Shown one piece after another: positions 1-64,000 of a stretch of 64,000 nt of DNA. The notes below the pieces were generated by a model. The model did no database searches. It was not told the DNA's origin and was given only the letters and a program-made list of their open reading frames with translations. The translations under genes were made by a program, and so were the position numbers. Location of the stretch: NCBI GenBank assembly GCA_030583845.1, contig CP129478.1, positions 715,686 through 779,685 on the forward strand. Direction: 5' to 3'. Source of the DNA: Candidatus Dojkabacteria bacterium (GTDB taxonomy: Bacteria > Patescibacteriota > Dojkabacteria > SC72 > JAHDCA01). Each line of letters begins with the position of its first letter. Position 1 is the first letter of the stretch.

Positions 1-1533
1 ATGGACAGTCTTGAATTTATACCGAAAACCAGGATCCGTTTCATAGATGAGGCGTATAGTGAAGGATTCCTTTCACAGTTCAACCATTATAAGAAACCGG
101 AAGAGAGGCAAGGGTACCTAGTAATATCAAAAGACTCAGAAGTTAGTGCAGAATACATTACAAACTTGATAGCACCTCTCCGGCGAGAGCCGATCTACTT
201 CACAGGCGGTATTAATGGCAGGTTACCTAAGTATGTTATTCGGGTAAAGAGCCTGGAAAACTTGTTGAGAGTAGTCAAAGATGTAAGAGCTGCAATATGG
301 ATTGGAGAAGATCAGGATACAGTTACTTTTGATAGGGATATTATTGCACTCTCGATGACACCGATAGTAAAAATAGGCCAAAGCGGCGATGACGCCTCGA
401 AAGCAGTCGATAGGTTGCAGACGGATGCAGGTCTTCTAAGAGATCTGCATGAGTCCAGGTATAAATGCTTCCACTCAAAAGGGGCAGTGTACAAAGGGAG
501 GCAAATTCGAGAAATAGTACTGGATAGCATCAAGCCATCTGTTGGGTTCAATATCCCAGGCAGTGTCATACGTGGTGGGGTGAATGTTGCTATGCACCAT
601 GCAAAGTTCCTCCTTGATGCTGGATTCGATGTCACGCTTATCTCAGACACGATTACAGACAATGAGCAGAATGTTCATGTTGATCACAGAGAAATACCTT
701 TGGTCGCTACAGATAAGTCTATGATTCAGTGTAGATTCGATATACTTGTTGCAACTTTATGGAATACGACTAGGTTTGTTTCTCCATACTCAAGGGCGTT
801 GAAGAAGTACTATCTAGTACAGGGCTATGAGACAGATTTCTTGCCTTATGGTGATATTTATAAAACGGAAGCTAACAAGACATATTTTGATGACAATATC
901 AATTACATCACCATCTCTAAATGGTGCCAAGATTGGTTGACCAAAGATTATGGAAGGAAAAAAGTGGGTTATGCGCCAAATGGGCTTGATATTGAATTGT
1001 TCGATGTCACCACAAGACCAGAGCTTGCCGGTCGAAAGTTGAAAATAATCATTGAAGGAAATTGTGAGGAACCATTCAGAGGGATCGATGAAGCCTTTGA
1101 GATTGTCCAGGGGCTGGATAGGAATCAGTTTGAGATTCACTATCTTTCCTATACGAAAAGCATGAAGGATTGGTATGACCCAGACTTCTCCTATTTCACA
1201 GTGCCTTATTATGAGGTCTCAAAGATATATTCTTCCTGCGATATTATGCTTAAGTGTAGTACATTGGAGAGCTTCTCATATCCACCACTGGAAATGATGG
1301 CGACAGGTGGACTATGCGTCATAGCTTCAAATGAAGGGAATAAGGTATATGCGGCACATGAGGAGAACAGCTTGGTTTATGAGTCTGGAGAGAAAGAGCT
1401 GGCAAGAGAATACATTCTCAAACTCCAAAGCGATGCAGGCTTGAGGGAAAAGCTAATCAAGGGTGGGGTGGAAACCGCTAAAAAATTCTCTTGGGAGAAT
1501 GTAAAACCACAGATTCTGGATCTATACAAATAG
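1..1533 (+). CDS. Glycosyltransferase (GT-B fold, GT4-like C-terminal domain); possibly 5'-partial because the ORF starts at window base 1
   Basis: 510-aa ORF ending TAG. The C-terminal half has a GT4-type nucleotide-sugar binding region (FSYPPLEMMATGGLCVIASNEG...). The N-terminal 250 aa look like no family I can place. Confidence 0.55.
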   Translation: MDSLEFIPKTRIRFIDEAYSEGFLSQFNHYKKPEERQGYLVISKDSEVSAEYITNLIAPLRREPIYFTGGINGRLPKYVIRVKSLENLLRVVKDVRAAIWIGEDQDTVTFDRDIIALSMTPIVKIGQSGDDASKAVDRLQTDAGLLRDLHESRYKCFHSKGAVYKGRQIREIVLDSIKPSVGFNIPGSVIRGGVNVAMHHAKFLLDAGFDVTLISDTITDNEQNVHVDHREIPLVATDKSMIQCRFDILVATLWNTTRFVSPYSRALKKYYLVQGYETDFLPYGDIYKTEANKTYFDDNINYITISKWCQDWLTKDYGRKKVGYAPNGLDIELFDVTTRPELAGRKLKIIIEGNCEEPFRGIDEAFEIVQGLDRNQFEIHYLSYTKSMKDWYDPDFSYFTVPYYEVSKIYSSCDIMLKCSTLESFSYPPLEMMATGGLCVIASNEGNKVYAAHEENSLVYESGEKELAREYILKLQSDAGLREKLIKGGVETAKKFSWENVKPQILDLYK

Positions 1534-1546
1534 TGCAAAGAAGCCT

Positions 1547-2503
1547 CTATATATCGCGGCCCATTGTGCGCATGACTTTTCTGTAGATCCTAACCAATTT
1601 GCGGGATGCAAGCTGATCTAGCTGTCGTTTAGCGCTTGTATAAAGCTCTTCAGAGTCATCACTCCGCTTCTGCAAAATCGCAATTTGCCTCTTTAGCACT
1701 GAGTTCTCTTCAGCATGATTCTTGATCTCATCTCTCAGGTGTAAGATTTCTGGAAGCCTCTTTTCAACTTCCATCATAGCTTTTTCTGTAGCATGAAGCT
1801 TTGCTTCTGAGTAATTTTGTAAGAATACCGAGTTATAGTACTCACGCACTAGGTCAGGACACTCAGTTGCAGATTTCAATATATCTGTAAATTTCTTGCC
1901 CTTGATGCCAACACCTAGTCCGTAAGAGTGCCTAAATTCAAATACGTAGTCGAAATCTTTATTAATAGCATTCCATAGCTTGTTAACTCCGAAGTCTGCG
2001 ACTCCTATGTCGTGGAATAGTACGACAGAATCTTTAGCGAGCTTTGGCGACCAAGTTTCATAATCTTCTTTCACGGCCTCGTATGTATGCAAACCGTCTA
2101 TGTGGAGCAGGTTGATGCTTCCCTTCTCGAAATCTTTCGCGGCCTCACTGAAGAACTTCCTGACTAGGTGAACATTTTGTTCTGCGTAATATTTCCGTAC
2201 CATGGAGGTTACAAACGAGTAAACCTCTTCAGGGTTATAACCGGACTCACTAGTCCCTGCATGTTCATCACCTTGCCAAGAATCCACTGCGTAGGCTGCG
2301 TTATTGGATTTAATGTCCCGAAGTGCCTCAAGCATCGAATAGAAAGAGGTTCCTTTGTGGGTACCGAGTTCGACAATAACCCCCGGGTTTAGATTTCTTA
2401 CTAGGTCGTATGCGAAGGAAGTGTGTCCAGCCCATGGAGTGTTTAGGTCATCGTACTCATCTCTGTATTTAAGTTTACTGTTGTAGAAGACCCAATTAGA
2501 CAT
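1547..2503 (-). CDS. Class I SAM-dependent sugar O-methyltransferase, TylF/MycF (Methyltransf_24) family, with C-terminal coiled-coil tail
   Basis: Motifs VIVELGTHKGTSF (SAM-binding) and LLHIDGLHTYEAV are typical of macrocin/rhamnosyl O-methyltransferases. The C-terminal 80 aa are charged and heptad-like. Confidence 0.65.
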   Translation of the reverse strand: MSNWVFYNSKLKYRDEYDDLNTPWAGHTSFAYDLVRNLNPGVIVELGTHKGTSFYSMLEALRDIKSNNAAYAVDSWQGDEHAGTSESGYNPEEVYSFVTSMVRKYYAEQNVHLVRKFFSEAAKDFEKGSINLLHIDGLHTYEAVKEDYETWSPKLAKDSVVLFHDIGVADFGVNKLWNAINKDFDYVFEFRHSYGLGVGIKGKKFTDILKSATECPDLVREYYNSVFLQNYSEAKLHATEKAMMEVEKRLPEILHLRDEIKNHAEENSVLKRQIAILQKRSDDSEELYTSAKRQLDQLASRKLVRIYRKVMRTMGRDI

Positions 2504-2595
2504 AACCAGAGGTGGTTTGCAAATTTACTTTGAAAAATATACCATACTTGCTGTGAAAGTATAGAGATTACTTAACATATTTTCAATAGAAGCAG

Positions 2596-3174
2596 GTGAG
2601 GATATACACGGCATCGTTTGGAGGATATGAAGGTGAATATAAAGGCGCAGATCTAAGATTCAGCGAAGATAACAATCCGTTCAGCGGATGCGAAGACCAT
2701 CTCTCAAATCGGATGAAGGCAAAACTTTATAAAGTATTGAACCCATATTCATATGATGTTTGGGTTGATGCCAATATGGAGATCCTAAACAGCAGTGGTT
2801 TCAAGAAATTGATGGGCGATTCTGACCTTGCCGTCTTTCGCCATCCATTTCATAAAAATGTTGGTGAAGAGATTGAGGCATGCCATGCTAAGGGATTACT
2901 AGATAATGTCTCTCGGCAAAGAGTAGAAGAGCTATATAAATCTGCTTCACTTAACATATCCAAAGTGCCTTTATATGCATGTGGTGTGCTATTTCGATCC
3001 GAAGGTTGTAGGAAGTTGAACGAGCTTTGGTGGAGTCTTATATGTCTATATGGCAGTCGTGATCAGATTACTTTCCCGTATGCATTGTCGATGTATAATT
3101 CACTTAAGGTACACATCATTGAGTATGACATTTTCGACAACCCCTATTTCCTAGTTCACCAACACAAGAAATAG
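2596..3174 (+). CDS. Hypothetical protein, DUF616/TOD1-like (putative glycosyltransferase-related)
   Basis: 192-aa ORF. The N-terminal IYTASFGGYEG resembles the YTAIFGxYD motif of DUF616 proteins. It sits inside a glycan-synthesis gene neighbourhood. Confidence 0.35.
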   Translation: MRIYTASFGGYEGEYKGADLRFSEDNNPFSGCEDHLSNRMKAKLYKVLNPYSYDVWVDANMEILNSSGFKKLMGDSDLAVFRHPFHKNVGEEIEACHAKGLLDNVSRQRVEELYKSASLNISKVPLYACGVLFRSEGCRKLNELWWSLICLYGSRDQITFPYALSMYNSLKVHIIEYDIFDNPYFLVHQHKK

Positions 3175-3180
3175 TCCTTA

Positions 3181-3800
3181 CTATTTTTGTCCGATTCCAA
3201 CGACTGATAGCCCAACCTTTCTCATCGAAAGATTGTCGATTGTTCTGAAGAGTGGGACAAGCTTATTGTATGTCCTCATCTGCCCGTTGGGAATCTGGTT
3301 ATTCTTCTGTACCTTGCCAGAAAAATACCACCCAACTGTCCCAACGGAGTAGAAGTAGAAGCTCTTGGTTACTTTAAGTCGGGACTTGTTGAGTAGCGCC
3401 CGTAAGCTTGACCTGTTATATCTGCGGAAATGCATCAGTTCACGGTCGAAACTGTTGTAAAGCCACATATATGCTGGCACCAGGATTACAACCTTTACGC
3501 CGATTGTAGCATCTTGCGCATATTCTCAACCGCTTTGCGGTCGTTCTTAATATACTCAATCACATTCAGTGCGAAGATAGTGTTAAATTTACCTCTCAGC
3601 TTTCTGTTATCTTCTGTAACGTCAAATGTCTCTCTGTCGACCACTTTAAATTTCTGAGCAAGGATGTCCCAATAGTGTGGCCTTATATCGCTCAGAGTGA
3701 TGTTATATCCATCTTTGATGAAGTGTTCAGAGAAGTTGCCAATGCCACTACCTATCTCAAGTATCTTGCCAGGACAGTGCGGCTTAATTGTCTCGTACAT
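3181..3800 (-). pseudogene. Class I SAM-dependent methyltransferase (Methyltransf_11/23-like) split by a 1-nt frameshift near 3481-3497
   Basis: ORF 3495..3800 encodes the N-terminal half with motif I LEIGSGIGNF and ends ...RKMLQSA*. ORF 3181..3480 encodes the C-terminal half (VVILVPAYMW...HFRRY) in a frame offset by one nucleotide. Together they form a normal ~200-aa methyltransferase. Confidence 0.6.
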
Positions 3801-3897
3801 TTATCGGTTAAGGTTCGGCGCCCCAGTCATGGTGTCAAGAGTCTCTAGTCCTACGTTGTCACATCTACGTAATCAAAATTCCTATGCACACAAAAAG

Positions 3898-4626
3898 TTA
3901 CCAGATATTAAATTTCACAATCTCGACTGCAGCCTTGAAGCCATCTTGAAAAGCCTTCATCTTCTTGCCCTCTTGTATCGTCCTCGCAGTGTAGCTGATA
4001 GGATAGATGCTGAATTTCAGATGCTTACCATCCTTCTTGTACCTTGCAAACCTTGCGGTAACCTCTGGCTCGAATCCAAAATTGCTCTTCGATACGATTT
4101 TCTCTGCGACTTCTCTGAATATATCGCCTTTTGCTAGCTTGTAACAAACTTCCATATCCGGGATATACACTTTAATCCTGGGGTAGGTGAAAAAGTTGGA
4201 GAATAGCGATACGAAGTGGTTGCCGATATAGTTCTGGATGTATATTACCTTGTTTTTCTTACCGAACCTGTTGCCGTAAACGACATCAAACTCATCTTCG
4301 GATATGACCTTGAACATTGCACACAGCTCTGAGACATCATATTCTAGGTCAGCGTCTTGGATTGTCACGAATTTGCCGGTTGATGCGAGAATTCCCCTCT
4401 TCACCGTTTGTGATTTCCCCATGTTCTTCTTATTTTCGAGTGTCCGAACACTTGTAGATTTCTTTGCCAGCGATTTCGCTATCTCTCTGCTTCGATCCTT
4501 AGATCCATCGTCAACAATTATTACCTCAATATTGCCCCTCCAGTCCTGCTTCAAAACAGTATTTACTACTCTCTCTAGAGTTTTTTCCTCGTTATATACC
4601 GGTATTACAATCGAAAGATCTGTCAT
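3898..4626 (-). CDS. GT2 family glycosyltransferase (DPM1/GtrB-like catalytic domain, soluble form)
   Basis: LSIVIPVYNEE...IIVDDGSKD has the GT-A DxD context. The 242-aa protein has no C-terminal transmembrane helices. Confidence 0.8.
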   Translation of the reverse strand: MTDLSIVIPVYNEEKTLERVVNTVLKQDWRGNIEVIIVDDGSKDRSREIAKSLAKKSTSVRTLENKKNMGKSQTVKRGILASTGKFVTIQDADLEYDVSELCAMFKVISEDEFDVVYGNRFGKKNKVIYIQNYIGNHFVSLFSNFFTYPRIKVYIPDMEVCYKLAKGDIFREVAEKIVSKSNFGFEPEVTARFARYKKDGKHLKFSIYPISYTARTIQEGKKMKAFQDGFKAAVEIVKFNIW

Positions 4627-5123
4627 TTAACAAGTTTACCAACTTATATCAAAATAATGATCGACCATAATATCACTTGAGTCAATCTAGTTTCAAACGA
4701 TGTATAGATTTATTTGATGTATAGGTAAACAGAGGCATCTTCATGCTGCTTCTGTCTGTAGATATCGTTCAAAGTCGTTTTCGGCTCGAGGCTAATTACA
4801 TATGCAAGCTTTTGGTCAATTATCACTTCTGACACAAAAGCTACTGAACCAACTGTTATAACCAGAATAATAAGATTGTAGTCGACATACTCTATCGCTG
4901 TTTTTATAAAGTTCTTCTTGGCTCGCTTAATCTTTCTTACATCAAGAGCGAATTACTGACAAACAGTACTGCCAGGCTTTGGAAAAACCTCTTGTAGGTA
5001 ACATCCTCAAACGAAGACAAGAAAAAGCAGATCCTCGGTACAGCAGGAATGCAATGACATTTGGCAGTCGGATAACCACCTCCAAGTCACTACCACCGCA
5101 GGCATAGCTTACTTTAATCTGCA

Positions 5124-6611
5124 TTAATACTGGCAGTTATATACAATCGTAAGGTCTCCGAGTGTATAGCCAGTCTTTATCTTTGTAATAGAGTTGAGCG
5201 AGTAGTAATCGAAGATATCACCTTCATTCACACAGAATTCTTTCTCAGCAGGGTCAAACCGCTTGTCTACAAGTCCAGCATGGTGTGCGTAGCTATTCGG
5301 TACGGTCTTATGCTCTTCGGTTTTCGTGTACTCGGAGATGTATGGAATACCTTGAACTAACTCTTTGTAGGTGAGCTGTCTTAGTTCGCCACTTCTCTTC
5401 AAGGCCATCCCCTTGCCATCCACAAACTCATTCTTAAATGTATATTTCAGGTTCGGAAAGATAACTAGCTCGTTTGAAGTAAAAAAATCGGCAGCTGGTG
5501 TCATACCCTGAGCCACAACAGCGAGTGTAATAAGTGTTAGAATACCTCCCCGGATATCCTTGTACTTCTCAAGCGATCTGATAAGGAAGTTCAAGCCATC
5601 TCCAGCCAAGATGTATATGAAAGGCAAGAGATATAGCATGAACCTTTTATCGTTCCAATCATAGATCACAACCCAGAAGATTGTTGCAACAAGCAGTCCC
5701 GATAGGATATATCGATACTGCATCAGCTGCCTGCGATAGATGTAGTAGAAGATTCCAAGCAATCCAAGCAGGAGTATTGGCAATGTGTAGATATCAACAA
5801 GGCTAACTGAGTAGTAGAAAACAGAATCTACATTTGGTTTTAATAGGTCGAACTGCCCTACAGAGGTATAGAGTGGGTTTCCAAACTTGATCGCCTTATA
5901 GATCATTACAGGCAGCAATGGGAACAGGAACATAAATGTCTTTGACAATATTTCTGTTACACCTTCTTTCGTAAATGCGGCCAATGTCCTATGCTTCTTT
6001 CTACTCAGCAGCAGATCCAGGCAACTGATTGCGATCCATGCTGGGAAAACAAAAAACGCGAAACTTTGGAAAAGTGCCGAGACTCCTAGGAATAGGAATG
6101 ACTTGTTGGGCCTAGAGGTAGATATAAAGTAGACCGATGCTGCTAGAAATAGCACGGCATATAGATCTGCCAGTATATATTTTGAAAACTCTTGGAGCTC
6201 GAAGTTCAGAAAAAGAATTATCGATAGAAAAATGGCAAGCTTATAGTTCTTGGTCCAGAAATTAACAGAACGGTTAACCGTAAAAATAAGGCCGATAAAC
6301 GTGACAGCATTGATAAACGGAAGAAGCCACAGCAGATTCAAGTCCCACAGCGGTTTGATAAGCAGTGGCAGTCCTGAGCTTCGATACGATATTTTATCGT
6401 CTCTAAATTGGTATATTCCGTTGACGATCCAGTCATAGCTGTCAGGGGTGAAGTACTTGTACCTATTTAAGAAGTCACTGCTATCGGTAATCAAGTATGT
6501 CTTATAAAGAACTAGGATGAGAAATGTAATAAATAGGCCGAGAAGCAGGGCTTTCTCTATGCGCGTATCTACAATCTTGCTGCCCATTGTGCTGGTTTTA
6601 TTGGCACCCAT
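5124..6611 (-). CDS. Polytopic membrane glycosyltransferase, GT-C fold (ArnT/PMT-like), putative
   Basis: 495 aa with about 11 predicted transmembrane helices. An acidic first-loop motif (PDSYDWIVNG) resembles the DExxY motif of GT-C enzymes. It is adjacent to GT2 and GtrA genes. Confidence 0.5.
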   Translation of the reverse strand: MGANKTSTMGSKIVDTRIEKALLLGLFITFLILVLYKTYLITDSSDFLNRYKYFTPDSYDWIVNGIYQFRDDKISYRSSGLPLLIKPLWDLNLLWLLPFINAVTFIGLIFTVNRSVNFWTKNYKLAIFLSIILFLNFELQEFSKYILADLYAVLFLAASVYFISTSRPNKSFLFLGVSALFQSFAFFVFPAWIAISCLDLLLSRKKHRTLAAFTKEGVTEILSKTFMFLFPLLPVMIYKAIKFGNPLYTSVGQFDLLKPNVDSVFYYSVSLVDIYTLPILLLGLLGIFYYIYRRQLMQYRYILSGLLVATIFWVVIYDWNDKRFMLYLLPFIYILAGDGLNFLIRSLEKYKDIRGGILTLITLAVVAQGMTPAADFFTSNELVIFPNLKYTFKNEFVDGKGMALKRSGELRQLTYKELVQGIPYISEYTKTEEHKTVPNSYAHHAGLVDKRFDPAEKEFCVNEGDIFDYYSLNSITKIKTGYTLGDLTIVYNCQY

Positions 6612-6784
6612 GTGTAAAGATGTAATTGTTACTGTTACGAATAAGATCCTCTGATATTCACTGTGCTATCGTGTAATAGAAAAGTCGGATATACCACAGA
6701 CATAATAATAGGTTTATGATTTTGTGAAAAGGGTATCTATGCTAACATCGAGTGTTTGCATAATTAGAGTGCGGGAAAGAAGAG

Positions 6785-7222
6785 ATGGAAAAAGTTTTCG
6801 CAATATACGATTCTATTAGAAGCTCAGAAAAACTGAATTACCTAGCGGTCGGTTTCACTACCTACTTAATAGATATTTTTTTCTATATCCTTCTGGTAAA
6901 TCTGGTAAATATAGACGCAGTTAATTCCTCGATTATTTCGTTCATTATATCTACGCTAATTAGCTATGTCTTGACTATCAGGTATGTTTTCACCAGCAGT
7001 GGTAGGAAGAAAAGATTTACACTGCCACTCTATATCGTTACCACAGCCCTCGGCGTGTTGATCACCAAGCTAATCCTTGAATACCTGACGGTAGGACTTG
7101 GCGTCCACTACCTAATATCGAAGAATATATCGATCGTGTTTATCGTGCTGTTCAACTATTTTGTGAGGAAATTTTTTATTTTCAGAAAGAACTCTGAGAT
7201 TCTTACAGATATGACAGAATAG
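6785..7222 (+). CDS. GtrA-family membrane protein (putative lipid-linked sugar translocase)
   Basis: 145 aa with four transmembrane helices. The KLNYLAVGFTTYLID start and the C-terminal RKFFIFRK are typical of the GtrA family (PF04138). Confidence 0.75.
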   Translation: MEKVFAIYDSIRSSEKLNYLAVGFTTYLIDIFFYILLVNLVNIDAVNSSIISFIISTLISYVLTIRYVFTSSGRKKRFTLPLYIVTTALGVLITKLILEYLTVGLGVHYLISKNISIVFIVLFNYFVRKFFIFRKNSEILTDMTE

Positions 7223-7231
7223 ATTCAATTA

Positions 7232-9310
7232 TTGAGAATGAAAAAGAGTCTGATCCATCTAAAAGGACAATTTCAGAAGCATCCAGCTGTTAGTGCCTTT
7301 CTACTGTTCATGCTAGTAATATCGGTGTTTTTTATGCAACCGATTCTCCGAGGTGAAGCAGTGAGTCCATCGGACATGATCTATATCTATGACAACTATT
7401 CATACTTGGTGGAGGATGATTATGTACCGTCTAATGAGCTACTATCTGATCAGACTCTGCAGTTCGAGCCATGGAAAATGTATGCGAGGGAACAGATACG
7501 ACAAGGCAAGCTGCCGTGGGAAAACCCATATCAGGCAGATGGTGCACCTCTGATTGGAAATGATCAGTCTGCAGTATTCTTCCCGACCAATATTATTTTC
7601 TACCTCTTAGAGGTAAATTTCGCTTCAACACTTGGAGTGCTTATCCGGCTCATCTTTGCTGCATTTGGTATGTATCTCCTGCTTACGGCTCTGAAGATCA
7701 AGAGAGAGTTTGCACTTCTTGGTGGTTTGATATTTGCGTTTGCCGGCTTTAACATTGTGTGGCTATCCCACCCGCACTCTAATGTATCTATCTTCCTCCC
7801 TTGGCTTCTTTGGGTAACTCATCAGCTGACAGAGCTAGAAATCAGTCGGAGAAATAGAATAAAGCACTCGCTGCTTCTCACGGTACTTATATTGCTGCAG
7901 TTTCTGGGTGGGCATGTAGAGACCTCGTTTAATATATGCTTTGTAACAGGCATCTATTTTATGTATAGAATCCTTGCAGCGACGAGTTTCAGGAAGATTC
8001 AGATAAAGTCTTTGGTTCGACAATCGGCGCTTTATGCCCTGCCCATATTCGCGGGCCTACTGCTGGCCTCGATACAATTGGTGCCATTCCTCTCATACCT
8101 GAAAGAGTCATATGTGCTGGAATCTCGTAGTGGAGTTGAGACCAACACATATGGTCAGCCACCTGCAGCTGCACTTACCTGGTTCGTCCCAAATATTTAT
8201 GGCAATCCGCGAGATGATATTTATACCCATGCTTTCCCCACATTATCTCTAGATAAGGGTTTCGAGCTAACTTTTGCACCACTAACGAACTATAACGAGT
8301 CTGTCCAAGGGTTTGCAGGGCTGATCTTTATCATCATTGCCCCTTTGGCGTTGCTTGCCAAGAAGTATCGGTCGCTGGTTATCCTACTCATAGCGCTTAA
8401 CATTTTTATCCTCCTTATGTCGCTAAGAATCTGGCCAATCTTCCAGCTTGTGACCGAGATCCCCCCATTTGATCTAGCGCCAAACCATCGACTGCTGCTG
8501 CTGTTTGGGATGAATAATATCATTCTTGGAGTAATTGCTTTGCAATATATTTTTCGAGGAGAAGGCGTCTTCCATCGTATTCCTTCCAACTATCGCTACG
8601 CAGGAATCGTCTTCTTTATGGGACTACTGATACTTTGTGCGTCGTTATTGGTCTATGTTACGGAGAGTCAATTGCTCTCAATAGCGCTAGTCGACCAGCT
8701 TATGATAATCGGAAGCGATCTGAGAGCAGATGCGATTGCGATGGTCAACTATTCGATGAAGCAGATACTGATATCCGCAATATTATTAATCTCTTTCCTG
8801 TTAGTTATACTCCTTTACAGTGGGGGTAAACTATCGAGGTGGCATGCCACAGCAATCATCTTCATAATATTCGCAATAGATATCGTGAGCTATGCCTACA
8901 ATTATAATCCTTCGTATGACCTTAATTCGAGGTTCCCTGTGACACCTGGAATACAGTTCTTGCAAGAAAATACTACTGAGGAACGCGTGCTGTTTATCGA
9001 TACAACATTGCCGCCAAATATAGCAACCCAATATAAAATACACGACCTCAGAAGCTACGATGCTATGGGCGAAAAGCAGTTTACGGAACGCTTTTATGAG
9101 GCATACTCACCTCAAGGCCCTTGGGAGTTAATTCAGTACTTGCCAGATATGGAAGTTGTTGCAAGTAATAATGAGAAGTACGATTTTAACGTGAAGTATA
9201 TTGCAATAGGTACAGGATCGGAGATGGCTGAGCAGTTTCAAGAAAAATACAACCATAGGATAGTTTTTAGAGGCTCAGATATGTTGGTAGCGTTGGTAGA
9301 GAATGATTAG
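7232..9310 (+). CDS. Large polytopic membrane protein, YfhO/GtrC-like putative glycosyltransferase
   Basis: 692 aa. It has more than 12 transmembrane helices followed by a soluble C-terminal domain of about 130 aa. It starts 10 nt after the GtrA stop, so the two are likely coupled. The architecture matches YfhO-type GtrC components of three-component glycosylation systems. Confidence 0.45.
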   Translation: MRMKKSLIHLKGQFQKHPAVSAFLLFMLVISVFFMQPILRGEAVSPSDMIYIYDNYSYLVEDDYVPSNELLSDQTLQFEPWKMYAREQIRQGKLPWENPYQADGAPLIGNDQSAVFFPTNIIFYLLEVNFASTLGVLIRLIFAAFGMYLLLTALKIKREFALLGGLIFAFAGFNIVWLSHPHSNVSIFLPWLLWVTHQLTELEISRRNRIKHSLLLTVLILLQFLGGHVETSFNICFVTGIYFMYRILAATSFRKIQIKSLVRQSALYALPIFAGLLLASIQLVPFLSYLKESYVLESRSGVETNTYGQPPAAALTWFVPNIYGNPRDDIYTHAFPTLSLDKGFELTFAPLTNYNESVQGFAGLIFIIIAPLALLAKKYRSLVILLIALNIFILLMSLRIWPIFQLVTEIPPFDLAPNHRLLLLFGMNNIILGVIALQYIFRGEGVFHRIPSNYRYAGIVFFMGLLILCASLLVYVTESQLLSIALVDQLMIIGSDLRADAIAMVNYSMKQILISAILLISFLLVILLYSGGKLSRWHATAIIFIIFAIDIVSYAYNYNPSYDLNSRFPVTPGIQFLQENTTEERVLFIDTTLPPNIATQYKIHDLRSYDAMGEKQFTERFYEAYSPQGPWELIQYLPDMEVVASNNEKYDFNVKYIAIGTGSEMAEQFQEKYNHRIVFRGSDMLVALVEND

Positions 9311-9377
9311 TGGTTGCTCTTAACCCAGCATCGTATATGATTGTATGCAAAATTAAAATAATTAATGGAAGGTAAAC

Positions 9378-11171
9378 GTGAGCTATATTGCTAGATTAAG
9401 CCGAAATGCAGTTCGATATTTGAGGGCGCATGGGTTGAAAGCAAGTGCGCGAAAATCTAAGTCGGTATTAGATAGGTGGCTGGGTGTAGGAACAGATATT
9501 GTTGATATAACTCAAAGTAAGTACAAAGATTGGGTAAATGAAGTAGAGTCGAAAAATACGCAGGTGGCTGCTGTTGCGCAAGATATAAAAATATCGATCC
9601 TTATGCCTGTGTATAATGTCTCACCCAATTACCTTGTTGAGGCTGTTGACTCGATAAAGACCCAGAGTTATACGAATTGGGAGCTATGTATTGTTGATGA
9701 TGCTTCGACGAATAGTGAGATCCCCCCACTCATCGAGAAACTAGAGGCAGAAGATGAAAGGGTAAAGGTGCAATTCTCTCCAGTGAATAGGCATATCTCC
9801 GAAACCACCAATACTGCGTTCGACCTGTCTACAGGTAGCTATCTGCTCCTGATGGACAATGATGACCTGATTGCTCCTGGAGCACTTGAAGAGCTTGTTG
9901 TGGGGATAGAGGCAAATCCGGGGGCGGATCTTATATATTTCGACGAAGATAAGTTAGATGTGTCCGGCGCCAGGGTAGAACCATTTTTCAAGCCTGGCCC
10001 ATCGCCAGAGTTCCTGCTATCGATGATGTATCCTACACACGCACTTTACAGCAGAGATATATTTGAGAAAGCAGGTAAGCTCAGGAAAGGATATGAAGGT
10101 AGTCAAGACTATGATCTCTGTCTTAGAGTCTTTGATCTTACAGACAAGATTTATCATATCCCCAAGATATTGTATCATTGGCGTAAAATCCCAGGGTCAA
10201 CTGCTGATAGTGTAGAGCATAAGCCTTATGTTATTGCTGCAGCAAAAAGGTCAATAACAGAGTCATTTGAAAGGAAAGGATATAAGGCAGAAGTTATTGG
10301 CGATAACTATCCCTTCAAAGCGAATATTGAGATAAAAGGCAATCCACAGGTTGACATTATAATCCCAACTAAAGATAAGAAGGGACTTCTGAGCAGATGT
10401 GTTGAGTCAATTATAGAAAAAAGCAGCTATGGGAATCTCAAAATCCATATTGTAGATAACAACTCAGAAGAAGAGGAGACGCTGGAATATTTGGAGGAGA
10501 TTCAAGAAAGGGATAACAGAGTAAAGGTAGCCGAATATAGCAAGCCGTTCAACTTCTCAGCGATAAATAACTGGGCTGTTAAGCAGTCAGTAGCTGACTA
10601 CATACTCTTCCTTAATAACGATACAGAAGTTATAGAGCCTCGTTGGATAGAAGAGATGTTAATGTGGGCTCAGATGGAAAAAATTGGCGCTGTTGGGGCA
10701 AAGCTGCTATTCCCGGATCATACAATCCAACATGCTGGGGTCATTCTAGGGCTCGGGCCGGATGTTAATGATGGTCATAGACCTGTTGCCGCACATGCTT
10801 TTTACAAAGAGAGAGAAGGAAGTCCTCGTGCATTTAATCAGATGAACCTAGTTCGAAACTATAGTGCAGTAACTGGTGCATGTATGATGATAAAACGCAC
10901 CAAATTCGATGAAGTAGGAGGATTTGATGAGGAGAACCTTAAGGTTAATTATAATGATGTTGACTTATGCCTTAAGCTTCTTCAGGCCGGCTACCGTAAT
11001 GTATATACAGCACATGCAAGGCTTTTCCACCATGAGTCTGCTTCTAGGATCAAGGAGCCTCCAAAAATGGAAACCGAATTCATGAGAGATAAGTGGAAAA
11101 AGTACATTGAAAACGACCCTTACTACAACCCTAATTTCGCTCGAAACACCGTGCATTCTTTCATAATATAG
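9378..11171 (+). CDS. Bifunctional glycosyltransferase with two tandem GT2 (GT-A) domains
   Basis: The first domain is ISILMPVYNVSP...CIVDDASTN. The second is VDIIIPTKDKKG...IHIVDNNSEE. Each has a DxD-type motif (LMDNDD, LNNDTE). Confidence 0.8.
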   Translation: MSYIARLSRNAVRYLRAHGLKASARKSKSVLDRWLGVGTDIVDITQSKYKDWVNEVESKNTQVAAVAQDIKISILMPVYNVSPNYLVEAVDSIKTQSYTNWELCIVDDASTNSEIPPLIEKLEAEDERVKVQFSPVNRHISETTNTAFDLSTGSYLLLMDNDDLIAPGALEELVVGIEANPGADLIYFDEDKLDVSGARVEPFFKPGPSPEFLLSMMYPTHALYSRDIFEKAGKLRKGYEGSQDYDLCLRVFDLTDKIYHIPKILYHWRKIPGSTADSVEHKPYVIAAAKRSITESFERKGYKAEVIGDNYPFKANIEIKGNPQVDIIIPTKDKKGLLSRCVESIIEKSSYGNLKIHIVDNNSEEEETLEYLEEIQERDNRVKVAEYSKPFNFSAINNWAVKQSVADYILFLNNDTEVIEPRWIEEMLMWAQMEKIGAVGAKLLFPDHTIQHAGVILGLGPDVNDGHRPVAAHAFYKEREGSPRAFNQMNLVRNYSAVTGACMMIKRTKFDEVGGFDEENLKVNYNDVDLCLKLLQAGYRNVYTAHARLFHHESASRIKEPPKMETEFMRDKWKKYIENDPYYNPNFARNTVHSFII

Positions 11172-11254
11172 TCGGACTGCTTCTTGACTTGAAATTAGAA
11201 GGTAAATTCATGTATTGTGGTAGGAGATAAAATATACCGCATTTAACAACAGAT

Positions 11255-13789
11255 ATGAAGAAGTTTTTTCTGCTTGGAGCCTTTGTTGCAACTTTATTCA
11301 CTATTGGAGCCTTAGATAATAAGTTCTCTCTTGATGTGTTAGCCTCGAGAGATGATATTGCTAGTAGGGCATCGGTAGAAGAAATGCTCTCGCGAGGAGA
11401 GTACTCCTCAAAAAGAGTAAGGGTTGTGTATAAAGATGATCTCGAGAAGCGTGGAGAGGACGGATTCTTCAAAGTAGTTTCAACAGTAACCGTACATGCA
11501 AACGGAAACGACTCTGACTACCTCGCAAACACCGCTCAACAGAAAGAAAATGTTGGCGATACGCTCCTTGAACTAATGGAAGACCCAGAAGTTGCCTATG
11601 CAGCTCCTGACTACTTAGGCAAAATTGCAGCATGGACAGATAACGGCACCCAAGCATATCCAGGTGACTATGACGTCACAGGCCCTACATTTAACCAGTG
11701 GTACTACAACTCCGGCAAAGTCAAAGAGATGTGGCATGATCAGGGATGTCCAGGTGGCGCATCGTGCGGTGGTGATTCATCGGTGGTAGTAGCTGTAATC
11801 GATACCGGCTTGGCATACGGTGCATTCGATGATGACACTGGTGACGGATTTACAGAGAATAACTTCCTAGCAGTTGCCGATGATGTTCCAAATCTATATG
11901 TGAATGCAGGCGAGACAGCAAGCAACGGGATGGATGATGATTGTAATGGTGTGATCGATGACGCACACGGCATGGACACCTTCGCTTTTGCAGAGCTTGA
12001 GATTACAGACATAGTAGCAACCGAAAGTCTCTCAGAACGAACATGCAACGGTATGACCCCTGTGGATTTTTCTGGTACATCGAATACTTTTAGGCGAAAG
12101 CCTGGTCATCCTGTCGATACATATGGTCACGGTACATTTGTGACCGGCTTGATCGCAGGAGGTGTAGATAATGGTGGGGATACAGTATCGCCTGCATTTA
12201 ATGTAAGTATAATGCCACTTGCTGCTTCAATAAATACTACCAACAACACCCATACCTCGCAGACATATGATGAGAGCGATTATCATCTTTTCTGGATGGC
12301 AGATGTACAAACGGCGATTGAGTACGCAGGTGTAAACGGTGCTGACGTTGTAAATATGAGTATCGGTGGATTTCCGTTTGACCAGGTGTTCCAGGATCAG
12401 ATTGATTATTGGTATGGAGAGGGTATGGTTTTTGTAGCTGCTTCTGGAAATGATTCGACATCAGGATCTATGCAGGCTGTGAGTTACCCAGCTGCATTCG
12501 ACAACGTTCTTGCCGTGGGTGCAGTTAATGCTGATAACACAAGGAGTGATTACTCAAATGGAGGTAGCAACCTCGACCTCGTCGCATATGTAGGTGAAGG
12601 AGGAGCCGCAGGTACGGCTGCATATCAGGAAACACTTACCTGTTACGGTTGTACTAGTGCCGGTGATGGAGGAGGTGTATTTACAGGCACAGCGACGGAT
12701 GTGTCTATAGGTACAAGCTTCGCTGCACCACAGGTGGCAGCGGCAGCGGCGATTATTAAGAGTAATAACCCAACTATGACAGCAAGTAATATTGAGTCTA
12801 TATTGTTGATGTCAGTCCAGGACATTACTAGCTATGGTGTCGGTAGAGATAATACCACGGGGTATGGGGTGTTAGATTTTCAGCTAGCTAACGACTACCA
12901 TTATTACATTGATTCTACTCTATACCAGAATGGTGGGAGGACTAGCAAACCAGTTGCATCAGCAGAGTTTAACTCAAGGTTTTATCAGGCTATAAAAGGA
13001 TTTTCCACTAACTTCGTGTATTTAAGGAGTACAGCTGACGGAGTATTTGATAATAGTGAGGCTGCAGAGGATTGGGTTCAAATTCCAGGGCAGACGCCTG
13101 AGCAGATAAATCTGGTTGCATATGATCCAGGGGATGGTTTAAAGCTATACATGACTGTAAAAGGTAATAGTGGAAGCATCTATGTTAGATATACTTCAAA
13201 TGGATCGACTTGGACAGATTGGACAGAAAATGGCGGCCTTACAAGCACAACGATTTCCTCGACAGTATTTAATTCAAGGTTGTTCCAAAGTATTCGCGGC
13301 ATTTCAACAAACAATATCTACGTAAGAAGTAGTGGTGATGGGTTATTTGACGGGTTGGCGGATGGATCTTCACCTGACACTTTGGAGAACTGGACTACCT
13401 TAACGGGACAGACACCATCTGTGCCAGAGATTGCTGCATTTGACGGCGAAATATATATGACTGTAAGAGGTAATAGTTCAAGTATATTTACGAGGAGTTC
13501 AAGCGATGGAGTCACTTGGGGCGATTGGACTCAGAACGGCGGATTTACTTCGGCAACCCCTTCTATGGTATCCTTTGATGGGAGGTTATTCCAGTCGGTT
13601 AAAGGCAATTCCACGAATTATCTGTTCATCCGTTACAGTAATGATGGCATAACTTGGTATCCTTGGGAGCGAAGGACTGGTACTTCTCCTCAACGTACCA
13701 ATATTTCCTATTTCTCTGTTACAGATGAATTGTTTGAAACAGTAATCGGCAATAGTGGGTACATATTCTTAAGGACTTACACCTACTAA
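11255..13789 (+). CDS. Secreted subtilisin-like serine protease (S8) with C-terminal six-bladed BNR/Asp-box beta-propeller
   Basis: Signal peptide MKKFFLLGAFVATLFTIGA. Catalytic triad contexts VVAVIDTGL (Asp), HGTFVTGLIAG (His) and GTSFAAPQVAAAAA (Ser). About six repeats of ~48 aa carry S-x-D-G-x-T-W Asp-boxes (SNGSTWTDW, SSDGVTWGDW, SNDGITWYPW). Confidence 0.85.
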   Translation: MKKFFLLGAFVATLFTIGALDNKFSLDVLASRDDIASRASVEEMLSRGEYSSKRVRVVYKDDLEKRGEDGFFKVVSTVTVHANGNDSDYLANTAQQKENVGDTLLELMEDPEVAYAAPDYLGKIAAWTDNGTQAYPGDYDVTGPTFNQWYYNSGKVKEMWHDQGCPGGASCGGDSSVVVAVIDTGLAYGAFDDDTGDGFTENNFLAVADDVPNLYVNAGETASNGMDDDCNGVIDDAHGMDTFAFAELEITDIVATESLSERTCNGMTPVDFSGTSNTFRRKPGHPVDTYGHGTFVTGLIAGGVDNGGDTVSPAFNVSIMPLAASINTTNNTHTSQTYDESDYHLFWMADVQTAIEYAGVNGADVVNMSIGGFPFDQVFQDQIDYWYGEGMVFVAASGNDSTSGSMQAVSYPAAFDNVLAVGAVNADNTRSDYSNGGSNLDLVAYVGEGGAAGTAAYQETLTCYGCTSAGDGGGVFTGTATDVSIGTSFAAPQVAAAAAIIKSNNPTMTASNIESILLMSVQDITSYGVGRDNTTGYGVLDFQLANDYHYYIDSTLYQNGGRTSKPVASAEFNSRFYQAIKGFSTNFVYLRSTADGVFDNSEAAEDWVQIPGQTPEQINLVAYDPGDGLKLYMTVKGNSGSIYVRYTSNGSTWTDWTENGGLTSTTISSTVFNSRLFQSIRGISTNNIYVRSSGDGLFDGLADGSSPDTLENWTTLTGQTPSVPEIAAFDGEIYMTVRGNSSSIFTRSSSDGVTWGDWTQNGGFTSATPSMVSFDGRLFQSVKGNSTNYLFIRYSNDGITWYPWERRTGTSPQRTNISYFSVTDELFETVIGNSGYIFLRTYTY

Positions 13790-13839
13790 TTGCTTCACTT
13801 AGCGATTGGATATTTATGCAACGTATTCTAACTCGTGAT

Positions 13840-14601
13840 CTAGCCGATCCAGTCGGCAATCTGAGAGAGTGTTTCGTATGGTGGCATTTTTAACTTCCAC
13901 TCATCTGGTTTTTTTGATGCGACGGAGATTATATAAGTTATCTCATATGGATCTCTTCTATAATTCTCATATATAATCTCCAAACCATTATCTCGTGCAA
14001 GGTACCTAAGCGCAGTTGGTGTGAACCTCCAGTAATCTCGGAAAGTCTCCTGCTCGTGCTGTTGCTGAATAAAAGGTACAACTGTGATGACAACATCTCT
14101 CGACATCATAGCCATATTCTTATAAGCCTTTTTGACTTGGTAGATATGCTCAAGAATTGTATGGTTGAATACAGTATCAAACCTGTTCTTAAGCGATGTG
14201 TTCAGATTTTGCTCGAGGTCGAGAGTAATCTCGTCATCCCGGTCAGGCATGTGTTGGCTGTAGTTTGTGATTGTATAAGAGCTTGCCTTGGGAAAGTAGT
14301 TTCTGTAGTAATCGCCATCCTTATCTTTATCCTCCCAGCCGGATATGTTAACTATATCTCCTCCGAACAGGTGAGAAAATCTCCTGAGCTCCTGGTTGGA
14401 CCAGGTTCTTACTGGGTCTGAAAATGGTTCGTATAACCTTATTGCCTCATCTTCAGTAAAATCTGGTATATGTGGAGTGACCTTGTATTTAAACCGGCGT
14501 ACACCATTTGAAAGTTTTATCGCTAAACGCACAGGCCTTCTGTTGAGGAGATCTATTGCTTCATTGTAGCTGATTCTTGGCTTCACGGTTGTTTTACACA
14601 A
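13840..14601 (-). CDS. Hypothetical protein, class I methyltransferase-like fold (degenerate motif I)
   Basis: 253 aa. Motif II-like FDTVFNHTILEHI and a weak motif I (GDIVNISG). It is convergent with the S8 protease gene. Confidence 0.35.
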   Translation of the reverse strand: MCKTTVKPRISYNEAIDLLNRRPVRLAIKLSNGVRRFKYKVTPHIPDFTEDEAIRLYEPFSDPVRTWSNQELRRFSHLFGGDIVNISGWEDKDKDGDYYRNYFPKASSYTITNYSQHMPDRDDEITLDLEQNLNTSLKNRFDTVFNHTILEHIYQVKKAYKNMAMMSRDVVITVVPFIQQQHEQETFRDYWRFTPTALRYLARDNGLEIIYENYRRDPYEITYIISVASKKPDEWKLKMPPYETLSQIADWIG

Positions 14602-14761
14602 TTACGAGTGTATAGGTTACAATGGTCACTATTGTAGCATAGATGCCTGTGAAATTGTTCGGGATGCTCACACTCAATTATCCCTTGGAGGCAGAGTTTA
14701 GTGAACATGATACTTTAAAGCCTTATCAACAGTTGCGTAGTAGCGTTAACGCCCTTGAGGA

Positions 14762-15964
14762 CTAGGAATTGAGATCGAGGAAAGATAAGTAGTTATTGGT
14801 GACGGAAGTGATATTAAATTGAGCCACGCTCTTCCGTGAATTCGACAATAATTTAGTATACAGCTCTTGGTCTTGCATAATGCGGCTCATATTTTCTGAC
14901 AGGCCTTCTATATCTCCAACTGGTGATAGGAGGCCATTATATCCTTCTGATACAATATCTTCTACACCGCCATTTGCTGTTGAAACTACAGGGAGAGAAC
15001 TGTTCAATGCCTCAATGTAAGCCAATCCAAAACCCTCATGGTAGGAGGAAAGTACAAAGCAGTGAGACTTGGCCATTATTTGATATTTCTCTTTATCGCT
15101 TACATATCCCAATAGATGTACCCTTGAACTAACGCCTAGTTCATCGATAAGTCGCAGCAGATGTCCTTTCTCCGGCCCGTCACTGATTATTAGTAGCTGA
15201 CATTCACTGGTTTGTGGGAGAATTGCAAACGCCTTTATCATTATGTCATAGCCCTTTCTTGTGTCGAGCCTACCAAGTGCAACAAACGTAAAGAGGTCGA
15301 ACTTATGATCTCTTAAGTTAGTCAGAGTCGTGAAAGGGATTCCTATATGACCGACTTCGACCTCTTTTTTGACTCCGTAAAATTTGTATATTTTCTCCCG
15401 CACATCTGTTGATATAGCATTGACCTTGTATGCGTTGTTTATAATCCGGCGCGCTGCAACTTTAAGGAGTAAGTGTTTGTGTGGAGAGTATCCTTCAGTT
15501 GGCTTATATATGTCTCCACCTATGACAGTCACATAGTGTCGCTTATTAAACAGGATTGATACTATTGCTCCAACAAAGCCAGAAGGGAACGTAAATACGC
15601 TGTAAACGCGTGAGTATTTGTTTCTCAATGAAAGCATTATCCCTTTCGGGATAGCAAAAAAAGGATATGCAAGAAGCAGTAGGATACCGCTTGTCGCCCT
15701 ATTCTTTCGTGGGAGGAACTTTCCAATTCGGTGAACTTTTACATTTCCGAATTGTTCTGAGATAAAAGGAGGAAATTTATAATTCCCGAAAGTAACCAGG
15801 TCAACCTCTACATCTTGATGGCTATGTGCTATCTCGTACAGCAAGTCTCTGGCAAAGCATCCCCCGCCGCCTCCAAGGGGAGGGTATTCGTAGCAAAACA
15901 TCAAGACCCTTCTGTTTTTGCTGCTCTCTGCGGAGGTTTCTTTTATTAATTGTCTTTCAGTCAA
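14762..15964 (-). CDS. GT4 family glycosyltransferase
   Basis: EGFGLAYIEALNSSLPVVSTANGGVEDIV is the classical GT4 EX7E region. The N-terminus has the GGGG phosphate-binding loop. Confidence 0.85.
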   Translation of the reverse strand: MTERQLIKETSAESSKNRRVLMFCYEYPPLGGGGGCFARDLLYEIAHSHQDVEVDLVTFGNYKFPPFISEQFGNVKVHRIGKFLPRKNRATSGILLLLAYPFFAIPKGIMLSLRNKYSRVYSVFTFPSGFVGAIVSILFNKRHYVTVIGGDIYKPTEGYSPHKHLLLKVAARRIINNAYKVNAISTDVREKIYKFYGVKKEVEVGHIGIPFTTLTNLRDHKFDLFTFVALGRLDTRKGYDIMIKAFAILPQTSECQLLIISDGPEKGHLLRLIDELGVSSRVHLLGYVSDKEKYQIMAKSHCFVLSSYHEGFGLAYIEALNSSLPVVSTANGGVEDIVSEGYNGLLSPVGDIEGLSENMSRIMQDQELYTKLLSNSRKSVAQFNITSVTNNYLSFLDLNS

Positions 15965-16088
15965 GGGGATATGATGATAATTTGTGAAGTAATCTTGCTA
16001 TAAACCTACTCATAAATAACCTACCTAACACTGAGTTTCGATGGTTTGACTTATTGATCTTATCATCCTCATAGTGTAAATTCAAAGC

Positions 16089-16979
16089 ATGAAAAAAGTC
16101 AAAGCTCATAATGTAGGAATAACGGTAGTTATCCCGGCGTACAATGAACAAGGCGCGATATTAGGGACAATCGAATCCATTGCAGAAATACTAAGAAATT
16201 ACGCCGATCCGTACGAGATCATAGTCATTAATGACGGCTCAACAGATGATACATTGACATTGCTATCTAAGGCCAAGCTAGAGCATTTCATATTGATTAA
16301 CCATAAGAGAAATATGGGCTACGGTTGCTCACTTAAAAGAGGGATCAGGGAGGCTATGTACGATAAGATTATTATTACAGATGCCGATGGTACTTACGAC
16401 AATACAAGGATACCTGAAATATCAGACTTACTGAGCGATTACCGAATGGTTGTTGGGGCAAGAACTCTCAATAGAGAGAATATTCCGCTAGTTAGGAAGC
16501 CTGCTAAATGGTTCCTGACCTGGTTTACATCTGCACTAATGCAAGCGAAGATAATTGATCTTAACTCGGGGCTTAGAGGGTTTTATCGCTCGGACATGGA
16601 GCACCTATATCCTTTACTCCCGGATCAGTTTTCGTTCACGACTACTATAACGATTGCATATTTGAGTGAACACAAATCGGTCTACTACTTGGATACTAAG
16701 TATTTCAAGCGTGATGGCAAATCGAAAATCAGGCCTATTAACGACTTCTTCGGGTTTATTTTTAAGATTGTTAACACGATTATGTACTTTGAACCGTTCA
16801 GAATATTCCTGCCTTTGGCTCTGTTGTCCTTTATTGGCACTGTTATCTCACTGTCTTACGATCTGTTTGTTTTGCGCAATCTGACTGATAAAACTGTCTT
16901 AGCATTCGTATTCACTTTGAACTTCCTTATGCTTGGCTTTATTGCGCAGATGATAGTCAAAAGGACTAATACTAATTAA
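16089..16979 (+). CDS. GtrB/ArnC-like polyprenyl-phosphate glycosyltransferase (GT2 with two C-terminal TM helices)
   Basis: VVIPAYNEQG...VINDGSTDDT GT-A domain. The 296-aa protein has two C-terminal transmembrane helices, which is the GtrB/DPM synthase architecture. Confidence 0.8.
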   Translation: MKKVKAHNVGITVVIPAYNEQGAILGTIESIAEILRNYADPYEIIVINDGSTDDTLTLLSKAKLEHFILINHKRNMGYGCSLKRGIREAMYDKIIITDADGTYDNTRIPEISDLLSDYRMVVGARTLNRENIPLVRKPAKWFLTWFTSALMQAKIIDLNSGLRGFYRSDMEHLYPLLPDQFSFTTTITIAYLSEHKSVYYLDTKYFKRDGKSKIRPINDFFGFIFKIVNTIMYFEPFRIFLPLALLSFIGTVISLSYDLFVLRNLTDKTVLAFVFTLNFLMLGFIAQMIVKRTNTN

Positions 16980-16987
16980 GGGTAAAT

Positions 16988-18994
16988 ATGTGGCTATTAC
17001 TTTTGTCGGTGATCCTGGTTAATACAGTTCTGCTGTCAGTCTGTGTAAACAATCGCCTAAAGCTCAAGAGCATCGTCGAGTTTTTTTTACTTTCTTACGC
17101 TTTATCTTTAGCGTTTTATTGTGTGATTGGGTTACTACTCTTACTGTTATCATTGTTCACAGTTATAAATCTTATATTAGTGTCTCTCACCTCTGTAGCG
17201 ATTTTGCTATTATACTTTTACTTTAAGCGGCTTCGTTTCCAAGAGCTTCGGGAGCTGAAAGGAACCACAAAGGATTTAATATATATTCTTTTGATCGGCT
17301 CGATACACTGTGTTTTACTTGGCTCCTTCTCGGAGTGGACAGTAAGGGGCGAGATGGACGCGGGTAGATATGTCAGCATAGCGTACAGTTATGCTGGAGA
17401 TGGGGCTTATAAAGAAGAGGTGATAGAAGGTTCTGTCTGTAATTCTGCACTTATATGCAGAGAGGATGGGTCTGCAGTCACTCAGTATCTCCCGATGTAT
17501 CCGATCATATTGTCATACGGAAACCTCATCAAAGGTTATTTTGGTATGAAAGTCATCCAGATCCTAGTTAGTTTTATGAGTGCGGTTACTTTCTATGTGA
17601 TCCTGAAAAGACTTTTTGGTAAGTATGAGACTATAATTGCCCTCGGCTTAATGCTGTTTTCTTTTAACGCAATCCAGTTGAACTACTCTAAAGAGTTTAT
17701 GACTGAGGTGTTTGCACAATCACTTATGCTTCTAATTGTATGGCTGTACTTGTTAAATAAGGAGAAAGAACAGTCGATAATTACTTCTATAGCAGTAGTG
17801 TTGCTCTCGGTGCTGTTTTTAACAAAGCTTGATGCGATAGTTATATCTCTGATTCTTCCTGTGTACTATTTAACGCGGTCTTTGCATAAAAAGTCCAAGT
17901 GGGACGACTATTTCTTGGTACTTAGCCTTCTGGCTACAGCGTTATTTATGTACTTTTTTTCGCAACCATATATTAATAAGACGATTGGTGGCACTGCTTC
18001 GAGACCGCTGCCAGTTTATATTTTAGTAGCAGTGTCTGTGGCTCTATCGTTTATATTTATATTGTCACACACTCATCTTATTTCGAGATTTAAGTCTGTG
18101 AGTGGTTGGTGGAGAAAACGCATTGCACTTCTTTTAGCTTTAATGTTTATGGTGGTATCTGCGGTCGTCTTTATATCTACGGCATATACTATAACCACTG
18201 CTCCTATTACTGAACAGAATATTGAGTTAATAAACCTCGTTCGGCTCAATTATTTTTATCCCGTTTATATTACTATCATTGGGTTATTAGGGCTTTCGCT
18301 ACTCATGTATAGACGACATAGTGAAAGCGTTGTGATATTTATAGTTGGAATCCTTGCGCTACTTCCAATACTCGAATCAAGTCATTCTAGTCCCTTGTAC
18401 TGGTGGTCAAGACGATATCTATTTATTACAATTCCAGTTACATTGCTGGCATACTGTTATGTAATATATGCTGGAAGGCTGAATAAAAGAGTATACATTG
18501 CGCTGATATCCTTGACCTGCTCAGCTGTCCTAATTACTGCCTATATGGCCTCCACATCTTTCGGTTTTATACAAAATCGTGGCTCGGATGAAACAACGAG
18601 GTCGGCTTTTATTCATATAGAACCTGATAGTGTAATTGTTTACTCTTCTGGTTATTCCGAAGTGTCATATCTGTCACAACTTACACATAGATACAACATC
18701 GATGGCTATATCCTTGACTCGAATACAATGGGAGATGTTGAACAAGTTCTACCATTAGCTAAATATAAGGTAATATACTTAGCTAATATCGCTAATGCTC
18801 AGGATACGTTGAAAATGCAAATATCCGGCCACGAATATGTTCAGTCAAACTGTACTGATATACATATAAGCTACGAGAGACCTGGAGCCAAGAGTCTTGT
18901 CTGTGCTGACCTAGGGTTGTTCTGCTCATGGGATACCTTCATATCTTGGGAGGATGTTAACAATTCGTATAAAATCTGCGAGTATAGTCGGTAG
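16988..18994 (+). CDS. Polytopic membrane glycosyltransferase, GT-C fold (ArnT/PMT-like)
   Basis: 668 aa with many transmembrane helices. GEMDAGRYVSIAYSYA matches the GT-C DExxY first-loop motif. It starts 9 nt after the GtrB-like stop, so the two are likely coupled. Confidence 0.55.
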   Translation: MWLLLLSVILVNTVLLSVCVNNRLKLKSIVEFFLLSYALSLAFYCVIGLLLLLLSLFTVINLILVSLTSVAILLLYFYFKRLRFQELRELKGTTKDLIYILLIGSIHCVLLGSFSEWTVRGEMDAGRYVSIAYSYAGDGAYKEEVIEGSVCNSALICREDGSAVTQYLPMYPIILSYGNLIKGYFGMKVIQILVSFMSAVTFYVILKRLFGKYETIIALGLMLFSFNAIQLNYSKEFMTEVFAQSLMLLIVWLYLLNKEKEQSIITSIAVVLLSVLFLTKLDAIVISLILPVYYLTRSLHKKSKWDDYFLVLSLLATALFMYFFSQPYINKTIGGTASRPLPVYILVAVSVALSFIFILSHTHLISRFKSVSGWWRKRIALLLALMFMVVSAVVFISTAYTITTAPITEQNIELINLVRLNYFYPVYITIIGLLGLSLLMYRRHSESVVIFIVGILALLPILESSHSSPLYWWSRRYLFITIPVTLLAYCYVIYAGRLNKRVYIALISLTCSAVLITAYMASTSFGFIQNRGSDETTRSAFIHIEPDSVIVYSSGYSEVSYLSQLTHRYNIDGYILDSNTMGDVEQVLPLAKYKVIYLANIANAQDTLKMQISGHEYVQSNCTDIHISYERPGAKSLVCADLGLFCSWDTFISWEDVNNSYKICEYSR

Positions 18995-19202
18995 GTCTTT
19001 ATCTTCGGATGTTCTGGTCATACCCGAAGAAATGAAATGAGGATGATTTTAATATTATGCCAGAACTGCCACGTCATTGATTTTTGTTCAACAGTACTAG
19101 TGTCAATCAGCATATTGATATAAACAGTATTGCTATGGTTCCACATCGAGTGAAATTTGATAATGATGTGACAGCGTAGTCAGCCTGGGGTATCATAAAA
19201 CT

Positions 19203-20324
19203 GTGAACATCATCATCGACACAACACCAACCCAGTCCAAACCATACTCCGGTATCGGCATTGCCACCAAGAAAATCACCGAACAACTAGTCCGCAACAA
19301 CCCCAAGGTCACCTACCACCTAATCCTACATACAGATGCAGAAAGCACCCTAGACCCCGCCGTGAAAAATGCAGACAACGTGATCCTGTATGACGCTGGA
19401 GTGCTTTTCCCAGGCTACCTCAACCCACTGACATACACTCTGCACTTGAAGCCAGTGATCGAGTATATATATCGCGAGATTCCCGAGTCAGTCTACTTCG
19501 CTACCTACTTCTGGCAGGGGCATCCCGCCGGCTATCATCCAACCGCTGTCATGATCTATGACTTCGCCATGCCTATGCTGGACATGTATGCGAATAAAGG
19601 TGTGATTGTGAATGCTTTGCGTAAGCGTGAATATTGGTTTTGGCAAAATCGTACAGCTCGTGCGGATGCAATAATCGCAATCTCCGAGTCGACCGCTCGC
19701 GACTTCCTGAAATGCTACAAAGATTATCCTGAAGAGCGTGTTTACAAGGCATTCATGGGTGTTGAGCTAGAGAAGATGTCGGCAGAGGCGCGTGCAGAAT
19801 CAGGCTCTCCCGAGAGTGAGGCTAAAATTTTAGCGAAATACCTGCCCAAAGATTGGAAAAAGAAAAAGTACCTGATCTACATGGGTGGCAACATACAGCG
19901 CACCAAGAATAACGAGGGTGTCGTGTACAGCTACCAAGAGATGTTGAAGAAGCTCTCAAGCGACGGAGTCTCAAAAGCTGAGGCTCCATATCTGGTGATC
20001 GCCGGTGCCGCTTACGAGATCGACAGTGCGCCAGTTAAAGATTTCAAGCAGATGATCAAGGATATCGGGCTGAAGGACAAGGTGGTGTTTTCTGGTTTCT
20101 ATGAGCCGGAGCATAAAGAGCTGTTGTTGAAAAATGCATTTGCCTTTACCCATCTGTCCCACTATGAGGGCTTTGGCCTGGCGGTGGCTGAGGCGATGCG
20201 AGCTGGGACTCCTGTGGTAGTGAGTGAGACATCCAGTCATCCTGAGGTCGTGGGCGATGCCGGTATGTTGGTGGATGGGAAGGATTACAAGAAGGTTGGC
20301 GAGGCGTATGTGACGCCTGTATAA
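19203..20324 (+). CDS. GT4 family glycosyltransferase, C-terminus displaced by a frameshift (full-length reading would end at about 20484)
   Basis: EGFGLAVAEAMRAGTPVVVSETSSHPEVVGDAG is a GT4 motif. The ORF stops at ...GEAYVTPV*. The +1 frame immediately downstream encodes RLYKDREYAGKLGRRGSKYSERFTWEKCAGEVEKVLEGVY, which is the typical GT4 C-terminal helix. Confidence 0.75.
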   Translation: MNIIIDTTPTQSKPYSGIGIATKKITEQLVRNNPKVTYHLILHTDAESTLDPAVKNADNVILYDAGVLFPGYLNPLTYTLHLKPVIEYIYREIPESVYFATYFWQGHPAGYHPTAVMIYDFAMPMLDMYANKGVIVNALRKREYWFWQNRTARADAIIAISESTARDFLKCYKDYPEERVYKAFMGVELEKMSAEARAESGSPESEAKILAKYLPKDWKKKKYLIYMGGNIQRTKNNEGVVYSYQEMLKKLSSDGVSKAEAPYLVIAGAAYEIDSAPVKDFKQMIKDIGLKDKVVFSGFYEPEHKELLLKNAFAFTHLSHYEGFGLAVAEAMRAGTPVVVSETSSHPEVVGDAGMLVDGKDYKKVGEAYVTPV

Positions 20325-20546
20325 GGATCGAGAGTATGCTGGGAAGCTGGGGCGGAGGGGGAGTAAGTACTCTGAAAGATTCACTTGGGAGAAGTGCGCG
20401 GGTGAGGTCGAGAAGGTCTTGGAGGGTGTCTACAGGGAGTATTTCCCTGATGCAAAGAGCCGCAAAAAGCGCAAAACAAGGTAGTGGCTTCTTATGCTGG
20501 TCGCACGTATAATTGACCTGATTTTGAGATTAACTCTTCTAATTCA

Positions 20547-21046
20547 ATGGTAATTGAAATCTTGGCTCTGCTCGGTTACGTGCTGGTCGCGCTGTTGGTA
20601 GTAGCGGGACTTGTACTTAGCGCTATCAATCTACCAGGCATCTGGCTGGTGTTTCTTGCATCTTTGCTTGCTGCATTCATCAATAGATTCGACGAGATTA
20701 GCTGGCCTTGGATTATTCTATTTTTGTTTATGGCGATCGCAGGGATCTTTGTTGGACAACCTGATCGTGCTCTTTCAGCGCCAAGAAGTTTGGCGCAGGA
20801 AAGTGGGGGATTGTTGGGGCGATACTGGGGATGATTGTCGGCTTCTTTGTCGGAGGATTCGTCGGTGTAATTGTGGGGCCGTTTGTTGGTGTGGTGATAT
20901 TTGAGCTGTTGATTGATAAGAAAGAGATCAAGGCAGCACTCAAGTCTGGGCTTGGCACCGTGGTTGGTTTCATTGCTTCGGTTTTCTTGAAGTTTGGGCT
21001 TTCAATGTCGATTGTTGGGATAATGTTGCTGCTATTGGTAGGATAG
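20547..21046 (+). pseudogene. DUF456-family small membrane protein interrupted by a 1-nt frameshift near 20778-20786
   Basis: The N-terminal ORF (20547..20834) and the C-terminal ORF (20831..21046) are in different frames. Joined, they give ...RALSAP|KKFGAGKWGIVGAILGMIVGFFVGGFVGVIVGPFVGVVIFELL..., a canonical DUF456 glycine-zipper membrane protein. Confidence 0.55.
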
Positions 21047-21868
21047 TAGGAGTCTGTGACTTATAGAGGGATATTTCGTTAAAACGGCTTGGCATTCCTT
21101 GGCCTGTGCGATAAGATCAGTGTCAGATGAGACAGGCATAACTAAGTAAGAGCTCTTTTCGAAAGCAGTCGAGACTATTTCTACGATCCAGAGATTCCTG
21201 GACATATCAATTAGGGCAATCTGTTTGGCATCTGCCGAAGGATAGCCGGCTTTGAAGTTATTCGGCATCTGCAGGCCAATGTTTTGATTACCGACCATTA
21301 GCTCTGTCTCCTCCTGGCCACTAATAATTACATCACTTCCAGGTGTTTTTGCTTCGGCTAGCTGTCGTGTACCGCCTTCGTACTGGTAATACTTCTCTGG
21401 GGCTCCGTGATAATTGTTTGTCAGCAAGATAGAGGTAGGTGAGCAGTTGAGTGGCCTGACAGTTTGGTGAAGCTCAATAGTGTCGATACTCTTCCGTTCC
21501 GAATCTAAAATCGTGATGCTAGTCGCAAACTGATCAGGAGAGAATATAACGGAGTTGCTATATTGGCAGAAGAAAACTTCACGACCGTTGTAGCCTGCAA
21601 CCTCACCCTCTGGATGTTCAGCTAGAATTTTACTCACTCTATTTTTCGGATCATGTCGAGCCAGGAGGGTGGGTGTGTGGATTATAAGCTCTTCATCTAT
21701 CCATTCAACAAGGCTTACGCTCGAAAATTCACCAATAGGGTAGAGCAGGATCTTTGGTTTCGACTCTGGCTCATTCCTACCTTTTCCGACAAACCACACA
21801 ATCGGTATAGCTGGAGCGAACAGAAGGAATAATGATAGCGAAATAATTAATAGCTTGAATCTTCTCAT
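21032..21868 (-). CDS. Hypothetical membrane-anchored or secreted protein, co-transcribed with the M23 peptidase
   Basis: 278 aa with an N-terminal TM or signal sequence (MRRFKLLIISLSLFLLFAPAIPIV). It starts 3 nt after the upstream peptidase stop. I could not place it in a known family. Confidence 0.45.
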   Translation of the reverse strand: MRRFKLLIISLSLFLLFAPAIPIVWFVGKGRNEPESKPKILLYPIGEFSSVSLVEWIDEELIIHTPTLLARHDPKNRVSKILAEHPEGEVAGYNGREVFFCQYSNSVIFSPDQFATSITILDSERKSIDTIELHQTVRPLNCSPTSILLTNNYHGAPEKYYQYEGGTRQLAEAKTPGSDVIISGQEETELMVGNQNIGLQMPNNFKAGYPSADAKQIALIDMSRNLWIVEIVSTAFEKSSYLVMPVSSDTDLIAQAKECQAVLTKYPSISHRLLLSYQ

Positions 21869-21870
21869 GA

Positions 21871-24402
21871 TTAGTAACTTGGATGTGGATTATTTCCTGT
21901 CAATCTTCCAGGATTTGCGTTGGCTCCAAGAGTCGGGATCTTGCTCCAGTCAACATCCAAATGTGGCACTGGGTCAGTGTTATCCTTTTGATCCTTGCTC
22001 TTGCGCAGCTCGAAGTGGAGGTGGTATGCGAGAGGTTGGCAATTATATGCACCGCTGTTGCCGCTTACTCCAACCTGGTCGCCCTTTTTGATATTCTCAC
22101 CAACTCTCCAATCAATTCCACCGGCCTTTTTATAATTTTCTAGATGAAAGTAGAGTGAGCTCATGCCGTTACCATGATCAATCCTTAATATATTGCCACC
22201 GGATAGACATGGGCCGTAGTAGCTATCCCAACCTACAAATCCGATCTTCCCATTAGCGGTGGCAAAGAGTTTCTCGCGCGTACTGCCAAAATCTATACCG
22301 GTGTGGTGGTCATTGAAGGCAGTTTTGCCCCACCATTGAGTTACTCCAATCATTTTGGCAAACGGGTATTTAAAATACTTCTCGATCAATGTCCTATCCT
22401 CAATCTGGTTGATAGTGCTGCTATTAGAAGTTTTAGAAGTGCCGTTGATTTGCAGCCAGAAGCCACCCTTTATTCGTGTCGCGAGATTAAGTTCGAATGC
22501 AATAGTAGCAGCTTTTCCTTTATATGTTTCGCCGTTTGAGAAAAGCGAGTGTATATTTTCATCGACATTGGATGATTGATACTCGCGAGTACTTTTATTG
22601 TTTAGGACTAATTTAGCAGCTCCGATGCTTGTGACTATGACTTTTTCAGAGCTATCCTTAAATGGTAGGCAGAATGTGGTGAAAGCGTGTGGGATCTTGC
22701 ACTTATAATAATCAATATCCAGAGTCACATTTCTTTTAAACTGTGAGACGGCATTAATCCAGTAGTTTTTCTGATCCACTTTTATCTGACTCACCTGCTT
22801 GAGATTTGGTGCGCCAAACTTACAGGAAACAACACGAAGAGTTTTCAGATCTAGGTTGGCCTCAACCTTGCACCGATTGGCTGTGCTACTACGACTAGCG
22901 AGAGGAGATCCAAGAACAGATCTCAGCTCCTCAGCTGTGGATTCAGTTCCGAGCACTGCCTCGGTTGGAGCTACAAATTTGATTGGAACTGATCGCTCAC
23001 TCTGATTACCCGCAGCATCCAAGCTAGAAGCACTGTACGAGTACTCTTTCCCGGGCTCCCACTGCTCGACCAGTAAAAGTGGTTGACTCAACTCACCACC
23101 AGAAATGTTTTTAATTATCACACCATTCTCGAGTACTCTCACCGCGTTATCAGCATCCACTGAGATCTTAGCGCTGATGCTTTTAGCCAGCACGTCTGGC
23201 AAGAGTTCAATTACTGGAGTAGACGGAGGCGTCCAGTCGGTTATAAAACTAACCGACGACTCAGAGCTGTTGCCCGCACTGTCGACACCAACTACCTTCA
23301 GCAAGTTCTCGCCCTCCTTATCTGTGTTCACACTGCTCACCGGGAGTGAAATCTCTGCCTCATTTATATACAGCTTATACTCGCTATCAGCCTCCATGCC
23401 GCTTAGCTCGACAGGGACTACATGCTTGTTTGTAAGCAGCCCGTTCGTTGGGTAAAGGATTCGAACAGCGCCTGGCGAGCTCCAATCGAGAGTGAGCCTA
23501 CTCGGTGCTGTTGCCGATACGAGGTCGGAATTTCTTCTCCTGCTCTTCACGATCCATTCATATTCACCTTCACGCTCGAACTGATAGGTCAACGACTTTG
23601 CTTCGACCCACTCGCTTTGATAAACAGCTGAGCTATTCCGGCTAATCATCAGCTGATATTCCACGCCATCTTGCTGCTCATGCTTCCACTCAAATAGGAT
23701 ATTCCGATCCGCGCTATGCAACCCATCCACAGGAGTAAGTTCTGTCGCAGCAGCGACAGGCAGCTCCTCACCATACACAACTTCGAGATAAGGGATCTGA
23801 TTTAGATTGCAACGCGGTGAATCCAGATGGTTCACACAATCTTTCGACCAGAAGAGTGCACCAGGGAGAGCCTCATCTAGCACCTTGATGCCATAGCCTC
23901 GCGGCCACCGGCTCTCATCGGCAAATTGCGAGCGAAAGATCTCGGTCACATCAAAGACCTCAACTCCTGCACCAATATTCTGATTCACCACCTGCTGATA
24001 TCGCACATCAGGCAGAGCTGGCTGGTTGCTCCAATTCAGATTGCGATCTTCCCACAAAGCCGCTGTCTCAAACAGCTCCACAGTGTACTCCTCGCCGGCC
24101 ATATCCCTGTATTCTGACAGATACAGCTTTGCCGAAACCAGATTCTCCTGTCTGACCTCTTCGTCCCTGATAACCGAGTAGTCAAACTTGAGATAGGTAC
24201 GTGTTTCTCGTCGCGGTATTACACCATCGTAGCCTACCGAGAGATCTCGTGTGAGATACGAAGAAGATGTCGGATACCAGCGCTTTGTGAGCGTGTCTTG
24301 TGTGGGGTAGAGGATGAAGCGTTGATCTTCTGCGCTCGCAACCCCCGCGCAGATTAGGTAAAGGATGGCAGAAATGGCAGTAATCAATATTGATCTGAGC
24401 AT
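21871..24402 (-). CDS. Large secreted multidomain M23 (LytM-type) metallopeptidase
   Basis: Signal peptide MLRSILITAISAILYLICAGVASA. A C-terminal M23 domain carries HTGIDFG...D and HLHFE zinc-binding motifs. Ig/Fn3-like beta domains lie in the middle. The N-terminal domain has an E-D-R-N-L-N-W-S-N-Q-P stretch reminiscent of DNRLRE/carbohydrate-binding modules. Confidence 0.8.
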   Translation of the reverse strand: MLRSILITAISAILYLICAGVASAEDQRFILYPTQDTLTKRWYPTSSSYLTRDLSVGYDGVIPRRETRTYLKFDYSVIRDEEVRQENLVSAKLYLSEYRDMAGEEYTVELFETAALWEDRNLNWSNQPALPDVRYQQVVNQNIGAGVEVFDVTEIFRSQFADESRWPRGYGIKVLDEALPGALFWSKDCVNHLDSPRCNLNQIPYLEVVYGEELPVAAATELTPVDGLHSADRNILFEWKHEQQDGVEYQLMISRNSSAVYQSEWVEAKSLTYQFEREGEYEWIVKSRRRNSDLVSATAPSRLTLDWSSPGAVRILYPTNGLLTNKHVVPVELSGMEADSEYKLYINEAEISLPVSSVNTDKEGENLLKVVGVDSAGNSSESSVSFITDWTPPSTPVIELLPDVLAKSISAKISVDADNAVRVLENGVIIKNISGGELSQPLLLVEQWEPGKEYSYSASSLDAAGNQSERSVPIKFVAPTEAVLGTESTAEELRSVLGSPLASRSSTANRCKVEANLDLKTLRVVSCKFGAPNLKQVSQIKVDQKNYWINAVSQFKRNVTLDIDYYKCKIPHAFTTFCLPFKDSSEKVIVTSIGAAKLVLNNKSTREYQSSNVDENIHSLFSNGETYKGKAATIAFELNLATRIKGGFWLQINGTSKTSNSSTINQIEDRTLIEKYFKYPFAKMIGVTQWWGKTAFNDHHTGIDFGSTREKLFATANGKIGFVGWDSYYGPCLSGGNILRIDHGNGMSSLYFHLENYKKAGGIDWRVGENIKKGDQVGVSGNSGAYNCQPLAYHLHFELRKSKDQKDNTDPVPHLDVDWSKIPTLGANANPGRLTGNNPHPSY

Positions 24403-24515
24403 ATTTTCCAGTTCAAATTTATACCTACTCAGATTCTCTCAGTAAATTATTAAAATAAATTAAAATCTGCAGAAAACCGCGCAGCTCTACAGTTAAAGAT
24501 TACTTAAGCCTCAGG

Positions 24516-24524
24516 TGATATAAT
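24516..24524 (+). promoter_or_regulatory. Candidate extended -10 promoter element (TGATATAAT) upstream of secA
   Basis: The TGnTATAAT match lies 32 nt upstream of the secA ATG, in the divergent intergenic region shared with the M23 peptidase gene. Confidence 0.3.
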
Positions 24525-24555
24525 CACAAAGTTCTACTTCAAATATTCCTAAAAA

Positions 24556-27552
24556 ATGTTCAACCTAATATCGAAGCTGTTCGATTCAAACGATAAGCAG
24601 ATTAAGAAAATCCAGCCCATAATTAATAAGATCAATGAGCTTGAGGATTGGAGCTCAAAGCTGTCCGATGATGAGCTTGCTGCAAAGACCACGGAATTCC
24701 GCAAAAAACTGGGAGTGGATATAAACAAGCTAGAGTGGGATTCGGAGTTTAACAAGCAAGAGGTCAAGGCAGAGCTGTTCGAGCTACTTCCGGAGGCATT
24801 CGCAATTGTCCGTGAGGCGGCCAAAAGATACACGGACCATAAGCACTTCGATGTGCAGATGGTGGCAGGCTATTTTCTCGCAGACAACAAGATCTCCGAG
24901 CTATTCACTGGAGAGGGAAAAACCAACGCAGCAAACCTACCTCTTTACCTCTATGCACTTACTGGTCGAAGCGCTCATCTGATTACAGTCAACGATTACC
25001 TCGCAAGACGTGACGGTGAGTGGAATGGGCATATCTTCAATCCACTTGGCATAAGTGTTGCGGTAGTAAATAATGGCGCCACATACAAATTCGTATCAGA
25101 TGAGGAGGCGATCGAGCGCAAAGGCGACGATGCCAAGAACGCAATCAAAGAACGAGATAAGAAGCGGAAAGAGGCTGGAAGGCTCAAGCTCGACATGATG
25201 GACGGCACCAATCTGATAGAGGTGAGCAAGCAGGAGGCGTATGCATGTGATGTGGTGTATGGGACTAATAATGAGTTTGGCTTCGACTACCTCCGTGACA
25301 ACATGGCTAGAAGATTGGGTGATAGGGTTCAGAGGAGATTGCATTTCGCGATTGTGGATGAGGCAGACTCAATCTTGGTTGACGAGGCGAGAACTCCGTT
25401 GATCATTTCGCAAAGCGCGCAAGCATCAAATGACCTTTATAAGCAGTTTGCTAATATAGTTAAGCAGATTAACAGGGACGAGCATTACACAATTGACGAG
25501 AAGACCAACTCCGTAGCTCTAAATGATGCTGGAATAGATCGATTAGAGAAGCTGCTGAAGACAGACAACATTTATGAAAATTCTCAATTCGCATACCATC
25601 TGGAAAATGCATTGAAGGCAAAAGAGCTCTATGTCCGCGACGACGAGTATATTATCCGCGATGGAGAGGTACTGATTGTGGATGAGTTTACAGGACGCGC
25701 AATGACAGGAAGGCGTTATTCAGAAGGTCTGCATCAGGCTATCGAGGCGAAAGAGGGAGTAGAGGTAAAGCGCGAGTCTCGAACACTTGCTACTATCACA
25801 CTTCAGAACTATTTTAGGCTTTACGACTTTATGTCCGGTATGACTGCTACAGCTTTGACTGAGGCCGAGGAATTCTCAAATATTTATAAGCTTGATGTTG
25901 TGGTTGTGCCAACTAACAGGCCTGTGGTGCGGGAAGATCTGAATGACCTGGTATATCGCAGCGAGATGGGGAAATTCAAGGCAATTGTGAATGATATCAA
26001 AGAGCACCATGAGAAAGGACAGCCGATGCTTGTGGGTACTGCGTCAGTTGAGCGGTCAGAGATCCTCTCGAATATGCTCGACCAGGAGGGAATTCCACAC
26101 GAGGTGCTGAACGCAAAGAATCACGAGCGAGAAGCAAAGATTGTCCAGAATGCTGGCCAGCTCGGTGCTGTCACTATCGCTACAAACATGGCCGGTCGTG
26201 GTACAGATATCGCACTTGGGAAAGGTGTTAAAGAGCTTGGCGGTCTATATGTGATCGGATCAGAGCGACATGAGTCTAGGCGAATCGACAACCAGCTACG
26301 AGGTCGATCAGGAAGACAGGGTGATCCAGGAACTTCGAGATTTTATGTCTCATTTGAAGATGAATTGATGCGGCTTTTCGCAGGTGAGAGAGTAAAGTCA
26401 ATCATGAGCTCAATCGGCATGGATGATGATATGCCGATCTCGGCAGGTATGCTGGGAAACATCATCGAGAGCGCACAGAAGAAGGTCGAAGCATACAACT
26501 TCGACATCAGAAAGCGACTGGTTGAGTATGATGACGTGCTTAATCAGCAGAGAGACATTGTGTATGGATTGAGGAAGAGAGTGCTCTCTGTGATTGAGGA
26601 TGGCGATAAGGCAGAGATAAAAGCAGTAAAGATCGATGAGAAGGTTTTGAAAAAGCTGGATATAAATGCAATCTTGGAGGATATTGATGGTTTCTCCTTA
26701 AAAGACAAGGAAAGTTGGGAGGTCGATCAGTTTAAGAAATATCCGCAGATTCACCGCCCTGCAAATTTCTGGATCTTGAAAAGGATTGTAGATCATGTGA
26801 GATATGTCGTCGCTGCACAGCTGCAAGATGATATGAAGATTGACAATGAGGAGGAGCGAAAGACGTTTGCTCAGGTGCAGTCACTGATGACTGACGAAAT
26901 TACTGAGAGCGCCGCTAAAGCATTAGGCTACAAGGATTTCGGAGATTTCTTCAAAGATGTAGATTCGAGGAAAGATGCCGCTGAGAAAGAAAATCTATTG
27001 CTGCAGCTAGTAATTGTAGGGTTTATACAGCATATCGATGCAATTAATCCGAAAGCTGTTGGGGAGCTCAGCAGATTGCTCATTTTGCAGTCGATCGACA
27101 ATTTCTGGATGGAGCATCTGGATGCTATGGGTGACCTACGAGAGGGTGTAGGCATGCGAAGCATGGCTCAACGAGATCCGCTTGTTGAGTATAAGAATGA
27201 AGGATTCCAGCTGTTCGAGAAGATGCTGAGCAGTGTTGACGATGCAGTTGTAAATAGGTTCTATAAAGTGCGCGTAGTGGAACGGGATGAAAGTGTAGCT
27301 CAGGCAAGAGCGATTCATGAGACTGTGGGAGCTATCGGTGGCGGATCGGTGAAAAGTGATGCAGGCAGCGCCTTGGATGCTAAAGTGCGTGCAGTAAGGC
27401 GAGATGCGGCGCAGTCACGCAAAGATGAGCGTCCTGGTGAGACCTCAAAGCAGAAAACTGTGGTACGTCAGGACCAGAAGGTGGGGAGAAATGATCCTTG
27501 TCCGTGTGGTAGCGGGAAGAAGTATAAGAAGTGTCACGGCAAGGGATTGTAG
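24556..27552 (+). CDS. secA: Preprotein translocase ATPase SecA
   Basis: 998 aa with DEAD-like motor motifs. The conserved N-terminus is MFNLISKLF...[16 protein letters not shown]. The C-terminal zinc-binding tail is [16 protein letters not shown]. Confidence 0.95.
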
Positions 27553-27554
27553 CC

Positions 27555-29156
27555 TTACACAGGAGATTCATGCGATACAAATTCGGAAATGAAAAGCTCC
27601 GACCGATCTTCACTTACTTTGACCAATGCATTTATCTTCGCGACAAGTCGCCCCAACCCGTCAAGGCTGTCGGAGAATCCTTTTGTCTGGCTGGCATAAT
27701 TCCCTTGCTGAATCTGTTGCTCGTAGGACTCCCAAACAGTCGGAGACTTAGCGGTTCTTGGGCTAACTTGGCTAATAGCCTTAAATAGTGACAGTAGAAA
27801 AATCAGTGGTATAAAGCTTCGATTCTCAAGAAAACTTGCGTGGGTCAGCGACTTCTCCGTAAATTCTAAGTAATCCTTCGCAATATTTCTTGCGTAATAG
27901 ACACTTCTTATGTTACTCAACGGGGCAATACTATCCTGATCATTTTCGTAAAGGTGGTCGTGCAAGATGCCATACTGCTCAGTAGCAGCCTCTGTATTGA
28001 AGTGTACACCCAGTAGTTTCTGTGCTTCATCGAGAAACACTTCTGTATATCGTTCTTTTGTAGGGGAGGGCAGAGGGATTATATCGTCAAAAAATTTTGT
28101 GCCACCGAGGAAAGCTTCTCCCTCCATAACCCACTTTTGTTCGTCTTTCGTGAGCATCTTTCCAATTACTTTGCTTAACATATGTTTGTCAAATGCAGTT
28201 ACAACAGTAAGATGGTTGAACTGTGAAAGGTCTTTAGCAATCTTGAGGATGGAAACGAGGTACTGAGCGCGCACATCTCTTTCGATGTCATCAAGGAATA
28301 CATACAGATCAATATGAAATGCCTCGATTACTTCGCTTATTCGCCGTTGTATGTCACTCGAAGACTTGCGCGGGAGCATAGTACTCATCACTTTATATAG
28401 GATCCCGTACTCTGGTTGTATCGTTGAGATTAGCTCTCCGTACTTTGCTAGGTCGGCATAGAGATTAAATCCTGTTTCTCGCTCTATTTCTAAGGCAATT
28501 TTCTCTAAGATCATGGAAAGTATGTCGTTGTAGGTGGTAGCTCCTAGGAAAGATGCGTATATAACTACATTTTTGCTTTGGGTCTGTTGTGGTTTCTTCA
28601 ATCCCTTGATCATCTCAGCAAGGACGAATGACTTCCCGGTACCCCATCCTCCAGTGATAGCGACTGAACTCTTACTAGTGTTCTGGATAGCTGCTAGTGC
28701 TTTGTCTCTAACCTCATCACGATCAAGTTTATCACCGCTCTGGTGAGACTTCAGAAAACTGGATAGATCTACGTCATCTTCATTGAGAGGTCTTTGCTTG
28801 TAACTACTCCCTACAAAGATAGCACCAATACCGAGAACGCCTAAAAGGAAATAATAGAAAATAATTACCGATTCCACATTACCCCCGCTATCGTCTGATT
28901 CCATTTTTGCCTCATAAAATTCAACTACTACCTCAGCGCGGGATTCAATATTTTCATCTAATGTTTGGAGCGCGTCGACAACCTTGTCAGCAGAAAGAAT
29001 TAGTATAATGGAAAGGATAAGACATCCGACAAGCATTCGCACATAAGTATCTACAACTCCTTTAGTTCGAGAATTGAACTTAATAAGGGCAAACAAATGT
29101 TTTGAGTGGTAGCCAAGAAGAGCAAGTATTATAAGCGTGATGAAGAGGTATATCAC
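27555..29156 (-). CDS. KAP-family P-loop NTPase with three N-terminal transmembrane helices
   Basis: Walker A VAITGGWGTGKSFV matches the KAP-signature GxWGxGKS. Walker B is LYVFLDDIERD. Three hydrophobic helices occupy the first 130 aa. The gene starts with GTG. Confidence 0.8.
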   Translation of the reverse strand: MIYLFITLIILALLGYHSKHLFALIKFNSRTKGVVDTYVRMLVGCLILSIILILSADKVVDALQTLDENIESRAEVVVEFYEAKMESDDSGGNVESVIIFYYFLLGVLGIGAIFVGSSYKQRPLNEDDVDLSSFLKSHQSGDKLDRDEVRDKALAAIQNTSKSSVAITGGWGTGKSFVLAEMIKGLKKPQQTQSKNVVIYASFLGATTYNDILSMILEKIALEIERETGFNLYADLAKYGELISTIQPEYGILYKVMSTMLPRKSSSDIQRRISEVIEAFHIDLYVFLDDIERDVRAQYLVSILKIAKDLSQFNHLTVVTAFDKHMLSKVIGKMLTKDEQKWVMEGEAFLGGTKFFDDIIPLPSPTKERYTEVFLDEAQKLLGVHFNTEAATEQYGILHDHLYENDQDSIAPLSNIRSVYYARNIAKDYLEFTEKSLTHASFLENRSFIPLIFLLSLFKAISQVSPRTAKSPTVWESYEQQIQQGNYASQTKGFSDSLDGLGRLVAKINALVKVSEDRSELFISEFVSHESPV

Positions 29157-29369
29157 TTCAGTTGTGGTTAATATTAAGTATTACCTTCCTAATATCACAT
29201 TTGCGGAAAATGGTCTAATGTAGAAAGCCTCGTACTACAGGGTTTATTGACAGGACTATTTGCCTATATTATTCTGAACTATAAATAAAAGCTTTGGAGC
29301 GAGGAATTTCTAATATTGAATAGCTCCGGTTTTCAAGGCTGGTAATTTTAATCTCGACTTTGTTTTTTA

Positions 29370-29978
29370 ATGACTGCCCCAAAAGCAAAGAAAATCTCGC
29401 CGAAGGAGAAGCAATCGGCCACAGTTGATGAGTCGATGAAGAAGCTCTCCGACGAGAAAGGGATTCAATTCGTTGTTTTCGCCCCAGTAAATGCCGATCC
29501 AGATGATGAGGATAGCCGTATCTATATGGTTTGTCCTGCGTCGCTTAAGGTTGTTGAGGTGGTAGAAAAGTCTGGCGAAGAGGCTGATGAGTATCTCACA
29601 CGACTTGGCAAGACGAAGAAGAAGACCGAGCAGTCCTCGTCCACATTTATTGATGATCTAGGAGATGCTGTTGATGTGGATGATAGCTTGGTTCAGGATG
29701 GTAGTGGGTATAGCGCTGCGAAGAAAAAGAATGATGAGGAGGAGGAAGTGGCAGGAGAGCTTGGCAGTTTTGAAGATATTGAAGAGGATGTGGTCGCATT
29801 TGCAAACGACTCGTTGCTTGATATTTTCCCAGATGATGGCACTTCAGGAGATGCTACTTCTGCGGTATCAGATGTGGATATGGCTGATGCACTTGCACTT
29901 CTTGATCAGGATGACGAAGTTGGTGATATTGAGCTGGATGACTTCTCAGACGACGACGGGGAATTACCTTCTCTTTAG
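29370..29978 (+). CDS. Hyper-acidic small protein (DUF1292-like N-terminal core plus an Asp/Glu-rich tail)
   Basis: 202 aa. The core IQFVVFAPVNADPDDEDSRIYMVCPASLKVVEVV resembles DUF1292/UPF0473. The C-terminal 120 aa are roughly 40% D/E. It is divergent from the KAP NTPase. Confidence 0.45.
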   Translation: MTAPKAKKISPKEKQSATVDESMKKLSDEKGIQFVVFAPVNADPDDEDSRIYMVCPASLKVVEVVEKSGEEADEYLTRLGKTKKKTEQSSSTFIDDLGDAVDVDDSLVQDGSGYSAAKKKNDEEEEVAGELGSFEDIEEDVVAFANDSLLDIFPDDGTSGDATSAVSDVDMADALALLDQDDEVGDIELDDFSDDDGELPSL

Positions 29979-30029
29979 TATTCGCAATTTTTCCATGTAT
30001 ATAGTGGTTTCTGTGGTAAACTTCATTAA

Positions 30030-31181
30030 ATGAAGTCAAAACCTATAGCCAAATTCTCAAAGATACGTGTAGCCGTTGTAACCGACTGGATGGCAACTCC
30101 AGGTGGAAGCGACAGGCTTATGGAGCAGCTCTTAAAGCTTTTCCCGCAAGCTGCGATTTTTACGTCGTACTATAATAGAAAAGCCTACCAAGGAACCTTC
30201 GCCGAAAATTATGAGGTCAAAACCTCATTTATCCAGAAGATGCCGTTTGTGAGATCATTGCATCGCCACTACAATGTTTTTACGCCGCTAGCATTTGAGA
30301 GTTTCGACTTTACAGGCTATGACCTGGTAATTTCATTAAGTGCTGGAGCAGCGAAGGGTGTTATTACAAAAGTAGATCAGCCGCATATTTCGATTATACT
30401 GACGCCGCAAAGGTCGCTGTGGGATCAGGAAAGCAATGTGCGAGGGTCACGTTTTCGATTTTTCTACAAGCTCGCTTCACCATTTATAGCGAACTATATG
30501 CGTAGCTGGGATATTGCAGCATTCCAGCGTGCCGACCTGCACCTTTCGATATCGAAATATATTGCAGACAAAGTGCGCAAAGTATATCGAGCCGATTCAG
30601 AGGTGCTATATCCTGGAATCGATGAGTGTTGGTTTGGCAATGAAATGCGAAGGCCTAATCAATATTTGCCAAAATCGTATTTTCTGGTCGTTTCAAGGCT
30701 GTACGATTATAAGCGAATCGACTGGGCGATTGAGGCATGCAAAAAAGCTCGTAAGAATTTGCTTATTGTCGGCGATGGTCCCGACAGAAGATATCTTGAG
30801 AAGAAAGCCGGCAATAGTAAATTCATTAACTTTCTAGGATGGGTAGATGATCTCGAATTGAAGTATCTTTATAAAAATGCCAAGGCCCTAATATTCCCTG
30901 GGGTAGAGGATTTCGGCTATACGCCTATTGAGGCGATGGCACTCGGTACACCCCAAGTCGCACTTCGCGAAGGCGGAGTTAAAGAAACCGTTGTAGAAGG
31001 CAAAACTGGTGAATTTTTCGAGTCTCAAGAAGAATTATGCGAAAAACTCGCCAAATTCAGCAAGCTAAAATATAATGAAAAAGAGATAGTTCGGAACGCA
31101 AAACGCTTTTCAGAAAGCCAGTTTCAGAAAAATTTCATTAAATACCTCAACCAGTTAAAGCTATATGCAGAAGAAAAGTAA
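30030..31181 (+). CDS. GT4 family glycosyltransferase
   Basis: VEDFGYTPIEAMALGTPQVALREGGVKETVVEGKTGEFF is a GT4 motif. Confidence 0.85.
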   Translation: MKSKPIAKFSKIRVAVVTDWMATPGGSDRLMEQLLKLFPQAAIFTSYYNRKAYQGTFAENYEVKTSFIQKMPFVRSLHRHYNVFTPLAFESFDFTGYDLVISLSAGAAKGVITKVDQPHISIILTPQRSLWDQESNVRGSRFRFFYKLASPFIANYMRSWDIAAFQRADLHLSISKYIADKVRKVYRADSEVLYPGIDECWFGNEMRRPNQYLPKSYFLVVSRLYDYKRIDWAIEACKKARKNLLIVGDGPDRRYLEKKAGNSKFINFLGWVDDLELKYLYKNAKALIFPGVEDFGYTPIEAMALGTPQVALREGGVKETVVEGKTGEFFESQEELCEKLAKFSKLKYNEKEIVRNAKRFSESQFQKNFIKYLNQLKLYAEEK

Positions 31182-32319
31182 AGTCGCATTCGTTATACAT
31201 CCGCTATATACATGGGGTGGGGCAGAGGCGATGCTTAGAGATATGATACGAGTTTATCCGAATAGCGATGTGTATACCGCTTGGTACGACAAGAAGATTA
31301 CCGACCAGCTCGGCATAAAAGGAAAAGTATATGCCAGCTACCTCCAAAAATTTCCACTCAAGAAGAAGTTGAGACAGGAGTTAATTCCGCTCCTTCCAAA
31401 GGCCTATAAGAAGATGGTAATCCAGAACTACGACCTCGTCTGGGTTATCTCGGATCAGTTCGAGAAGCAGATCACACTCAGAAATAACAACGTCGAGGTC
31501 TTAAATATCATGACGCCGCCAAGATTTCTCTGGATGGATACCCGCTCTACCGTCAACTTACCAAAGCCAACATATAAAGCGTACAAATCAATAGAAGATA
31601 AGCTGCACCCAAAATGGCAATCAATCGACAAGGCAGCAGTAAAGAGATTCAAATATATCTCCTCGATCTCAAACGATGTCCGCTCACGTGTCGCCAAGAT
31701 CTATGGTGAGTACTCAGAAGTTCTCTACCCCCCAGTCAAGCTCGACCATATCCGCTTCACCAAGAGCATGTCGTCGCGAGAAAAGTGGTTCCTATACCTC
31801 GGCCGGATTGAGAGCTACAAAGGGATCGAGATGCTGATCGAGGCGTGCGCATTCTTGAAGCACCAATTGAAAATTGCTGGAACAGGCAGTGATATCGAGC
31901 GTATGCGCCAACTTGTCGCAGAGCTTGAAGCAACAGACTTAATAGAGATAATGGGGTTTGTATCGGAAGAGCAGAAGCTTGAGCTACTTGAAAAGGCGAG
32001 AGCGCTTGTTTTCCCAGTCAAAGACGAGGACTTTGGCATTGTGCCTATCGAGGCAATGGCCGCAGGCTGTCCGGTGATTGCATTCAATGGTGGCGGTGCA
32101 GCCGAAACGGTTGTGCACGGCAGTACAGGAATACTTTTCGACGACTACACGGCACAAGGCCTAGTAGATGCAATTCATGAATTTGAAATTCATGGCTTTA
32201 AGCCAAATGTAATCCGCTCACACGCACAGGAATTCTCCTACGAACGCTTCGAAAATAAGTTCCGCACCTATGTTGATGCGATAGCGAAAGAGACGTTATC
32301 CAAGCGCGGCGGGCAATGA
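31165..32319 (+). CDS. GT4 family glycosyltransferase
   Basis: DEDFGIVPIEAMAAGCPVIAFNGGGAAETVVHGSTGILF is a GT4 motif. It overlaps the upstream GT4 by 17 nt and uses the only TGA stop in the window. Confidence 0.85.
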   Translation: MQKKSKVAFVIHPLYTWGGAEAMLRDMIRVYPNSDVYTAWYDKKITDQLGIKGKVYASYLQKFPLKKKLRQELIPLLPKAYKKMVIQNYDLVWVISDQFEKQITLRNNNVEVLNIMTPPRFLWMDTRSTVNLPKPTYKAYKSIEDKLHPKWQSIDKAAVKRFKYISSISNDVRSRVAKIYGEYSEVLYPPVKLDHIRFTKSMSSREKWFLYLGRIESYKGIEMLIEACAFLKHQLKIAGTGSDIERMRQLVAELEATDLIEIMGFVSEEQKLELLEKARALVFPVKDEDFGIVPIEAMAAGCPVIAFNGGGAAETVVHGSTGILFDDYTAQGLVDAIHEFEIHGFKPNVIRSHAQEFSYERFENKFRTYVDAIAKETLSKRGGQ

Positions 32320-32948
32320 ATCAGTTAAAAGATCAGGTCATAATCATTAAATCAGTAAACTATTCAGAGGCGGATAAGATCCTCACAGTTTTCGGCCGAA
32401 ATAGAGGGAAATTCAGCATCATCGCCAAAGGCATTCGCAAAATCACCAGCAAAAATCGCGGCAATATGCAGACCTTGTCGGTGACTGAGATCACATATTT
32501 TGAAGGGAAGAACCTGGGGATTTTGAAAGAATCTAATGCGGTCGTGCTGGTGCCGCCAGAGGATATTGATATGGATAGTGCGAAGCGGCTGCTTTTTGTC
32601 TTAAATAAGCTTCTTCCCGAAGCCGTGCCTGAAGAAGAGATATTCGAGATGGCGGTTGGAGTGATAAGTGAAGGTATTAAAGCGGAAGATTTAAACCGCT
32701 TCAGGATAAAGTTCCTACAAAACCTGGGATATATTAATGAGATGAGCCTGTGCAATGTTTGCGGCAAGAAAGTTGGTAAGCAGGACTATCTAGATCCACA
32801 TGCATTTAAGGTGATTTGCGAAAACTGCGCCAGAAATATTAATGAAGTCTCGCGAGCATCGCACATCAGAATTAATGAAATCCCTATCGGCTCAAGTAGA
32901 ATGGGCGAGCTGCTAGATCGAGTAATCGAGCAGGTGCTCCACGCTTAG
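32316..32948 (+). CDS. recO: DNA repair protein RecO
   Basis: The N-terminal OB-fold is VIIIKSVNYSEADKILTVFGRNRGKFSIIAKG. The C-terminus has a Cys4 zinc finger (CNVCGKK...ICENCAR). It overlaps the GT4 stop by ATGA. Confidence 0.8.
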   Translation: MNQLKDQVIIIKSVNYSEADKILTVFGRNRGKFSIIAKGIRKITSKNRGNMQTLSVTEITYFEGKNLGILKESNAVVLVPPEDIDMDSAKRLLFVLNKLLPEAVPEEEIFEMAVGVISEGIKAEDLNRFRIKFLQNLGYINEMSLCNVCGKKVGKQDYLDPHAFKVICENCARNINEVSRASHIRINEIPIGSSRMGELLDRVIEQVLHA

Positions 32949-32949
32949 T

Positions 32950-34143
32950 CTATTCAACAGCTGCGGCCACATCCTCAATTAGCTCTCCCCAAGCCAGATC
33001 CCCTTGCCCAGTACCAAACCGCACTATCACCATATTCTTCTCAGGGAAAACATAAATATATTGCCCAAGATGTCCCCATCCAGCGACGCTGTCCAGATCA
33101 TCCTCTGCATCAGTGAGCCACCATCCGCGATTGTAGTGTAAATCATCACCATACTCAGGCACCGCATTCACCTCATTCATTTCCATCGAGTCCTCGATCC
33201 ATTCAGATGAGATCAGCTGCTCACCATCCCATTCGCCTTTGTCTTGCACCAGTACTCCCAGCTTGGCGAAATCAATTGCACGAGCATTGATGCCACTCTC
33301 CATCTTTGTCATACCACCCTGCTCACTGTCGAGGCTCCACGAGCCCTCATACTCCATGCCTAGTCTGCTCCAAAGCTTCTGCTCGAAATACTCATACGCC
33401 TTCATCCCGGTAGCCTCCTCCAAGATCATGCCCAGAAGGATCGGGTTGTAGCTATTGTATTGAAACTCCTCGCCCGGCTCACCTGTGACCTGCAGGCTCA
33501 TGACATGAGTCCGGAGATCTGGGTGGTAGTATGCTTTCGGCTTATCTCCCCAAGGGAGATCGTGATCCGCAAATTCGATCCCAGATTTCATCGAGAGCAG
33601 GTCCTCGATTGTCACATCTTGATAATCTGGGTCGGTGTCTGAAAGCTCTGGTAGATATTTCGTAACAGGATCGTCTAGGCTTTCGATTGCACCCTCTTCG
33701 ATTGCGACTCCGATCATTAGGGCAGTAATTGACTTCGCAGTAGAGAAAGATGTGTTAATTGAGGTGCGCTCATATTCATTAAAATACTCCTCGTAGATAA
33801 TCTTGCCATCCTTGACCACAATGAAGGCTGTAGTATCGTTCTCCTCCAAGAGGCGGTCTAATTCGACTTCGCTCCCCTGCTGTTCAAATTTCTGCTCGCC
33901 AAGTGACTGATCATCTGCTACCTCAAGGTAGTAGGGTGAGTCGCTTGCTATAAAGGTAGCTGCAGGGAATTTCTTGTAATCCTCAACATCTGACGCCTTC
34001 CAGGCAAACCATCTGCCGATGTATGTGTCGGTGCGGGTGGTGAGGTATAGATATGTCGTAAATAGTCCAACAAGCAGAACTGTCAGAACGGAAAAGGCGA
34101 TTATGGTTTTCTTCGCTTTGATCATACTAGTATCAGTATACAA
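32950..34143 (-). CDS. Membrane-anchored serine hydrolase of the beta-lactamase/PBP4 (class C-like) family
   Basis: N-terminal transmembrane helix. S-x-x-K active-site motif FSTAKSITALMIG. 397 aa. Confidence 0.75.
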   Translation of the reverse strand: MYTDTSMIKAKKTIIAFSVLTVLLVGLFTTYLYLTTRTDTYIGRWFAWKASDVEDYKKFPAATFIASDSPYYLEVADDQSLGEQKFEQQGSEVELDRLLEENDTTAFIVVKDGKIIYEEYFNEYERTSINTSFSTAKSITALMIGVAIEEGAIESLDDPVTKYLPELSDTDPDYQDVTIEDLLSMKSGIEFADHDLPWGDKPKAYYHPDLRTHVMSLQVTGEPGEEFQYNSYNPILLGMILEEATGMKAYEYFEQKLWSRLGMEYEGSWSLDSEQGGMTKMESGINARAIDFAKLGVLVQDKGEWDGEQLISSEWIEDSMEMNEVNAVPEYGDDLHYNRGWWLTDAEDDLDSVAGWGHLGQYIYVFPEKNMVIVRFGTGQGDLAWGELIEDVAAAVE

Positions 34144-34295
34144 CTTCTGAAATAGCTGTTGAATAAAGCGGAAAATGCTTATATAATTGCTACGACCATC
34201 CCGCCACGCCAGCTTATAATATGCTTAGTACATCTGTAAAGATTTTCTAAGGCGATAAGTTAGCGTAGCGGGACAGGCAAACCCCATTTGTATGT

Positions 34296-34368
34296 GGGCC
34301 AGTAGCTCAATTGGTAGAGCAAGCGACTCTTAATCGCTAGGTTCTGGGTTCGATTCCCAGCTGGCTCA
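34296..34368 (+). tRNA. tRNA-Lys (anticodon CUU)
   Basis: Cloverleaf read by hand. Acceptor stem GGGCCAG/CTGGCTC (one G-U pair). D-arm GCTCAATTGGTAGAGC. Anticodon stem AGCGA/TCGCT with loop CTCTTAA (U33, anticodon CTT, A37). T-arm CTGGGTTCGATTCCCAG. Discriminator A. No encoded CCA. Confidence 0.85.
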
Positions 34369-34369
34369 T

Positions 34370-34400
34370 TTTGTAATACCACCATTGGTGATATTACAAA
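34370..34400 (+). terminator. Strong hairpin immediately 3' of tRNA-Lys (9-bp perfect stem TTTGTAATA/TATTACAAA plus an inner imperfect stem); no U-tract
   Basis: Inverted repeat tttgtaataccaccattggtgatattacaaa. The only T-run (TTTT) precedes rather than follows the stem. The element may be a processing or termination structure. Confidence 0.35.
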
Positions 34401-34410
34401 ATGAATGAGT

Positions 34411-34455
34411 GAAATTGAACCCAAGGTTCGTGAGGACGCATCCCACGCATGCAAG
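34411..34455 (+). repeat. Copy 1 of a ~45-nt conserved motif containing the hairpin core GTGAGGA-CGCA-TCCCAC
   Basis: gaaattgaacccaaggttcgtgaggacgcatcccacgcatgcaag lies 25 nt upstream of the DKNYY gene start. It is near-identical to the copy at 35726..35770. Confidence 0.6.
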
Positions 34456-34479
34456 AAATAATAATGAAGATTTAGATAT

Positions 34480-35685
34480 ATGAATATATTCTCAAATCTA
34501 TCCAAAAGAGTTTCTCGAACAAATGGGAAGATATCAAGTTTAGACAGAAGCCAGAAGCTACTAATCTTCGCCGCACTTTTCGTATTCATTGCATTGATAA
34601 TTACTCCTCTGGGAGATCTCTACTTTAATAAACCTGAGAAGCCACAAGAGAGTACTTCTATAAAGACGAAGAAAAGCTGCTCGGTCTACGAGACAGAATC
34701 GATCGTGCCGCAGGCAGATGGCCAAAGTGTAGAAAGTGAAACTATCGCTAAAGATTTTACACGCAAATATGCTCCATCCGACTGCCAATTTTCCCCGGAG
34801 ATTAGTATCGCATCGTTAGATACTGCTAGCTGTGAAAGGATTTCAACACACGTTATTGTAGATAAAAACAATGTATATAAATGGCAATATGATCCTGGTA
34901 GCTCGAATTACTCAACATATATTGTTGTAGAGGAAGCAGATGCGGAAAGCTTCACAAATCTGTATTGGAATTATTATAAGGATAATACAAATTTGTATTA
35001 CGATACTGGAGAGAACCTGAGCATAGTAGATCAAATCAACCTGGAGTCTGTAGAGGTTCTTTCTGCGAGTTATATTAAGGATAAAAACGGAGTCTATTAC
35101 GTCAGCTTCTCTGATGGTGAAGTAGATATTAGGCCAATACCTGGCTTTGATACTGCAACCTTTGCGGTTGTACAAAATCAGCACAATATACAGACATATT
35201 TTAAAGATAGGAATGGCGTATATTATTTCGGTTCGCAAGAAGCTGATCTTACACCTTCGGAAACAGTAATAAGTGAGGCGGATGTTGATACATTTATTGT
35301 TCTAAATACATATCTCTTGGCGAAAGATAAGAGCCATGTTTATTATGAGGGTATAGTAGTCCCAAGTGTAGATGCAGAGGCATTTGAAGAGCTTGGTGGC
35401 GGCTATTATAGGGATAGATCTAATGTTTATACAACAGGCATGAATAGGGCAGATTTTGAACCTCTCGACGATAGCGATCCGTGTACATTTGAATTGCTTG
35501 GTTATACTAGCGATTCAAATTGGTCGGGATATGCAAAAGACGAAAATCAAGTCTATTATCTCGGATCGGTAGTAGTCGGGGCTGACGCTGAAACTTTTCA
35601 AACAACACACTCCCAAGGGGTTTATGGAGGCTATGATAAAAACTACAGGTATCAGGGGAAGTATAGGCTGGAGGAACTTGAATAA
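34480..35685 (+). CDS. DKNYY-repeat family putative lipoprotein or secreted protein
   Basis: N-terminal transmembrane or signal helix. Seven D(K/R)N-x-VY(Y) repeats are spaced about 45 aa apart (DKNNVYKW, DKNGVYYV, DRNGVYYFG, DKSHVYYEG, DRSNVYTTG, DENQVYYLG, DKNYRYQG). Confidence 0.7.
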   Translation: MNIFSNLSKRVSRTNGKISSLDRSQKLLIFAALFVFIALIITPLGDLYFNKPEKPQESTSIKTKKSCSVYETESIVPQADGQSVESETIAKDFTRKYAPSDCQFSPEISIASLDTASCERISTHVIVDKNNVYKWQYDPGSSNYSTYIVVEEADAESFTNLYWNYYKDNTNLYYDTGENLSIVDQINLESVEVLSASYIKDKNGVYYVSFSDGEVDIRPIPGFDTATFAVVQNQHNIQTYFKDRNGVYYFGSQEADLTPSETVISEADVDTFIVLNTYLLAKDKSHVYYEGIVVPSVDAEAFEELGGGYYRDRSNVYTTGMNRADFEPLDDSDPCTFELLGYTSDSNWSGYAKDENQVYYLGSVVVGADAETFQTTHSQGVYGGYDKNYRYQGKYRLEELE

Positions 35686-35725
35686 GCCCTGTTGATTCCC
35701 AGATATTACTTCTGCAGAGTGATCT

Positions 35726-35770
35726 CATTCAAAACCATCGGTTCGTGAGGATGCATCCCACAAATGTAAT
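35726..35770 (+). repeat. Copy 2 of the ~45-nt conserved motif (hairpin core GTGAGGA-TGCA-TCCCAC)
   Basis: cattcaaaaccatcggttcgtgaggatgcatcccacaaatgtaat lies 41 nt after the DKNYY stop and about 170 nt upstream of the Ldh_2 gene. Confidence 0.6.
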
Positions 35771-35937
35771 GAGTGGCAGATGTGACGTCATACTGAGTCG
35801 ATTGAGGTCTGCGAGCGCAGTGAGCAGATACCGAAATGAGACGTAGTGATTCTCAGCTTTCTATCTAACACACTGTCTTTGCCAAGCCAATTGGTTTATA
35901 ATTGGCTGGGATCCACATAAACTATTATCTCTAATCA

Positions 35938-36918
35938 ATGAAGGTCAAACTTACGGATTTAGAATCACTCGTATCTAAGGCATTGCTCAAATATGGATAC
36001 TCGGAAGAAGAAGCGAAAGTCATCCAGAAGATCCTCCTATTTGCCCAGCTCCGAGGAAACAACCAGGGGGTAGTAAAGTTGATAGGAAACGGTATACCTC
36101 GCAATCCTGAAGGAGTAGCTCCAACAATTGAAAAAGAGACTCCCGTCTCAGCATTAGTAAATGGTAATAGTACCCATGCAATGGTTGTAATGGATATGCT
36201 TGTGGATATTGCGATTGGGAAGGCAGAGAAGTCAGGAATTGGAATCGCGGGTAATTACAATGGAGATGCTTCGACAGGGGCGATAGGTTACTACGTAAAC
36301 AGGATAGCCGAGAAGGGATTAATAGGTATAGCATTTGCCTCAGCTCCATTTCAGACCACCGCACCATACGGCGCAACTGAGGCTAAATTTTGCACAAACC
36401 CAATGGCTTACGGTATCCCGACAGAGGGTGACCCGATCATTTTGGATATGTCTACTTCAACTATGGCCTATTACGGTTTAATTGAAGCGGAAACGGCGGG
36501 GAAAGATGTACCAGAGGGTACTGGTTATGATAAGGACGGAAAGGAAACGACCGATCCTGCAGAAATAATGTCCGGTGCATTAAAAACTTTTGGTGGTCAT
36601 AAAGGATCGGGCCTCGCACTAATAGTGCAGATCTTCGCTGGGGCATTAGTAAATGCAGATTCGTTTAACAATGATAGTGAAAATGCTGGAAATTTGGTTA
36701 TTGCGATTGACCCGGCAATCTTCTTGACTCAAGATGATTTCAAAAAGAGGGTGTCAGAGATCGTAGCAAATGTGAAATCAGCGAGAAAGCTGGAAGGTGT
36801 CGATGAGATCCTGATTCCAGGCGAGCGGGGTAATAAGGTTATGGAATCAGCTATGAAGAGAGGGGAGATCGAGATAGAGGAAAATCTATATAAAGAGTTA
36901 ATGGCAGTTGCTAAGTAA
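35938..36918 (+). CDS. Ldh_2 family (malate/L-lactate/sulfolactate-type) NAD(P)-dependent dehydrogenase
   Basis: 326 aa. FGGHKGSGLALIVQIFAGAL is the family-typical GHKG motif, and overall length and composition fit PF02615. Confidence 0.7.
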   Translation: MKVKLTDLESLVSKALLKYGYSEEEAKVIQKILLFAQLRGNNQGVVKLIGNGIPRNPEGVAPTIEKETPVSALVNGNSTHAMVVMDMLVDIAIGKAEKSGIGIAGNYNGDASTGAIGYYVNRIAEKGLIGIAFASAPFQTTAPYGATEAKFCTNPMAYGIPTEGDPIILDMSTSTMAYYGLIEAETAGKDVPEGTGYDKDGKETTDPAEIMSGALKTFGGHKGSGLALIVQIFAGALVNADSFNNDSENAGNLVIAIDPAIFLTQDDFKKRVSEIVANVKSARKLEGVDEILIPGERGNKVMESAMKRGEIEIEENLYKELMAVAK

Positions 36919-36924
36919 TTTCAT

Positions 36925-37347
36925 TTGAGAAACATGAAAAGCCACCTTTATCACATCCAACTCAACATCGACTTCGCCAACCGAGACTTCTACAAAGAGC
37001 TAATGGAGTTCATGGGCTGGAGCGTGATCTTTGAGAAACCAGAATCCACAATCGGATTTCGAAGTGAGACCAACGGCGACCTCTGGTTTATACACGCTGA
37101 TCATCAAGAGGATACTGATTACGACGCAAGAGGGATGAACCACATCGCTATCCGTGTCGAGAATCAAGCCGATATCAACCAGATTCAAGCTCACCTAGAA
37201 AGTAACGGTGTGAAGATGCTTTTCGGTACGCCACTGCACAGACCAGAGTTTGCAAGCAAAGAGGGTGAGACCTATTACCAGATTATGTTTGAGTCACCGG
37301 ATAAGATCTTGTGGGAGATAGTGTATATCGGAGCAAAGTGTGGGTAG
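36925..37347 (+). CDS. VOC (glyoxalase/bleomycin-resistance/dioxygenase) superfamily protein
   Basis: 140 aa. It contains HIQLNI...HIAIRVEN beta-alpha-beta-beta-beta module signatures. Confidence 0.55.
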   Translation: MRNMKSHLYHIQLNIDFANRDFYKELMEFMGWSVIFEKPESTIGFRSETNGDLWFIHADHQEDTDYDARGMNHIAIRVENQADINQIQAHLESNGVKMLFGTPLHRPEFASKEGETYYQIMFESPDKILWEIVYIGAKCG

Positions 37348-37389
37348 ATTCTATTAATCGCAGCTGTAGAAAGTCAACTTGTAGAAATA

Positions 37390-38102
37390 TGGGAGAAAAG
37401 ATGAAATACGAAAAGTACAATCTAGTAGATGAGGTGGAGAAGATCTCAGATCACCTGAAGGTGTGGGGTAAATTTGGGTGGAAGGAGATGGACGGTGATT
37501 TCACCAAAAAAGAGTGGAAGCAGGACGACATGTACGAAGAATATTGCTGTGATTTGCAACGGGATATTACCCCTGCTACGAAAAAACTCAGTGAGATAGA
37601 AGGCCGATACATCAAACTCCAAAAAGAAATTAATAGGTCAATATGGACTGAGCTAGCAGGGAAGCCGAAATGGTCTAAGTCAGTCTCGAATCTACTTGGA
37701 TGCAGCGGTCTGATAGTTGCTTTCGTGCTGTCCTGGCTAATTAGTACCCTCTTAATCGGTCTGATCGCAAGCTCGACCTCATTTGAGCACGTTGGAGTCC
37801 CATACGCCTGTCTGCTGATACTAAATTTCATACTGATTATCTCGGCTTTCCTATTCATTGACATCAGAATTCGGAAGGGCAAAATCAGAAGACTTAGGCC
37901 GCGTGCTAAGGCGATGTACAATGAAGACAAAGAGATAGTTAGAAAAAGAGCTGAATTGAAGTATCTACTCGGAGAACTCAAGAAGCTTTCATATGAACAA
38001 AAGGAAATAGATCACTACTTTAAGTACCGTGTTGAGTTCAGTGAAGTTGGCTACGGTTTCCCACTCTACACATTCGAGTACTACGACACAGACTCGCTCT
38101 AA
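37390..38102 (+). CDS. Hypothetical membrane protein (two TM helices, charged coiled-coil flanks)
   Basis: The ORF-track entry 37311..38102 begins inside the VOC gene. The first plausible start is ATG 37390 (MGEKMKYEKY...). Transmembrane helices lie around LIVAFVLSWLISTLLIGLI and ILNFILIISAFLFI. Confidence 0.4.
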
Positions 38103-38157
38103 AGCCCCTCGCTAAGCCTCTCCCTACTAATCACCGCATCATCGCAAAGAACTCTTA

Positions 38158-38991
38158 CTACCGTGGTTTCTCTCCCGAAAACACTCCATACTCCAGCACA
38201 CCTTTCTCAATCAAAAACTTACTATTCCTCGCCGACACCGTATGTCCAAGCGATCCATAGGTCAGCCTAGCCTTCTCCAGCAAATAGATCACAGGCAACA
38301 TGATTGTCCCATATCGATAGTAGATATCTAAAGTCTTCTTTACCCCCTCATTCTTACTGTCAAACTTAACATCCTTAAACCCCACAGACTCCATATCCTC
38401 ATGGAATCTCTCCTTAAACGCCAGATTATCCAGCGCAAACCCATCCAGAAATTCTTTATAAACTTTCTCCTCTTTTACGGAGAGCTTCTCTTTGATCCTA
38501 TACGCATCCAGCACTGCTACCCTGCCTTTTGGTCGGAGTAGTCGGTACGCCTCCTTCAGGAAATCCCGCTTATCAATTGCATAGCAAACACTTTCTATGC
38601 CAAAAATCTTGTCGAACGAACCATCCTCAAATTTCGTGTCGGTGTAATCCCGTAACAGAAATTTAACTCTGTCTGCTGCTGGTGAACCAGCTGCATACTG
38701 TTCAGCAAGCGAAAGCTGTGAAGGTACTACAGTTATCCCAGTAACCTCTGTATCAAATCCCTCTGCGATCATCAATGAAGTCCCCCCGACACCGCACCCT
38801 GCATCAAGCACCTTGTCCCCATCCTTCACCTGCAAAGCCTTAATTACAACTCTACTCGTATTTAATGACGCATCTTTGTACTCGGTAATTCCTTCTTCCC
38901 AGATAGGATAGTGCAAATGGCGCACATTGCGATAGAATATATTCTTTGAGTAGTAATCGTTGATTGGATCTTCTGAGAGTCTTATCTCCAT
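38158..38991 (-). CDS. Class I SAM-dependent methyltransferase (CFA-synthase/CMAS-like family)
   Basis: Motif I VLDAGCGVGGTSLMIAE. The post-I motif is EVTGITV. The probable start is MEIRLSEDPINDYYSKN. The ORF-track start at 39063 lies further upstream. Confidence 0.7.
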   Translation of the reverse strand: MEIRLSEDPINDYYSKNIFYRNVRHLHYPIWEEGITEYKDASLNTSRVVIKALQVKDGDKVLDAGCGVGGTSLMIAEGFDTEVTGITVVPSQLSLAEQYAAGSPAADRVKFLLRDYTDTKFEDGSFDKIFGIESVCYAIDKRDFLKEAYRLLRPKGRVAVLDAYRIKEKLSVKEEKVYKEFLDGFALDNLAFKERFHEDMESVGFKDVKFDSKNEGVKKTLDIYYRYGTIMLPVIYLLEKARLTYGSLGHTVSARNSKFLIEKGVLEYGVFSGEKPR

Positions 38992-39167
38992 ATGAGATAT
39001 AGTACATTTTTTTAACAGAATTGTCGCCGTATCAGCTTCCTGACTGATGTCACCTATTATCACAGGTGGTGATTCTAGCCAGTCATATCAAATATTTATG
39101 CATAGTAAATCACTTAACGCACCCATACCTACCCCCTTCGCCCTTGATAGAGTAAAATAGTACTCAC

Positions 39168-40787
39168 ATGAACCAGAAACTCAAAATCTTCACAATCGTA
39201 ATGGCCCTTGGAACATTCGTGGTTGTCCTCGACAACACCATAATGAATGTCTCCATCCAGGCTCTCGTCCAAGACCTCAACACCACAGTAACTGGCGTCC
39301 AGACAGCGATCGCGTTAAACGCACTCATGATGGCGGCGTTTGTGCTTTTCGGCGGGAAGCTTGCCGACATTATCGGCATGAAGAAGACATTTATGACGGG
39401 TGTGCTGATCTATATCGCGGGAAGTCTCACTGCTTCATTTAGCAACAATCTGGGGGTATTCATACTTGGATGGTGTCTGATACAAGGGTTTGGGGCGGCG
39501 ATGATGCTGCCAAATGTGCAGACACTTATCCGTGCTGTACTGCATGGGGAGGCTAGGGCGAAGGCATATGGCGCAATGGCGGCAGTGAATGCAATCGCTG
39601 CAGCATTGGGGCCAGTGATCGGTGGCTTCTTGACGACATATTTCTCGTGGAGATGGGCATTCCGTATGGAGGTAGCTTTCCTGCTCTTCATCCTGGTGAT
39701 GAATCACTATATACCTAAAGATAAAGCGATTACGAAGAAGGTCGGTATCGATGGGTGGGGACTCGTACTTCAGGCTGGAGCCATGGTTTCGATTGTGCTT
39801 GGTATCTTGATGATCTCAGACTACGGTGCATTTATGGCAAAGCAGCCGGTGATTATTAACGGCATAAATATTACTGAAATGGGATTGGGGCTCTCGCCGG
39901 TCGTATGGCTGGTAGGTCTCGGCTTGGTGTTGCTAATGCTATTTATCCATGTAGAGAACAGCAAGCTTGAGAAAGGGAAGCCTTCGCTCGTGCATGTGGC
40001 GCTGTTCAAAATCCGTGATTTTGTGACAGGCTTGAAGGTAAGGAGCATGCAGGTATTTCTCGTAGCTGGAATACTCTTCTCGATGCCGCTTTTCTTGCAG
40101 GTGACTTTTGAGATATCGGCCTTTGAGACTGGCTTAGCTTTGTTACCGCTATCAATTAGCCTGGTGATCGGATCGTTTATCGGTGTGCGCATGGCCAAGA
40201 AATATCTGCCGAAAAATATTGTGCGGCTTGGAGCACTGATAGTGATGGCTGGATCGGTGATCTTAATGGCTCTGGTTACAAATAGTAGCGAGCCTGCAGA
40301 GATCGGGCTCGGCTTGATAGTATTTGGATTTGGCCTCGCGTTGATTGGCTCACAGATCGTGAACCTGATCCTCTCATCGGTCACGCCGAAGGAGACAGCC
40401 GAGGCATCTGGAATTACCAGCACTCTTGAGCAGCTTGGCAATTCTCTTGGTGTAGCAATCCTTGGATCGGTCTTAGTTGTAGCGCTTTCATTTTCACTAA
40501 CCCAGCAGCTAAATGCCGACACAAGCCTGCCTGCTGATATCCGTGAGAAAGCCCAGGCAGCTGTAAATGATGGGGTGGAGATCCTTTCAAATTCTCAAAT
40601 CGAAGAGCAGCTCTCTGATCTAGACCCAGAAGTTGAAGAGCAGGTACTGCAGATGTATGATAGCGCGCGCACAAATGCATTTAGGGTTACAATGTTGAGC
40701 GTGGGCTTTATTGGGCTATTGATGTTTATAACGGCAGCATCCTTGCCGGAGCGGAAGTTGGTTGAGGGGATGGAGAATTCGGCTTAG
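39168..40787 (+). CDS. MFS transporter, DHA2 (EmrB/QacA, 14-TMS) family
   Basis: 539 aa. The N-terminus MALGTFVVVLDNTIMNVSIQAL and motif A-like GKLADIIGMKK. It has 14 hydrophobic segments. Confidence 0.85.
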   Translation: MNQKLKIFTIVMALGTFVVVLDNTIMNVSIQALVQDLNTTVTGVQTAIALNALMMAAFVLFGGKLADIIGMKKTFMTGVLIYIAGSLTASFSNNLGVFILGWCLIQGFGAAMMLPNVQTLIRAVLHGEARAKAYGAMAAVNAIAAALGPVIGGFLTTYFSWRWAFRMEVAFLLFILVMNHYIPKDKAITKKVGIDGWGLVLQAGAMVSIVLGILMISDYGAFMAKQPVIINGINITEMGLGLSPVVWLVGLGLVLLMLFIHVENSKLEKGKPSLVHVALFKIRDFVTGLKVRSMQVFLVAGILFSMPLFLQVTFEISAFETGLALLPLSISLVIGSFIGVRMAKKYLPKNIVRLGALIVMAGSVILMALVTNSSEPAEIGLGLIVFGFGLALIGSQIVNLILSSVTPKETAEASGITSTLEQLGNSLGVAILGSVLVVALSFSLTQQLNADTSLPADIREKAQAAVNDGVEILSNSQIEEQLSDLDPEVEEQVLQMYDSARTNAFRVTMLSVGFIGLLMFITAASLPERKLVEGMENSA

Positions 40788-40801
40788 TTGCCTCGACTGC
40801 G

Positions 40802-41303
40802 ATGAATAGATTTACTGTAGTATTCCTACTAGACAAAAAGTATTCAAAGCTGGTGCTGCTCAAAAGAGCCTCCTGGATGAGCTTTGCCCCGAACCGATGC
40901 ACAGGGATTGGGGGGGAGCGTTGAGCCTGGTGAGGATTATCCTGAGGGTGCATTGAGAGAGCTTGAAGAGGAAACCGGAATAAAGAGTAGCGACATAGAA
41001 GAGTTCAGAATGATCGGCTTATTTACATTCAAGGGAGGAAAAGGCACTTACTGGGAGAATGGCTATGAGATCGGTTATTTCGATGCGACCTATTCACATG
41101 CCGATCTACCCCCTTGCAATGAAGGCGATATAAGCTGGGTTGGACTAGATCAACTCGATTCTCTTGATATTCTTGACGATACAAAGGCAGCGATTGAGCT
41201 TTTTAAAGAGGAAGTGTTTGGCAAGGTGATTGAGTCACCCTATGTTGGAGAGTTTCTTGAATCGGGAAGGGGTTGTACGGATACAATTCTGCTTGCTAAC
41301 TAG
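40802..41303 (+). pseudogene. Nudix hydrolase interrupted by a frameshift at a G7 homopolymer (40910..40916)
   Basis: Frame A from ATG 40802 encodes MNRFTVVFLLDKKYSKLVLLKRAS...GIGG and runs into TGA. The +1 frame after the G-run carries the Nudix box GSVEPGEDYPEGALRELEEETGI and the rest of the domain. Changing the run by one G joins the two frames. Confidence 0.6.
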
Positions 41304-42625
41304 TTAGTCGATGGGGCGAGTATAAGATTTGTGGTTGTTGGCACATCCGAAGTGTTGTACACAATCAAGTAGCTTCTCACTTGCGCTGGCAAATTGAAGG
41401 CTTCACCATAGCGTAATATTCTCACTCCTTCCGGTTGTACGATTACGACGATATTTTCCGGATCTGTTCCTGAATAATACAATCCCTGCAACCCGGCTAG
41501 ATCTACTATCCCGTTACGCTCTGCTGGCAAAGTGACTTGGTAAACTCCATCCGAACGCCATTCAGGAGAGAGCACAGGCATGATCACTGAAAACGGTTCC
41601 TCCAATGGTGGATACCACCACCTATCAGGCGATAGGTTTCTTTGCAGATGTAGTGCTATACGAATTGCATGCAACTCTTCTAAAGTGGTTGCGCTTTGAA
41701 ATATATGGTCTTCTGGTGCGAGCTCTTTCAGAGCTGCCAAAAGATAATTTACATAACCCATCTGATAGTAAGACTGAGCGAGGAATGGATATTGCAACAG
41801 CGTCTTAATATCAGGGATACCAGGTGTACCACGTGAGTAAGCAGCATCGACAAAGATTGTCCAGGATCCATAATCTGCATATGCGAAGCTGTCAGTACGC
41901 GGAACACATCCAGACTCGTTGCATACTGTGTTGTATAAGCCATCGTAGTATCTCAGGTAGTTCGGGCTTTTATTCAGGTAGTTCAATTCAACTTGCATCA
42001 TATATAGCATCGTCATAGCTGTGCTCCAAGACTCTTGGCCGTTTTCATTCCCTGCTGACATATCGTGGAATGGTGGTCCATATTGCATCAGGTATCTATG
42101 GCCTAGTTCGTGGACAAGGACATGCTGTATGATATCCCCCATGGCAAACTCGTTTAGCGACAAAGTGATGTCGGCTCCATATGCGCCAGGCTCGCCTTTG
42201 AAAGCTGCACTGCCGCTCACTGCTTGATCATGTAAGATGAAAATCTTGGTTGTGCCATCTTGGTCGGCAGTGAGAGCAAACCCCATACCTTTGAGCCAAC
42301 TATTAAAATGGTCTGCAGTCTCAGTTATTGTTGCAATCTGCTCGGCAGAAAGTATTGTCTGCTCAGTGCCTTCTGCGGATATTGGTATGTGAAGCTTGAA
42401 CTGCCCAGATGGGCTGAGAACCTCGGTGTAGTTAGGGTTGGCCTCAAACCAGTCAATAGCGGTTTGACTATAATGTGTTCGTTCAGTTGTTGACTGCTCG
42501 CCTAACTCTGTTGCCGGCTGATTCGGTGGCTTTTGTTGTGAGTCACTACAGCCAGCCAATGCAATACCCAGCGCTGCAGTAATTAGAAAACGGCCTTTAT
42601 TCATGTATTGAGGGAACTTAATCAA
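41300..42625 (-). CDS. Zinc metalloprotease lipoprotein (HExxH), family unassigned
   Basis: Lipobox signal ITAALGIALAGCSD. HExxH motif HVLVHELGHRY. 441 aa. It overlaps the 3' end of the Nudix gene by 4 nt on the opposite strand. Confidence 0.55.
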   Translation of the reverse strand: MIKFPQYMNKGRFLITAALGIALAGCSDSQQKPPNQPATELGEQSTTERTHYSQTAIDWFEANPNYTEVLSPSGQFKLHIPISAEGTEQTILSAEQIATITETADHFNSWLKGMGFALTADQDGTTKIFILHDQAVSGSAAFKGEPGAYGADITLSLNEFAMGDIIQHVLVHELGHRYLMQYGPPFHDMSAGNENGQESWSTAMTMLYMMQVELNYLNKSPNYLRYYDGLYNTVCNESGCVPRTDSFAYADYGSWTIFVDAAYSRGTPGIPDIKTLLQYPFLAQSYYQMGYVNYLLAALKELAPEDHIFQSATTLEELHAIRIALHLQRNLSPDRWWYPPLEEPFSVIMPVLSPEWRSDGVYQVTLPAERNGIVDLAGLQGLYYSGTDPENIVVIVQPEGVRILRYGEAFNLPAQVRSYLIVYNTSDVPTTTNLILAPSTN

Positions 42626-42683
42626 AGAAGAGTGAATTGTACACTATGGGACTATTGAGGGCAACTCTAATCAAGCACAAGCA

Positions 42684-42740
42684 GAAAATATTCTTTGAGT
42701 AGTAGTCGTAAATTGGATCTTTTTAAAGCCTTATCTTTAT
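42684..42740 (-). pseudogene. Relic fragment duplicating the first ~19 codons of the CFA-synthase-like methyltransferase gene (38932..38990)
   Basis: The minus-strand reading IRL*KDPIYDYYSKNIF compares with the intact gene's EIRLSEDPINDYYSKNIF. The 38-nt core is 35/38 identical and the whole ~57 nt about 80% identical. Confidence 0.5.
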
Positions 42741-42779
42741 AATATCTTACACAATCTGGAGATAGATATGTGATAACTG

Positions 42780-43547
42780 CTAATATTTGGCGAAATTTCG
42801 CATCGCTAAAGATGAGACACTCATCTCCGTCTCTTCGAGATACTTGTCTAGTCCGCTTCTGTTGATAAATTTACGAATCCTATCCTTAGCCTCCAACCCA
42901 GAGATTACAGAGGTTGTTTTAACTTCCAACCCACTTTCAAAATCCCTGATCATATCGATAGTAATCTCAAATTGTTCGTAGCTGTACAGTTTTCGGGTCT
43001 TCACTATTGTTACGAACTCCTTAAAGCTCATAAGGGTTAGAAGGCTATGAGTATTCTCATAATCGTCAACAGCAATCTCTTTTTCTAGAGTGGTTTCCTT
43101 TTTATATGGCTCTGCAAGTCGTTTCACACCGAGAGTCGTAATAATGCTGTCCTTATAACCAATCCGTTGCTCACGTATCCTTACTCCCTGTCCTTTGCCG
43201 GTCTCAAACCAGATACTCGTATGAGTACTATCGTTTATATCATTTGGCACATACCAGTGATCTGTTAACTCACCATTGTAGAGTAGTTTTGACCCTATCT
43301 TAATTAATATGTTTTCAATGGTTATGAGGTCAGTACATTTATAACGTAGCTCAATTGTAATCTCTTCGCTTACTGGTTCTTGATTTGCTACAAATCTATC
43401 AAGCTCTGACTGGTGGATTCTAACGTTATGTCCAAACTTTATAGCTGTTATGTCGCCATTCTTTATATAATTGCGTATAGTCTGCCAGTGAACCTTAAGG
43501 TACAGAGCGGCCTCCTTAATTGTGAGGAGCTTATCACTATTTATCAT
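42780..43547 (-). CDS. Fusion protein: N-terminal excisionase/MerR-type HTH DNA-binding domain plus C-terminal CYTH (CyaB/thiamine-triphosphatase-like) domain
   Basis: HTH: LTIKEAALYLKVHWQTIRNYIKNGDITAIKFGHNVRI. CYTH: EITIELRYK (ExExK-like start), basic RIRE, and the C-terminal acidic beta-strand motif FEITIDMIRDFESGLEVKT. Confidence 0.55.
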   Translation of the reverse strand: MINSDKLLTIKEAALYLKVHWQTIRNYIKNGDITAIKFGHNVRIHQSELDRFVANQEPVSEEITIELRYKCTDLITIENILIKIGSKLLYNGELTDHWYVPNDINDSTHTSIWFETGKGQGVRIREQRIGYKDSIITTLGVKRLAEPYKKETTLEKEIAVDDYENTHSLLTLMSFKEFVTIVKTRKLYSYEQFEITIDMIRDFESGLEVKTTSVISGLEAKDRIRKFINRSGLDKYLEETEMSVSSLAMRNFAKY

Positions 43548-43592
43548 ATATTTATTATATCCAATGATAAGTGATAATGCTATTTTGAGTGA

Positions 43593-44423
43593 ATGACGAA
43601 GAATCAGAAGCTACTAAAAGAGCTATATGGAATTACACCGAAAGACTTTAAGTCGTTAATCCCTAATGATCTGGTCCATTTAGTTTCGGAAATGCATATA
43701 GTCAAGAGATATGTGTCCCCAGGATATATCCCAGAGGGGCTTATTAAGGATAACCTGTATATGCATCTCGAGAGATTGATTATATTGGCCACAGAGATAT
43801 ATATTCCTCCTATGGATGGAGACACGCTAACGCGCACGCTCTGGGTTCATGATGTTGGTGAGATGGGGAAGGCTAACGATGTGATAAATGTCGAGAAGTC
43901 TGATAAACCCAATAGGAGGGTAAATGAAAAAATGTCGGAGGAAGTTGTCGCAAAGGGAATGTTGTCAGAAGAGGATTATAAGCTTCTTTTACAATTTAGA
44001 CAGGTATCCGATAGCTTTGAGAAGGAAGTCCCAGTCAATGTATCAAAGGAATTTGTCGTCGCTAAGGTTCTAGATTTTATAGAAAATCCAATTGACTTCT
44101 TCTATTGGTACACCAAATGGATAAGGAAAGGGAATGTCTATGATGGTATTACCCCTCCTAAAGTACTTTTTACATACACTCTATTGCAAACTAAGAAAGT
44201 ATGGAGTTCTATAAATGGATCAGATTCAATATCTGAAGAGATAAAAGTATACTGCCTGAGCCTTCTTTGCCTGCAGATCGATGGTATATTAAGGCTTTGG
44301 GATGAGGTACCTGAGAATCAAATACCTAGGCCTATGGCTGATGAGCTTAAGCAGATGAGTCACTTCCTAATGGAGCATGACAAGAGAATCCTGACGAGAG
44401 GATTTCTCTTCAGTACCCATTAA
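43593..44423 (+). CDS. HD-domain phosphohydrolase (YfbR-like 5'-deoxynucleotidase family), putative
   Basis: H...HD...D pattern: NLYMHLERLIILATEIY ... TLWVHDVGEMGKANDVINVEKSDK. 276 aa. It is divergent from the HTH-CYTH gene with a 45-nt spacer. Confidence 0.5.
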   Translation: MTKNQKLLKELYGITPKDFKSLIPNDLVHLVSEMHIVKRYVSPGYIPEGLIKDNLYMHLERLIILATEIYIPPMDGDTLTRTLWVHDVGEMGKANDVINVEKSDKPNRRVNEKMSEEVVAKGMLSEEDYKLLLQFRQVSDSFEKEVPVNVSKEFVVAKVLDFIENPIDFFYWYTKWIRKGNVYDGITPPKVLFTYTLLQTKKVWSSINGSDSISEEIKVYCLSLLCLQIDGILRLWDEVPENQIPRPMADELKQMSHFLMEHDKRILTRGFLFSTH

Positions 44424-44466
44424 ACTCACATTCGAGCTGCCGCCGCTTTTCAAATCACTCACAATA

Positions 44467-44475
44467 TGCTATACT
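44467..44475 (+). promoter_or_regulatory. Candidate extended -10 element (TGCTATACT) about 160 nt upstream of the DEAD-box helicase gene
   Basis: TGnTATACT match. The long leader is consistent with cold-shock-type helicase mRNAs. Confidence 0.25.
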
Positions 44476-44635
44476 CTGCTCCCTCTAAAAGGCTTAAAGA
44501 ATTTCCAAAAGATAAGTAATTAAGTGAGCCAGTTAGATTGGCTTGCGTCGTATAAAAGGTCTGCACTTCTATTCTGATTTGCCGCTATTACCATTTTGTC
44601 CGATGCAAATATATTAAATTTGTTCGGATAAAGTT

Positions 44636-45937
44636 ATGAACTACGAAAGTAGAGACTCTCAGCGCGGTAATTACCGTGGCAGACGAGATGGAGGCCAGCG
44701 CAGATCTGGTTCCAACCGTGGTGGGTATAGCCAAGGTGGCTATGGCCAAAACGGCTACAGCCAGGGTCGCAGAAGCGGCTACGGTGGAAGATCCCGATAT
44801 GGTGGTGGTCGACGTGGACGTGGCAGGTTTAAGGGAGCCCCAATAAGCCATGACCGATATGTGTCAAAAGCTGTAATCACAGAGACAAAGCCGTATGTAA
44901 GCGATATTACATTTGATACTTACAATTTCCATCCATCCCTTCACTCAAATATTAAGAGCAAGGGCTACAGTCGACCGACAGAAGTCCAGGAGAAGACCAT
45001 CAATGAGATTATGGCCGGTCGAAACGTGCTTGGAATCTCATCCACAGGCTCGGGCAAGACCGCTGCCTTCTTGATCCCATCTGTTAACAAGATGCTGGCA
45101 GACAGAAATCAGAAGCTGTTGGTAATTGCTCCTACGAGAGAGCTTGCAATGCAGATCGAGAGTGAGGCATTTTCACTGGTAAGAAATACACAGTTGAGAA
45201 CTTCACGCGTTATTGGTGGAGAGAGCATCGGCCGTCAGGCCAGCTACTTGAGGCGAAGACCGGAGATCGTGATCGGTACACCGGGACGATTGAAAGATAT
45301 GCATGACCGCAAGGCTCTTTACCTCAATGAATTTAACAACATCGTGTTAGATGAGGTAGATCGAATGCTCGATATGGGCTTCGTAGATGATATTCAGTTC
45401 TTGATCTCACAGATCTCGCAGGAGCGACAGGCACTGTTCTTCTCAGCGACAATCGACCAGCGAGTTGAGTCTATAGCCTCAGGACTTGCATCAGACTTTG
45501 TGAGCATCAAATTGAGCGAGAACCAGACAGCGCAAAATGTCGCGCAGGATATCGTAAAAGTGACCTCATATCAGGATAAGATTGAGAAGCTGCACGATAT
45601 GCTCAACCGCGAGGATGTGAATAAGACGCTTATATTTGTCGAAACAAAGCGCGAAGTTGATAAGGTGGAGCGACAGCTCCGTGATCGAGGCTTCGCAGTC
45701 GCCGGTATCCATGGTGATAAATCACAGAGTAAAAGAAAGCGAATTATTCAAGACTATCGCAACAACGCGGTCAAGATCTTGCTCGCTACCAATGTGGTCG
45801 CTCGAGGATTGGATGTGAAAGATATCACCCATGTGATCAATTTCGATGAGCCGGAGAGCTACGACGAGTATATTCATAGAATTGGGCGTACTGGCCGAAA
45901 CGGTAGGAGCGGTCAGGCGTATACCTTTGTATACTAG
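44636..45937 (+). CDS. DEAD-box ATP-dependent RNA helicase with an N-terminal Arg/Gly-rich (RGG-like) low-complexity extension
   Basis: Motifs: Q, GSGKTAAF (I), PTRELA, DEVD (II), SAT (III), HRIGRTGRNG (VI). The first ~70 aa are RGG/GYG repeats. The protein ends right after motif VI. Confidence 0.9.
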   Translation: MNYESRDSQRGNYRGRRDGGQRRSGSNRGGYSQGGYGQNGYSQGRRSGYGGRSRYGGGRRGRGRFKGAPISHDRYVSKAVITETKPYVSDITFDTYNFHPSLHSNIKSKGYSRPTEVQEKTINEIMAGRNVLGISSTGSGKTAAFLIPSVNKMLADRNQKLLVIAPTRELAMQIESEAFSLVRNTQLRTSRVIGGESIGRQASYLRRRPEIVIGTPGRLKDMHDRKALYLNEFNNIVLDEVDRMLDMGFVDDIQFLISQISQERQALFFSATIDQRVESIASGLASDFVSIKLSENQTAQNVAQDIVKVTSYQDKIEKLHDMLNREDVNKTLIFVETKREVDKVERQLRDRGFAVAGIHGDKSQSKRKRIIQDYRNNAVKILLATNVVARGLDVKDITHVINFDEPESYDEYIHRIGRTGRNGRSGQAYTFVY

Positions 45938-45938
45938 A

Positions 45939-47642
45939 TTACTGCTTAACCAAGACTCCGTCTTCAAAAGTGTAAATCGTGTCGACGATCTCAAGCTCAT
46001 CTTTGTTGTGAGTGATAAGAATGGCGGTTTTATCGGCTAAAAATTCATTTAGGGAGTGTCTGATCTCGGATTTATTCTTTTCGTCGATCCCGTTAAAAGA
46101 TTCATCTAAGAGGTATATCCTAGCGTTTCGGTATATACCTCTTGCTAGTCTAAGCCTTTGTTTCTGTCCAGTTGACAGTCCTACTCGTTGAGTTCCAATA
46201 ACTTCATCCAAGTCCTTGATAAAATCGTATGACTCTGAGATTTTGAGTGCCCTGTCGAGATCGAAAGGGTCTTCCTTCTCACCAAGAAGAATGTTCTCTC
46301 TAAAACTTGTATTGAAGATATGGTCGTCATTTGAAACTAGGCAGAGGTCACCTCTTGTTACCCTGTGTAGGTTTATGGGTGATCCATCAATACTTATCTC
46401 ACCGTCATAATCAAGCAGGCCGAGTAGTAGGTTGATGAGGGTACTTTTCCCTGATCCGCTTTTACCGACGACACCAACTTTCTCTCCTCGTTTTAGCTCA
46501 AAATTCGGGATACTTATGTTTAGCAAATTCCCATCCGACAGCTTAAACTTCGTGGTCACATTGCTGAACTGGATGCTATTCCACTCTTCAGGAAATGGAA
46601 GCTTCTTGTCTGCGTCAGGGAATGAAAGTATCTCAGCTAGCTCACGATTTACAATTTTTGCGTTCACCCGCTGTTCAACGATTGATGCATAATACTCAAT
46701 AATAAATACAACTATCCCCCAAAGCTGCGAATATGCCCAATTAATGAGTAGCACGAAACCTATCTCGAGCTCGCCAGAAATTACCTGGTAGATACCCGTG
46801 AAAAGTGTGGCTATAAACAGAAAATTAAAGAGGTTGAGCTGAATTAGCCACCTTTTGGCGTGGAAATCTCTTACATCTTTTAACCGGTCCCATTTTAGTG
46901 AGGTCTCAAGGCGACTCGCAGTTATCATGTAATCTGGTATAAGCATCCGTCTGATGCTTGTCAGCTGCAGAATCATTTCCGTTATGCGGGTGTCAGAAGC
47001 TATGCTTTGCTCCGAGTGCGCATTTGCAAGTGTGCTAAATTTTGCTGAAATGCGGAATGAATATGCAATAAAAAATGTAAAATACAGTAGATTCAATGCA
47101 AGTATCCATGGGCCTTGCTGTGCCAAGATAATTACAACGATTATGAAGTTTGTTAGCAGAAAAGGTATTCCCCACACCCACTGGTTGAGGAAATGGGACA
47201 CTCCTGACAGGTACTTATTTATCATCTGCATGAGCTTCTCGTTTGAGTAGCCCATCATCTTATGGAAATTCGAATCGAGTATGCTCCTGTAGATTCGGAT
47301 TCTCGCGTAATCTGAGAACATCTGTGGAAAAGCCTCTGAGTATTTCCGTATGAAATATCCAGCAACCTCGCTGAGAGATTTGGCAAAAAAATAGAATAGC
47401 AAATAGTGAGTGATTAAAACATGCACATCGATGTTCTCTATGTTTGAAAATAGGTCGCTCAACAAATATGTAGCGTAGAAACTAGACAGAGCAGTAATTA
47501 CCGCTACGAAACTTAGTACTAGGAATGAAGTCTTGAAAGGCCCTATATATCTAAAGAAAAAAGTGTGAGAGTACTTGGGTAGTGAGGTTATATCTTCTAT
47601 CCTCTCGACTTTATCTAGCTTATGTTTCCAAAATATGCTCAA
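45939..47642 (-). CDS. ABC transporter, fused permease-ATPase (type I exporter)
   Basis: Six N-terminal transmembrane helices. Walker A GVVGKSGSGKSTL. Signature LSTGQKQRLRLARGIY. Walker B IYLLDESFNGID. It is convergent with the helicase gene with a 1-nt gap. Confidence 0.85.
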   Translation of the reverse strand: MSIFWKHKLDKVERIEDITSLPKYSHTFFFRYIGPFKTSFLVLSFVAVITALSSFYATYLLSDLFSNIENIDVHVLITHYLLFYFFAKSLSEVAGYFIRKYSEAFPQMFSDYARIRIYRSILDSNFHKMMGYSNEKLMQMINKYLSGVSHFLNQWVWGIPFLLTNFIIVVIILAQQGPWILALNLLYFTFFIAYSFRISAKFSTLANAHSEQSIASDTRITEMILQLTSIRRMLIPDYMITASRLETSLKWDRLKDVRDFHAKRWLIQLNLFNFLFIATLFTGIYQVISGELEIGFVLLINWAYSQLWGIVVFIIEYYASIVEQRVNAKIVNRELAEILSFPDADKKLPFPEEWNSIQFSNVTTKFKLSDGNLLNISIPNFELKRGEKVGVVGKSGSGKSTLINLLLGLLDYDGEISIDGSPINLHRVTRGDLCLVSNDDHIFNTSFRENILLGEKEDPFDLDRALKISESYDFIKDLDEVIGTQRVGLSTGQKQRLRLARGIYRNARIYLLDESFNGIDEKNKSEIRHSLNEFLADKTAILITHNKDELEIVDTIYTFEDGVLVKQ

Positions 47643-47748
47643 GATAGGTAGGTGTTAAAAGTAATGCATCTGTGCTCATTAGTTTAGTGAATTATACATC
47701 AACTAGGGGATGCAGGCTGCAAATTGAGTAGACGAAAGCTCGCTAAAG

Positions 47749-48501
47749 TTGATTTCAGTTGATTCTTCTAGCCGGGTCGAATATGATCCGACTATGGAGA
47801 ACATCAATATAAAACTTCACGATTTCCAGAAGCAAATTCTTGGCAAGCTAAGCCATGTAGTCGACGCGCGCTTTAACGACCTTCTGATCGAGGGTCTAGA
47901 AAGTGAGCATATGAACTACCACCTGAAGAAGCTGATTGACCTCGGAATGGTTGAGAAATCGCAAAATAAATATCGGCTTACTGATAAGGGTAAAGATTGC
48001 TCCAACATGATGGACGACAATGTCGAGTTTATCGAACGTCAGCCGAAGACCTCTGTGCTGCTAAGAATCCTGCGCAAAAATGATGAAGGGGTTGTTGAGC
48101 AATTGGTGTGTCGTAGATTGAGGCAGCCATACTATGGCAAAGTCGGTCGACTAACCGGCAAAGTACGGTTTGGTGAGGAGTTAGAAGAGGCTGCGCGTCG
48201 AGAGCTGTACGAAGAAACCGGCCTGCTTGCAAAGGCAGTGATCTTAGAAAATGTTTATCACAAGCTACGCCACAATGTGGAGGGTGAGTATCTGCAGGAT
48301 AATCTTTTCTACAGATTTCTGATTAAGGATACTTATGGTAATTTGATTACAAAGACCCCACATCAAGAGAATTTCTGGATAAATGTCGAGTCATTCGACC
48401 CAAAAGAATACGACATGTTTGATGATTTTGAGTTAATGAACAACTACGAGCCTGACATCCTCTCATTCTCGGAAATAAATACTCTGGCTCAAGATTATTA
48501 A
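47749..48501 (+). CDS. Nudix hydrolase with N-terminal winged-helix domain
   Basis: wHTH-like region: LSHVVDARFNDLLIEGLESEHMNYHLKKLIDLGMVEKSQNKYRLTDKG. Nudix box: GKVRFGEELEEAARRELYEETGLLA. The start may be ATG 47794 (MENINIKL). Confidence 0.6.
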   Translation: MISVDSSSRVEYDPTMENINIKLHDFQKQILGKLSHVVDARFNDLLIEGLESEHMNYHLKKLIDLGMVEKSQNKYRLTDKGKDCSNMMDDNVEFIERQPKTSVLLRILRKNDEGVVEQLVCRRLRQPYYGKVGRLTGKVRFGEELEEAARRELYEETGLLAKAVILENVYHKLRHNVEGEYLQDNLFYRFLIKDTYGNLITKTPHQENFWINVESFDPKEYDMFDDFELMNNYEPDILSFSEINTLAQDY

Positions 48502-49223
48502 TGAAGAGATCAGCGATCCTGTCTAAAATTGCTAAGCTTGTTGAACTGTACGAAAGTGGTGAGATTCCTCGCCCTGAAGTGCACGAAGTATATCCAGATC
48601 TAGATAAATCATCCCGCGACAACTATCTCTATTTCACTCTGACCGTCCCGCTAAACTATCAAAGAAGCTCACCTGCAATGTGGCAATCAGCATTGGCGAC
48701 TTTTAATGATCCGGAAACCAACTACCTTTTCTATCCTGAAAAAGTCGTTGAAGCAGAATATGTCCAATTTCAGAACGACCTTGCAAAGCACAAGTTGTCG
48801 CTCCAAATAAACAATCACTCCAAGATCTGGTGGGGAATCTCACAAACTTTGTTCAATGAATATGAATCTGACCCACGCAAACTGTTGGCATCAGGTGGTC
48901 ATGCGGTGAAACAGATTAAAGATAAATTGATCTCCGAAAAGAAGTCATTTCCATACTTGAATGGTCCAAAGATGTCTAACTACTGGTTGTTCATATTGAG
49001 CGAATTCACTGATGTTGAGCTATCTGGCAAAGAAGATATTTCGATAATTCCCGACACCCATGTGATAAAAGCGAGTGCAGTGCTCGGAGTGATTGACTCA
49101 GCAGATCCGATGGAGATCGAACGGGCATGGAAAGAGCTGTTGAGTGGCAGCGATTTTATTCCGATGCAGATTCATCCAGTGTTGTGGCATTGGAGCAGGA
49201 ATGGTTTTAAGCCAGTGGTTTAA
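48501..49223 (+). CDS. HhH-GPD superfamily DNA glycosylase-like protein (AGOG/EndoIII-like, no Fe-S cluster motif)
   Basis: 240 aa. GPKMSNYWLFIL (HhH-GPD-like) and IIPDTHVIKASAVLGV (compare VDTHVxRV of Nth/MutY/AlkA). Its start overlaps the upstream stop by 1 nt (TAATG). Confidence 0.45.
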   Translation: MKRSAILSKIAKLVELYESGEIPRPEVHEVYPDLDKSSRDNYLYFTLTVPLNYQRSSPAMWQSALATFNDPETNYLFYPEKVVEAEYVQFQNDLAKHKLSLQINNHSKIWWGISQTLFNEYESDPRKLLASGGHAVKQIKDKLISEKKSFPYLNGPKMSNYWLFILSEFTDVELSGKEDISIIPDTHVIKASAVLGVIDSADPMEIERAWKELLSGSDFIPMQIHPVLWHWSRNGFKPVV

Positions 49224-49233
49224 CTGGGACTAT

Positions 49234-49965
49234 CTATATGCCTCCATTGTCTGCAGGAATTGTTGAGTCTTCATTTTCTTCAAGTGCCTCATCTTTTGTC
49301 AATGCTTCGTCCTCTATCTCAGTCTCATCTGTTGACTCTTCAGTCGTCTCCTCGGTTGCGTCATCAAGAGTTGGATCAGTTACAAGAAACTGACTCCAGA
49401 TAATATACCCACCCAGTCCAAGCAATATCAGCACTACCAGGGCAAGAAGCAGGCTCATTAATTTGCTCCTCTTAGGAGCTGCATCAGTTGACTCAGGTGT
49501 CGCAGGACCAGCAGGCGCCGAGACATGGAGTGGCTTATCCTTCACTGGCTCTGCAGCAGGTGGTGGAGTTGGTGTAGATGGTGCCGGCGTAGGAGTGGCA
49601 GCTGGTGTTGGGGCTGCGGCTGTGGTAGGTGCGGTTGTAGCCGTTGTAGTGTGGCGGCGTGGGTGTGGTCGACTGGCTCAGGCTGGTTCTGTTGTGGCCA
49701 CTGTGGTTTTTGCAGGCTCGGCGACTGGAGCTGGTGTAGGTGGTGCTGCCGGAGCAGCTGTGGCTGAAGTTGAAGTAACTGGTGCTTGCACAGCGGTTGG
49801 TGTTGGTGTAGCAGCAGAAGTAGCGGTGGTAGCAGAAGCTGATGAAGTATCTGCTGATAATGTTACCGCTGACGTAGCTACAGGTGTAGGAGTAACAGGA
49901 GTTGCAGTTGAAGCTCCATCCGGTGCGTTTTGTGAATTTGTACTTGTGTTCTTTGTATCGTCCAT
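49234..49965 (-). CDS. Thr/Ala/Pro-rich low-complexity membrane protein with acidic C-terminal tail, interrupted by an in-frame TGA at 49678..49680
   Basis: Two minus-strand ORFs (49678..49965 and 49234..49545) are in the same frame. They are separated only by one TGA and 44 stop-free codons (ASRPHPRRHTTTATTAPTTAAAPTPAATPTPAPSTPTPPPAAEP). Downstream come a TM helix LMSLLLALVVLILLGLGGYIIW and a D/E-rich tail. Confidence 0.45.
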
Positions 49966-50127
49966 AAATATTACTTGATTGATTTACATTAGCTACTCCA
50001 TAGTACGGAATCCTTAAATAAATGTCACGTATTTATTATCTGTGTGACCAGGAAGCGGATTCACACTTGTTGTATACGATCATCCCTAGTGCTAATATCA
50101 ATCAGTAATCTGTCCAAACCACCTGAC

Positions 50128-52380
50128 ATGGGGCAATTCAAACAGGGTAGGTGGACGAGCCACATAGATGTACGCGACTTCGTCCAGAAAAATTACACAC
50201 CTTATGAAGGGGATTCGTCATTCTTAGCGCGACAAACAGTCCGAACAGAAGCGATCTGGTCAAAAGTGCTGGAGCTTATCAACCTCGAGAGGCAGAAGGG
50301 AATATTAGACCTCGATGTAAACACCCCATCAACTATTACAAGCCACCAGGCAGGCTATATCGACCGCGATCAAGAGCTTATCGTAGGATTGCAAACAGAT
50401 GCTCCACTTAAGAGATCTATTAAGCCGAATGGCGGTATTCGGCTGGTTGAGCAGGCAGCAGAAGCATATGGGTACAAAATCCCTGAAGAAGTTTCAAAGA
50501 TTTATTATAAGTATCGGAAAACACATAATGATGGGGTCTTTGATGCTTATTCTCCCGAGATTAAGCTATTGCGGAGCAAGCATATAATCACTGGATTGCC
50601 CGATAATTATGGACGGGGAAGGATCATCGGTGATTACAGGCGAGTTCCGCTGTACGGTACGGCCAGGCTGATCGAAGAGCGAGAAAGTGAGTTGAATAGG
50701 GATGTCGAGAGGATGGATGAAGACACGATCAGGAGACGAGAAGAGCTTTCAGATCAGGTCACCGCACTTCATGAAATGGAAGAGATGGCGAAAATGTACG
50801 GCTTCGACATTAGCAGAGCTGCAGAAGATAGCAAAGAGGCAATACAGTGGCTCTATTTTGCATACCTTGCTGCTGTAAAACAGCAGGATGGTGCTGCGAT
50901 GTCGCTGGGCAGGATAGATGCCTTTTTGGATATATATATTGATAGAGATCTCGCTGAAGGCAAATATAATGAGTCGCAAATTCAGGAGATGATCGACGAT
51001 TTCGTAATTAAGCTGAGGATTGTAAAGCATCTCCGCCCACCAGAATACAATGCCCTATTTGCTGGTGATCCGACATGGGTAACAATGGTGCTTGGCGGCA
51101 CAGGCATTGATGGAAGAAATATGGTGACCAAGAGCTCTTTTAGATTCCTCCATACCTTGACCAACCTCGGTCCCGCCCCTGAGCCAAACCTCACTGTACT
51201 ATGGGGCGATAAGCTTCCAAGAAATTGGAAAAACTACTGCGCAGCGCAATCAATAGCTTGCAGCTCAATCCAGTATGAGAATGATGATTTAATGAAGCCA
51301 TACTATGGAGATGATTATGGGATTGCTTGTTGTGTGTCAGGCATGACGATTGGTAAAGATATGCAATTTTTTGGTGCTAGAGCCAACCTGGCCAAGCTTC
51401 TTCTGCTGACAATTAATGGTGGTAAAGAGGAACCAAAGACTCACAATAAGGAAAAGATTGAGCCGGGCGGCGATATAGTGATCTCGGGTATGAAGCCGTT
51501 AAATCAGCAGGAGTATCTACAGTTTGATGAAGTGTATCCACGATTTATGGAGCTGCTTGATTGGCTCGCGCAAAGATATGTCGCTGCAATGAATGTAATA
51601 CATTACATGCACGACAAATATCATTATGAATCGGCTGAAATGGCCCTGCACGACATGGATATAAGGCGGTTTATGGCTTTCGGTGTGGCAGGTCTCTCAG
51701 TCGTAGTTGATTCATTAAGCGCAATAAAATATGCGAAAGTTCGTCCAGTATGGAATGATAGAGGAGTAGCCGAGATGTACCTAATCGAGGGGGAATTTCC
51801 TGCATTTGGAAATGATGATGATCGGGTCGATACTTTAGCAGTAGAAATAGTAGAAGAATTTATCAAATGTCTCCGGAAATATGAGGTTTACCGTGATTCG
51901 GTTCATACATTGTCCGTGTTAACAATTACATCAAATGTTGTATATGGTGAGGCGACAGGCGCTACACCAGATGGTAGGCAGTCGGGGGTCCCATTCGCTC
52001 CAGGAGCAAACCCAATGCATGGCCGGGATAAGAACGGTGCGATAGCATCATTGAACTCTGTAGCGAAAATCCCATATGCTGCCTGCCAGGACGGGGTCTC
52101 AAATACTTTTTCAATCGTGCCTTCATCCCTAGGCAAAGATAGCGATGAACGAATCTCAAATCTGGTACAGATGATGGACGGATACTTCGTGGGAAATAAT
52201 GGCCACCATCTAAATGTAAATGTCTTTGACAGAGAGACACTGTTGGACGCCCAGCAGCATCCTGAAAAGTATCCACAGTTGACGATTCGGGTGAGTGGCT
52301 ACGCTGTAAATTTCAACAACCTCAGCAAGATACAGCAGGATGAGGTAATTGCGAGGACATTCCACAGCAGCATGGATTAG
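50128..52380 (+). CDS. pflB: Formate C-acetyltransferase (pyruvate formate-lyase, glycyl radical enzyme)
   Basis: It aligns residue-by-residue with E. coli PflB from [28 protein letters not shown] onward. The active-site CC is IACCVSGM and the glycyl-radical motif is RVSGYAVNF. The ORF-track start 50044 is upstream of the conserved N-terminus, and the probable start is ATG 50128. Confidence 0.95.
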
Positions 52381-52411
52381 TTCGGTGAAATAGTCGTAAA
52401 TAAGATTTAAG

Positions 52412-53182
52412 ATGAATTTAATGAAAGGTGTACTTCACTCAATACAGAGTATGGGAACATTGGATGGCCCAGGGTTGAGGACAGTGGTTTTTCTGCAAGG
52501 CTGTTCGCTACGGTGCAAGTTTTGCCACAGTATTGATACGACACTAACCGACAGGGGCGAAGATGTTACGGTCGAAGAGCTGTATGAGCAAGTTATGAAG
52601 TATAAAGATTACTGGGGTGGATCGAAATCAGATGGTATTCGAGGAGGTGTAACAATAAGTGGAGGTGATCCATTAGGTCAGCCCTTATTTTTACAGGAGT
52701 TAGTGAAGAAATTCCATGAAGCTAACGTTCACGTTACGGTTGAGACATCCTTGTATGCTGGGGAACGAGCTGTTGAGGCTTTAGTCCCATATATTGATCT
52801 ATGGATGGTAAGCCTGAAACATATGGATGACGAGCAACATATGCAATTAACAGGGAAAAGTAGCCGCGTAATTCATGAAAATTTAAGAACCCTTGATGAT
52901 GCAATTACAAACCAGAATCTAGGCTCTGGGATTCGTATACGATTTGTAGTAATCCCAGGTATGACTGATGATGAGTCACATATCAAAACATTGGGAGGCT
53001 TTGTTAGTAGAATCAAAAATCTTGAATTACTCGAACTGTTGCCTTATGTATCGATAGGGAAGTATAAGTGGGTTGAGCTATTTGGCAAATATGATCTGGA
53101 AAATACCGCTGAAGCCACGACTTCTGACCTAGAGAAAGTTAAAGCCGCTCTGCAATCGTATCAGTTAAATATTAAAATTTAA
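52412..53182 (+). CDS. pflA: Pyruvate formate-lyase activating enzyme (radical SAM)
   Basis: GTLDGPGLRTVVFLQGCSLRCKFCHS carries the CxxxCxxC cluster motif and aligns with E. coli PflA. The alternative start MKGVLHS at 52421 is also possible. Confidence 0.9.
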   Translation: MNLMKGVLHSIQSMGTLDGPGLRTVVFLQGCSLRCKFCHSIDTTLTDRGEDVTVEELYEQVMKYKDYWGGSKSDGIRGGVTISGGDPLGQPLFLQELVKKFHEANVHVTVETSLYAGERAVEALVPYIDLWMVSLKHMDDEQHMQLTGKSSRVIHENLRTLDDAITNQNLGSGIRIRFVVIPGMTDDESHIKTLGGFVSRIKNLELLELLPYVSIGKYKWVELFGKYDLENTAEATTSDLEKVKAALQSYQLNIKI

Positions 53183-53222
53183 CGTAATTCCTGTTATTAT
53201 CGAGTAACACAATATCTCATAG

Positions 53223-53681
53223 TTGGTCAGCATGATAAAAATTATCTACGCTTCATCGACAGGAAATACTGAAATAGTGTGCGAAAAAGTCAGCGAGTTG
53301 TTGGATGATGCTGACTTGGACAGTGGGCTTTTCAAGGCAGAAGAGGTTCACAATGATATATTTCTACAAGGACGGGATTTCATACTGGCCACATCTACTT
53401 GGAATAATGGTCAGCTAAATGATATGTATCTTGAGTTATACGAAGGGCTGCTTCAAGTTGATTTAACCGGGAAACGCTTTGGCTTCATCGGGCTTGGTGA
53501 CATGAGCTATGGGGAAGAGTTATTCTGTAAGGGCATTGATCTGTTAAAGAAAAGGGCTTTGCAAAGCGGTGGTACGGCGATAGGTGAGACCTTCAAGATT
53601 GATGGTGAGTTTACCCAGGAGGTCTCGGCAAAGTTAGAAATTTGGGTTAAAGGCCTGGTGAATAATCTAAAGAGTGAGTAA
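53223..53681 (+). CDS. Flavodoxin (short-chain)
   Basis: KIIYASSTGNTE FMN-phosphate loop. About 150 aa. It lies directly downstream of pflA and is the likely electron donor for PFL activation. Confidence 0.8.
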   Translation: MVSMIKIIYASSTGNTEIVCEKVSELLDDADLDSGLFKAEEVHNDIFLQGRDFILATSTWNNGQLNDMYLELYEGLLQVDLTGKRFGFIGLGDMSYGEELFCKGIDLLKKRALQSGGTAIGETFKIDGEFTQEVSAKLEIWVKGLVNNLKSE

Positions 53682-53832
53682 CACTCTCCTTATCTACCTA
53701 TTAGCAAGTATAGATATTTGCGTATCATATTCGTTTAACTGCGGCGTTACAATGTGTCACCATATTGCAGCTACTGGCTATACTCGCTAATTTTCCCCAG
53801 TCTTATAATATATTAACCCGCAAGGTGGTGAA

Positions 53833-54870
53833 GTGTACACCGATATTATTAATGGATACGGATATAGCAGTATCCGTAATTCAAATAAGATAATTGCACG
53901 CGAAATGCGCCAAAGCTATACAATCTATGCGAACAATAAGAAAAATGTCTCCGAGTATGAGCTAATTTTCCTCCGTGGCAATATTGGTGACGGTAAAAGC
54001 ACGGTAGGACAGATGATCTCTGTCATAAAAGAGCTGGACGGGGAGAGAACCAGAGTTATCCGTTCCGATTTTCTTAAGAAGCTGATTGCTGTCCACCTCG
54101 GCTACTTCTCAAACATCGACACTCTTACAAAGGGTGGGGATGAGCTTGAAGAGATTAAAAGCAAGGTTCAACATATCCCAAGCAAGATTGTATACAAAAT
54201 GATGGCACACCAAGCTGTGTTTTCCCTGCTGTCTGGATATGCGACAGTAGTAGATAGCACCCTGCTTCTACCTTCCGAGTTAGACACATATCTTGAAGAG
54301 ATGCGCTCAATGATACACTTCCTACAAAGAGATTTTGAGAGTATATCGGTCTATGAAATGGTGTCATCTCTCTACCCAGAGCTGAGGGAAGCTATCGCAG
54401 ACGATGGCACAGATTACAATACAGCAATTGGAGGTTACCTCGTCGAGAGTCTGATATATCAGCCATTCACAAAGGAAGATCTTATAGTCAAATCTTTGCT
54501 AAGTGATGCAGACCTAGACCGTGCAGCCAGGCAATTAGAAAATTTTGTCGTAGTCCAGCCAAGTCGCCCAGACTCTGCAGCTCTCAAAGACATAGAGCGA
54601 AGAGCTAATGCAGTAAGCAATTTAGAATTCCTCGCAACAGCCACGCCTGAAATCCGCAAGACATATGTCAAGAAAAAGAATGCTGACCTATCTCAGCGAT
54701 TCGACCGAGTGCCTGCATGGGTTACCGTAACGAACTCCTCATCGTTAGAGGATCTATACAACACCCTTTCAGAAATCTTCTCAAAGACCCGAAGTGGTAT
54801 GTCCGACGGTGTGTATGTGTGGCGTGAGAGATGGAATGCCCCACATAAGAATCGCGCAATGGCAATGTAA
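53833..54870 (+). CDS. P-loop NTPase/kinase-like protein with uncharacterised C-terminal domain
   Basis: Walker A LRGNIGDGKST. Walker B-like ATVVDSTLLLP. About 180 aa of unassigned C-terminal sequence follow. Confidence 0.45.
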   Translation: MYTDIINGYGYSSIRNSNKIIAREMRQSYTIYANNKKNVSEYELIFLRGNIGDGKSTVGQMISVIKELDGERTRVIRSDFLKKLIAVHLGYFSNIDTLTKGGDELEEIKSKVQHIPSKIVYKMMAHQAVFSLLSGYATVVDSTLLLPSELDTYLEEMRSMIHFLQRDFESISVYEMVSSLYPELREAIADDGTDYNTAIGGYLVESLIYQPFTKEDLIVKSLLSDADLDRAARQLENFVVVQPSRPDSAALKDIERRANAVSNLEFLATATPEIRKTYVKKKNADLSQRFDRVPAWVTVTNSSSLEDLYNTLSEIFSKTRSGMSDGVYVWRERWNAPHKNRAMAM

Positions 54871-54873
54871 GAC

Positions 54874-55272
54874 TTACTCGCTGATTTTCAGCTTCACCAA
54901 GAGTCGTTCTGCCTGCTCAGGGTCAATCTTCTCAGCTGGGGTATCTATTATCTCCATGAAGTCTTTCCCGATATTGGGAATCACATGAATGTGAGCGTGA
55001 GCAATCTGGTTGCCTGCAATCATAGAATAGCTAAACTGTGATCCTGTTTTCTCTTTGTGTGAGATGGCTGTTTTGCGCACGATATCCATATATTCCTGGT
55101 AAAGCTCTGCCGGCACATCCCATACCTGTGGGTAATGTTCCTTCGGGATGATCAGTGTGTGTCCCTCAGCCTTCGGGAATGCATCTAGCATGACGATAAA
55201 GTTGTCGGTCTCATATAGGCGGTAGGATGGGATTTCGTTTTTTGCGATTTTGCAGAATATGCAGTCTGGCAT
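54874..55272 (-). CDS. HIT-family (histidine triad) nucleotide hydrolase
   Basis: HTLIIPKEHY and the histidine triad AHAHIHVIP. 132 aa. Confidence 0.85.
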   Translation of the reverse strand: MPDCIFCKIAKNEIPSYRLYETDNFIVMLDAFPKAEGHTLIIPKEHYPQVWDVPAELYQEYMDIVRKTAISHKEKTGSQFSYSMIAGNQIAHAHIHVIPNIGKDFMEIIDTPAEKIDPEQAERLLVKLKISE

Positions 55273-55321
55273 GTTGAATTATAACAGATGTGGAGCGCTC
55301 CCAGCTCTGCTATAATCCCAT

Positions 55322-56074
55322 ATGTTTCAAACCATCCTTCTCGCTACAACCATAGTTAGCCTGCCCGCACTATTTGCCGGGCTGATTGTCTCAAGCAAAC
55401 CGCTTGCAAATAAGAGCAGCATCAACTACCTCATCTCTTTCTCGGCTGGCACGCTACTTGGAGGTGCACTCTTCCATCTACTACCAGAAGGGGTCGAGAT
55501 GCTTGATCCAACTACATTCTCGCTAATATTCGCAATTACGATAATTGCCATACTGGTGCTTGAGAAATTCATACATTGGCACCACTGTGGGCTTGCGCAT
55601 GACGAAGAGCATATGCATGAGCATCGGGAGGTTTCGGTCACATATCTCTCGCTTATTGGGGATATCTTCCACAATTTCTTAGACGGCTTGATTATTGCGG
55701 GTGCTTTTATTGCAAATCCGGCGCTAGGGGTGTCGACCACTATCGCAGTGGCTGTGCACGAAATTCCGCAAGAGATCTCTGACATATCGATAATGATTCG
55801 CGGTGGATTTTCAAGGAAGAAAGCGATTGTGGCAAATATCATTGTGGCACTCTCTGCGATCGCAGGAGGAATGATCGGATGGCTATATATCAATAGCATT
55901 GATGGCTTGAGAGGATATCTATTCCCAGTCGCTGCCGGGATGTTTCTCTATATCGCATTGACCGATCTACTCCCCGAGATTCGCAATGAGAATAGGCCAG
56001 TCAGGTTCGGCACTTATGCTTTACTGGCAGCTTTAGGGCTACTGCTAATGTGGTGGTTGGCAACATTAGAGTAA
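55322..56074 (+). CDS. ZIP-family (ZupT-like) divalent metal transporter
   Basis: A His-rich loop (HWHHCGLAHDEEHMHEH). The conserved HEIPQEISD segment lies in a transmembrane helix. About 8 TM helices. Confidence 0.75.
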   Translation: MFQTILLATTIVSLPALFAGLIVSSKPLANKSSINYLISFSAGTLLGGALFHLLPEGVEMLDPTTFSLIFAITIIAILVLEKFIHWHHCGLAHDEEHMHEHREVSVTYLSLIGDIFHNFLDGLIIAGAFIANPALGVSTTIAVAVHEIPQEISDISIMIRGGFSRKKAIVANIIVALSAIAGGMIGWLYINSIDGLRGYLFPVAAGMFLYIALTDLLPEIRNENRPVRFGTYALLAALGLLLMWWLATLE

Positions 56075-56113
56075 CCAGTGTAACTACAGATTAAGATCTC
56101 ACTATAAGTCATT

Positions 56114-56123
56114 TACACCTGTA
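56114..56123 (+). promoter_or_regulatory. cop box / BlaI-CopY-type operator half-site pair TACAccTGTA
   Basis: It matches TACAnnTGTA and lies about 100 nt upstream of the first gene of the copper operon (56222). Confidence 0.5.
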
Positions 56124-56138
56124 TGGCTCGGTGGTAAC

Positions 56139-56156
56139 CTACTACAAGTGTAGTAG
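56139..56156 (+). promoter_or_regulatory. Second cop box inside a perfect 8+8 palindrome CTACTACAagTGTAGTAG
   Basis: It contains TACAagTGTA (TACAnnTGTA) and lies 66 nt upstream of 56222. Confidence 0.55.
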
Positions 56157-56221
56157 TGGACTTCGCTTGAATGATACGATACTGTTTCTGTGTGAAGTCC
56201 TAAATTTTCAAAAAACCGTTC

Positions 56222-57634
56222 ATGGCAAGCAAAGGCAAGAAGAATGTAGCTAAGACAAAAAAGCAGAGCTCACGCAGCAAAGAACAGAAATACGAGACAT
56301 GTGAGTACTATGTTGATGGGATGCACTGTGCTGCTTGCGAGCTGTTGATTGAAAAGAAGATATTAAAAAAATATGAAAATGTGGGCTCGGTCGATGCGTC
56401 GTTGGCTGATGGAGTGGTAAGAGTTAGCTATCAAGGCACGGCTCCAGATCCTGAGAAAATGAGCCAGCTCTTTAAAGAAGATAAATATTACTTCAGTACT
56501 ACTCCTGAGGATATTATCCATGAGAAGAAGACATTCCAGTTTGATAAGTCTGGAAACCTTCAGATTGATTCAAATGCATTGAAAAGAAGCGTGGCGATTA
56601 TCGCTATGGCCGGTGGCTTTTTACTTCTCTTTTTCGGCATTGAGGAGATGCTGCAAAGCAGCGGACTCCTTAGTACAGGGATAGAGTCATTGATGGAGCC
56701 TGGAGTCGATTGGACTCTTTCGGCATACTTCGTAGTTTTGATTACTGGACTGATTGCTGGTTTCTCAAGCTGTGCATCATTAGTGGGAGGCCTCCTGCTT
56801 TCGATGAGCAAACAGTGGAACGCCCTTAACAACAAGAGCAATGATACAAAGTTGAGGGCTATTCCATATGTTATGTTCAACGTCGGTAGGCTGATTGCCT
56901 TCCCACTTTTCGGTGCTTTGCTTGGATTGCTCGGTAGCAGATTTGGACTTTCGCTTGAGATGAGCTCGCTGCTTGTACTTGCAGTCGGAGTGTTGATGTT
57001 TGCACTTGGTGGTCAGATGCTTGGATGGAAGAGGTTCCGTGGTGTCTCGATACGAGCACCGAAGTTTGTGACAGATAGGTTTGTTGATGAATCGAAGTTC
57101 AACGGAAAGGTGTTTCCATTCCTGGTTGGTATGATGACGATTTTCCTGCCTTGTGGATTTACAGCCTTGGCGATGACAGCGGCAGTGCTTTCGGGTGATC
57201 CGTTGACTGGTGCACTTGTGATGTTGCTGTTTGCACTTGGTACACTTCCAGCTTTGATCGGAATCTCAGTATTAAGCATATACTCGGATAAGAGCGTCAG
57301 ATTTGGAAGCTATTTTACAAAAGTTGCTGGCTATGTAGTGGTCTACTTTGGACTGGCAAGCATAAATGCGCAATTCAAAGTGCTTGGTGTGCCAAGCCTA
57401 TCATCGGTTACCGATATCTACAGCTTGATTGAATTCGGCGTGTTTCTAACGATGTTTGCGACTCTGATTACATTGATAATCCGCAATCTTGGGTATGTGA
57501 AGCGAGTTGATGGGGCTATGGCGAAGATTTACAGATTGATGCTGGCATTTATATACCTGCTTCTATTTGTAAGTTTTATGGTGAGTTACAATTTAATAAT
57601 GCCGTGGGAATACGATTTTACTAAGCTAAGTTAA
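56222..57634 (+). CDS. Heavy-metal-associated (HMA) domain fused to a DsbD_2/CcdA-like transmembrane domain
   Basis: The N-terminal HMA is YYVDGMHCAACELLIEK (GMxCxxC). The membrane domain has conserved intramembrane Cys residues (FSSCASLVGG, IFLPCGFTAL). Confidence 0.6.
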   Translation: MASKGKKNVAKTKKQSSRSKEQKYETCEYYVDGMHCAACELLIEKKILKKYENVGSVDASLADGVVRVSYQGTAPDPEKMSQLFKEDKYYFSTTPEDIIHEKKTFQFDKSGNLQIDSNALKRSVAIIAMAGGFLLLFFGIEEMLQSSGLLSTGIESLMEPGVDWTLSAYFVVLITGLIAGFSSCASLVGGLLLSMSKQWNALNNKSNDTKLRAIPYVMFNVGRLIAFPLFGALLGLLGSRFGLSLEMSSLLVLAVGVLMFALGGQMLGWKRFRGVSIRAPKFVTDRFVDESKFNGKVFPFLVGMMTIFLPCGFTALAMTAAVLSGDPLTGALVMLLFALGTLPALIGISVLSIYSDKSVRFGSYFTKVAGYVVVYFGLASINAQFKVLGVPSLSSVTDIYSLIEFGVFLTMFATLITLIIRNLGYVKRVDGAMAKIYRLMLAFIYLLLFVSFMVSYNLIMPWEYDFTKLS

Positions 57635-57642
57635 TAAATAAT

Positions 57643-58050
57643 ATGAATATAAAAATTGAAAGAGGAACATTGGTGGTATTGGGTATTTTCGTCGCGGTGC
57701 CTATGTTGTTCATACTGCTTCTGGCATTTGCCAAAGGACCAGCTGATAGCGGGTCAAATCCTACAGGAGATGCGCAGGCAGATTCCGAGGTGTCAATTTC
57801 GGTAAGCGGTGGTGATATTAGCCCTTCGAAGATCCAGATCCCTGCCGGCGAAAATGTACTATTGAAGGTAAAGAATGATGGGGCATCAGGATGTACAAGC
57901 TCGCTTATCAGCCGTAGCCTGTTCAAGGGACCACTCAGTTTGGGACAAGAGGGTGACGAGGTAGAGCAGATAATTAGGGCGGAGGAACCAGGGAATTACA
58001 CTATCACTTGTTGGATGGGAATGGTAGGTATGGATGTAGAAGCAATTTAA
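57643..58050 (+). CDS. Cupredoxin-like domain protein (membrane-anchored), probable metal-binding accessory protein
   Basis: N-terminal transmembrane helix. The beta-sandwich SPSKIQIPAGENVLLKVKNDGASGCTSS...ITCWMGM matches PF13473-type proteins found beside P1B ATPases. Confidence 0.55.
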   Translation: MNIKIERGTLVVLGIFVAVPMLFILLLAFAKGPADSGSNPTGDAQADSEVSISVSGGDISPSKIQIPAGENVLLKVKNDGASGCTSSLISRSLFKGPLSLGQEGDEVEQIIRAEEPGNYTITCWMGMVGMDVEAI

Positions 58051-58069
58051 GCTAACGGTCGTAAAGAAA

Positions 58070-58279
58070 ATGGCCACCTATCTTATCGAAGGCATGCACT
58101 GTGAGTCATGTGCAAAGCTAATAGGCATGGAGCTTGAAGATAGAGAGCTACTTGGCTGTACTGTTGACCTTGGGAATAGCACAATTACAGTTCCCGAATC
58201 ACTCGCAAATCTGATGGACGATATCGCCGAGGCAATTAGCGCTGCAGGTGAGTACTCACTGGGCGACAAAATTAACTAA
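58070..58279 (+). CDS. copZ: Copper chaperone CopZ-like HMA protein
   Basis: 69 aa. [18 protein letters not shown] (GMHCxSC). Confidence 0.75.
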
Positions 58280-58296
58280 AATTACATTTTGATCAG

Positions 58297-60717
58297 ATGC
58301 TAATCAAAGAATCATACCCAATTGTCGGGATGCACTGTGCCTCTTGCAAGAGTCTAATTGAAAGACTTGTCTCAAAAGTTGAAGGTGTGAAGGAGGTAGC
58401 TGTAAATTATGCTGCTGAAAAGATGACAGTGAGTTATGACAATGATGTAGCAAGCTTAGATGATATTAAAAAGGCAGTTGCGAGCGGCGGGAGCTATCAG
58501 TTAATTCAAAATGTGAGCGGCGAAGTTATTCTTGCTTCTCCCCCTGAAGTCGAGAAAGCTCATATGTCAGGGCACCATCATCGGCATGAGCACAGCCAAC
58601 ATACGACCAAGATGTCAGCAGGTGAGCACGCAGCCCATCTCGAGGAGTTAAAACTTAGCGAGTATAACCATCTGAAGAGGACAGTAGCATGGGTCGGAAT
58701 CGCTTCGATACCATTCTTCCTGTACATGGTAGCAATGTTTTTGGTGAGCTTTTCGATAATTGAGTTTCCTATGGATATGCTTGGGATGGTAGAGACTGGG
58801 ATGACTGAGATTTCCATTTTGTGGTTAATCCAATTTGCACTTGCCACCCCGATCGTGTTTATAGGTGGTAAGCAGTTTTTCCAGAGCGCATGGAGCGCGT
58901 TAAAAGTCCGCAGTGCAAATATGGATACCTTAATTGCTTTGGGCACTCTTACTGCGTGGGTTTACTCAACGATCGTACTATTTGCGCCGCAACTTTTTGA
59001 AGGAGTCACGGGTGAGCTAGAGCTGTTCTATGAAGCGGCGGTGTTTATTACATTTTTCATACTGCTAGGTAGATTGCTTGAAATGCGCGCACGAAATCGC
59101 ACGCGCGAAGCGGTTAAGAACCTCATTAAATTGCAGGCAAAGGAAGCTATCGTGCTTCGCAATGGTGAAGAGGTCACAGTGCCGATTGAGCAGGTGGCTT
59201 TGGGAGATACAGTAATAGTAAAGCCGGGAGGCAAGGTCCCTGTAGACGGCAGGATAACTAATGGCGCAACTACGATCGACGAGTCAATGGTTACTGGTGA
59301 ATCGCTACCAGTCGAGAGGGCTGTAGGAGATGTCGTAATTGGCGCGACAATAAATAAAACAGGGAGCATCCAATTTGAAGCCACCAAAGTAGGTGGCGAT
59401 ACAGTGCTTGCTCAGATCATTAGGCTTGTAGAAGATGCACAAGCTACACAAGCACCGGTTCAGAAGCTTGCGGACAAAATCTCTTCAATATTCGTCCCAA
59501 TTGTCATTGTGATTGCACTCGCTGCATTTCTATTCTGGATCTTTGTCGCTCCGCAGCTAGGCATTATCGGTGTTGGTGCAGATGCTACACAGCTTGCGGT
59601 TTATGTTCTCATCTCTGTGTTAATAATAGCCTGCCCTTGTGCACTTGGCTTGGCAACTCCAACTGCAGTGATGGTTGGTACAGGGAAGGCTGCTACTAGC
59701 GGCATACTGGTGAAGGATGCTCAAGCTCTTGAGACTGCATGTAATATCAGTACGATAGTTTTCGACAAGACCGGAACGATTACGAAAGGAGAGCCAGAAG
59801 TTGTATCGCACTATCTAGCCGACAGTGTAGATAAAGAGAATATCTACAAGGTCTTCTACTCAGTCGAGAGCAAATCAGAGCATCCGCTTGCAGAGGCAGT
59901 TGTTGAATTTATAAAAGATGACCGTGCTTCAGTCAGCAAGGTTGATGTTGAGCAATTTAAGATTGTGGAGGGTCGCGGGGTCGAAGCGATGGTAAATGGA
60001 AAATCTGTGCTGATAGGGAATCCAAAGATGATGTCGGAAAATTCGGTATCCACTGAAGGGGTTCAGGAGAGGCTTGGACAGATGCTAGAAGAGGGCAATA
60101 CTGTCATCGTAGCAGCTATAGATGCGGAGGCGGTGGCTATCTTTGCTATTGCAGATAAAGTTAAGGATAGCTCGGCTAGTGCTGTTGAAAGGCTGCACAG
60201 CATGGGGATTAAGACGGTGATGCTAACTGGAGACAATGAGAAAACAGCAAAGAAAATCGCAGACGAAGTGGGTATCGACGAAGTTATAGCAGAAGTCCTA
60301 CCGGAGGAGAAGCTGGATATCATAATTAAACTGCAGAGCGATCTGAATAGGCGAAAAGGCGAGGTGCTAGCAATGGTTGGAGATGGGATAAATGATGCTC
60401 CTGCACTGGCACAGGCCGATATCGGCATCGCGATGGGTACTGGCACAGATGTGGCAATTGAATCAGGTGACATCGTGCTTGTACACGGTACGTTGGACAA
60501 AGTAGTCGACTCAATCAAGATATCAAAGGCTACTATGAAGGCGATAAAGCAAAATCTCTTTTGGGCATTTGGATACAATGTCGTGGCGATCCCAGTAGCT
60601 GCAGGACTACTGTTTCCAATACTTCTTTCGCCAATTATCGCAAGTGCTGCGATGGCCTTGAGCTCAGTATCCGTGGTGGCTAATAGCTTGCGGTTGAGAT
60701 ATATCCGCACATCATAA
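58297..60717 (+). CDS. copA: P1B-type copper-translocating ATPase
   Basis: N-terminal [15 protein letters not shown]. His-rich [14 protein letters not shown]. The TM6 CPC is [19 protein letters not shown] phosphorylation site. [10 protein letters not shown] hinge. 806 aa. Confidence 0.95.
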
Positions 60718-60734
60718 ATTAAACTATAAAAATT

Positions 60735-61097
60735 ATGGCTAGAGTGATTCTAGGAGAACTAGAGCAGAAAATAATGCATGTAATGTGGGAATCGAAGGGG
60801 TCGTTGAAACCATCCGAGGTTCTTGAAAGAATAGGTGAGGGGTATGCATATACGACAATCATGACCTCCTTGGTACGACTCTCGGGTAAGGGACTACTAA
60901 AGCGTGAGAAGGTTGGGAAAGCGTATAAGTACAGCTGCGCTAAGAGCAAAGAAAGTTTCTTGAAAAAGAACCTTTCAAAAGTATTTTCGACGCTGTTCGA
61001 TGATTACGGGGATCTAGTAATTTCGCAGTTTGTAGATACTCTGGCAGACGACCCGGAAAGCATCCGTAAACTAAAGAAAGCAATAGATGAAAAGTAG
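60735..61097 (+). CDS. copY: BlaI/MecI/CopY-family winged-helix transcriptional repressor
   Basis: 120 aa. EQKIMHVMWESKGSLKPSEVLERIGEGYAYTTIMTSLVRLSGKGLL fits the Penicillinase_R family. Confidence 0.8.
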   Translation: MARVILGELEQKIMHVMWESKGSLKPSEVLERIGEGYAYTTIMTSLVRLSGKGLLKREKVGKAYKYSCAKSKESFLKKNLSKVFSTLFDDYGDLVISQFVDTLADDPESIRKLKKAIDEK

Positions 61098-62067
61098 CTA
61101 CAAAGAGCTAGTAAAAATCGAAAGACACTCATTTATCGGATTGGTGGTGATAATAGTGGCATATGCTACGCTGCTGCTGGCGTTATTTCAGGCTGTGAAG
61201 GTGCATTATTCGATCGAGCTGTACAATTCGCTGTACCTTCTGGGCATACAATGCATGGATTTTGCTCGCAATCTTCTGCTTGCAAGACTCGGAAGCTCAT
61301 CAATACATGTAATCGTCCTTGCAGCCGCACTTATATTCCTCTTCAGAGGGATTACGATTGCAATAATTAACCAAGTACGCACATACAGCTTTGTGAAGTC
61401 GCTCGAGACGGCAGGATTTAATGGCAGATATTTCAGGATTAGATCGGATGATCCATTGGCTTTCACCTATGGACTTTTCAATCCAAAAATCTATATCTCC
61501 GACTGGTATCTCGAGAAATTAACAAAGGATGAGATCGAGGCTGTCATACTGCATGAGGAATCGCATATTAACAGTAAAGACAACCTGAAAAAGAGCCTGT
61601 TAAGATTGTTCCAATTTTCACTCCCGGGGTTATCAACCAGGATAATTCGAGAGCTGAACTGGGAGAAGATTTCTGAAGCGAAGGCAGATGCACATGTGGT
61701 TGAGAGGCTCGGCTCAAATCAGCCGCTTCTTTCGGCGATGCTGAAAGTCTCAAATAGCACATTTAAGTTCAACAGTAAATTCTCGCTTAACTATTTTTTT
61801 GAGGACTCAAATGTCGGGAGGGTCGATTTTCTTACTGATATAATCTCTCTCAAGGTAAACTACAGGAAATTGCTTCTGTTTGCCTTCCTACCACTGCTGA
61901 TGGTCTGGTTTATATATGCTGAACGCTCTCTAGTATTCTCAGCATCAGATAATAGTGAAGGTCATGTGGTTAATATGGTGCCTGGTACCTGTACAGATAC
62001 TGTACTACCGGGATATAAGTCAGATGACAAGCCGTTTTCCCCAATTATTAATCAGTCCTTTAGATAA
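61087..62067 (+). CDS. M56-family (BlaR1-like) membrane zinc peptidase lacking a C-terminal sensor domain
   Basis: HExxH VILHEESHINSKD after N-terminal transmembrane helices. 326 aa. It overlaps the copY-like stop by 11 nt. Confidence 0.75.
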   Translation: MKSSYKELVKIERHSFIGLVVIIVAYATLLLALFQAVKVHYSIELYNSLYLLGIQCMDFARNLLLARLGSSSIHVIVLAAALIFLFRGITIAIINQVRTYSFVKSLETAGFNGRYFRIRSDDPLAFTYGLFNPKIYISDWYLEKLTKDEIEAVILHEESHINSKDNLKKSLLRLFQFSLPGLSTRIIRELNWEKISEAKADAHVVERLGSNQPLLSAMLKVSNSTFKFNSKFSLNYFFEDSNVGRVDFLTDIISLKVNYRKLLLFAFLPLLMVWFIYAERSLVFSASDNSEGHVVNMVPGTCTDTVLPGYKSDDKPFSPIINQSFR

Positions 62068-62111
62068 AAAAAGGTATACTGTCTCCAGAATTTATTTACT
62101 GCTTTTTTAAT

Positions 62112-62465
62112 ATGTCGAAAGGGATGCTTGCCGGATTTTCTATGTTTGCCGTGATTGTCGGTGCGCTGGGCGTGTACCTGATTGTCTCTGCACCGCAGAA
62201 TGATGATGTGCTTGGTTCTGAGGAAAGGGGCATTAGCATGGCAGAGGTGGCGCTGCACAATAGTAAGGAAGATTGTTGGACAGTAATTGATGGCAAGGTG
62301 TATGAGCTAAATAGCTTCATACTCTCACACCCGGGTGGGGATAAGATTTTGGAAGCGTGCGGTGTTGATGCGACCGAGAAATTCAACACTCAAGGTGGTG
62401 AGGGTTTTCACTCTGCTGCAGCCAAGGCAATACTCGCCGGTTTGCAGATAGGTACGCTGGAATAA
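62112..62465 (+). CDS. Membrane-anchored cytochrome b5-like heme-binding domain protein
   Basis: N-terminal transmembrane helix. HNSKEDCWTVIDGKVYELNSFILSHPGG matches the cyt-b5 HPGG motif. Confidence 0.7.
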   Translation: MSKGMLAGFSMFAVIVGALGVYLIVSAPQNDDVLGSEERGISMAEVALHNSKEDCWTVIDGKVYELNSFILSHPGGDKILEACGVDATEKFNTQGGEGFHSAAAKAILAGLQIGTLE

Positions 62466-62534
62466 TAGCGATGCAAAGTTTGTAATTTCAAGCTGTACGG
62501 GTTACTATGGATGCAATTGAATCTTGATTTTTTG

Positions 62535-64000
62535 CGCCTAAATCATGCCCAGAAAGCTGTCTCGTACGAGCAGAAATAGGAAAAATATTAGAATTGCTGC
62601 TACATTTATCTTCACTGCAGCTTTTTTTGCACTTGCATTTTGGCTGTTTAATAAGCTCTCGACTCAGTCGGAAGCGGTTGTTCTTGATACAGTTGTATAT
62701 GAGACTGACACAGATTTTTTGACCGGAACGACAAGCTCAACTGAAGTTATTGATACAGGTGCGAATTCTTATATTGAGCTTACGAATAGTGGCGGACCAG
62801 ATGGTACAGGGTACCATCGTGAGATTACTGTTGATAACAGCGGTAATGCGACATCGCTAAGTGAGTACCAGGTTGTGATAGACGATCTTGATACTGCCTC
62901 GCTGATATCGACAGGGAAATTGCAGGATGATTGTGACGATTTGAGGTTTACTGACTCATCAGATGTAGAGGTGTCTTATTGGATAGGTCCAGGAACATGT
63001 AATACTGCTAATACGATCGTCTATGTTAAGACTCCGTCAATTCCTGGATCTGGGAGTACCACATTAAATATGTACTACGGAAATCCAGAAGCAGCAGAAG
63101 GAAAAGACGAGGCAGCGACCTTCACATATTCAACCGAGAAGACAGTAGGATATCTACTGGATACAACTCTGACAGGGCTTGCTAATACACAGCTTATGTC
63201 GCTTGTCGATGATAATAGCATTACACATAATGGTACTACCTATACTGATGTGGACAAAGGTGAAAGAGTCTTAAATATCCTAAATGTGAATGCTTTTCAG
63301 CCATTTACATCCAAGGGGTTGTTTCAGGTGACTCGTGGGGGCAGTTTTTCTGAGTCCGTTGTACCAATCTCGTGGGCGGGTACAGAATTCCATCTAGTCC
63401 AACCCGCTGGTGGGGCAGGATCCATAGGCATATTCGCGATAGCTCCTTGGGGTAACGCAACCGTTGATATATATTTCAATGGAGTGTTGACATGTTCAGG
63501 TATTTCTGTGACTTCATCAGGGACTTCATATGATTGCGTGACTAGTGGTCTTGGTAGATATCGAGTAGTGAGTAGTGCGCCAATATTACTATTGAGCAAG
63601 GTGTCTTATTCCGGTGGTTATAGAACAGCATTGGTTACTCCACCAATTCAGAGCGGCACTTATGTAGGTACTGGTGGTACATCGAACATAATTAATGCAG
63701 GCCTGTCAGGTGTTGACCATACGATATATTTCTCGAACTCAGCATCACCAACAATGCAAACTGTCGCAGCAAACTCTCAATATATACTTACTACTTCCGT
63801 AGCAAGCCCAATTGGGAATCCACCTGCCTACAAGGTGACTTCAAGCAATCCAACTACTGCAGCGATACCTTCCGGCGGTGGCGGCAGCTCTAACGACGGT
63901 GTCTATCTGGGTAAAATTGAAAATATGGGAACGACCTTTGGACATGCTGCAACGCAAACAATCGCTATAGCTATAGCCTCAATATATCCAGCCACATGTA
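62535..64000 (+). CDS. DUF2341-domain surface protein, 3'-partial (continues beyond the window)
   Basis: The frame is open from ATG 62535 to the window end, which is presumably why it is absent from the ORF track. N-terminal transmembrane helix. DLRFTDSSDVEVSYWIGPGTCNTANTIVYVKTPSIPGSGSTTLNMYYGNPEA matches the DUF2341 core (DxRFxD...YYGN). Confidence 0.55.

Follow-up and report, generated by a model that had tools for sequence, protein, structure and literature searches.

The window, the 64-kb stretch of DNA analysed here, comes from a very small candidate-phyla bacterium of the Dojkabacteria and contains a run of six genes on one strand, encoding a membrane protein with HMA and DsbD_2 domains, a cupredoxin-fold protein, a CopZ-like metallochaperone, the ATPase CopA, a winged-helix repressor and a short M56 protease (Table 1). 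A preliminary description of this DNA had reported this run, and all six reading frames lie at the coordinates it gave, on the forward strand and with the domains it named. Only 17 nt separate copA from the repressor gene, and the 11-nt overlap reported for the repressor and M56 genes is also seen at 61087-61097, the ATG at 61087 lying within the repressor gene end (...GAT GAA AAG TAG) that closes at 61097. The downstream gene for a cytochrome b5-like protein is, on the basis of gene order, probably the seventh and last of the copper unit; its position is syntenic in the related loci L001-L005, it adjoins CopA in L035, and it is fused in the copper cluster of L014. A ZIP gene is located upstream of the operon, and its stop codon lies 65 nt before the palindrome listed in Table 1.

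Table 1. Features of the copper locus (positions within the window)
Feature	Position	Strand	Remarks
Promoter-like conserved block aCTATAAGTcATTTACA	56101-56117	+	TATAAG (-10-like), TTTACA (-35-like)
Box 1, TACACCTGTA	56114-56123	.	overlaps the TTTACA hexamer
Operator candidate, perfect palindrome CTACTACA-ag-TGTAGTAG (CTACTAC-N4-GTAGTAG)	56139-56156	.	8-2-8
HMA-DsbD_2 membrane protein, 470 aa	56222-57634	+	PF13386 3e-30, PF00403 2e-7
Membrane-anchored cupredoxin-fold protein (Cupredoxin_1), 135 aa	57643-58050	+	PF13473 1.4e-11
CopZ-like HMA metallochaperone, 69 aa, MHCESC	58070-58279	+	PF00403 2.5e-6
CopA, P1B-1 Cu(I)/Ag(I)-exporting ATPase, 806 aa	58297-60717	+	TIGR01511, TIGR01525
BlaI/MecI/CopY-family winged-helix repressor, 120 aa	60735-61097	+	PF03965 (Penicillinase_R)
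Short M56 (BlaR1-type) membrane zinc protease, 326 aa	61087-62067	+	PF05569, PF01435
Cytochrome b5-like heme-binding protein, N-terminal TM segment, 117 aa	62112-62465	+	PF00173 1.8e-19

The product of the first gene combines a cytoplasmic CxxC metal-binding domain with a CcdA/DsbD-like thiol-transfer membrane domain. The cupredoxin-fold protein contains no histidine, and its candidate Cu(I) ligands, taken from the translation, are C84 and C123-x-M125-x-M127; a PDB sequence search gave no support for a likeness to CupA. CopA scores 612 bits against TIGR01511 (cut-off 397) and 659 bits against TIGR01525, and in its translation an HMA domain at the N-terminus and a stretch rich in His are accompanied by the motifs CPC, YN ('FGYNVVAIP') and MxxSS ('MALSSVSVV'). 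Both the subfamily score and these transmembrane motifs, which we take to specify the Cu(I)/Ag(I) class under the established P1B classification, place the enzyme among the P1B-1 ATPases.

The repressor belongs to the PF03965 family, with a score of 82.1 bits (gathering threshold 22.6) and residues 6-119 corresponding to model positions 1-115, and its PDB sequence matches are MecI, BlaI and Mtb Rv1846c. Its best NCBIfam match is CopY/TcrY, a weak one, since the TIGR02698 equivalog score is 41.5 bits vs a cut-off of 121.95. The CxCx4CxC motif of CopY is absent from the repressor and from its relatives (0/78), and the repressor has no conserved cluster of Cys, His or Met residues; its single cysteine, C68, is not conserved, being missing from P0007 and L006. 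In an alignment with MecI, residues Q98-F99 (nt 61026-61031) fall opposite the MecI scissile bond N101-F102; F99 and V100 are invariant, and family-wide the Q98-F99 position is occupied by H, Q or S followed by F or M.

The M56 protease scores 33.9 bits against PF05569, marginally over the cut-off of 31, and 36.9 bits against PF01435 (M48, same clan; cut-off 20.3). Its catalytic motifs are HEESH at residues 156-160 (61552-61566) and ExxxD with E197 and D201 (61675-61689), and none of the gluzincin residues H156, E157, H160, E197 and D201 varies among 84 M56 sequences. In a Foldseek search with the AF2 model (pLDDT 84.7, pTM 0.81) the top matches were BlaR1 structures 8exq and 8exp (probability 1.00, E 1e-3), with a TMq of only 0.40 indicating poor global superposition, followed by Ste24 (M48); BlaR1 was also the first PDB match of the M56 family profile A5 (E 3.3e-9). 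Three TM helices are predicted, the third at residues 259-288. The HEESH site and the length of 326 aa agree with what had been described earlier. The same account called the protease sensor-less, which holds for the penicillin-binding sensor: no match to PF00905, the transpeptidase-like domain, was found in the protein, the chain ends 38 residues past the last TM helix, and the score against NF000326 (blaR1_generic) is 19.1 bits vs 400. This absence is the family norm, because all 80 genome-derived M56 relatives are short (211-469 aa), and published work attributes a β-lactam sensor to ~6% of M56 proteins; the term is therefore not distinctive, and the protein has a candidate cysteine sensor of its own. 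C56 (61252-61254) is situated at the apex of an extracytoplasmic helical hairpin in the AF2 model and is present in 78 of 84 sequences, at a position occupied by Ile87 in BlaR1. C302 (61990-61992), found in 29/29 CPR and 14/15 Chloroflexota sequences, lies in a disordered extracytoplasmic tail modelled at pLDDT <50. In the light of the model, these two residues are a plausible candidate copper sensor.

The perfect palindrome CTACTACAagTGTAGTAG precedes the copper gene run. It is the sole inverted repeat in 56050-56230, and it has no other zero-mismatch match in the 64-kb window. Two TACAnnTGTA operators had been proposed here, the second embedded in a palindrome. The second, TACAAGTGTA at 56143, does lie inside the 8-2-8 repeat, and both are present in the window, in which TACAnnTGTA occurs 5 times vs 1.14 expected (5 were reached in 2/100 shuffles); two of the other three matches are coding and one is in an unrelated intergenic region. 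However, box 1 lacks the outer CTAC/GTAG arms and its equivalents in the three independent relatives that share the gene order, such as TTTACAAGTTTC (L002) and TTTACTTCATTA (L005), are not cop boxes, only TTTAC being conserved within the invariant block CTATAAGTnATTTAC. By sequence comparison box 1 is a lineage-specific weak site or a chance occurrence. The palindrome itself is conserved, but in a different way from that expected of a cop box: in L002 and L005 the arms CTACTAC/GTAGTAG stay the same and only the spacer differs, with changes at the inner A/T positions of the core of the cop box (TACAgaGGTA, TACAtgAGTA), so that the window palindrome fits TACAnnTGTA and these orthologous operators do not; this comparison covers few lineages, only three independent sequences having the gene order of the window. 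Across the family the operator takes the form CTAC-N4/5-GTAG, which was found in 31 of 135 distinct regions upstream of repressor genes (23%) vs 0.2% of shuffles, and directly before repressor genes at other loci, while the strict cop box was found in 2/135 such regions (about 1%). Upstream of the palindrome, the columns CTATAAGT.ATTTAC show no variation between the window, L001/L002 and L005. TTTACA is placed 17 nt before a -10-like TAACCT at 56135-56140, with the palindrome directly after it. The block at 56101-56117, which a promoter consensus scan did not call, and TAACCT together form a putative core promoter.

The repressor and M56 genes overlap or are adjacent, as in BlaIR-type systems, in 105 of 115 distinct related loci. 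Copper genes precede the pair in the window and in L001-L005, and follow it in L006-L010, L025, L045, L094, L096, L098, L101 and L105; in L035 the pair is divergent from CopZ-CopA-Cytb5. The instance in L006 resides on a segment resembling an integrative element. The survey of such pairs near copA that had been suggested shows copper linkage to recur across several lineages, under three gene orders, and the nearest M56 clade (window, L002, L005, L006, L025 and L045) is copper-linked throughout.

The gene content and motifs, the palindrome and its conservation, the synteny and the absent CopY site are direct observations. Taken together, they point to an operon for copper defence that is controlled by a proteolytic switch of the BlaI/BlaR type (PetR/PetP-like), a reading to which we assign a probability of roughly 0.6; M56 proteolysis of a BlaI-like repressor, rather than Zn/Cu exchange of the CopY type, is the best-supported reading of the sequences. 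We infer the binding of the repressor to the palindrome, its cleavage and cleavage site, the nature of the signal and the residues that sense it as follows. A dimer of the repressor, itself devoid of a metal site, would bind CTACTAC-N4-GTAGTAG at 56139-56156, abutting the core promoter, and shut off the entire unit, including its own gene and that of the protease. The protease, translationally coupled to the repressor, would cross the membrane with three helices and have its catalytic domain on the cytoplasmic side, exposing the helical hairpin tipped by Cys56 and the flexible Cys302 tail outside the cell. Outside copper would act on these thiols, by Cu(I) binding or catalysed oxidation, and activate the protease, which would cut the dimerisation helix of the repressor near Q98-F99, abolishing DNA binding and derepressing the operon. 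Since repressor and protease would be co-induced, repression could return after copper removal.

The metal-triggered proteolytic derepression proposed in the preliminary description is thereby favoured by the lack of a CopY site, the intact protease, the copper linkage and the cysteine clusters of related repressors without an adjacent M56. Because the wider family adjoins Dsb-type thiol-redox genes, the trigger may lie in copper-thiol or redox chemistry instead of plain metal binding. In Bacillota, 24 of 32 loci show the order Rep-M56-DsbA-like-DsbB or a pair accompanied by DoxX or DsbD_TM, and some CPR loci are ordered Rep-M56-DsbA-like-HMA-DsbD_2, which puts the entire short-M56 subfamily in Dsb-type contexts. 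The apex cysteine is kept with or without copper genes, including in 32/32 Bacillota relatives that have DsbA/DsbB genes, and no copper genes, nearby. The extracytoplasmic cysteines may accordingly report thiol-redox state or be structural, and not be copper ligands. Moreover, HMA-DsbD_2 is the most consistent neighbour of the pair at copper-linked loci, and L005 combines the pair with HMA-DsbD_2 and cupredoxin genes, copA and copZ being absent. The same proteolytic switch could, on these grounds, respond to general extracytoplasmic thiol/disulfide stress, with thiol-redox repair via DsbD_2 as the primary function and copper export as an add-on. We consider this rather unlikely, as the cargo in the window is, except for Cyt-b5, of the copper type (three HMA CxxC domains, a cupredoxin fold and a Cu-type ATPase), a DsbA-like gene is absent from the window, the nearest M56 clade is uniformly linked to copper, and PetP, the relative studied by experiment, requires copper. 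The two explanations also overlap, because copper classically oxidises periplasmic thiols.

Direct copper sensing by the repressor through a non-canonical site, with CopY-like allostery and a secondary role for M56, for instance in clearing released repressor or in quality control, would accord with its membership in the Pfam family of CopY, its weak CopY/TcrY match, the fit of the window operator to TACAnnTGTA and the fact that the PetRP authors were unable to exclude copper binding by PetR. It is nevertheless very improbable given the lack of a conserved ligand cluster, the inconstant Cys68, the missing CopY motif and the score far under the CopY/TcrY cut-off, while the protease is strictly inherited together with the repressor, its gene is translationally coupled and its catalytic residues are intact. 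Cysteine clusters are instead found in clade repressors without an adjacent M56 (L103, L104 and L123); at least two CxC motifs occur in 0/105 M56-adjacent repressors vs 2/10 non-adjacent ones (Fisher p = 0.007, resting on two or three sequences). The idea that the pair is a generic module with another target, lying beside copper genes, and that the palindrome is unrelated to it, for example a hairpin at the end of the ZIP transcript, merits the least credence: BlaI-M56 pairs are ubiquitous in many contexts (PMC13492132) and an RNA hairpin is possible 65 nt past the ZIP stop codon, but copper linkage recurs across gene orders and lineages, the 17-nt gap before the repressor gene leaves no space for a promoter, and the palindrome is rich in A/T, has no T-run after it, received no terminator call, has counterparts directly before repressor genes elsewhere and displays the fixed arms and varying spacer typical of a protein-binding site.

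The preferred reading, a copper-responsive proteolytic switch, is not new in principle. PetR/PetP of Synechocystis sp. PCC 6803 (slr0240/slr0241) is a switch of the BlaI/BlaR type that works by proteolysis and depends on copper: degradation of PetR needs both the M56 protease PetP and copper (Garcia-Canas et al., bioRxiv 10.1101/2020.07.31.226407, PNAS 2021). The suggestion of a regulatory variant hence survives as to the probable proteolytic logic at a copper-export operon, the type of switch being already known. So far a repressor-destroying protease switch for copper has been shown only in cyanobacteria, outside copper defence; what is new here is its apparent coupling to copper efflux in CPR bacteria, together with a candidate sensor.

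The system resembles BlaI/BlaR1 and MecI/MecR1 of Staphylococcus aureus and Bacillus licheniformis in the pairing of a PF03965 repressor with an M56 zinc protease (HExxH, ExxxD), in a palindromic operator with TAC/GTA half-sites, in the Q-F pair opposite the N-F scissile bond, and in BlaR1 being the best structural and profile match of the protease. Unlike BlaR1/MecR1, the protease has no transpeptidase-like sensor, measures 326 aa vs about 585-601 aa and has three predicted TM helices instead of the four of BlaR1, and the cargo comprises copper and thiol genes, not beta-lactamase or PBP2a. With CopY/CopR/TcrY of Enterococcus, Lactococcus and Streptococcus it shares the Pfam family and the proposed repression of a copA-type operon with a metallochaperone; the window operator happens to match TACAnnTGTA, but those of relatives do not, the C-terminal CxCx4CxC Zn/Cu site is missing, TIGR02698 membership fails, and the repressor is paired with a protease, a partner absent from CopY systems. 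The Scs (suppressor of copper sensitivity) and Dsb systems of Proteobacteria, in which DsbD-like membrane reductases and DsbA/DsbC-like thioredoxin-fold proteins are tied to copper tolerance (PMC8900818), are similar in cargo only, the Scs genes not being known to be under a BlaIR-type pair.

Similar in architecture are the atypical BlaIR systems, namely CenIR of C. difficile (PMC13492132), BlaIR of M. tuberculosis and M. abscessus, and PvmSR of P. aeruginosa (bioRxiv 10.64898/2026.08.03.742534), in which an M56 protein without a transpeptidase domain, with a short and partly disordered C-terminal region, stands beside a BlaI-like repressor. The genes that they control belong to the envelope, energy metabolism or virulence, whereas the cargo of the present operon indicates a specific signal and candidate sensor residues. 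Like PetR, the repressor is a BlaI/CopY-family DNA-binding protein without CopY copper ligands; like PetP as published, the protease is a short M48/M56 membrane enzyme without a beta-lactam sensor, and its gene starts before that of the regulator has ended. Copper is the signal there and the proposed signal here, and in both the proposed sensor is placed in the extracytoplasmic loop that precedes the last TM helix of the N-terminal region. PetRP, however, targets petE, petJ and slr0601/2 and not copper homeostasis (2023 review PMC10141476), and the PetR site is GACN5GTC as compared with CTACTAC-N4-GTAGTAG. PetP has four predicted TM helices and two conserved Met residues as candidate ligands, whereas the protease described here has three, with an apex cysteine and a Cys-bearing tail, and, unlike PetR/PetP, the pair lies inside the operon that it is predicted to regulate.

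The preliminary description of this locus as a run of six plus-strand ORFs was correct in position and domain content, as was its claim of an 11-nt overlap between the repressor and protease genes. The CPC, YN and MxxSS transmembrane motifs, which mark Cu(I)/Ag(I) exporters, were read in the translation of the P-type ATPase. The gap between copA and the repressor gene is 17 nt. A seventh gene, coding for a cytochrome-b5-like protein, has the same position in all close relatives, and therefore the unit probably ends with it. Such transmembrane heme-domain proteins recur in the copper clusters of CPR bacteria, adjoining CopA in L035, another Dojkabacteria genome (3580-3972), and forming part of a 316-aa fusion in the related locus L014 (10768-11718); a role as cupric reductase or electron donor is a guess. 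The cupredoxin-fold protein contains no histidine, and its candidate ligands are C84 and C123-W-M125-G-M127. The CxMxM pattern is reminiscent of the Cu(I)-binding Cys/Met site in pneumococcal CupA; a CupA-like identity is unsupported by the sequence, a PDB search having returned not CupA but, as its best match, another cupredoxin (E = 0.5).

Features of the copper operon and its flanks (window coordinates)
Feature	Position	Strand	Basis or remark
HIT-family gene	54874-55272		synteny kept in L002, L005
ZIP-family metal permease	55322-56074		synteny kept in L002, L005
Box 1, TACACCTGTA	56114		TACAnnTGTA
Palindrome, CTACTACAagTGTAGTAG	56139-56156		perfect 8-2-8; putative operator
Box 2, TACAAGTGTA	56143		TACAnnTGTA, inside palindrome
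HMA+DsbD_2	56222-57634	+	domain matches
Cupredoxin_1	57643-58050	+	domain match
HMA/CopZ-like protein	58070-58279	+	domain match
P-type ATPase (CopA)	58297-60717	+	TIGR01511, 612 bits (cut-off 397)
Penicillinase_R repressor	60735-61097	+	domain match
M48/M56 peptidase	61087-62067	+	domain match
Cytochrome-b5-like protein, seventh gene	62112-62465		N-terminal TM segment; 44 nt after M56 gene
Long ORF leaving the window	62546-64000		N-terminal TM segment; contains MPRKLSRTSRNRKNIRIAATFIFTAAFFALAFWLF

The genes for the ZIP permease and the HIT-family protein lie upstream of the operon. The ZIP stop codon precedes the operator by 65 nt. Because the interval showed no terminator, transcription may read through from the ZIP gene into the copper operon. 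The long ORF at the end of the window probably encodes a large surface protein. No Rfam families or tRNA genes were found in the 54-64 kb region.

Both TACAnnTGTA cop boxes proposed earlier are present. Apart from the palindrome around box 2, the intergenic region upstream of the operon contains no inverted repeat, and nowhere else in the 64 kb is CTACTAC-N4-GTAGTAG matched without a mismatch. The upstream region was aligned with those of three independent relatives of the same gene order (L001/L002 and L005; protease 57-60% identical). In this alignment the CTACTAC and GTAGTAG arms are invariant. The four bases between them differ (AAGT, AGAG, ATGA), and the orthologous sites, which read TACAgaGGTA and TACAtgAGTA, are hence not cop boxes. 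A metagenome scan with the M56 alignment of the Dojkabacteria clade found no relatives, and conservation of the operator within this gene order is therefore documented by L001/L002 and L005 only. At more distant loci the repressor gene comes first, and its start codon is directly preceded by a related palindrome, for example gtGCTACAatgTGTAGTAtATG and ctGCTACAataTGTAGTATG. Of 135 distinct windows upstream of repressor genes, 31 (23%) contain the pattern CTAC-N4/5-GTAG. The corresponding figures are 0.2% for shuffles and 4.9% for control windows taken from the same loci, where some matches may be genuine sites; a strict cop box was found in two of the 135. Because the arms are conserved, the core varies and the pattern is enriched across the family, the palindrome is very probably the operator of the repressor and its fit to TACAnnTGTA incidental.

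Box 1 is not conserved as a box, the relatives showing TTTACAAGTTTC and TTTACTTCATTA, and is at best a lineage-specific weak site; overall, the preliminary observation is largely sound, its two-box claim only half so. At the position of box 1 there is an invariant block, CTATAAGTnATTTAC, with TATAAG and TTTACA hexamers, and TAACCT or TAATCT, preceded by TTTACA at 17 nt, abuts the palindrome. We infer that the block comprises promoter elements, which would put the operator level with the core promoter or immediately downstream of it; the reading is qualified in this way because a sigma-70 consensus scan of 56060-56220 called no promoter and both promoter assignments were made by eye. The remaining TACAnnTGTA matches were not accepted as part of the regulon: TACAGTTGTA at 62688 falls within the long ORF, the match at 49879 is coding, and that at 34229 is intergenic but beside unrelated genes. 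When CTACTACNNNNGTAGTAG was searched with up to three mismatches, nine matches were found in the whole window against 1.6 expected, a number reached by none of 100 shuffles; two of them coincide or overlap with the operator, and a third is at 56039, at the end of the ZIP gene. In many CPR loci (L014 ~7270-7288, L043 ~7438-7456, L006 9984-10003, also L012, L065, L094 and L096) operators of the CTACAATATGTAG type contain a good -10 hexamer, TACAAT, and end 2-4 nt before the repressor ATG, which suggests leaderless, auto-repressed transcripts.

The 120-aa repressor matches PF03965 over its full length (82 bits), and its score against the CopY/TcrY equivalog, 41.5 bits, is below the cut-off of 121.95. 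It has a single, unconserved cysteine (C68), and the CxCx4CxC motif of CopY is absent both from it and from all 78 relatives in the surveyed loci. The nearest solved relatives are MecI, BlaI and Rv1846c of M. tuberculosis. The invariant Q98-F99 is aligned opposite N101-F102 of MecI, the bond at which BlaI/MecI are cut, and this position reads [H/Q/S]-[F/M] family-wide. Judged from these features, the repressor is not a CopY.

The HEESH site claimed for the 326-aa protease was found at residues 156-160 and, together with E197 and D201, is invariant in 84 relatives. A confident AlphaFold2 model built on 114 sequences (pLDDT 84.7, pTM 0.81) comprises a hairpin of two 49-residue helices (5-53, 57-105), the protease domain, a third long helix (259-288) and a tail modelled with low confidence. 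A basic N-terminus and hydrophobic segments at 16-34, 76-94 and 261-279 suggest that the N-terminus and catalytic domain are cytoplasmic, and that residues 35-75, with G53-I-Q-C56 at the tip, and 289-326 project outside. Foldseek placed Staphylococcus aureus BlaR1 first (probability 1.0, TMq 0.40), followed by Ste24, and BlaR1 was also the first PDB match of the family profile (E 3.3e-9); phmmer matches to designer PPR proteins were dismissed as repeat/low-complexity artefacts of the N-terminal helices. The protease was initially called sensor-less, and it does lack a penicillin-binding domain; this is not distinctive, since all 80 genome-derived relatives are short (211-469 aa). In an exhaustive search 2,675 representatives were found at E <= 1e-3, the best 150 of which are 205-371 aa long. 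Only ~6% of ~15,000 M56 proteins carry a transpeptidase domain, and for 96% a BlaI-like gene is no more than five genes away (Kurtz et al., PMC13492132); ~94% of BlaR-like M56 proteases have no beta-lactam sensor, and their signals are unpredictable (PMC13492132).

The repressor-M56 pair is generic, but the clade of the window is copper-linked. On a neighbour-joining tree of 84 M56 proteins the window groups with L002, L005, L006, L025 and L045, and the members of this clade are all beside HMA-DsbD_2, with or without cupredoxin, CopZ and CopA. The survey for pairs beside copA in other genomes, suggested previously, showed that the association recurs in several lineages with differing gene orders. 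In the Dojkabacteria lineage the pair follows the cop genes, and in L006-L010, L025 and L045 it stands ahead of HMA-DsbD_2(-cupredoxin)-CopZ-CopA. Metagenome loci of the closest repressor relatives (L092, L094, L096, L098, L101, L105; 41-52% identity) read repressor-M56-HMA-DsbD_2-...-CopA, and in L035 the pair and CopZ-CopA-Cytb5 point away from each other on either side of a CTAC-N5-GTAG palindrome. L005 (3008-6615) keeps the operator, HMA-DsbD_2, cupredoxin, repressor, M56 and Cyt-b5 genes and has no copZ or copA, either lost or never acquired; the conserved core of the unit would therefore be the DsbD_2/cupredoxin part and not the ATPase. The cassette of L006-L010 (L006 2219-16713), in which a cupredoxin gene is included and CopA has 1155 aa, is followed by a second P-type ATPase and a YtkA-domain gene. 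Its neighbours include resolvase (serine recombinase), TraG/VirD4-like and relaxase genes, which suggests that it is a resistance unit with its own regulation, mobile as the cargo of an integrative element.

Three repressors of the same clade (L103 7468-7812, L104 6959-7312, L123 44-331), 39-52% identical to that of the window, have no adjacent M56 gene and contain cysteine clusters, with CHCCQQKCH or CNCKSTKCH at the N-terminus and FACTCL, FNCNCL or YACACL internally. These patterns (CxCCx3C or CxCx4C plus an internal CxC) differ in position from the C-terminal CxCx4CxC of CopY. Two of the three, L103 and L123, adjoin HMA-DsbD_2. At least two CxC motifs were found in none of 105 distinct M56-adjacent repressors versus 2 of 10 without adjacent M56 (Fisher p = 0.007; small numbers). 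This is as expected if metal sensing sits either in a Cys-rich repressor or in the protease, with a Cys-poor repressor; the M56-less proteins may be convergent direct metal sensors and provide a built-in evolutionary control.

Regarding the signal, a cysteine aligned with C56 is present in 78 of 84 M56 family members, a position occupied by Ile in canonical BlaR1. A tail cysteine aligned with C302 occurs in 29/29 CPR-like and 14/15 Chloroflexota members, and many CPR tails carry M-x-C-x4-6-C-x3-C or FLC-x5-C-x3-C-H. These motifs were taken from per-sequence tails, a count of C-x4-7-C-x3-C on the alignment of the wider family having given 0 with tails cut at a column unsuited to divergent rows. 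Richness in tail cysteines did not discriminate copper-linked from unlinked CPR loci and is a clade feature; Bacillota members have no tail and keep the apex cysteine in 32 of 32 cases. The cysteines of M56 are not specific to copper-linked members.

In 24 of 32 Bacillota loci the pair is followed by DsbA-like and DsbB (BdbDC-like) genes, or accompanied by DoxX and DsbA-like genes or DsbD_TM. Cultivable Firmicutes may thus control their disulfide-bond machinery through a BlaIR-type regulator not described so far. Such loci were found in Priestia, Neobacillus, Brevibacillus, Ureibacillus and others (L033 7302-9735, L028 7229-9840, L058 7264-9727, L051 7205-9359). Many CPR loci read repressor-M56-DsbA-like-HMA-DsbD_2-CopZ, and others have a conserved block that includes DUF3105 and a protein of weak thioredoxin similarity; thiol-redox and/or copper genes are within 6 kb in 25 of 29 CPR-like loci. 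The DUF3105 block, 3' of the pair, encodes proteins of ~90, ~400 (the weak thioredoxin-like signal), ~425 (no family) and ~115 aa besides DUF3105, and is present at L021 8801-12486, L072, L078, L079, L068, L041 and L035 and at the DPANN loci L031, L073 and L076; WWE3, Daviesbacteria and DPANN archaea have it in common.

Since the apex cysteine and Dsb-type neighbours extend beyond copper loci, extracytoplasmic thiol chemistry is the common denominator of the subfamily, and copper fits this picture because it binds thiols as Cu(I) and catalyses their oxidation. The M56 trigger could be either Cu(I) coordination or thiol oxidation. A speculative extension, which we consider rather unlikely as a whole, is that the short M56 subfamily, spanning CPR bacteria, Chloroflexota, DPANN archaea and Bacillota, is a widespread undescribed class of extracytoplasmic thiol/copper sensors. 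The sensor would be the near-invariant cysteine at the tip of the external helical hairpin, paired in CPR and Chloroflexota with cysteines of the flexible C-terminal tail; Cu(I) binding or oxidation of these thiols would lead to intramembrane-proximal cleavage of the BlaI-like repressor, and the regulons would be Dsb-type disulfide machinery (DsbA/DsbB, DoxX, DsbD_2) and, in CPR, also copper export. If true, a signal and sensor residues would for the first time be assigned to 'BlaR-like' proteins in their large majority.

For the operon itself, proteolytic derepression, put forward earlier in place of the Zn/Cu exchange of CopY, is the best available reading and was strengthened by the comparison, although its principle has a precedent. 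We put the probability at about 0.6 that copper or copper-thiol stress triggers proteolysis of the repressor and that the operon is controlled in this way. Such a switch would add a third mode of cop-operon control to those of the CopY protein family, with C56 and C302 as concrete, testable candidate sensor residues. Dojkabacteria cannot be grown, but many uncharacterised BlaIR pairs are tied to Dsb-type thiol-redox genes, including those of cultivable Bacillota (Priestia megaterium, Neobacillus), so the hypothesis is testable in tractable organisms. The analysis is of value mainly because it predicts a signal and proposes sensor residues for a large branch of uncharacterised BlaR-like proteases, and because of these cultivable relatives.

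The precedent is PetR/PetP of Synechocystis. PetR is a BlaI/CopY-family factor without the ligands of CopY, its degradation depends, in vivo as well as in extracts, on copper and on the M48/M56 protease PetP, and petP overlaps petR and has no beta-lactam sensor; the pair controls the plastocyanin/cytochrome c6 switch (bioRxiv 10.1101/2020.07.31.226407). PetP, the only BlaR-like M56 protease without a beta-lactam sensor whose signal is known, is copper-responsive and does not control copper homeostasis (PMC10141476). Its proposed copper ligands are two conserved Met in an extracytoplasmic loop (bioRxiv 10.1101/2020.07.31.226407); this loop corresponds to the C56 region of the window protease, where the candidates are Cys instead of Met, and contacts the sensor domain in BlaR1. 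The literature searched contained no BlaIR-type pair on a copA operon and none linked to Dsb genes, an absence that is not proof. What appears to be new here is the application, a variant and not the principle: the locus and its relatives would extend the copper-responsive BlaIR idea from PetR/PetP to classical copper defence (CopA, CopZ, DsbD_2) in CPR bacteria.
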